Positions 1 to 63,639 are shown, numbered from the whole stretch's first letter. The stretch: DNA of 63,639 nucleotides, filler included, from Octopus bimaculoides (GCF_001194135.2; 8 parts of 7 records of this genome joined end to end with filler, not necessarily neighbours in it), one strand, 5' to 3'. A program made the numbers and translations. Notes: generated from the letters alone by a model not told the origin.

Positions 1-311
1 GACAGCGAAACGGGCTGATTACTACCTAGCTCAGATACCAGGAAACCCCAAAATGGCTGAAGTCCAAAAGATAGTGCTCATGGGAACTGCCCATATCCTA
101 CGTAAAATACTGTCTATGTGATCTCAAATTTTAAAGCAAACATAATTTTCTTATGGTTTCTTAAACATTCACTTGAACAAAACTGTACAAATCCAAATAT
201 ATGGTACCCTAGGCATAACACCTACATGAACTTCTAACTTGTTGTCTCTTGAGGTCTCTGGGTGAGACTTGGATCCAACTTGTACAAATGCAAAACAAAA
301 GTCAAACATAA

Positions 312-345
<34 letters not shown>
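1..345 (+). mobile_element. 3' end of R4/Dong-like non-LTR retrotransposon with (AAT)n tail
   Basis: Frame 2..121 reads TAKRADYYLAQIPGNPKMAEVQKIVLMGTAHILRKILSM*, the QK.(AL)LGTA.ILRK.L C-terminus of restriction-like-endonuclease (RLE) LINEs. About 190 bp of 3' UTR follows, then (AAT)n at ~312-345. Confidence 0.85.
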
Positions 346-348
<3 letters not shown>

Positions 349-1739
349 GGTTTCCATTTTAGGTGACTTTTGGGACTTGAGTTACTTGAGTTTATTGTTT
401 TCTTAGAAAAGAACTCCGCCATAGAGTGCTAATATGGAATTTTCACCGTCCGCGTTGCCAGATTGGGAATGTGTTTCAGAGGTTAACCATATTTCGAATA
501 GCACCCACGCGCCTTGTCTCAATCTTCACTTGACTCCGCACTACAGTTTATTTAAAGAGACGAGTTTTCGAGAAATTGACTCTGACAAACAGTGACCACG
601 CCGGTTTACAATCAAGAAATCACATCAGCGTATGTCTGCGCATCGTTAGTGACAACGTTGTTTGATACTCAGCGTAAAATATAAATGAAATAGCTGGATC
701 TACTGACCAGTGGAACGTGTCCCTTCTGCTAAAAGCAAAAGAGTAAATTCTCTCGTCAAATAATATCTGATATGGGTCACTGTACAGAGGATAGGCGGTA
801 ATACCGAAGTGATACAATGTAAGTGTTCACTACCTCTGTCTTTTTAAGAATAGCTTTCTCTCAGTAACCTTTTGGGTGAGATTGGTTACTTTGCTTACAA
901 GTTGACCTCAATTCCTCTCTAACTGAAAATGTATAATGTCATACACTTCAGAAATTGCGTAGTATTTAGTGGAACATTTGAATGACGATAATCTGAATTG
1001 TATAGTACATCAGTCTCGCACTCCTGTTTCCTTAAATTCCACCCGGGACTTCGATCGAATTTCTAGTAATCTCCATTACTTGCCTTCTCAAAAATGTATA
1101 TCTGAACCATTTGAATTTTGAACTAACTGCAAAGAGTATTAAACCACTTAACGAATGCTTGTATATCAAATAGTATGTAGCTGCTACTGTACGAATTCTA
1201 ACTCCAAATTGCTTGAAAATGTTAATAATAGAACACACTTTCTGACTGTTGGCAATATGCGAGTAACCTCCGAAGTGAGAAATCACAATTTGAGTCTTTT
1301 TAGGAAGCTGTAGACGCGGCAACTGTTATACTACAGTTGATTATAGTTTTACATGTGCAAACGTCAAGCATTGCGATACAAGAACCTCTACTTGTTTTAA
1401 CAACATTATCAAACCTGTCTTTTGTATCGTTAATCATTTAAACCAATTGATGCTGACAAGTGGTTTCGAATTATCCTTCCTTCTTCAAAAACAACGAAGA
1501 ATACCTTAGCCGCGTAATTATGGACAGTAGGGAATTTAATGGGGAATCTAAACAAGGACATATTGTTTTAATCAAAAGTGGATTGGATAACTGTCAACTT
1601 GATTCTAATACTTTAATAGTGTAAGTTTTTTTCCATATACCAACAAATTATACTTGCTCATTTCTGAAGATTATATAATGTGATCAGGATGGTTTACAAA
1701 ATGCATTAACTACACAAGCACACATATAGGTATGTTTGT

Positions 1740-2590
1740 GAATACGCGTGGAATTGAACAACAGAGAGATTAAAGAAACATTGAAATGCATTGCATTGAA
1801 ATTTGGGAATTCATCGTGTATTTTGGTGACTGCGCAAATAGTATATGCACAAGTACTTCAGTCAATTGAAAGATCAAGGGAATCTATTTTAGGACGTAAA
1901 CTGTGTTCCCATCATGGAGTTAGATGATCAAAAATAGTCGCACAAATTGACATGTTTAGTTGCTATCTCTAACGAAATAAATGATGTATGTTTGAGATTG
2001 AAAAGACTAAATCACATCAAGTTATTACTTCTTTTCTTACAAATAAAAAGTATTTTTGAAATGCACAGCAATTCTATGTATCTCAAATGTAAAAACAAAA
2101 AATTGCTTGATGGGTTTTGAAAAACTGAAATAACAGCAACCCGGATCAATGGTGTGATATGATGCATGGAACTTTTAATATATTCGGATATGTTTTAAAA
2201 TAGATTTCTGTATTATATATAAATCATAAGCTCTCACTCTGAATATGCGATATTTCTTTTGATGTGATGCACTTTATACCACGCAGCATGAGTTAATTCC
2301 CTTACAAAGAATACCTATTTGGTATTGAAATTGAATAGAGTATCTATTTTAGGATTTTGCTTATCCCACGTATATGTTGAAAGATAAACACTACTTAGGA
2401 ATCATGCATTGAAAATTGTATCGCTGTTTTCTATTACGCACTGATATGAGCTAACCACTCACTATTAGATTTCGACTGAACCCAAATGAACAAGAGACAT
2501 GCGGATTATAACGCTGCATCATCATTTTCATACGACCTCAGTGAGTATTTCCATTGCAATGCAGAACCAATTACCTCCTTAACATGCAAA
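1740..2590 (+). pseudogene. Heavily decayed hAT (Charlie/SPIN-like) transposase relic
   Basis: Manual translation across stops and frameshifts gives AQVLQSIERSRESIL, VPIMELDDQK*SHKLTCLVAISNEINDVCLRLKRLN and LRNHALKIVSLFSITH. These resemble the ELEDPKW..DLAFLVDIT.HLNELNLKLQGK and L...ALK..SLFGSTY.CE blocks of Charlie-type hAT transposases. No TIRs located. Confidence 0.45.
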
Positions 2591-3554
2591 GTAAGGTATT
2601 TAATTAAATTTAAAGGACTATCCACTGTGATGTCATTGGTGATTCTGTATTGATATCATTATAATTATCTAGTTAATTAATGCGTAACATTGGTTTTAAA
2701 TTTTGGCACAGAGTCAGGGATTCCGGGGAGTGGATCAAGATAAATTTGACCTCAGTAGCATTCGAATTCAAAGTACAAAAATGGAGGAAATGCCACTATG
2801 CACTTTTCCAGGTGTGCCAAGGAGCCGCCTTACTTAATGCGTAACATCATTATTACTTTCAAGAATCTTGGGCATATACACGATTTTCGAAACTTCGAAG
2901 TAAATTTCTTTCCTCGGCACCTATATGTTCCTATAGATTCTTACGAGCCTGCACACCATTTTTGATAATAAAAAAAAGTCTTGAATTCTGGCACTGAGAT
3001 TCGTTTTCTTTCTTCCATGTTTTACATGTTTTTTTTTCGTGTAGCTTTTGCAGGGCCTGTAACTGTGTTAGGGATATTTTCCCTCACGTCAGCCTATCAT
3101 GTAGACTCTCTTTCAACGGCCTCTTCTTTATGGTGCATGTATCAGTGTTGTTGTTGGTGTTGTCTTTCATGATGCTGCTGCTGACTTGATCAAAGGCTTT
3201 TTAGTCATGACATGTATGTATATTTTTTGAGCATTTCTTATCTAGAAATACATTGCTGAATGCCTTCTTTTCAAAATCGCATGACGACTTACCGGGGATA
3301 TTTGGCAGTTATTTTTAGCAGGTCGAACTTCAGGTAAGGGGCCCACGTTCGCTGGTTGGTTTCACGTTTATTATTGCTGGTATCGTTTAGTCCAATTTCA
3401 TCTCTGAGCATATAAACAAAACAACCAACAACGACGAAGGGCAATCCCGACCTAAAACATTCTTTCCTTAAGCATACTAGGGCCATTTTTATGCTGTTCT
3501 CATTTTTATATGACGGTATTTTCAGAGCAGTTCTATCAATGGCTACTAACAACG

Positions 3555-3592
<38 letters not shown>

Positions 3593-4019
3593 NNNNNNNN
3601 NNNNNNNNNNNNNNNNNNNNNNNNNNNNNNNNNNNNNNNNNNNNNNNNNNNNNNNNNNNNNNNNNNNNNNNNNNNNNNNNNNNNNNNNNNNNNNNTATAT
3701 ATATCTGTTGTTGTGTCGACGCCCCCAGGCGAAGAAGTAGGATCTCCCAAGACATATAAATAGAGGTAGTCTGGCCGTGGTAGCAGTGTTGAGTAGCAGT
3801 TGTGTAGCGGTTGAGTAGCAATCATCCGAAGGTGCTAAATAGCAGTAGCGTTGAGACATAACAATATCCAAAGTAACATTCATGTCTTGTTAGAACACCT
3901 TGAGAGATTACCTCAAAAGCGCTGGGTGCAAGCAATTACAGAGATCGTAGCAGACGAGAATCGCCGGTCACGGGCGGCGCCGGAACTTCTATATAACGTG
4001 ATTATATGCTCGTGGAAAT

Positions 4020-4130
4020 CACCAAATGTGCAAGTAAAATGCTTATGGACTGGGGTCGATTTGTTCGACTAACCCCTTTAAGGCAGTGCCCCATCATGCC
4101 ATAGTTAAATGACTGAAACAAGTGAAAATA
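4020..4130 (+). mobile_element. SINE family A, 3' fragment
   Basis: TGGGGTCGATTTGTTCGACTAA...GGCAGTGCCCCA...AAATGACTGAAACAAG matches the 3' end of the full copy at 23545-24175. Confidence 0.7.
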
Positions 4131-5898
4131 TCATGTTAGTTTAAATTTAAAGTTTTAACACTCACTGACTTCTGAATGTATTAGAGTTCTCTAGAGTTGT
4201 TGCGGTATGACACACGTAATTTGTCAGAACCCTCCACATCATTCACAGGAAACCAAAATCAGCTTATCTCAGTATAAATAAATATTACTTCTAAGAAGAA
4301 CAATCATCACTATTACTTCTTTTTCTGAAACCTGAAGCTGCTACGTTGTTGCAAAAGTTAAGTGTGAACACATTAAGCGTAGAGAGCAGTAAAAAGCTAA
4401 TGGGATATAATTAAACGAAGAGGGGAAAATATAAACAATATTTATCACACTTCTTATCAACTAAACTATTAGAACAAGTACTGGAGACAACTGCTGTCAT
4501 GTTTGTGCAGTATTATGGCACATTGGGGAACCTAGACTCCTTCATTCTTATCGAGATTATGATGAACGTGTTATTGGTTGTCATAGAAAATTAGATTTGC
4601 CGATGGAATAAATTACTTTAAAAGACCACTCACTTAAAAAGTAGTAGTTAAGTTAATGTTAACATTCTTTATGCGAAGAGTATTAAACTACTAAATGGCT
4701 ATTGTTATGAAGCGAGGAAAAACAATCAATATTTCTGAATTACAAATATTGCTGTTTTTATTTTGATGTATATGGATGAGAACAGCGAGCGCGTCATAGA
4801 TTTCACGCTATGTGCAGATATATTGTTGAGTGCATCACTAATCAAATATGCAAGACCTTACAGTGGTTTGTGCAGAAATAATATGCAGTTAAGGATAATA
4901 AACAACTGATGCTATTTCATGAACGTAGGCTTAAGAGAAGTTTCGTACACGAAGAAAAGAAAGAAAAAAAAGGAATCAAGGAAACACAGAGACATATAAT
5001 GGCAGCTGAGTAAATTAGAGGACAACTAGATTGGGCGACAGAATACCGTAAATTAACTGAGGTTTTGGACGCATATTTACAGATGCGGAACACTAGGTGC
5101 CTCTAAGCGGGGAAACGAAAACCGAGACCTACATGAGTATTGCTGTCGCTGAACTCATATAATACCTGACCAACCAAGTTTATATTTACATGCATTTCAG
5201 TCGTACATCGTCTGTTTATTTGTTTCAAACAGAGTGATTTTAAAAGACCAAGTTCGTCTTGTGGGTTCGTCATATTCTTGAAGTTGAATTGTGGTGTGTG
5301 AAAATATTTTTTGTGCTATTTGTAGAGAGTAAACCAGCGTAGATGAGATTTTTTTTTCATTTCACATCTTAACGAAGCTGAAACAGAAAAGAATCAGTGT
5401 TCTTCAATGTATTTCTGATTTTTGCTAAAAGGGATGTCTGAAGTTGTTTTTTAGACGCTACATTTGCTTATATTACTTTTAGTATTTAACCCTAGGACAT
5501 CCTTGATTAAACACAGCTATTACTAATGGTGATCCATGCATGACCATCCTAGTTTTGTGTTTATTTATGATAATATTATCTTCTGTGGTGTTCCATGTTT
5601 TTATGTTGTTTAAGCTCCGTTTGCAACCCATTATCCATCGATGTTTTAAAACATTTGCTACATCTGATATATGTTACACTGCCGTGTTCTTTACGATCTA
5701 TTCACAATCCGTGTAAACAACATTTTATATTTAGTGTCAGTATTTCTTTTATTCAATTGTTTATTTTAATTTTCCTAAGTTATTTTTTGAAATGTGTTTT
5801 TTTATTTTATTATTAATCACTAGACAAACAAATATATACACACAAACATGCACACCCATATACATACATACATACATACATATATGTATATATGTATG

Positions 5899-5945
<47 letters not shown>

Positions 5946-6675
5946 NNNNNNNNNNNNNNNNNNNNNNNNNNNNNNNNNNNNNNNNNNNNNNNNNNNNNNN
6001 NNNNNNNNNNNNNNNNNNNNNNNNNNNNNNNNNNNNNNNNNNNNNNNNNNNNNNNNNNNNNNNNNNNNNNNNNNNNNNNNNNNNNNNNNNNNNNNNNNNN
6101 NNNNNNNNNNNNNNNNNNNNNNNNNNNNNNNNNNNNNNNNNNNNNNNNNNNNNNNNNNNNNNNNNNNNNNNNNNNNNNNNNNNNNNNNNNNNNNNNNNNN
6201 NNNNNNNNNNNNNNNNNNNNNNNNNNNNNNNNNNNNNNNNNNNNNNNNNNNNNNNNNNNNNNNNNNNNNNNNNNNNNNNNNNNNNNNNNNNNNNNNNNNN
6301 NNNNNNNNNNNNNNNNNNNNNNNNNNNNNNNNNNNNNNNNNNNNNNNNNNNNNNNNNNNNNNNNNNNNNNNNNNNNNNNNNNNNNNNNNNNNNNNNNNNN
6401 NNNNNNNNNNNNNNNNNNNNNNNNNNNNNNNNNNNNNNNNNNNNNNNNNNNNNNNNNNNNNNNNNNNNNNNNNNNNNNNNNNNNNNNNNNNNNNNNNNNN
6501 NNNNNNNNNNNNNNNNNNNNNNNNNNNNNNNNNNNNNNNNNNNNNNNNNNNNNNNNNNNNNNNNNNNNNNNNNNNNNNNNNNNNNNNNNNNNNNNNNNNN
6601 NNNNNNNNNNNNNNNNNNNNNNNNNNNNNNNNNNNNNNNNNNNNNNNNNNNNNNNNNNNNNNNNNNNNNNNNNNN

Positions 6676-6722
<47 letters not shown>

Positions 6723-6734
6723 TACATACATGAT

Positions 6735-6960
6735 GTAGTAGTTTAGGCGTAGTACTCATGATATCAAGATAGAGATTTTGATTCCCAGATCTGACGGTGC
6801 GTTGTTTCTTGAGCGTGCATTCCAAACTACCTTGTACGCTCCTTTCTAGGGAGATGCACGATAAAAAAAAGTTAAGCACCAAGTTAGTTAAAGAAAGAAT
6901 ATCATATTTATAGAGGAAATGCTGCCGAAGCCGCCAAAATGATGTTTTAGTGCCGCAAGC
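6735..6960 (+). mobile_element. Old tRNA-derived SINE-like repeat (related copy at 10285-10500)
   Basis: Colinear with 10285-10500 (GTACTCATGAT..AGAT..GATTTTGATT..AGATCTGACG..TTCTTGAGC..CTCCTTTCTAGGGAG); tRNA-like A/B-box head. Confidence 0.55.
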
Positions 6961-7341
6961 GAACATTTGAGTTGCGGTTGAGAACCTTTACTTTAAAATG
7001 TCGAATTACATATCTTGAGGAAACTATTCTTCAATGGTTTACTTAAGGTTTCGCCCAGTTTAATACCCTTACCATATCCTCTGGTGGTTAGTGATGCTAA
7101 CTCTGTTCTAAACATGTGTCAGGTCTCTGATTGGAGAGAAACTTGCTCAGTTTTCCTCACTACACTGAAGCTTTCTGAAAAAAGTTTGATGGCCGTTGCC
7201 TTTCCATTCCTGACTACGAGAGTAAAAATTCACCACACACATGCATACACATACATAGTCTTCCTCTATCTCCCTCACCCTCTCTCTTTCTCACACACGC
7301 ACGCACAATCACACACATATGCTCACAAGTACACATATATA

Positions 7342-8206
7342 TGAGGGGGTACCCAAAAGAAGCCGGAATTTCGCAATATCATTGTATTCACTTAGTCTTA
7401 CATGTTTACACTTCCATCGATTTCAAAATATTCTCTATTTGAAGCTATGCATCAGTCCAGGTGCGTTTGCCATTATTCGAATCAGTGCTGGATCCTTGCG
7501 AACTGATACTTTTTAACGCTTCCATCATTATTTTCTTCGCCTCTTCCATATCTGCAAATTCCGTAGTATCAGCTTTCATCACGAGTGACGACCTTCAAAA
7601 AAGGATCCGGATCAACTTCCAACTGTTCTTTCAGTTAACGAGTCGCATTCAGTCGGGACTGCTTTTGATCTTCTGTGAGCAAACGTGGCACAAATTTTGC
7701 TGCAGCTCTTTTCATTCGACATTCCTCGCCCAAAATTCGTTGGCAGGAGCTCCAGCACACACCAGTCTCACCAACAAGTTCGTCAATTGTTCGATGATGG
7801 TCCTCCATGTTCAAGATATGAATTTTCATGATGTTTTCACTTGTTCGGGAGGTCACCCTGATTGAGATAAGACTTCAAGCGGCTAGTGACATTTCGTAAA
7901 TCATGGAAATCACTCGTAATCTCGTAAACAGCGTCCTATTAAGCTGATCGAAGCATCAGAGCTATCTCGGCCGCCGTTTTCCTCAGCAGAAAACAAAATT
8001 ATTATTCCTTCATTTCAGCAATCGTAAAAAATCGACGAACAGGGGAGGGGTCCTGCAAAATAAAGACACACCACGTGGGAGTGTGAAACACCAGAGTGAG
8101 CCAGTTGGCAGAGGTATGCATGCCTGATGGTCTCATCAAGTGGCTTCTAGCGGCGGAAGCCTGACCTACAAAGGGATTGTCCCGCCGGTTACTTTTGGAT
8201 ATGGCG

Positions 8207-8208
<2 letters not shown>
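7342..8208 (-). mobile_element. Internally deleted mariner element, TA-flanked
   Basis: Imperfect TIRs ACCCAAAAGAAGCCGG / CCGGTTACTTTTGGAT. Minus strand reads FCFLLRKTAAE..., ILGEECRMKRAAAKFVPRLLTEDQKQSRL, VVTRDES*YYG joined directly to FADMEEAKKIMMEALKSIS. Same family as 35306-35730. Confidence 0.9.
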
Positions 8209-8268
<60 letters not shown>

Positions 8269-8273
8269 CATCC

Positions 8274-8340
<67 letters not shown>

Positions 8341-10499
8341 NNNNNNNNNNNNNNNNNNNNNNNNNNNNNNNNNNNNNNNNNNNNNNNNNNNNNNNNNNNN
8401 NNNNNNNNNNNNNNNNNNNNNNNNNNNNNNNNNNNNNNNNNNNNNNNNNNNNNNNNNNNNNNNNNNNNNNNNNNNNNNNNNNNNNNNNNNNNNNNNNNNN
8501 NNNNNNNNNNNNNNNNNNNNNNNNNNNNNNNNNNNNNNNNNNNNNNNNNNNNNNNNNNNNNNNNNNNNNNNNNNNNNNNNNNNTGATAGACGAAAAACCC
8601 TTTTTGTCATTTATTTATGTTGTAATCGTACAATTATTTTCCTTTTGTTGAACAGCTGAAAGGCGTTTATCTATTGTATATGCATAATTTTATTTCTGAT
8701 GTACTTGCATTACTATTTCATCACTTTATGTTCGTCTTGACAGTCGAAAGATCCATTCCGCTATTTATTTATTTGTAAATGTACAAATATTTTCCTTTTC
8801 TTGCATAGCCTAATGGCGTATGTATGTTGTATGCGTACAGGTCTGGCTTTATTGCTCTTGTTTTCGTTCTTGCTTTCGTTCTTGTATACATTAGTTTGGT
8901 CTTTCCAGAAACTTAATGCTCTTAGCTTAATGCTCTGGCGCTTGCCGGATTCGAGCGATAGCAGTGATAAAAAGCGGGAAACTGCTAGGATCTCCCGGAC
9001 ACTGATTGACGTGGAAATCGGCCGCGAAAGGTCCGTGTATCTTGCTTTTGTTGAGTTTCATGTTTGTTATGTTATCGTCTATTTTTCTGTATGGTGTTTT
9101 TTCTTGGATTTCCGCTTATGTTTTTTCTCACTTACACTTGATTTATATTTATATATATATATATATATATGTATATCACCTTTCACTGAGCATCAATCTA
9201 ATATGTTCACTGTGTACGTTCCATTGACTTGTGTTGCTTTCATCCTGCTTTTTGTATTTAATTTGCCTGTATATATATTAAAGGCAGAAAGATATACCTC
9301 ACTAAAGTGATAAAGAACTCAGTAGCCGGTCATTAAGATAGTGTCTTCTATGGCTATTGAATTGGTTTGACTCTTATTTCTAGCAATACTAGTGCTGAGC
9401 AGTGCCCTTAGTCACTTTAGTGACGTATATATTTCTGCTTTTAGGTTTTAAATTTGCAAATGAGCCACCCACATTATTTATTATTCTCACGTTTAATGTT
9501 TAAAAAATCAGCGTATGATTTCAACGAATAATTTTATAAACTGACAAGGCGAGCTGGGTTCAACCCTAGGCACAGTGAAAGCCACTGATGAGCATTAAGA
9601 GCGTAAGCATGAAAATGCAAAATCATCAATGATCTGCCTATACCTGCTGCTGTAAGGAGCCAACCTGCCTTGTCTGTATATACGACAGTGCATTCTGTGG
9701 TTATTGAGTTGTTTTGGCTCTTATTTCTAGCAATACTGGTACGGATTAGTACCGCCTTTGTCACTTTATAAGCGTTTATATATATANNNNNNNNNNNNNN
9801 NNNNNNNNNNNNNNNNNNNNNNNNNNNNNNNNNNNNNNNNNNNNNNNNNNNNNNNNNNNNNNNNNNNNNNNNNNNNNNNNNNNNNNNNNNNNNNNNNNNN
9901 NNNNNNNNNNNNNNNNNNNNNNNNNNNNNNNNNNNNNNNNNNNNNNNNNNNNNNNNNNNNNNNNNNNNNNNNNNNNNNNNNNNNNNNNNNNNNNNNNNNN
10001 NTTTCATTATTAAAAATTTCAGTGAAATAGCAATAAGAAAATAAGTAAGTCCAGATTAGGTTTCATTTCTAATTAGATTATGTTTAATCTGCTTTTAATA
10101 TCAAAACTGTCTAAATATCTTTGATAGAAAAACGAAATAATTATGACTTGTGAAGTTTCAGCTTCAAAACAGAAATAATAAATACTAATTCTTCTAATCT
10201 TTTCGTGTAGTTAGAAAACACACACACATGCACAGACACACATATAAGCACGCACACACGCACACGCACACACACACACACACACACGGTCTAGTGGTTT
10301 GGGTGTTGTACTCATGATCGCGAGATCAGGATTTTGATTTATAGATCTGACGATGTGTTGCATTCTTGAGCAAACATTTCGAGCCACACCGCACACTCCT
10401 TTCTAGGGAGTTGCGCAAGTTAAATACCAAGCTAATAGCAGAAAAATTATTATATTCATAAAGGAAATATCCTCAAGGCCACCGAAATGATGTTTAAGG

Positions 10500-11190
10500 G
10501 TAGTCTGGGTCAAATGCTTGTTTTGGCTGTCTGCACGCGTATACTCGGTCGATGGTCGGAAGGTAAACGATGACTCATCCGAGAAAATAACATTCTTCCA
10601 TTGCTCTTGGATCCAATTCTGTAGGTTTATTCTCCACTATAAACGCTTTGTAACGTTTGTTTTTGAAAGTAGTGGTTTTCTGATTGCAGCCATCCCGTAA
10701 AATCCGGCATTGAGGAGCTCCCGGTGGTCAATTTTTGTGGAAACCGGGTTCTAGAGGTGGTCATTAAGCTCCAGTAATTTTGGAAACCTGTAATTTTCTG
10801 ATACTTTCTAACAATTCGCGTAAGAGTCCGACGGCCCTTATCTGAGAGTTTTCGTTTTATTCCGAAGTGTTCTTTCGACGAGGAGGGTGTTTTCCCTCTT
10901 TCTCAAAGGCTGTCATTACTTTCGAGACAATACTTCTTCATACACCAAACACTTCGACTGTTTTCCTTATGCTAGCGCCTGCCATACGAGCATCAACAAT
11001 TTGACCTCTTAGAAAGTCCGATAGATCTGTCATTTTAATGAATTTTAATTACCTTTTTCTGATGATATCTGAAAAGAAGCAGCAATTTTAGCGAAACATA
11101 TTAAGCAACACTAATAATAAATTAAAAAAAACATAAAAATAAATAAGCTTTGACGATTTTATAGATATTAAAACTTTCGCTGACCATCAA
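10500..11190 (-). mobile_element. Tc1-like transposase relic (5' half)
   Basis: From the ATG at 11033: MTDLSDFLRGQIVDARMAGASIRKTVEVFGV*RSIVSKVMTAFEKEGK...WKNVIFSDESSF. This is a Tc1 paired-like HTH plus the first catalytic D motif. Boundaries approximate. Confidence 0.85.
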
Positions 11191-11196
11191 TCTAAT

Positions 11197-12045
11197 TCGA
11201 GTTGGTTCAAACAGTTCCCGGACTAGTTATCTTTAATTAAAAATAACTTATGTACTTAAGTTTTAACATCATCTCCTTCAAAATAGTAATCTTGTGCGAA
11301 AATAAACCGGTCTCAACGTTCTTGCCACCTTTGGAGTCCGACCTGGAAGCCGTTTTTCGTAAGCGCGTCGAGGATCATCTGTAAATCGCTCTTGATTTCG
11401 AAAATTGTGTTATAATACGGTGACATTTGAGCTGCGTTTTCAATTTGGAGAAAAGATGGAGATCCGCAGGTGCAAAATCTGGCGAATAGGGCGGGTGCAG
11501 AAACAATGCCATGTTGCTTTTTCGGCGAGTGAGGAGAGCTCAGTGACAGGGTGCCTCGCCATTGTGCAGAATCGAGATGTTAAGATTGCATTAACGGAAC
11601 CTACTGGTCAGTGCAGACAATCCCAAAATATCAACAATGTCGTTGATTGTCTTCCGACGATGCTCACGCAAAAGCTGAGGAATTTTCTCCACATTTCCAG
11701 GGGTAAGGCTCGTGGCAGATCGCTCATCGTCTTCCAGAGATGTTCTTCCGCTTTTGAATCTCCATTTCACTCGGGACATGGCGTACGACCCATTACCACG
11801 TCGCCGTGAACTTCCCGAAGCAAGCTCAATGTCTCTGTATTAGACCTCCTAATTTCAATGCAAACATTTTACGTTGGGTCTTTGTTCCAACTTTCTGTCC
11901 ATAACAAATGCATAGACTACAGCATACACGTGATCAAAAGAATACAAATTTCAGAACTCACGAAGTAAACACTACGCACGCAACCATGTGCTGTCATCTG
12001 TTGGCGCGCCACAAGATTAGTCTGGGAACTATTTGATCTTCAGCA
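11197..12045 (-). mobile_element. Internally deleted mariner (DD34D-type) element
   Basis: TIR core TCAAACAGTTCCCGGACTA / TAGTCTGGGAACTATTTGA. Protein blocks RFKSGRTSLEDDERS and HPPYSPDFAPADLHLF. Confidence 0.9.
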
Positions 12046-12205
12046 AAGTTTTATGTCAAATTATTTTCATTATTAAATATCTCATTGAAATAGCAATAAG
12101 AAAATATGTAACTCAAGTACATATATTCACTTCTATATTAGATTATGTCTCATTTGTTTTTAATATCTAACATATCTAAATATGTATAGAGATCCTTTCC
12201 ACGCA

Positions 12206-12246
<41 letters not shown>

Positions 12247-12275
12247 ATGCATAAATACATACAGGCATACATGCA

Positions 12276-12331
<56 letters not shown>

Positions 12332-12969
12332 GGGAGAGAGAGAGTGAGAGAGAGACTAATACATATACATAGATGTCATTTTCCTGCGTAGGTGTTTATT
12401 TATATGTTTTTATGTTTAGTATATGTATATGTGGTTGTGTGTTAATGTGTGTTTATGTATGCGTGCGCGATGGAGACAGAAAAATAGATAGAATACATCT
12501 ATGTTGAATCTGAAGTAGTTAAGTAGAAATAATTATATCTGCAATGGCTGTCTTTGTAACTAATCGCAGGCATATAAAATAAATATTTTACAGAAATGAA
12601 TTATACAAAATTCAGTTGAAAATTTCAAGAAGGACAAGACAACCAATTCTTTGAACTGAAATGAAGAAGCTTGATACAACACTGAGACATATCAAAAGTA
12701 AATGAGAAAACAAGTAAGACTATTTAACGAGGTATTAGATAATTGGTAGAGACAGTAGAAAATACAAGTGGAATAATTGTATTAGATGTACTCGTGAAAA
12801 CGTTGTTTCATGTTTGGTAATTTTCTTACATTTGAGTGGGGTAATCAGTTTAAATATTAAAGACTTGTCAAGCCTAGACATATTTAGACGTAATGTGTAA
12901 TAATATTGATAATGATGATGGTGGAGGTGATTATGATGAGGACGCTGCTGCTGATAATGATGATGAGGA

Positions 12970-13027
<58 letters not shown>

Positions 13028-13172
13028 GGTTTCAAATTTTGCCACAAGGACAGCCATTTAGTGGAGAGGAAGTGTCGATTACATCAACCCCACTGTTCAA
13101 CTGGTACATAATTTATCGACCTCGAAAAGGTGAGGGGCAAAGTCGACCTCGGCGGAATTTGAACTCGTCGCC
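13028..13172 (-). mobile_element. SINE family B fragment
   Basis: Reverse complement of GAGTTCAAATTCCGCCGAGGTCGACTTTGCC..GGTCGATAAATT..GTACCAG core shared with 56577-56805. Confidence 0.8.
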
Positions 13173-13200
13173 TTAATAATAATAATAATAATAATAATGA

Positions 13201-13544
13201 CGAGTTAGATCAATACTAAAAACAGAGCTCAATGCTAAAAACAAGATAATGGGTATCAACACTTTAGCTGTCCCAGTTATAAGCTACAGCTACAACATCC
13301 TTAACTGGACACTAAACGAACTATGTAAAATAGACAGGAAAACAAGAAAAATAATGACAGGATATAGGATGCACCACCCAAAATCTGACATAGAAAGGCT
13401 ATATATACAACGCACAGAAGGTGGCAGGGGTCTTATACAGCTAGAAAACTATTATAAAATAACCACCATAGGACTGCAAAAATACCTACTCCAGAAGCAA
13501 GGGAAACTAATACAAATAGCCACAAAACACGAGCAAAACAAAAA
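13201..13544 (+). mobile_element. 5'-truncated R4/Dong-like LINE, RT C-terminal region
   Basis: Open frame RVRSILKTELNAKNKIMGINTLAVPVISYSYNILNWT...DRKTRKIMT..MHHPKSDIERLY..R.EGGRGL begins right after (AAT)n and is cut by an assembly linker. Confidence 0.9.
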
Positions 13545-13644
13545 NNNNNNNNNNNNNNNNNNNNNNNNNNNNNNNNNNNNNNNNNNNNTTAATTAATTAA
13601 NNNNNNNNNNNNNNNNNNNNNNNNNNNNNNNNNNNNNNNNNNNN
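13545..13644. other. Assembly linker N44-TTAATTAATTAA-N44 (also 32326-32425, 41209-41308, 47762-47861, 58125-58224, 60535-60634, 62066-62165)
   Basis: Identical 100-bp spacer with six-frame stop codons, seen seven times. It is an artificial join, not biology. Confidence 0.95.
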
Positions 13645-13761
13645 GGTGCAGATTAGAGAAGACAGATTAGGAACATCCAGAGTACGAAGAGACGGTAGGT
13701 GAAGGAAAGTAAGGTAAAAAAGGATGATAAAGGAGGTTTACAAAAGTGGAAAAGTTCGAAA

Positions 13762-13809
<48 letters not shown>

Positions 13810-13811
<2 letters not shown>

Positions 13812-13972
13812 CGACGGGCTTCTTTCAGTTTCCGTCTACCAAATCCACTCACATGGCCTTCGTCGGTCCAAGCTATAGTAGAAACCACTCGCCGAAGGTT
13901 CCACGCAGTGGGACTGAACTCGAAACCATGTCGTTGAGAAGTAAGCTTCTTACCACATAGTCACGCCTGCGC
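13810..13972 (-). mobile_element. SINE family A, 5' part
   Basis: Reverse complement of tRNA-like head TGTGGTAAGAAGCTT...GGTTTCGAGTTCAGTCCCACTGCGTGG plus GTGGATTTGGTAGACGGAAACTGAAAGAAGCCCGTCGT. Confidence 0.85.
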
Positions 13973-38312: not shown

Positions 38313-40727
38313 TATATGCGCGTATGTTTGAGGCTCCGCGTACGTAAAAGATTGGCAATTGTTAATGCAGGATCGATCCAGTTGTTGAGCACGCAATCCA
38401 TGCTGTTCCATGACCCAACAAAGAGCCTCTGCTTGGCGGCTCGACCAGCTAGAAACTGCAGTTAAATGTCCTTCAAATTAAATCCTACCGTCTTAAAAAA
38501 AGAAAAGACGAGATGATTAAGCTTGCAATACATTTGACCATAGCTGTGTTCGACCAGGGCTGATCTAGTATTACTATCAAAGCTACATCATTATCATCAT
38601 CATCATCATCAGCTACCACTATCATCATCATCATCATCATCATCATCACCATCACCAACACCGCAAACATCGTCAACACCACCATTACCACCGCAACCAC
38701 CAACCATGACCACGAAAATCATCACCACCACCATCATTACCATCATCACCACCACTACCGCTACAACGGCCAANNNNNNNNNNCATCACCACCACCATCA
38801 TTACCATCATCACCACCACTACCGCTACAACGGCCAACATCATCATCACTATGTCCATCATCATCATCATCCTCACCACAACCACTACTGCCATAACCAC
38901 CATATACATCACTCCTACCACCATAATCATCGCTACCACCTCGTCTAACCACAGCCACCATTAGCAGCACTTCTACGACTACCGCCATAACTACCAACAC
39001 CACTACCTTCATCACAACTACTAACATCACGACGACGACGACCACCACCACTACCACTACCGTTACTACCACCGCTACAACCAGACCCAGTTGTTTAGAG
39101 TACAAGCAACTTTTTACACCTCACAGTTTCCCTTTATGTTTCCTCCTCCTCCTCCTCCTCTTTCTCCTCCTTCTCTACTCTTCAATTTCTCAGTTTTTCC
39201 ACGCCATTATCTTCCGCCCTCGCCCCCTCTCCCCCGCTCTTTCCCCTATCGTCCCACCCCAAAACCTCATCTCCCAGTAAAACATCGCTACCATCCATCC
39301 GTCCNNNNNNNNNNNNNNNNNNNNNNNNNNNNNNNNNNNNNNNNNNNNNNNNNNNNNNNNNNNNNNNNNNNNNNNNNNNNNNNNNNNNNNNNNNNNNNNN
39401 NNNNNNNNNNNNNNNNNNNNNNNNNNNNNNNNNNNNNNNNNNNNNNNNNNNNNNNNNNNNNNNNNNNNNNNNNNNNNNNNNNNNNNNNNNNNNNNNNNNN
39501 NNNNNNNNNNNNNNNNNNNNNNNNNNNNNNNNNNNNNNNNNNNNNNNNNNNNNNNNNNNNNNNNNNNNNNNNNNNNNNNNNNNNNNNNNNNNNNNNNNNN
39601 NNNNNNNNNNNNNNNNNNNNNNNNNNNNNNNNNNNNNNNNNNNNNNNNNNNNNNNNNNNNNNNNNNNNNNNNNNNNNNNNNNNNNNNNNNNNNNNNNNNN
39701 NNNNNNNNNNNNNNNNNNNNNNNNNNNNNNNNNNNNNNNNNNNNNNNNNNNNNNNNNNNNNNNNNNNNNNNNNNNNNNNNNNNNNNNNNNNNNNNNNNNN
39801 NNNNNNNNNNNNNNNNNNNNNNNNNNNNNNNNNNNNNNNNNNNNNNNNNNNNNNNNNNNNNNNNNNNNNNNNNNNNNNNNNNNCATTCCCTCGCGACCCC
39901 TCCCTCCCCACAACATCGCCACCCCCATCAACATCGCCACCACCTTCGCCACCAGCACAGAAACTTTTCTCTTCTAGTAGTAGTAGTAGTTGTAGTGGTG
40001 GAGGTGGTGGTGGTGGTGGTGTTGGAGTTGTAAGGTTGAATGTTCGAGAGATGGAGCTAGGATAAAAACGGGAGACGATTTGGCAATTTCGAAAAATCCC
40101 CAACTCCTCTAAGCCTGGCATTAAAAAAAACACTAAGCAACAAACGACCCCACTTTCCTCATAAAAGAACAAAAACAAGTACACAAAGTAAAACAAAGCA
40201 AAATAAAAGAACGAAAACGGAAACAAAACGAAACAAAACCAAAAAAAGAAAGCGAAAAAATAACCAAAGCCAACCAACAAACAAAGAACTTCACTTTGGT
40301 ATGTCTAGTATGCTTTAGTTAGGGGTCAACCCCCAGACAAGTTCTATTTATAGTACCACTAACAAGAAGAGAGCACGAAAGGGGTGGTGGAAAAAAAATC
40401 TGGGGGAAAAAAAGCAGAAGAGTCGGCTCCGATTCAACCTCTAGTCTAAGGTATGGACTACTTGTGTCTTATAAAACATTGTATATGTGTAAACACACAA
40501 AGCAACGAGGGAGGCTCCTCTATGTGCTCGTTTGGCCTGCTAGAAATAACAGATATTTCCGTTGTAACTAGTTCAGCCGTCAAAAAATAAAACGGAAGAA
40601 AACAAGTACAAATGTTACTGTATTTTCTTTTTTTTTTGAATACTGAAAACTATTCAATGGACAAGAGCGCTAAACGTTTTTTGATTTGATCATAAGCGCT
40701 AACTTCGGTTTTTAGCAATAATAATAT

Positions 40728-40781
<54 letters not shown>

Positions 40782-40871
40782 TACATATATGTATAAATAA
40801 ATGTACACACACATAGGCGCATATATGTAACTGTACGCGCTCAGTATGAGCTGGCATAGAGATATGTTTAC

Positions 40872-40917
<46 letters not shown>

Positions 40918-40949
40918 GTCCGTCTGTCTGTCTGTCCNNNNNNNNNNAG

Positions 40950-41012
<63 letters not shown>

Positions 41013-41170
41013 GTTGTCTATCTGTCTGACTGTCAGTCTATTCATCTATCGCACAAGCTACCTAGCTAACTGTTTCCGACCACATGGTTCCGGTTTCAGT
41101 GGATTTGGTAGGCGTAAACTGAAAGAAGCCCATCGTATACGCACACGCACACACACACACACACACACAT

Positions 41171-41208
<38 letters not shown>

Positions 41209-43394
41209 NNNNNNNNNNNNNNNNNNNNNNNNNNNNNNNNNNNNNNNNNNNNTTAATTAATTAANNNNNNNNNNNNNNNNNNNNNNNNNNNNNNNNNNNN
41301 NNNNNNNNTCTGCTGTAGGCAATATGTGTTTTTTGTGAGGTCCGGGGGGCGGCAAACGGAAGGTCCGCGTCCCGGGCGGTACACACTCTAGCTACGCTAG
41401 TGCTTCAGTCAGATATCCATCGGCGTTTAAAAGTGTTCTTGTGGTAGAAGTAATGCGTGTATATTCGAATAACCCGAGAAAACACTTAAATACGCACAGA
41501 AAATTGAAAATATTCAGGTTTTTTGTTTTTGCATTAATAAAATATCAACCTTCTTAGTTTATTGTATGTAATTCGTTATCCCAAGTCGACCTTGTTTTGA
41601 TCGTTTTTGAATTGATTATATACACATCGATTATGTACTAAGATCAGCTGCTCCAAGCGCAATTTGCTTTCACGAAAGCACCGATTTGGAAAAATATTGT
41701 TCTATGCATCTCAGTGCTAAGTATATTACATGACTTTGTTCATTTGTAACACCCTGACAGTATATTTCCACAGCGCAAATCTATATTCTCATTAATTCAT
41801 TTAATTTTTATTTGACAAGAAAATGTTTTGACTTAACAAGGGTCTGATGAACCACAAATCTATTTATTTCTGATACGTATTAGAGGTTTCCCGCCCTTGA
41901 AAACTTCGGCTAAAGCAATGTTGTTGTTATTTTCATCAGTAAAACCTCCGACAACGGTATTTGTCAGCGTTTCGAACGTCTTATAGCTTTGTTAACCAAA
42001 CAAACTAGTGGAGACGAGAATACATTTGTCAAAGGTTTATTACTTTACGTACATCAGGGCTTAAGTTGCCAGTTATTTCTGTTTAGTCCATTCAAATTCG
42101 TTTAACACTCACTGTTGACATTCTTTTGTTTTTCTTCTCCTACCGGAAGTTCCTTTTTGCTGACGACCAACTTTCTAGCTAGCCCGCAGCTAAGTTCCTC
42201 TCTACAGATCGTCTGTCACAAATCCTGCCCTATAGTCTCATCTTTTGGATAGATTTTCTATTTGACGGTTTGTTACATTACAGTATGCAATGGTGATCCA
42301 AGAGTCGATTATATTTTCCCCAATTAAGATAATTCTGTATCTTACTAACTTTCATTCTTCACTTCTAACAACACATACTTCTACACCAATGATAATAACC
42401 CTTAATTCTCCTTAACCTTCGAACTCCATCAATCGTCCTGATGAAATCTAGAAACTTTATGACATATTTGTATGGCACACATGAATATAATAAAACTAAA
42501 TGAATATAAATCATCGGACTCACTTCAGTGAGTATATAGCAAGTCTAGATATTTTCAATAGCATCTAAATACAACCACTGCGTATATCAGGAAGCAATCA
42601 TACAACATAAAACAGTTTGTAGGGAAATGCAAACGTTTGTATGTTGATGGCTGGTTTTTCTAACGTCGGTACTTATTTATTTAAATAAGTGCCAGTCAAA
42701 TGCAAGAGTTGGTAGGATGTGTCATAGGTGTCAGGTCTAAGAACGTAATGGATAAGTTGCTTTGAAGTCCATGGAATAAATGGCATAAGATAATAGTTGA
42801 AATGGCCTTAATTTTACCATTACAGTATAAAAACAACTGCTCCGAGTTATTGTTATATAAAGATTAGTTGAAGTTCTGTTGTCCATTTCGTAGGTAGTTG
42901 TGTTCATCTGTAGGTGACTGCTAAGAGATTGTAGTAACGCTGTGCGCATGCGTAGTCTCACGCATGCGTGGAATTAAACATCCACGTTTTCCCGCTTTGA
43001 TCGATCTCTTTCTTGCTGGCCAGCGATTGAGCAAGGACGTGTTTAGCTGTCTCTCTCCATCTTTCGAACTTACGCTAGACAGCTCGCTCACATCTACATA
43101 CCAACGTCCCAACAACCATGTTCTCACACACCGAAGACGTCTCAACAAACAAGATTAAAGATGTATATTCTCCACCTTGAATAAATATTGTTGAGTTGAT
43201 AGTCTGGAGTTCAGCGTTCCGTTTTATTCTAATTTTATATAGGAAAGTCAGGTGTACATCTAATGATGTATAACCCACTTTCCACTAAAAGATCAAAGGA
43301 AGGAGGAAAGAGAAAGAGTAAGAAAATTAACCTCGCTGGGTTGACGAGTAGAGAAAGGGAAGATTGTATTGTCACTTGTTGATATGCCAAGAGT

Positions 43395-44236
43395 GAAGAA
43401 AGAGATAGATAGATAGATGGATGGATAGATAGATAGATAGATAGATAGATATGCTTCTTTATTGGCCACACAGGGCTGAATACAGAGGGGACAAAATACA
43501 AAGTAGAGTTTTTCTGTTTGGGAAGAGGAAGAGAAAAAAAAGGAAAGGAGGGGGGGGTAGAAATTCGATCAAAAGGGATCGTTAAAAAAAAAAAAAGCCG
43601 ATCAATAGAGATCGTGTATCACAGAAATGTCATGATGTAAAAAGGGGAAACAGATTAGGTTTATCCAGAGAAAGAAAAGCCTACAGAAAAGACCACGGTA
43701 ACCTCGGGCAATAATGTCATGCAAATAAACGCATTACAGTAAGTGACTCACTTTTTTCCTTTCTTTCTTTTTTTTGATTCATAGAATTATGCTCAAGGTA
43801 GCTTCATCAATCACAAGTGCCATCTTTGCTACATTCACCCGTCTTTTTTTTAAACATTCACTTGACAAAACTTCCCTCTCTACTCTCACCCTCTTCAAGT
43901 GATACTTGAAGAAGTTGATGAGAAATTCACCAGAGAGGAAAGTGTTTGCCTCTAGATCTTTCAGACGCGAACACCATACACATTCTTTCGCCATAGCCAC
44001 AAGTACGATGAAAATGGCTCTTCCTTCCCGTTTCAAGGAAGGAGGCGCGACAATATTCACGATAGACTCGGTTGATAAACTGACTCGTCCCACACGCGAT
44101 AGCAGTCGTTCGACATAGGCCCACAGGTCGGAAATGGTTGGACACTGTACGAGTGTGTGCAGAATGGTTTCGTCGCTCTGACCGCATCTCGGGCAGGTCA
44201 GCCCCGTGTTTCTCGAGCCATGCCTGTAGAGCTTGT
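43395..44236 (-). mobile_element. 5'-truncated Tx1/L1-clade LINE (ORF2 C-terminal zinc-finger region, 3' UTR, (TATC)n tail)
   Basis: KLYRHGSRNTGLTCPRCGQSDETILHTLVQCP...(CX2CX7HX4C) ...MAKECVW..R...FFKYHLK. UTR ends ...TTGTCCCCTCTGTATTCAGCCCTGTGTGGCCAATAAAGAAGCAT then (TATC)n. Confidence 0.9.
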
Positions 44237-44597
44237 AGATAGCTTCCTCTTTCTTTCTATCACAGCTAAACATTGTCATGCTACACATTTTTAGGCGTCA
44301 TAACTTTTGATAGCTTTTCATTGTGATCATACATCTATAACATTTTCAAAGTTGTGATCAAAAGGCTAAACTTTTTCACAGCTATAAAATGCCTTAGCAC
44401 TGATCAGTCACTGCTCCAAGTTAAACTGCAACCCACATCCTACTTATTGGCAAGTATTCGCTCGCTAACTTACCAAGCGGCCTGCAGATGCGTTGCTTCC
44501 TTTTTGTCTTTTCTACCTATACTGTAATGGCTTAGACATTTTTGAACTAGCAAACTCTATAATAGGAGAGTATTGTAGTATTGAAGCATTGTGTATT

Positions 44598-44854
44598 GTT
44601 TGTAAAGAATAAAAAGTTTTGAATGGTACAACAATGCACTATAATACAAAAAATGGACTATATACCTGTTGTAATTTAGTTATCTATAGTCCGATGATAT
44701 TTCGGAATACAATTCCTTCTTCAGATATTCTTAGATAGAGTCGCTTCCGAAATATTATCGGACTATAGATAACTAAATTACAACAGGTATATAGTCCATT
44801 TTTTGTATTATAGTACATTGTTGTACCATTCAAGACTTTTTATTCTTTACAAAC
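44598..44854. repeat. Near-perfect inverted repeat, 110-bp arms with 37-bp spacer
   Basis: 44598-44707 pairs with 44745-44854 with only a few mismatches. Confidence 0.9.
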
Positions 44855-45826
44855 TCTATAATATCTCTACATAAGTGTTCCTCATGCACGCATTCAGTGA
44901 CGTTGCTAGAGTGTGTGCCATCCGGACAGCCTTTGAGTCTGCCACCCCTCCCGGGTTAGGGTCTATACAGCCTGTACAGGCTTATATAGAAGACCTAGAA
45001 GTGCCCCCCATAAAGTGTTACCCGGGACATATTGTTCCATCGTCCCCACTCCCAAACTGCACCCACCTCTTTTCCACTCGTTATCCCCACTTTTCAACGC
45101 TAAATATAATTTATTCAAACTTTCCAGTTCAGAAATTCAGTCTTTGGCGCTCATTAATTTCCGACATTTTCCCCCAAATATCAGTCTTCAGAAGTTCTAA
45201 CCATGTACTGTATTGATCTCACCAGTCTGGAAGGACCAAAGACAATGTCTTTCTTCTTCCAGTTAAATGAATAATAATGAAATATGGCATCCAATTAGAA
45301 AAAGCCGCATCACTCGTCTGCTGGTCAGTTTTAATTTACTGATTATATTAAAATTGTATCTTTTTTAGGAGAAAATGAAAATAGGTTTTGGTCACTAATC
45401 TTAGAGATTTTGGTCCTTTGCGTTTATCAAACTTCAAAGGATAAGTTTAAATCTACTCACTGTAAAGAAATTAATTTCATTGTCACAGGCATACCTGAGT
45501 GGTTAAGGAGTTTGTGATTACATATTAATCCAACAATGCGGCAACTCAGACAAGTGTTTTCTACTATAGCCCTGGGCCAACCAAAGCCTTATGAGTGGAT
45601 TTGGTAGATGGAAACTACCAGGAGTTCACTGTGTGTGTGTGTGTATAGAGATAGAGAGAGGGGGAAGAGAGAGTGAGAGAGAGCAAGCAATCTGCATATC
45701 CTACTTAACGTGGATGTATTGTAAGAATGCCATAATACTGCAGTGTTCGTCTGGAGAAAACACCTCCTATAGACATGTATCGTTAAAAAGCGCAGAAGTA
45801 TCAGCAACAGTCGAAAAATGTCAAGA

Positions 45827-46045
45827 ACTGACGGCGGAACTGCTAGATCATATGATTTCTTCGCGGTTGCGCGTCGTCAGCAGCAGGTATCCGCAATCAC
45901 CGCATGCTAGCCAAACTGATTAGTCACTGGTTTGTTTTATATCAGTTGAGGCGAAGTTTTGGTAGCATGCGGTGATTGTCAATACCTCCAACTAATGACG
46001 GGCAAACACACAGAAATCACGTGATCTAGCAGTTCCACCGTCAGT
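45827..46045. mobile_element. Fold-back MITE
   Basis: ACTGACGGCGGAACTGCTAGATCA..GCAATCACCGCATGCTA pairs with TAGCATGCGGTGATTG..TGATCTAGCAGTTCCACCGTCAGT. Confidence 0.7.
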
Positions 46046-46067
46046 GCTAGATATTTTTCGTCTCTCT

Positions 46068-46117
<50 letters not shown>

Positions 46118-47861
46118 TTGATATATGTGTGTATATCCGTGTGTGTCCCCTTGTCTTGACATCACATGATAATTGAAAAACGAGCGTCACTGTCATACAA
46201 GTAAACAATGTTGTTCATGAGAAACTGAATGTGGGTTGCATAGCAAACCAATTCAGCTATTTTGCTAGAGTTTGAACGAAAGGAACTGAAGTAGACTAGT
46301 ATTGCCTACATGTGGTAAACATGTAGTAAATGCATGCTCGTACTGCTAACAGTGAATGCGTATTTTCAAGGTGCTTGAGTCCGTGTTGTGCGTATACTGG
46401 GTGCTTGAATTCATGTTATATGCTCTTGCATATACACATGTCGATGTGTGTGTGATGTATACATGTTCAAATGTATGCGTGACTAAGCGGNNNNNNNNNN
46501 ATTTTGATGAAGAAACAGTTTAAAAAAAAAAATTTAACTCTTGTACTGGCGATGGCCAGTGTACTTGCCGACTTTATCTCGCTTCCGTCACTGGAGGTAT
46601 CAGTAGAAGAATGCTTTGGTGTTTGATCAGTTTGATCAGGTGGTAAAGTCGACATTGTTTTAGACTCAAGGTGAGTTATCTTTAGGCGGTCGATGCTAAC
46701 TGATTCGTTTCTGAAGATGAACAACGAGCAAATCTATAAACCTGAGAGTAAAATATAATGAATAATAACAACCAAATTTCTTTCAGTTATCAAACCATTT
46801 TTTTTTTATATAAGAAGGATCATTGTATTTTAAAAAGCAAATTATAATACTAACACCGACAATATATTAACAATAAAACGATATTGAATGGTCGCAAATG
46901 ATTTAAATATTTATTTCCAGAAGAGAAACTAGTTGGAAATATTTCATAACATCCTGTTCACACGAATGAAAAGCTTATAAATATAATTAGTTATGAAAAG
47001 TATAATTCCAGTAAAAAAATATAAATGTTTGCTTTGTATACAAAATCGAAATTCGATAATAATATTACATGATTCTAAAATGTCAGGAAAAAATGCGTGG
47101 AATTTCTATAATATTATTGCATTCTTTTTTACTTGTTGTGCCTCCTATCAGCCATTGTATTGAATTTTGGGTAGGTGACACTTATTATGTTGTTGATGTT
47201 GCTGATCCTGTAATAAGTTTATAATTCGTTTGTGATCTTTGGCTGAAATTTGAACTCAATTCTTAATGAAATCAGAGACATTTCATCTCTATCAATATTG
47301 GCCTTGGGAAAATCACCGGCGCTTTGTTAGTTCCTTTCTCCATTCTCAAGAATACAGAACTCGTGCTTGAGTGAGATTATTCTTTTTAACGCTTAACCTG
47401 CATAGTTTCATGTCACCAATTTCGGATCTTTTTGGTTTGACGGGCAACATTTTTCATTAATGTTTTATGTAGTGTTTTTGGTACCGAAACACTTTCAAAC
47501 TTCGTATACTTGTATATTTTGTATTATAGAACAGATAAAAAATTTTGTATTCGAAGTTATTTCATGTAAAAAGTTGTCGTATTTCGGTAATTTCAACCAA
47601 TCACTGGCGTCTATTGAGGTGAAAACAATTAATGGCGTGGAATGTAAACAATGGTGTCATGGGATCTTTTCCCTTGAATAAAATTAGTGCCGTTGTTTGT
47701 CAACAACAACTACCCGTGTTACTCTTATTTATGACATCGTTCGTGTGATTGTACTGGTTTTNNNNNNNNNNNNNNNNNNNNNNNNNNNNNNNNNNNNNNN
47801 NNNNNTTAATTAATTAANNNNNNNNNNNNNNNNNNNNNNNNNNNNNNNNNNNNNNNNNNNN

Positions 47862-47897
<36 letters not shown>

Positions 47898-48669
47898 CAC
47901 TCACACACACACACAGTACATACTCTCTTCACTGATACCGAAATGAGAGTGTCTATCTACTTTCCACATTTTCGTATTTTTCTCCGAACCAAATTTTAAA
48001 TTTAATTCACTTGAAGAAAACGGTAATCGAATTATTCATGAAAAAAAAAACGCGTCTGAAACAGCTGTAGTGAACCTTTAACCCATTTGTGTTCTGTTTT
48101 CATACGAGCATATGTATGCATTTATATATGCACTTATACGTGTGTACATGCAGGCGCGCGTGTTTATGTGTATATGTGTGTTCTTCGGTTGCTTGCGCGT
48201 GTGTATGCCCAAGAATATGTTACGAGTGTACACCATGGAAAATGGCACACAGAATAATAATTGTTAGGATAACAACAAGCGCAAATGTAAACCATCTGTA
48301 CGCTAAGACATAAAATCTTTTCAAATAGTGCAATAATTTCTATGAAATGATATAATTTATTCCACTGCTCAATATAGATTCTGTTACGCTACTGCTTGTC
48401 TTTGCTGAGCATCGCTTGTATCCAATGCATTATGCTCTTTCTTTTGTATTTGTTTCAATTATGATTTAAAATTCAATTCCTTCTGCCAAAATCACAAATA
48501 CAATTATTCATAAATTAGATTGGCAAGAAATAGCAATTATAATTTATAACATTTAAGGAGAAAACAATTCTCGTAACCAAACCCATACGAAAATACGAAT
48601 AATCGATTACAATATCGGATATATTTCTAAATGCACATTTACAGAAAGTTCAAAACATTTTCAGTTGTA

Positions 48670-49564
48670 TTGGGTCATCCCATAAATAATGTGTTTTTTT
48701 TTCATACTTCTTTTATTCATCAAAATTACGATAAAGTTCTTTTTTAATCTAAAATATACTCTCCTTCATTTTCTACAATGCTCTTCCATCTATCTGGTAG
48801 ACTTGCATGGCCCCTCTTCCAAAATTCACGTATCCGTGACGAAAAATACTCCTCCACTACTGTTCTGACCTCGTCTACAGAATTCTTATTTTTTCCGTCC
48901 AGATGATTTCGAAAAATGCAGAATAAATGAGAATCAGATGGGGCAATGTCCGGCGAATATGGTGGGTCGGGTATCATTCCCCATTCAAACTGCTCCAGCC
49001 TCTGGAATGTCATCCTCACTGTATGTGGTCGAGCATTATCCTGATGGATGAACACCTTTCGTCTTGAAACCAAAGGTGGTCGTTTTTACTTCTGGCGCTG
49101 GTGTCGATGAATGGTTGAAAGACCAAATCCAAACTTCTCTGCAAGTTCCTCAACAGACACGATGGGATTTTGTTCCACCAGGTTTTGCAGGACGTCCTTA
49201 TCGTGCTCTACAGATCTTCCAGAACGTGGCTCGTCATCTAGGCTGTAGTTTCCGGTTCGGAATTTCTGGAACCACCGTTCACACTAGCTTATGCATATTG
49301 TCCGATTCTCATATGCTGCATTAATATTCCTCGCACTTTCCGTTGCGTTGTTGCCTTTATTGAACTCATAGAGCAAAATATGCTTAATATGCTCTTTTGT
49401 TACTTCCATTGCAGGTTTTTAAAAATTATTGTTTAAATCGAACTGCACTCTTCAAAACTTGCACTAAGAGTATGTACAAGGTTGATGCAGGTAGTTTATC
49501 CCGTTCCGCTCCGACTTTTAGTTCACACAATTGAAAAAGACGCATTATCTATGGAATAACCCAA
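48670..49564 (-). mobile_element. Internally deleted mariner element with both TIRs and TA TSDs
   Basis: TIRs TTGGGTCATCCCATAAATAATG / CATTATCTATGGAATAACCCAA. MEVTKEHIKHILLYEFNKGNNATESARNIN...EPRSGR fused to HQDNARPH...PPYSPDIAPSDSHLF...EGEYILD*. Confidence 0.92.
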
Positions 49565-49695
49565 TATAATTGCAACTTGTTTATTTTGGCTGCAGTAACT
49601 AGATAGTTATATTATAAGTACGTATCCATAGATTGTGACCTCGATGTTTACAATCTTGCCAGTTTTACTTGATTGTGAGAAGTGAAGCTGTTAAA

Positions 49696-49855
49696 ATGTT
49701 GGTTGCTGGTGTTCTTCTATTACTTATTGTCGTCTGGTTTTCTTTTCGTGTTCTACGAAGTTATTCGAAATCATTGTCAGATTGCAAAAACTTACCATGC
49801 ATGAAGAGTTGGTACCTAATCGGCGATATACCTAAACTACACGGAAATAATAGAG
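49696..49855 (+). CDS. CYP4V-like: Cytochrome P450 CYP4V-like, coding exon 1 (membrane anchor)
   Basis: MLVAGVLLLLIVVWFSFRVLRSYSKSLSDCKNLPCMKSWYLIGDIPKLHGNNR, phase-1 donor AG/GTTAGT. Splices in frame to exon 2. Confidence 0.85.
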
Positions 49856-50777
49856 GTTAGTGAGTCTCATTAATAACTTACCGAACATATCCATAAAACT
49901 AAATGTGTAAACTTACTTCTCTCTTTGTAAACGATGGGTGTGTTTATGTAATTATTGCTTAATTCAAATCAACACTGACTTCATCTAATTCAATGTTATT
50001 CACGAAATAAACTTACCAGTTTTTTTTACTAATACGCCTTTCTAAAAGGCAACAGGTTTGATATTCAGTGAGGTTCGGCTGCTATTTCTCCTTCCTCATG
50101 TTTCTATATACAGACTCAGCATCAGTAAGCGAAAAAAATAATTAATTCTCTAAAATACCATGAGACTTAATTTAGTGATGATCCAGCTGTTGTTTTGTTC
50201 CAGTTCATCCGTAAGTCAGACGTCCTATGATAAAATCAATATTGGAGAACTGTTGTTATGGAAGCAGCTTTCCAGGCAATTTATGTTAACTCTTTCATTA
50301 CCTTATTTTTTTTTACACTCAACCTTTGTTTCAATTGATATAGAAATTAATAAAGCATTTACTAAAATAACTTTCTCATTATTTCGCTGATATTTAGAAA
50401 ATATATAAACATGAAATTTTGATGGTGAGTTTTAATTTAAGTTATTTTATAACTGAACCAAGTGCAGTTTTAGGTGCAGTTTCATGAAATTAAGCACATT
50501 TTCAGGCGGGTTGATAACAAAGTAGTTAAATAAGAATAACTGTGCAGCAGTGTCTTCAGAGAGTGGTGTGTGGTGTTATCTGCATTTTACATTAAATTCC
50601 GACTATTTAACTGAGACTAGTTTATCATGCCACTTGCATCAGGGATTCACAGTCTCATCTCTTTGCCTGTTATACTGCTACAACCACACTCTCTGATATC
50701 CTAAATTGGCTAATCGCATACCACCTCCAAAAACCTCATACGATACACCAGTGTCATAATATTTACAGAGTCTCAAG

Positions 50778-51190
50778 GTGGGGAGCTGGCAGAAACGTTA
50801 GCACGTCGAGCGAAATGCTTAGCGGTATTTCATCTGCCGCTACGTTCTGAGTTCAAATTCCCCCGAGGTCGACTTTGCCTTTCATCTCTTTCAGGGTCGA
50901 TAAATTAAGTACCAGTTGCCTACTGGGGTCGATCTAATCGACTTTACCCCTCCCCCAAAATTTAGGGCCTTGTCCCTAGAAAAAAAAAAGAAACATTCGC
51001 ACGCCGGGCGAAATGCTTACCGGTATTTCGTCGGTCTTTATGTTCTGAGTTCAAATTCCGTCGAGGTCAACTTTGTCTTTTATCCTTTCAGAATCGATAA
51101 ATTAAGTACCAGTTACGTACTGGAGTCGATCTAATCGACTGGCCCCCTCTCCCAAAATTTCGGGCCTTGTGCCTAGAGTAGAAAAGAATA
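50778..51190 (+). mobile_element. Tandem pair of SINE family B copies
   Basis: Two head-to-tail copies (~50778-50995 and ~50996-51190), each with GAGTTCAAATTCC..GAGGTC.ACTTTG..GTCGATAAATTAAGTACCAG and a GGGCCTTGT tail. Confidence 0.85.
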
Positions 51191-51254
51191 TTTACAGTCT
51201 CAATATCGAAGCCCTACAAAGACCACTATAGCGAATCTGTTTCATAAAAATACT

Positions 51255-51386
51255 AACTTTAAATGGCTTATTATGGTAAGTTTTTTACCCAGCCATATAG
51301 TTTCGGATTCAGTTTCACTGCATAGCACCTTGAGCAAGTGTCTTCTGTTATATTATCTGACCGAACAAAGCTTTGTTAATGGATTT
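51255..51386 (+). mobile_element. SINE family A 5' part, truncated at the Tx1-like insertion
   Basis: CAGTTTCACTGCATAGCACCTTGAGCAAGTGTCTTCTG...CAAAGCTTTGTTAATGGATTT stops where the element tail begins. Confidence 0.6.
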
Positions 51387-51387
51387 C

Positions 51388-52890
51388 GATTTTTTATTGC
51401 CTATAAAAGGCTACACGTAGAAGCATAAAGACAATACATACGTAACAAACATAAACTCGGGGAACTAAAAATTACAAAAATGAGATGAAATAATAAGAAA
51501 AAATAAAAGAAACGAATGATAATATGAAAGAATGAAAATGAGGTGCAAAAAAAATAATATTCGACCCCCGAATATTATTTTTTTTTCCCCAGTTTTTCCT
51601 TTTTTCAAATTAAAATTCCTTTTACTTTGGTAATTCCATTCTTTTCAACACATCGTATTCAACTACCGAAGGAGTAATCTCATACAACCAAAACCATTGT
51701 ACCATTTTTATATTTCCACTAAATCCATCCATGAATCTCTCATACTTTTCTTTAGGTATCATAATACCTCTCTCATCTGCTTCAAAACTGTTTCCTGGCA
51801 GCTTCACTCTCCCCAGTCCCTTCCATTTCGCAACTTTTCTTTCCGCATCCACACTCTTCGCATACGCTACCAAGGGACCCTTATATTTGCATAGTTCTTT
51901 TCCTCTCTCTCAATGCATATTTTTGGCTTCAAGACTTTCCTTACCTTTCTTGCGTTCAACTGAATGCTCTCTTGTCTTAGATTTCTTCCTTCTTTTGGGG
52001 CTGACAAACCCATCACTCTCTTCCTTTGTTTCTTTCACCTCACTCTTTTTCTTCTCTTTAACTTCCTGGGTACAATTCTCCTCAATTTTATCTTTCTTTC
52101 TTTGTAATCTCTCCTCCGTCTGCTCGTTCCCATGCTCCTTCTCCACCACCTTTTCGTTATGCGAGAATTCAAATAAGGGGCACTGGGTATTCATGTGTCC
52201 CCTCACCCCGCATATATGGCAATTCGGTCTCCGTCCCTCCACCACCACATTCAACGTTTTCTCTTCCTCAACCCCAATCTGGTAGGGGATCCGCTCTATA
52301 TCTTCAAATGTGGAAAAAAGCCACATTTCAACAACTCCAAATCCCCAACAGTTCAACTTTTTCGTCTCTCCAACAGGTCCAAGCTCAGGGTCGTCCTCGG
52401 TGGCAGCCAGAACAGCTGCAACCAACCACTCGGTTTTAATCTCTGGTGGTACCCTTGGTATCCTAATTCGGATACTGCGGCTTCCCCAGTAAGTGGGTAA
52501 TAGCACCACATTCTCTGTCCTCAGAATGGTAGTGGAATGTAAGGCCGCCTCTTCGTTTGTGGCAAACCTCACCTCCACCGTACTGAATCTTCTTCCTCTG
52601 CCAATGTACGTTGTCTTCTTTACAATCTCATCTAAACATTCTTCTATTTCTTCTTCCGTCACTCTCTCTATCTTGTTGGTGACGACCGCTTGTATTCTGT
52701 ACACCACTGTTTTCCAACTTTTATCATTTGTAGTCTCTGTCGGAGGGATCAACTAAATAGTATCTCCCTCTTTTCTTATTAACTGCTCACTCCTCAATAT
52801 TTCTTCCATATTGACACTAATCTGCTTTGCTTCCAATAGTGTGGCTGTTCTCGCCGCAGCGGTTTTTGCGTAGCTCTCCATACCAGAGGG
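51388..52890 (-). mobile_element. ORF1-only (RT-less) Tx1/L1-like retroelement
   Basis: ATG at 52881 (MESYAKTAAA...), one in-frame TAG at 52755-52753, then the 51910-52752 frame with zinc knuckle CHICGVRGHMNTQC. One frameshift leads into ...VEYDVLKRMELPK* (51622). About 230 bp of AT-rich UTR and hairpin+AATAAA follow. No APE or RT between ORF1 and the tail. Confidence 0.8.
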
Positions 52891-52954
52891 ACTACGTTTC
52901 TCTATTCACCCAAAATGGGGAAAATAAAAGAACAGCAAAATTCAACAACAGCAG

Positions 52955-53320
52955 GAAGTGGCACCTCCAACGTACCATACCTTCGTCCTCCATTGTAAAA
53001 CGCCACTACATCCTTTATGTCTCTCAGACACTCTTCCACCTCTTCGACACTTGCAACTTCAATCCCTCTGGCTGTTATGTTCAGCGCTCGGCATGTTACC
53101 ACTTTCCTCCCCGTGCTCTTCGCTATTTTCCTCGGTGGTGCTAGCCTCGGGCAATCCCCCTCCCTCCTCAGTAGGTTGTCAAACTACTCAAAATCTCTGT
53201 CTTCCACCTCCAGCTCCCGCATTCGCAGATGCTCGGCCGACAGGCTGCTGCCTGTCACCGCAGAACAGCTGCTTGTCTGGGACCGCACACCTCCATTATT
53301 CGCTACATCACCCATAAATG
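52955..53320 (-). mobile_element. 5' fragment of a diverged paralogous ORF1
   Basis: LLRREGDCPRLAPP...KVVTCRALNITARGIEVASVEEVEECLRDIKDVVAFYNGGRRYGTLEV aligns with LIRKEGDTI*LIPP...KTVVYRIQAVVTNKIERVTEEEIEECLDEIVKKTTYIGRGRRFSTVEV of the adjacent element. Confidence 0.7.
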
Positions 53321-53463
53321 GGGAAGCTAAACAAATTTTTGAACAATTCAAAAATTATCAATTCAACACAATATTTAACAATTCAGTAAATTAACAACAG
53401 TAATCCAATAAACAAAACAATATCTCACATATGAGCGATATCATAATACGACAACCAGTCAAG

Positions 53464-53830
53464 TGACAATTAGCAGTTGTCGATGTGAAGTGCTTTCCCG
53501 ATGCAAATACTGCTGACATTCCTTTTTGCCAATCAGTCCCTTTCCGATGCTGATACACATATCCTTTTTCCAGTGACGAAAAGTCACTGATCTCGAAAAA
53601 GTGTAAACAAGCAATATTAAATCTCTGAGCGCGGTATACAGAGTAGCTGCACGACATCGTGAAATATATTTGCCACTTCAATGTGGCTAAGCCTTAAGGG
53701 TGGGCGCTACTGTGGCTAACTCTTAAGGGTGGATGCTACTTTTTCGAGATCAGTGATTATTCGTAACTGGAAAAAGGATATATGTATTTGCATCGTGAAA
53801 GCACTTCACATCGACAACCGGTGATTGTCA
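53464..53830. mobile_element. Fold-back MITE with ~90-bp TIRs
   Basis: TGACAAT..GTTGTCGATGTGAAGTGCTTTC.CGATGCAAATAC[insert]ATATCCTTTTTCCAGT.ACGAA..TCACTGATCTCGAAAAAGT pairs with 53737-53830. Confidence 0.75.
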
Positions 53831-54081
53831 TACGGTGATGACGGATCAATACCCAGAGACCCGGTTCCGTGTGTATCACGTCAGATTGTAGATGGGAAGG
53901 ATGACTTCCCTTTGCAAATACAGATAGGGCACAGAGAGTGTGTCAATAGCCATCTGGAGGAGGTGTCTTCCTGGGGCTACAAGCTACAGTAGCATCCACC
54001 CTTAAGGGATAACCACATTTAAGTGGAAAATATGCTTCACGATGTCGTGCGGCTGCTGTGTATACCTCGCTCATATATATA

Positions 54082-54112
<31 letters not shown>

Positions 54113-54639
54113 GTGTGTATATATATGTGTGTATATATATATATATATATGTGTGTATATATATATATATATNNNNNNNNNNNNNNNNNNNNNNNNNNNN
54201 NNNNNNNNNNNNNNNNNNNNNNNNNNNNNNNNNNNNNNNNNNNNNNNNNNNNNNNNNNNNNNNNNNNNNNNNNNNNNNNNNNNNNNNNNNNNNNNNNNNN
54301 NNNNNNNNNNNNNNNNNNNNNNNNNNNNNNNTATATATATGTGTATGTACGTATGTATGTGTGTACGTGTTTATGTGTGAGGGTTTGTGTCAGTACCCTC
54401 TACCACTTGACAATTGGTGTTGCTTTGTTTACGTCCCCGCAACGTACGCTTCGGCAAAAGAGACCATGATAATAAATATCAGGCTTTAAAAAATGTATAC
54501 AATGCAGTCGATTTATTCGACTAAAATCCTCTAAGTCGGTGCCCCAACATGGCCGCATCCGTGGATGCATGGAATTTGTTGTCATCAGCTTAAGTTTTTT
54601 CTAGGGAAACTTTTCTCACATTAATCAAATCTATTTCAG

Positions 54640-54752
54640 AGTATTTTAAGAGACTAATGAAATGCCTTGAAGAATTTCGAGAACGTGGCATACTTTGCTT
54701 ATGGTCAGGTATCCAGCCTGCTGTTTTGATTTTCAAAGATGAATATGTACAG
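54640..54752 (+). CDS. CYP4V-like: CYP4V-like coding exon 2 (113 bp)
   Basis: Acceptor CTATTTCAG, (E)YFKRLMKCLEEFRERGILCLWSGIQPAVLIFKDEYVQ, donor CAG/GTAAGG. Confidence 0.9.
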
Positions 54753-55439
54753 GTAAGGGATTTAAAAATAATTTATGCGGTTATTATTGGAGAAAATTGA
54801 CTCTTCATGTATACATGAATGCACTGAGTGGGTCATTAATTTACTAACATACCGGAGAAATGTTCTAACATACAAGAATTAATTCTTGCTATATCTGCAG
54901 AAGTAACAGCAGCAATACGTTTGATTAGATGGGGGTATGTTTTGTAGAGTTTTGCCTTTTAGCTGTATAACTTACTTTGTTACGCCTCTGCTTAACTAAG
55001 CAATAGTGAAGTCAATGAGGGTGTGTTGTATGTTGTAGTCAAGACGTAGCTGCCAAGACTTTCTGTAATTAAGCCCTACTGTCTTAAAAGGAGTATACAC
55101 CGGATAAGAAATTCCTGATGTACGATACAGACAATATGATCTTTTTGTTGTGTTCGAAACAGAGGAGAGAGACACCGCTGATATAGTAATCACCGTAACG
55201 ACCCTATAATGAGGGTGGAACTTGGGAACAATTAGAAAGTTTGAGATTCGACATAACCGAAGTGCAAATTGACATAATCGGCTTTTATTCTCAAACCCAC
55301 ATCTGTTCTAGAGATCTGAATGTAAAAGTCGTTCGCATGCAATAAATTTAGAATGAGGACATATTCAGTTGAACAGAAACGAGTGGAGGAACTAGGTTGC
55401 AGTGAAGTGCAGTGTTTGAGATAGTATATTAGAGCATGA

Positions 55440-56200
55440 AGGCCATCAATGTGAGGGATTTCTACATGTTGTGGATAGACTACTGTTTGTCTCAGTTCAT
55501 GCAACCATTCAGCGTCCTTCTCGTGCTCCTTGTCTTTGCTCCAGATATCACTCCAAAACCTTTGGCTCTCAACCTTATCCAGTATCAACTTTTCATCTGT
55601 ACACTCTCCATTTATTTCCTTGTAGAATTTCTTCTAATCTACTCTGAATAACCTATTCTGGTGGTAACCCTTCATTCTTTGGTCGTATCTTACCATCTTT
55701 GCTTTCTTTGCTACGTGGCGCTGTTTCAGTTCTTCCATTACCACTTTCAGGCCCTTTCTTTCAATATCATACATCCTGTTCAATACCCTGTTTTTTTGTT
55801 CGCCTTTTAGCTCCGCCTTCTCTTTTCGGTCTAACACAGAAATGTCCCTCGAGAGCATATCTAACCGCGCCTGTATTCTTCTTTTCCATCATTGATCTTT
55901 TCTTTTGTCACTCACATTATATTGTTTTGTTTTGACATCAACACCCACATTTTCTGCTACAACAATACTTGCTGCCTTGATCAAATTCTTTGTTTCTGTG
56001 ATGTTTTTTGTTCTGATGTATTTCAGAATTTCATTGACATTTTTCGTTTCTTGGTTCAATTTCCACTGATCAACCTTTTTAAGTTTGCAAACAATGTCGC
56101 TATCGTTCTCCTGTAGCTTTGTCGTAGATTGCCTTTTGTCCATCTGTCATGTCACCATTTAATTTTATTGTATTTTTCCGACCATCTATACGTCTCTTAT
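55440..56200 (-). mobile_element. Decayed R4/Dong-like LINE, region N-terminal to RT
   Basis: NEILKYIRTKNITETKNLIKAASIVVAENVG, EELKQRHVAKKAKMVRYDQR..YHQNRLF and FWSDIWSK..H..DAEWL. 5' junction is at (AAC/AAT)n ~56200. Confidence 0.85.
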
Positions 56201-56576
56201 TATTGTTGTTGTTGTTGTTGTTATTATCACCTTCTTTGCAACAATAGTTGCTGCAAAGCCAATAGTCTGTCTTCCTTTTACTGCTACACTTCCTCTCAAT
56301 TCCTTAAACCTTTCTTATCCTTCAGCTTCCGTCTTTTCTCATCTTTTCTTTTCATCTCACTCTCGACTTTGCCTTCTTCTACTCATTTTATTACTCTTTC
56401 TATCCTCCTACTTACACTGATTCTCCTACCACTTCTCGTTCACGTATGAAGTTCACGTAGTCCTGCGTTTCTTATCAGTCGCTGCCACTTTGTTTTAACT
56501 TAGAGGATGTAGAACTCTGTAGTCTCTCATTAATTTCTATCCTTTCAACATTTTCCTTGAAGAAATGTTAGATTCT

Positions 56577-56805
56577 GTGAGCTGGCAGAAACGTTAGCAC
56601 GCCGGGCGAAATGCTTAGCGGTATTTCGTCTGCCGTTACGTTAAGAGTTCAAATTCCGCCGAGGTCGACTTTGCCTTTCATCCTTTTGAGGTCGATAAAT
56701 TAAGTACCAGTTACGCACTGGGGTCGATGTAATCGACTTAACCCCTTTGTCTGTCCTTGTTTGTCCCCTCTATGTTTAGCCCCTTGTGGGCAATAAAGAA
56801 ATAAG
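56577..56805 (+). mobile_element. SINE family B, young full-length copy with Tx1-type 3' tail
   Basis: GAGCTGGCAGAAACGTTAGCACGCCGGGCG head. Tail TTTGTCCCCTCTATGTTTAGCCCCTTGTGGGCAATAAAGAAAT resembles the LINE tail at 43451-43497. Confidence 0.9.
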
Positions 56806-56916
56806 AAATGTTGGATTTTTCGCTCATCACAGCAAGTACACGGTACTATTTTTATCGATTTTACTACATAGCAAAAGTCATGCCAACACAATATTGGAGT
56901 CTGTTTAATCACACAT

Positions 56917-56949
<33 letters not shown>

Positions 56950-57199
56950 CGCACGTATATATAAGCATGTACACTCACATATGTATATGTATACACACAT
57001 ACATGCACACATACATAAAGTCTTCTTGTAATGTAGAGTCACACGGAATTAGTACACTAGTGGCAACGGTAGAGAACAATTGCATAATGAGAGGCGCAAA
57101 TGAATTGGACCAGAACCGTGTTGCTGCAAAGTGAACATCCAAACGTTACAGCAATGATTGTATTAAACTTATATCAGTATTGATACTGCTAGTAGAGAC

Positions 57200-57410
57200 A
57201 GCGAGTTGGCAGAATCGTTATTGCGCCGGGCGAAATGCTTATTAGTATTTCGTCTGTCTTTGCGTTCTGAATCCAAATTTCGCGCAGATCGACTTTGCTT
57301 TTCATCCTTTCAGGGTCGATAAATTAAGAACCAGTTGCGTTTTGTGGTCGAGTTAATCGACTGACTCTCTCCCGCAAAATTTCGGGCATTGTGCCTAGAA
57401 TAAAAATGAT
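57200..57410 (+). mobile_element. SINE family B copy
   Basis: GAGTTGGCAGAATCGTTA..GCCGGGCGAAATGCTT...GGTCGATAAATTAAG...CGGGCATTGTGCCTAG. Confidence 0.8.
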
Positions 57411-57532
57411 TATTTATTTTGCTACTAAATTATATAAGCTGATTTCTGCAATAAATATTCTAGTTGATACTTTCAAAACATTCTTGCTTCTATTTTTATT
57501 GATTTAATTTACATTAATTTCTTTTCATTCAG

Positions 57533-57618
57533 AGTGTAATTGGCAACACGAAACACATGGAAAAAAATTTTTTGTATACATTTTTACACCCGTGGTTAGG
57601 AAATGGTTTGCTAACTAG
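57533..57618 (+). CDS. CYP4V-like: CYP4V-like coding exon 3 (86 bp)
   Basis: Acceptor TTTTCATTCAG, SVIGNTKHMEKNFLYTFLHPWLGNGLLT(S) with the CYP4 FL.PWLG.GLLTS motif, phase-2 donor AG/GTATGT. Confidence 0.92.
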
Positions 57619-57647
57619 GTATGTATTTGACAATTTATTTGAAAATA

Positions 57648-58124
57648 CGAGGTGGTTCAATTGGCTTATTCCTGCTTCTGAAAGAATAGAGCATGCGGGG
57701 GATCTATTGTGCAGACAACGTTCGCATGTGCAAATGGTCGTGAATGATTTTTGCCACGGACCCTACACGTATCTTTACCTCTTTGGGCTAGTTGCCGAAT
57801 AGTTATGAGGGGATACTCTAAAATGGCGGCTTCCACTTTATGGATGGTGTCGTCATGAATGATGGAATGTGGTAGTTCAGAAATAGAAGCAATTTCCACG
57901 GATGTCCACCACATGTGAGCTGGTCGGGCCAATGCTTGACTACGTCGTATGAGCGTACATCGTCACCATAAACCTCTTTCATCTTATCAAATGTTTCTTT
58001 TGGTGTACGACCTTTCAAGTATAAGAAACTGGTCACTGATCTGCATTCAACAGCTACTATTATAACACTTTAGTTCACTTCAGCAACCTTAAATAACAAA
58101 CGAATACTAGTGGAAAGCTGCAAT
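57648..58124 (-). mobile_element. Decayed mariner relic in CYP intron 3
   Basis: SFLYLKGRTPKETFDKMKEVYGDDVRSYDVVKHW is a mariner N-terminal HTH. TACGAGG TIR-like end about 27 bp after the exon-3 donor. Confidence 0.75.
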
Positions 58125-58224
58125 NNNNNNNNNNNNNNNNNNNNNNNNNNNNNNNNNNNNNNNNNNNNTTAATTAATTAANNNNNNNNNNNNNNNNNNNN
58201 NNNNNNNNNNNNNNNNNNNNNNNN

Positions 58225-60290
58225 AACACCGATGTCCATGAGGTTACATTGTGGAAGGACCGGAAGAGGAAGTGGTGGAGGAAAAGTTCTTTTTAAGACA
58301 GGAGAGTGAAAAAGGGAGGTGAATATGTGTGCGTGCGCGAGGGTCTGCAAGTGTGTGTAATAACAGAACGTGTGTGTGCGTATGTATGTGTGTGTGTGCA
58401 CGTGGTTTGGTTGTTTATCTGTTAGTGTGTATGTGTGTGTTTGTGTGTGTGTGTGTGTGACGTAGTGGAAGGAATTAGTAGCAGGAATAGTTAGGGAGTG
58501 CTTGTGGACAATGGTCAGTGGAAGGTAAGCAGGCAGTATTTGAGTATGTGTGTGAGTGTGGGTGTGATTGCCTAGCAGTGTGTGCCTGTATTTTTTGTGT
58601 ACGTGTGTGTATGTGTATATATATGTGTGTGTACGTGTGTGTGTATATATGCATGCGGTTTTGCTTTGTGGATCGCACGTGGGTTATTTCGTGTGTGTGT
58701 GTGTGTGCGTGTATATGCGTAGTATGTGTTCGTGTATGTGTCACTGTTTGTTGTGTGTGTATGTGAGTTATGTGTGGGTTCATTTGTGTGTGTGTACATA
58801 TGTGTGCACCTGGGTGTGTGTATGTGTGAGTGTGTGTGTAGGAGTTGTATGTAGGTTCATTTGCATGTTTGTGTGAGTGAGTTCGTTTCTACATGTGTGT
58901 GTATGTGCCTTGTATGTGTGCGTGTGTATGTGCCTTGTATGTGTGCATGTGTATGTGTGTGTGATGTGTGTGCGTGTGTGTATGTATGTATACTTGGGTG
59001 TGTGTGTGAGTGCGTGTTGTGTATGTGTAGGAGTTATGTGCGGGTTCATTTGTGTGTGTATATGTGGGTTCGTTTGTGCCGGTGTGTGTGTGTGTCTTCT
59101 GTGTGTGCATGTGTGGAGGGGGTGCGTGTGTATAGGTGTATGTGGATGTGCGTGCGTGTTTGTGTGGGGTTGTAGGTGTTGGGTACGTGTGCGTGTGTGT
59201 GTGTGTGTGTATTTTGTGCGTACGCGTGTGTGTATGTTTTTGTGCGTGCGTGTGTTTGTATGTATGTGTATGTTGTGTATATGTGCGTTGCTGTGTACGT
59301 GTGTGTGCGTGAGTTTGCTTCTGTACGTGCGTGCATGTGCGTGTGTTGTTTATGCCCATGTGTGTGTGATTGTATGCATGTCTGTGTGAGTGTGTTGTGT
59401 TGGTGAGAGGTGTGTGTGTGAGTATGTGTGCGTGTGTGTATGTCCATATGTATATGTGAGTGTGCGTGTGTATGTGTATGTGGGTGTGTGTGTATGTATG
59501 GATGTGCGTGTGTGGGATTGTGATGTGTGTGGGATTGTGAGTGTTAGGTACATGTGCGTGTGTGTGTATGCGCATGTGTGTCTATGTGTGTCTGTATGTG
59601 TGTGCCTGTGTGTATGTGTATATTGTGTATGTTTTCGTGCGTGCGCGTGTGTGTGTATGTGTGTGTGCATGTGTTTGCTTACGTACGTGCGTGCATATGC
59701 GTGTCATTTATGCCCCTTGTGTGTGTAGTTGTATGCGTGTTTGTGTGTGTTGTGTATGTGAGTATGTGTGTGTTTGTGTATGTGAGAGGTGTGTGTGCGT
59801 GTGTGCATGTGTGTACATGTGTGTGTGTGTATGTGTGTGTTTATGTGTGTGTGCGTGCGTATGTGTGTGTGAGAGCGTAAAGATGTGTGCCAGGTATGTG
59901 TGTTTTATTGTGTGTGTGCACTCCTGTGTGTGTGTGTGTATATATGTATGTGGCTGTGTATGTAGGCGTGCGCGTATATATGGGTGTGTGTGTGTGTGTG
60001 TGTAGGGCTGTGTAAGTAGGTGTGTGTCTCTATCACTGTGTGTGTATATATGTGCGTTCGTCTATATGTGTGTGTGAGGGCGCGCATGTATGTTTGTCAT
60101 GCGTGTTTGTCAGGTGTGTGGGCGGTGTATATGTAAGGTGTGTGGGAGGTGTATGTATTAGGTATATGGGAGGTATATGTGAATGGGGGTTATGTGTGAA
60201 TGGGGGTTATGTTTGAATGGGGGTATATATGGGTTATGTGTGCAAGGGTGTGTATGTTTGCGTGTGTGTGTATGCGCAAGTGTGCATGTG
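58225..60290. repeat. ~2-kb cryptic (TG)/(TA)/(CG) low-complexity tract with higher-order repeats
   Basis: Direct observation. Blocks at ~59176 and ~59541 repeat with a ~365-bp offset. Confidence 0.85.
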
Positions 60291-60299
60291 TATGTGAGT

Positions 60300-60470
60300 T
60301 TGTATAAGTGTGTGGGTGAATCTGAGATGTTAGAGGGGGAGTGGTTGGCCAAGTGGAAGTGACGGTCGACAGGGGAGTCCGAACCTAACCTAACGTCCCT
60401 TAGGTGCTCGGTGAAACGGTCGGCCCGTCGGCGGCCCGTCTGACCCACGTATAGTTTGTTGCGTCCTCAT
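60300..60470 (-). mobile_element. Penelope-like element GIY-YIG endonuclease fragment
   Basis: KLYVGQTGRRRADRFTEHLRDVRLGSDSPVDRHFHLANHS matches the YIGQT.R.L..R..EH...V..HF pattern of Penelope-like elements (PLEs). Confidence 0.8.
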
Positions 60471-60498
60471 CTGCTGTTGTTTTTTACATAAATTCTCC

Positions 60499-60534
<36 letters not shown>

Positions 60535-61589
60535 NNNNNNNNNNNNNNNNNNNNNNNNNNNNNNNNNNNNNNNNNNNNTTAATTAATTAANNNNNNNNNN
60601 NNNNNNNNNNNNNNNNNNNNNNNNNNNNNNNNNNGTAGAAAGGATTATTTTAGTTTAATTGTTGAAGCTTAGCACCTTTTTTTTTAGTTTAATTCTGTGG
60701 CGTATATTTCATTAAATAATTGTTTTATATATAAGCGCAAGCATTGCTATGTGATAATAAGGTTGCTTCCAAACTACATGGTTCCGTGTCCAGTGCAAGA
60801 ACTGTTTAATATTTGCAATTTTAATAACGGAGTCTGCTTGGTAATGTGGTATATATGAGGTCAGAACAACTTGAATCTTCTGTTTACAAACACCAAATTT
60901 AGTGAAAAGGAATATATTTTACAAAAAAGAAACCAAAAAAAGGGAAGAAGAACAATACATCAATTCCACACCAAGTGCCTCAATCAGTCGCACACCATCG
61001 GATCCCACTGAAGCAAACCAACTCGCTTGTAGCATTACTGCGGCCAAATGGTGAGGCTAAGGCTAAGGTGGCCCAACCCACCTCCAAATGCCTCAAACGC
61101 CACCGGCAGGAAAAGATAGTTCACCGTCAGGTCCTGATAGTTCAGGCTTTTGTTCCGTTTGACAACGGAAGCTGAGGGGAATATTAATTTGAGCCAGGAC
61201 CCACTTAATGATTAAGTGTAGTTCCCTGTAACGAAGGAAACGACCAACATTTAGGTGGCAAGAGAGACCATGAGGGCTGGTGGAGTCAAGGGGCCAGCCA
61301 CAGGCTATATCTTGATTTAAAATAAACTGTGTTATATTGATATATAGGGTGCCCTTTTTAAGGGCTTAGGGTAACTTTTAACAAGAAATAAGGGTTTAGT
61401 GAAGAATAAATTAGAATGAGGGGAACACTTATTTCTTTTAGGTTTGTATGTTACCAATATTATTTGAAAGAAGAATTCCTTAATTGAATGAAAAAATACA
61501 GTATTTTATTTTCTGTCGTGAATAAATTCCCAGAATATGTGAAAGGAATTGAAATCAAGAACAACAAATAATATATAACCATGTACTCA

Positions 61590-61869
<280 letters not shown>

Positions 61870-62840
61870 CATTATTATTATGATTATCGAGTGAGAGAGC
61901 AGTGCATGCCATCAAAGTGACACTGGGGTAAAATATACAAAGCACATTATACCCATCATGACTACCCGTCTGATAAGGGTACACCAGGCACATGCATCAC
62001 AACCATATGTGCGTGACATAGTGGTCTCATATCAAGATAAACAGCGCATGACCTCGCAGGTAGGGNNNNNNNNNNNNNNNNNNNNNNNNNNNNNNNNNNN
62101 NNNNNNNNNTTAATTAATTAANNNNNNNNNNNNNNNNNNNNNNNNNNNNNNNNNNNNNNNNNNNNTTATCCTTTGGTGTGTGGCGGGTGGGTCGATGAAA
62201 TAATTACCAATCAAGTACTGGTGGGGGGCGGGGGGTTGATGTAATTAACTAGTGCTCTCTCTCGTACGGATTGCTGTTATCAGTGATTTAGCTCCAGTTC
62301 GTTCTTATTCCTGCTTGAATTTAGGAACAAAAATTGTGACTAAAGTTTGGTGGAAGATTTGAATTCAGAACTTATGAAAACAAGACATTTGTACTACAGA
62401 ACCAAAAGCAGTTTCAACCAGGTTGGTAGCAAAAGGATTAGAAATATCATGGTGACTTTAACCCTTTTGTTACCATATTTCTGTTGAGATGCTCTGTGTT
62501 TCTTTCAATTCGTTTTAAATATAACAAAGAATTTAGTAAAATAACTTCGTTATTAGCCAGTGTTAGGAACATAAATTGCAACTAAAGTTTGGTGGAATAT
62601 TTGAATTCAGAACTTTTGAAAACAAGACATTTGTACTACAGAACCAGAGGCACTTTCAGCTGGGTCGGTATCGAAAAAGGCTAATGCAAAATTTCCCGTT
62701 GGCTCTTCATCTCCATGAGAAAATCGCAAACTACAGCATAGACGTGATCACCAAGACACAAGTTTCACAACTTTGCAAAGTAAACACAGAAATGTCACTC
62801 GGCACACTGCCTCTGAAGGTCACCGCTAGCCGTTACTACG

Positions 62841-63178
62841 CATGCAACAATGTTCTGCCCTCTGTTAGTGCACTAAGAACTTGTCCAGGAACTTTCGATA
62901 CCACTTCATATTCACCTTGCTTGGAAACAAGTGAGGGTTGGCCCCCCCACCCAGGAAAGGCATACAGCTTCAACAAATTCCGTCTGACCCATGCAAGCTT
63001 TGAAGAACTATGCATGCAACAGATGTTCTGCCCTCTGTTAGTGCACTACAGAACTAGTACAGGAACTTTCGATACCACTTCATATTCACCTTGCTTGGAA
63101 ACAGGTGAGGGTTGGCCCCCCCCAGGAAAGGCATACAGCTTCAACAAATTCCGTCTGACCCATGCATGCTTTGAAGAA
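62841..63178 (+). repeat. ~172-bp tandem duplication
   Basis: 62841-63012 and 63013-63178 are near-identical (GTTCTGCCCTCTGTTAGTGCACTA...CAGGAAAGGCATACAGCTTCAACAAATTCCGTCTGACCCATGC). Confidence 0.9.
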
Positions 63179-63334
63179 AAGTGGACATCAAAAAGATGAT
63201 GAAGTAGATTTTATTACATTGATGTAGACTGCACGTGCTTCTAATGAACTAAACTCTCTGTCTGTGTTTTGTTGTAGCAGTGGCTGGACTAGTTTCCTGC
63301 CACTAATTAATTCTTTGTTTGTCTTTTTGTACAG

Positions 63335-63548
63335 ACCACCGCGGTTAAAGAACATTGACCGGAGCAGTGCCACGCACATGTCAGTGACGGTCGGCAGTGT
63401 GACGGTGGTGATCACGGACTACCAGCCGAAGAAAGACCGACGGTCGTCAACGGACACTCAGAACGTCAGTCCTTCGGACAGCAGCGACACGTCGTCACCG
63501 ACCACAGCCAACGACTACCACGAGGACTCCAGCGTGGACAACAACTGA
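63335..63548 (+). CDS. RYBP/YAF2: RYBP/YAF2-like, last coding exon
   Basis: Acceptor TTTGTCTTTTTGTACAG, (R)PPRLKNIDRSSATHMSVTVGSVTVVITDYQPK...SVDNN*. This matches the RPRLKNVDRS.AQ.L.VTVG..TVIITDFK C-terminal motif of RYBP/YAF2. Confidence 0.9.
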
Positions 63549-63639
63549 GAATGAGTGCGAGAGGAAGCGGGTCGAGAGATAGACATAGATTATAGGGAGT
63601 GTGGTGGTGTTGCGAGTGAGAGACAGTGTGTGAGAGAGA

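What the first reader, a model, noticed from the sequence alone, without database searches (positions are those of the whole stretch)
43451..56805. A LINE, a half-LINE and a SINE share a 3' hairpin + AATAAA with compensatory stem changes
Seen, three 3' ends: Tx1 LINE (minus, 43458-43497) TTGTCCCCTCTGTATTCA-GCC-CTGTGT-GGC-C-AATAAAGAA; SINE B (56761-56800) TTGTCCCCTCTATGTTTA-GCCC-CTTGT-GGGC-AATAAAGAA; ORF1-only element (minus, 51393-51420) CTACGTGTA-GCCT-TTTAT-AGGC-AATAAAAAA. The last two have the same 4-bp stem / 5-nt loop, with a C-G to T-A covariation. Established: 'stringent' LINEs (e.g. eel UnaL2) recognise a 3' stem-loop shared with partner SINEs, while mammalian L1 is 'relaxed'. Inference: a stringent Tx1/L1-clade RT drives a three-member mobilisation system.
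Basis: partly seen in the sequence, partly recalled or inferred. Interest (0 to 1): 0.8.

Follow-up and report, generated by a model that had tools for sequence, protein, structure and literature searches.

The report
Octopus retroposons share hairpin tail
In an octopus genome, a LINE fragment, a short SINE and a multicopy element that encodes only an RNA-binding protein end in related tails with a predicted small hairpin and no long poly(A), which likely lets L1/Tx1-type copying enzymes pick them out, an arrangement well known in other LINE groups but rarely reported for this one.

Summary
The three 3' ends are real. Over the 32 nt before AATAAA, LINE and SINE B match at 26 and the ORF1-only element and SINE B at 20; 130 other AATAAA sites reach at most 14. 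The ORF1-only element is a multicopy HAL1-like family, found in runs of three organisms. Better evidence lies outside the finding. Six more copies of the same SINE body carry two other tails, yet all nine tails align on a 4-bp/5-nt-loop hairpin with double changes at 4 of 4 pairs (few independent events, homology of those tails not shown). None of the three has a long poly(A); AAUAAA is predicted to be partly paired in LINE and SINE B. Likely: related L1/Tx1-type LINE families recognise a structured 3' end, and the SINE and half-LINE borrow it. A single shared enzyme is unproven. L1-clade tail sharing is published for plants and algae; I found no animal case in the library.

The parts
43458..44234 (-). 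5'-truncated L1/Tx1-type LINE: C-terminus of ORF2 (from KLYRHG, with zf-RVT; stop at 43779) plus a 3' UTR of about 320 nt ending at AATAAA
   Evidence: 60% identical to P0005 (RT + zf-RVT); relative P0158 has endonuclease + RT + zf-RVT and its best solved match is human L1 ORF2p, E 1e-50
43458..43495 (-). LINE 3' tail: C-rich box, predicted lower stem, hairpin 43464-43476 (C.C at pair 2, or a 3-bp stem with 6-nt loop), AATAAA 43458-43463
43446..43457 (-). 3' copy of a TSD-like repeat (11 of 12, one indel; 5' copy at 44236-44246), running into an (ATCT)n microsatellite; no poly(A)
   Evidence: seen in sequence
56575..56802 (+). SINE B: tRNA-like head (A-box-like 56583-56593, B-box-like 56645-56657), multicopy body, LINE-like tail with hairpin 56779-56791 and AATAAA 56792-56797; no poly(A)
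   Evidence: box consensus recalled
56560..56574 (+). 15-bp target-site duplication of SINE B (second copy 56803-56817, one mismatch); it begins with the same 7 letters that end the SINE
51622..52881 (-). ORF1 of the half-LINE: 419 codons plus stop, two in-frame stops (codons 43 and 324), two predicted RNA-binding folds plus a CCHC knuckle, a K/E-rich linker and a C-terminal stretch of about 95 aa without family
51390..51621 (-). 3' UTR of the half-LINE (about 230 nt, no ORF2) ending in hairpin 51399-51411, AATAAA and a short A run; abuts an oppositely oriented SINE of another family; no TSD found
52905..53480 (-). Upstream second ORF1-like fragment with its own leader; about 1.2 kb is missing here relative to contigs of organisms B and C
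   Evidence: (records 14 and 18)
50783..51187 (+). Dimer of the same SINE body with tail type A (hairpins 50965-50977 and 51162-51174), flanked by one TSD-like repeat (50759-50776 / 51188-51203)
57203..57406 (+). SINE with tail type A, hairpin 57384-57396
13030..13166 (-). SINE with tail type A', hairpin 13040-13052, flanked by TAA/TAG microsatellites
26179..26345 (+). SINE with tail type A', hairpin 26325-26337, flanked by TAG/TAA microsatellites
61590..61765 (+). SINE with tail type A', hairpin 61741-61753, followed by a TAA microsatellite

Best explanation
An octopus L1/Tx1-type LINE fragment, a tRNA-headed SINE and a multicopy ORF1-only element end in related 30-40-nt tails with a predicted small hairpin and no long poly(A), and the ORF2 protein of this LINE family or a sister family likely binds that structured end to copy the two non-autonomous elements. 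Shown: the tails, their similarity, the target-site duplication of SINE B, and the ORF1-only layout and multicopy state. Inferred: the SINE body swapped its tail for the LINE's last 40-55 nt; the half-LINE arose by loss of ORF2 from a related LINE and kept the terminal signal while the rest of its UTR diverged; ORF2 holds the stem-loop, the few A-rich bases behind it anneal to the nicked target (the TSDs begin with the letters that end the elements) and reverse transcription starts there. AAUAAA would be part of the RNA handle rather than a poly(A) signal. The two other SINE tails (A, A') would come from further LINE families with the same hairpin shape.
For: Tail similarity beyond background: 26, 20 and 16 of 32 against at most 13-14 at 130 other AATAAA sites. 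LINE and half-LINE 3' UTRs give no BLAST hit to each other, so only the terminus is shared. No poly(A): LINE and SINE B pass from AATAAA(GAAAT) into TSDs of about 12 and 15 bp, whereas human L1 ORF2p needs about 20 A (PMC10830416, passages). The half-LINE is a family: 332, 252 and 235 contigs laid in runs of organisms A, B and C, most under 95% alike; non-self contigs in all three carry a variant at 51618, with 35-45 letters to the contig end, so they cross the ORF1 stop into this UTR; loose ends of 4 X1 contigs before 51440 read, reversed, as a homologue of the tail ending in the 6 letters that precede the SINE B hairpin, median length 48 (aligned by eye, hairpin letters not displayed). RNAalifold finds the 4-bp/5-nt hairpin unprompted in 9 tails: 34 of 36 cells paired, 4 of 4 pairs with double changes including G-C to C-G flips, 0 of 500 shuffles reach the score; background for such a hairpin is 2.1% of positions. 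LINE and SINE B share a predicted lower stem with a compatible A-U to G-U change.
Against: One copy each of the LINE tail and the SINE B tail; their family consensus was not seen. The LINE copy breaks pair 2. The half-LINE double change is transition-only (5-22% by chance) and its lower stem is absent in this copy. Loops differ among the three. Depth falls from 3184 to 118 (X1) in the bin that holds the half-LINE hairpin, so no other copy was seen over it, and 5 X14 contigs leave the window sequence at 51424 with different letters. The nine-tail covariation rests on about three related groups, on 46-nt pieces that I cut near the 3' ends, and on unproven homology of tails A/A' with B; the tool warns that related sequences can beat all shuffles. 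Folding z-scores are weak. No TSD for the half-LINE. A profile of its ORF1 found no ORF1 among 181 fetched proteins, mostly ORF2 relatives, so its parent LINE is not identified. No function tested.
Confidence: 0.6

Rival explanations
1. Shared descent without strict recognition: the SINE and the half-LINE inherited a LINE end, and a relaxed ORF2 copies any ribosome- or ORF1-associated RNA; the hairpin at most positions the start, as the Alu stem does for human L1.
For: Covariation among the trio is weak and the LINE copy breaks a pair. Unpairing the Alu stem only modestly lowered human L1 priming (PMC10830416, passages). Only 3 of 58 SINE/LINE pairs involved the L1 clade (PMC3747384, section 1.4).
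Against: No long poly(A) at any of the three ends. The terminus is kept while the rest of the UTR gives no hit. G-C to C-G flips across tail types.
Confidence: 0.2
2. The hairpin and AAUAAA act in RNA 3'-end formation or stability (termination, cleavage, nuclease protection), not as the handle for reverse transcriptase.
For: AATAAA is the canonical poly(A) signal (established) and sits at all three ends; the half-LINE has a short A run behind it.
Against: The elements end 0-5 nt after AATAAA without added A; AAUA is predicted paired in LINE and SINE B; tails A and A' keep the hairpin without AATAAA; a SINE with an internal Pol III-type promoter would not normally use this signal.
Confidence: 0.12
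3. The hairpin belongs to the SINE lineage: tail B evolved from tail A/A', and the LINE family captured a SINE end by template switch.
For: SINE B has the same loop (CUUGU) as 5 of the 6 A/A' copies, while the LINE loop differs.
Against: The half-LINE, which has no SINE body, ends in the same type of tail; the LINE UTR shows no SINE body remnant; the usual direction is LINE to SINE (PMC3747384).
Confidence: 0.08

Closest known systems
Stringent L1-clade pairs: LINE1-1_ZM with ZmSINE2/ZmSINE3 (maize, sorghum); L1-1_CR with SINEX-3_CR (Chlamydomonas) (PMC3472496, PMC3747384)
   Same: L1-clade LINE and tRNA-SINE share the last 40-50 nt; predicted hairpin with compensatory stem changes and conserved loop letters.
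   Different: Animal (cephalopod) host; no long poly(A); an ORF1-coding non-autonomous element shares the end too; covariation here is not yet shown across copies of one family.
Eel UnaL2/UnaSINE1 and zebrafish ZfL2-1/ZfL2-2 (L2 clade; PMC4176376)
   Same: 3' stem-loop with upper and lower stems, shared by LINE and partner.
   Different: Different clade; there the requirement and loop specificity are proven by assay; here the loops differ between supposed partners and nothing is assayed.
HAL1 (half-L1), HeT-A, Ag-Sponge: ORF1-only non-autonomous LINEs (PMC5786205, discussion passage; the HAL1 paper itself was not held)
   Same: One ORF1-type protein, no ORF2, LINE-type 3' end, multicopy.
   Different: ORF1 resembles ZCCHC3/DUF4283-type RNA-binding folds with a CCHC knuckle; ends in a structured tail; a second ORF1-like unit lies in tandem upstream.
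Crocodilian SINEU with Tx1-Mar (PMC4494074)
   Same: A SINE proposed to be mobilised by Tx1-clade LINEs in an animal.
   Different: That link rests on shared targets, ages and 5' heads, and SINEU has poly(A); here the link is a shared 3' tail.
Octopus SINEs OR1/OR2/OK and the tRNA-Core / tRNA-Deu repeat classes (named in PMC4824008, PMC4758252, PMC8967140)
   Same: tRNA-headed, very abundant octopus SINEs.

Membership tests
L1 clade in the wide sense (L1/Tx1) | ORF2 with APE endonuclease, RT and C-terminal zinc-binding region, closer to L1 than to R2 | tested here: met
   The window piece has zf-RVT (under the curated cut-off) and is 62% identical over 154 aa to P0158, which has all three domains and matches L1 ORF2p at E 1e-50 against R2 at 4e-22. 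CR1, L2 and RTE references were not in that library.
Tx1 clade | RT groups with named Tx1 elements in a tree | not tested
   No named Tx1 references were available; motif resemblance is recalled only.
Tx1 clade | Target-sequence preference | tested here: inconclusive
   One copy, beside an (ATCT)n repeat.
HAL1-like half-LINE | ORF1 present, ORF2 absent between ORF1 and the 3' end | tested here: met
   230 nt from stop to tail; non-self contigs in 3 of 3 contig runs cross the stop into this UTR.
HAL1-like half-LINE | Multicopy family rather than one deleted copy | tested here: met
   332/252/235 contigs laid, mostly under 95% alike; 3 ORF1 relatives at 59-71% identity in O. bimaculoides. No single non-self contig was listed that spans ORF1 to the hairpin.
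HAL1-like half-LINE | ORF1 and ends traceable to a cognate autonomous LINE | tested here: inconclusive
   Atlas look-alikes are ZCCHC3/DUF4283/CCHC clusters, and the ORF2 relative P0102 carries ZCCHC3 domains, but a direct profile search found no ORF1 match; 3' match to the LINE is 16 of 32.
HAL1-like half-LINE | Target-site duplication | tested here: not met
   No exact repeat of 7 nt or more between the 3' flank and the upstream region to 54180; the 5' side is rearranged, so this may be decay.
tRNA-derived SINE (SINE2) | A/B boxes, multicopy body, short length, TSD | tested here: met
   box consensus recalled; ARAGORN calls no intact tRNA.
SINE superfamily (CORE, Deu/Nin or Meta) | Conserved central domain | tested here: inconclusive
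   Short body motifs were not found in the supplements searched (one file each not searchable in two papers); a Deu/Nin resemblance is recalled only.
Stringent LINE/SINE pair | Shared 3'-terminal sequence | tested here: met
   35 of 41, E 4.6e-8, one copy each.
Stringent LINE/SINE pair | Stem-loop with compensatory changes across copies and families | tested here: inconclusive
   Weak for the trio; strong-looking across 9 tails but few independent events and unproven homology.
Stringent LINE/SINE pair | Tail required for retrotransposition and bound by ORF2 | not testable with these tools
   Needs a cell assay or binding assay.

The most novel reading that the evidence does not exclude
Octopus L1/Tx1-type LINEs are stringent and poly(A)-independent: a 4-bp stem with a 5-nt loop is a shape code that several LINE families read, and one SINE body has swapped among at least three such tails (with G-C to C-G stem flips and different target preferences) while an ORF1-only, possibly tandem-ORF1 half-LINE rides the same code. 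This would be an animal case of tail-dependent recognition in the L1 clade and a natural comparison for how mammalian L1 became relaxed.
Probability: 0.35. Interest if true: 0.7.

Novelty: new variant of a known kind. Interest (0 to 1): 0.5.

Why it matters
Whether the ancestral L1 recognised a specific RNA end, and how mammalian L1 lost that, is an open question that so far rests on plant and algal examples (PMC3472496). An animal L1/Tx1-type LINE with a tail-sharing SINE, a half-LINE and no poly(A) gives a testable system, and it would name a driver for part of the large octopus SINE expansion (SINEs are 11.6% of the O. vulgaris genome, PMC13282606). The concepts themselves (shared tails, half-LINEs, tail swapping) are established, and curated repeat libraries that I could not see may already list these families.

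Tried and rejected
No genome is held for this window, so the genome-wide covariance test could not be run. Pattern scans for the tail or SINE body: viral contigs 0 hits; 6 metagenome and 6 bacterial-genome hits, all chance matches without the downstream tail or any match to the window. Locus search with P0005 in viral contigs: none. Rfam over 43400-57500: 16 matches, all below gathering score, mostly microsatellite look-alikes. A profile of the three tails found no fourth copy in the window; two other ORF2 fragments (32428-32636, 928-696) have lost their 3' ends. Expression: no RNA holder listed; 59 RNA reads of X19 laid, all under 95% alike, none in the bin with the hairpin, so nothing on RNA ends. 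The C-terminal 95 aa of ORF1 has no Pfam family and no longer homologue. An extended 8-bp stem over all nine tails is only 78% paired; the lower four pairs do not hold in one register. Rows left out of the nine-tail alignment: the SINE copy at 29735 (tail lost in an N gap) and the hit at 4043 (shares only about 38 nt of body; its tail lacks this hairpin). Earlier findings of the scan: three look-ups, nothing. Three papers asked for by id were not held (the HAL1 paper, the octopus genome paper, a CORE-SINE paper). A search on Dong/R4 targets gave nothing useful, so the idea that tail A' belongs to a TAA-targeting R4/Dong LINE is recalled and untested.
Full report
Setting. The window is repeat-rich animal DNA with N gaps; the closest ORF1 relatives are Octopus bimaculoides proteins at 59-71% identity, so the host is an octopus. 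Family-level evidence therefore comes from copies in the window and one lay of public contigs and reads.

Observation. A post hoc pattern for the hairpin plus AATAAA matches only these three places, with none in 100 shuffles. A less circular control anchors on all 133 AATAAA sites and compares the 32 nt upstream: LINE and SINE B match at 26, half-LINE and SINE B at 20, half-LINE and LINE at 16, while the other 130 sites average 7-8 and reach at most 13-14. The tails are related; the half-LINE link to the LINE is the weakest.

The LINE. Homology to ORF2 starts at KLYRHG (44234) and runs to a stop at 43779, so this is a 5'-truncated piece of 0.78 kb. It is 60% identical to P0005. The full-length relative P0158 has endonuclease, RT and zf-RVT, and its best solved match is human L1 ORF2p, far ahead of R2. 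This places it in the L1 clade in the wide sense; 'Tx1' was not tested with named references. An 11/12-nt repeat with one indel flanks the piece (44236-44246 and 43446-43457), so the element ends at or just after AATAAA with no poly(A).

SINE B. It spans 56575-56802, with A- and B-box-like motifs (consensus recalled), a body found in seven more window copies, and a 15-bp TSD with one mismatch. The TSD starts with the same seven letters that end the SINE, as expected if the RNA end anneals to the nicked target (inference). Only this copy has the LINE-like tail.

The half-LINE. ORF1 (52881-51622) has two in-frame stops and is followed by 230 nt of UTR and the hairpin. The Atlas ranks CCHC, ZCCHC3 and DUF4283 clusters nearest to its relative P0002 (leads only), and an ORF2 relative, P0102, carries ZCCHC3 domains in front of its endonuclease. 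A direct profile search of 181 fetched proteins found no ORF1 match. Laying contigs on 51340-53560 at 80% likeness gave 332, 252 and 235 records in runs of organisms A, B and C, most under 95% alike. A variant at 51618 in 3, 4 and 3 contigs, with 35-45 letters to the contig end, shows non-self copies crossing the ORF1 stop into this UTR, and several joints link ORF1 to the UTR within one contig. So the ORF1-only layout is a family trait. Against my reading: depth drops from 3184 to 118 (X1) in the bin holding the hairpin, so no other copy was seen across it. Four X1 contigs have loose ends before 51440 whose 30 displayed letters, reversed, align by eye with the window's tail and end in the six letters that precede the SINE B hairpin; their median length of 48 would reach about AATAAA, but those letters are not shown. 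Five X14 contigs leave at 51424 with other letters. No TSD was found. Contigs of organisms B and C hold about 1.2 kb more between 52937 and 52961, where the window has a cut second ORF1-like frame with a similar leader motif.

In the ungapped register the SINE B stem is G-C, C-G, C-G, C-G; the LINE has C.C at pair 2; the half-LINE has T-A at pair 4. The four differences between half-LINE and SINE hairpins are all C to T or G to A. Of 210 ways to place four such transitions, 46 keep four standard pairs with a double change, and 10 do so with Watson-Crick pairs only. One such pair is weak evidence. Folding energies are unremarkable (z -0.4, -1.5, -1.5), and with 63 nt of context the SINE B hairpin is outcompeted.

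The SINE body hits were chosen by BLAST on the body. Of eight further hits, six have an intact tail of two other types: A (50783, 50989, 57203) and A' (13166, 26191, 61618). One is cut by a gap and one shares only 38 nt and has another tail; both were left out. An alignment of the whole copies already put their loops in one column. On nine 46-nt tails RNAalifold predicts exactly one helix, the same 4-bp/5-nt hairpin, with 34 of 36 cells paired and double changes at all four pairs, including G-C to C-G at pairs 2 and 3; no shuffle of 500 and no slid control comes near. Such a hairpin occurs at 2.1% of window positions. Caveats: about three groups, hence few independent events; I cut the pieces; homology of A/A' with B is plausible but unproven; their partner LINEs are unknown. 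Tail A copies have TSD-like flanks, and tail A' copies sit in TAA/TAG repeats, which suggests different enzymes reading one shape. LINE and SINE B also share a predicted lower stem that pairs AAUA of AAUAAA, with an A-U to G-U change; it does not extend to all nine in one register.

Mechanism. Most likely (0.6), related L1/Tx1-type ORF2 proteins bind a structured 3' end and prime from a short A-rich overlap with the target, without poly(A); SINE B took the LINE's end by tail exchange, and the half-LINE kept it after losing ORF2. Human L1 ORF2p needs about 20 A and is only modestly affected by unpairing a template stem (PMC10830416, passages); zebrafish L2 needs its cognate stem-loop, above all the loop (PMC4176376, passages). 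The absence of poly(A) favours the second type. The differing loops leave open whether one enzyme or sister enzymes serve the three. Rivals: descent with relaxed recognition (0.2), a role in RNA end formation (0.12), capture of a SINE end by the LINE (0.08).

Comparison and novelty. Ohshima's survey found 58 SINE/LINE pairs, only 3 with L1-clade tails, from maize/sorghum and Chlamydomonas, with a hairpin and compensatory changes in the plant case (PMC3472496, first of three parts read; PMC3747384, section 1.4, passages and part of Table 1). Crocodilian SINEU is tied to Tx1 by targets and ages and has poly(A) (PMC4494074, passages and one section). ORF1-only LINEs and SINE tail exchange are described (PMC5786205, passages and supplement search). 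Octopus repeat papers count L1-Tx1 and SINE families without naming partners in the passages read (PMC13282606 with its supplement; PMC8967140; PMC10294476; PMC4824008 and PMC4758252; PMC3531059; PMC9004415). Five searches on this point (listings only beyond the papers named) showed no report of an octopus or other animal L1/Tx1 tail shared with a SINE. The library lacks most subscription journals, Repbase and Dfam entries, the 1994 octopus SINE paper and the octopus genome paper's supplement, any of which may hold it.

Verdict. Real and partly as read: a new variant of a known kind. The trio's tails are related and the half-LINE is a family, but the claimed covariation is thin, and the stronger structural signal comes from other SINE tails. 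Interest 0.5.

Noticed in passing
window 50783-51187, 57203-57406, 13030-13166, 26179-26345, 61590-61765: One SINE body carries three tail types in this window; all end in a 4-bp stem with a 5-nt loop (mostly CUUGU) with flipped stem pairs. Partner LINEs of tails A and A' are unknown.
   Followed up: partly
window 52905-53480 (-): A second, diverged ORF1-like frame upstream of the half-LINE ORF1; contigs of organisms B and C hold about 1.2 kb more at 52937-52961, so this is two half-LINEs in tandem or a two-ORF1 element.
   Followed up: partly
window 50759-51203: Two tail-A SINEs form a head-to-tail dimer flanked by a single TSD-like repeat, as if inserted as one unit.
   Followed up: partly
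window 51510-51622: The half-LINE 3' UTR holds a long imperfect inverted repeat centred near 51566.
   Followed up: no
window 53464-54086: Nested inverted repeats (three arms, 83-91% alike) at the 5' side of the half-LINE; contigs of organisms B and C start at 53505-53507.
   Followed up: no
window 51270-51386, 45540-45616, 33877-33993, 24030-24106, 19796-19858, 13827-13889, 18813-18909: A second abundant SINE family; the copy at 51270-51386 is cut where the half-LINE ends and its other part was not found upstream.
   Followed up: partly
window 44598-44854 and 45809-46063: Two palindromic elements of about 255 nt (MITE-like); the second gives a weak hammerhead match at 45823-45896 (E 0.011, below gathering score).
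   Followed up: no
window 48690-49600 (-): Decayed mariner-like transposase fragment (motif seen by eye, family recalled).
   Followed up: no
window 32428-32760 and 696-928: Two more ORF2 fragments of the same LINE lineage without 3' ends; the first has an internal deletion and is followed by CCCTAA-like repeats and a repeat also found at 47476-47761.
   Followed up: partly
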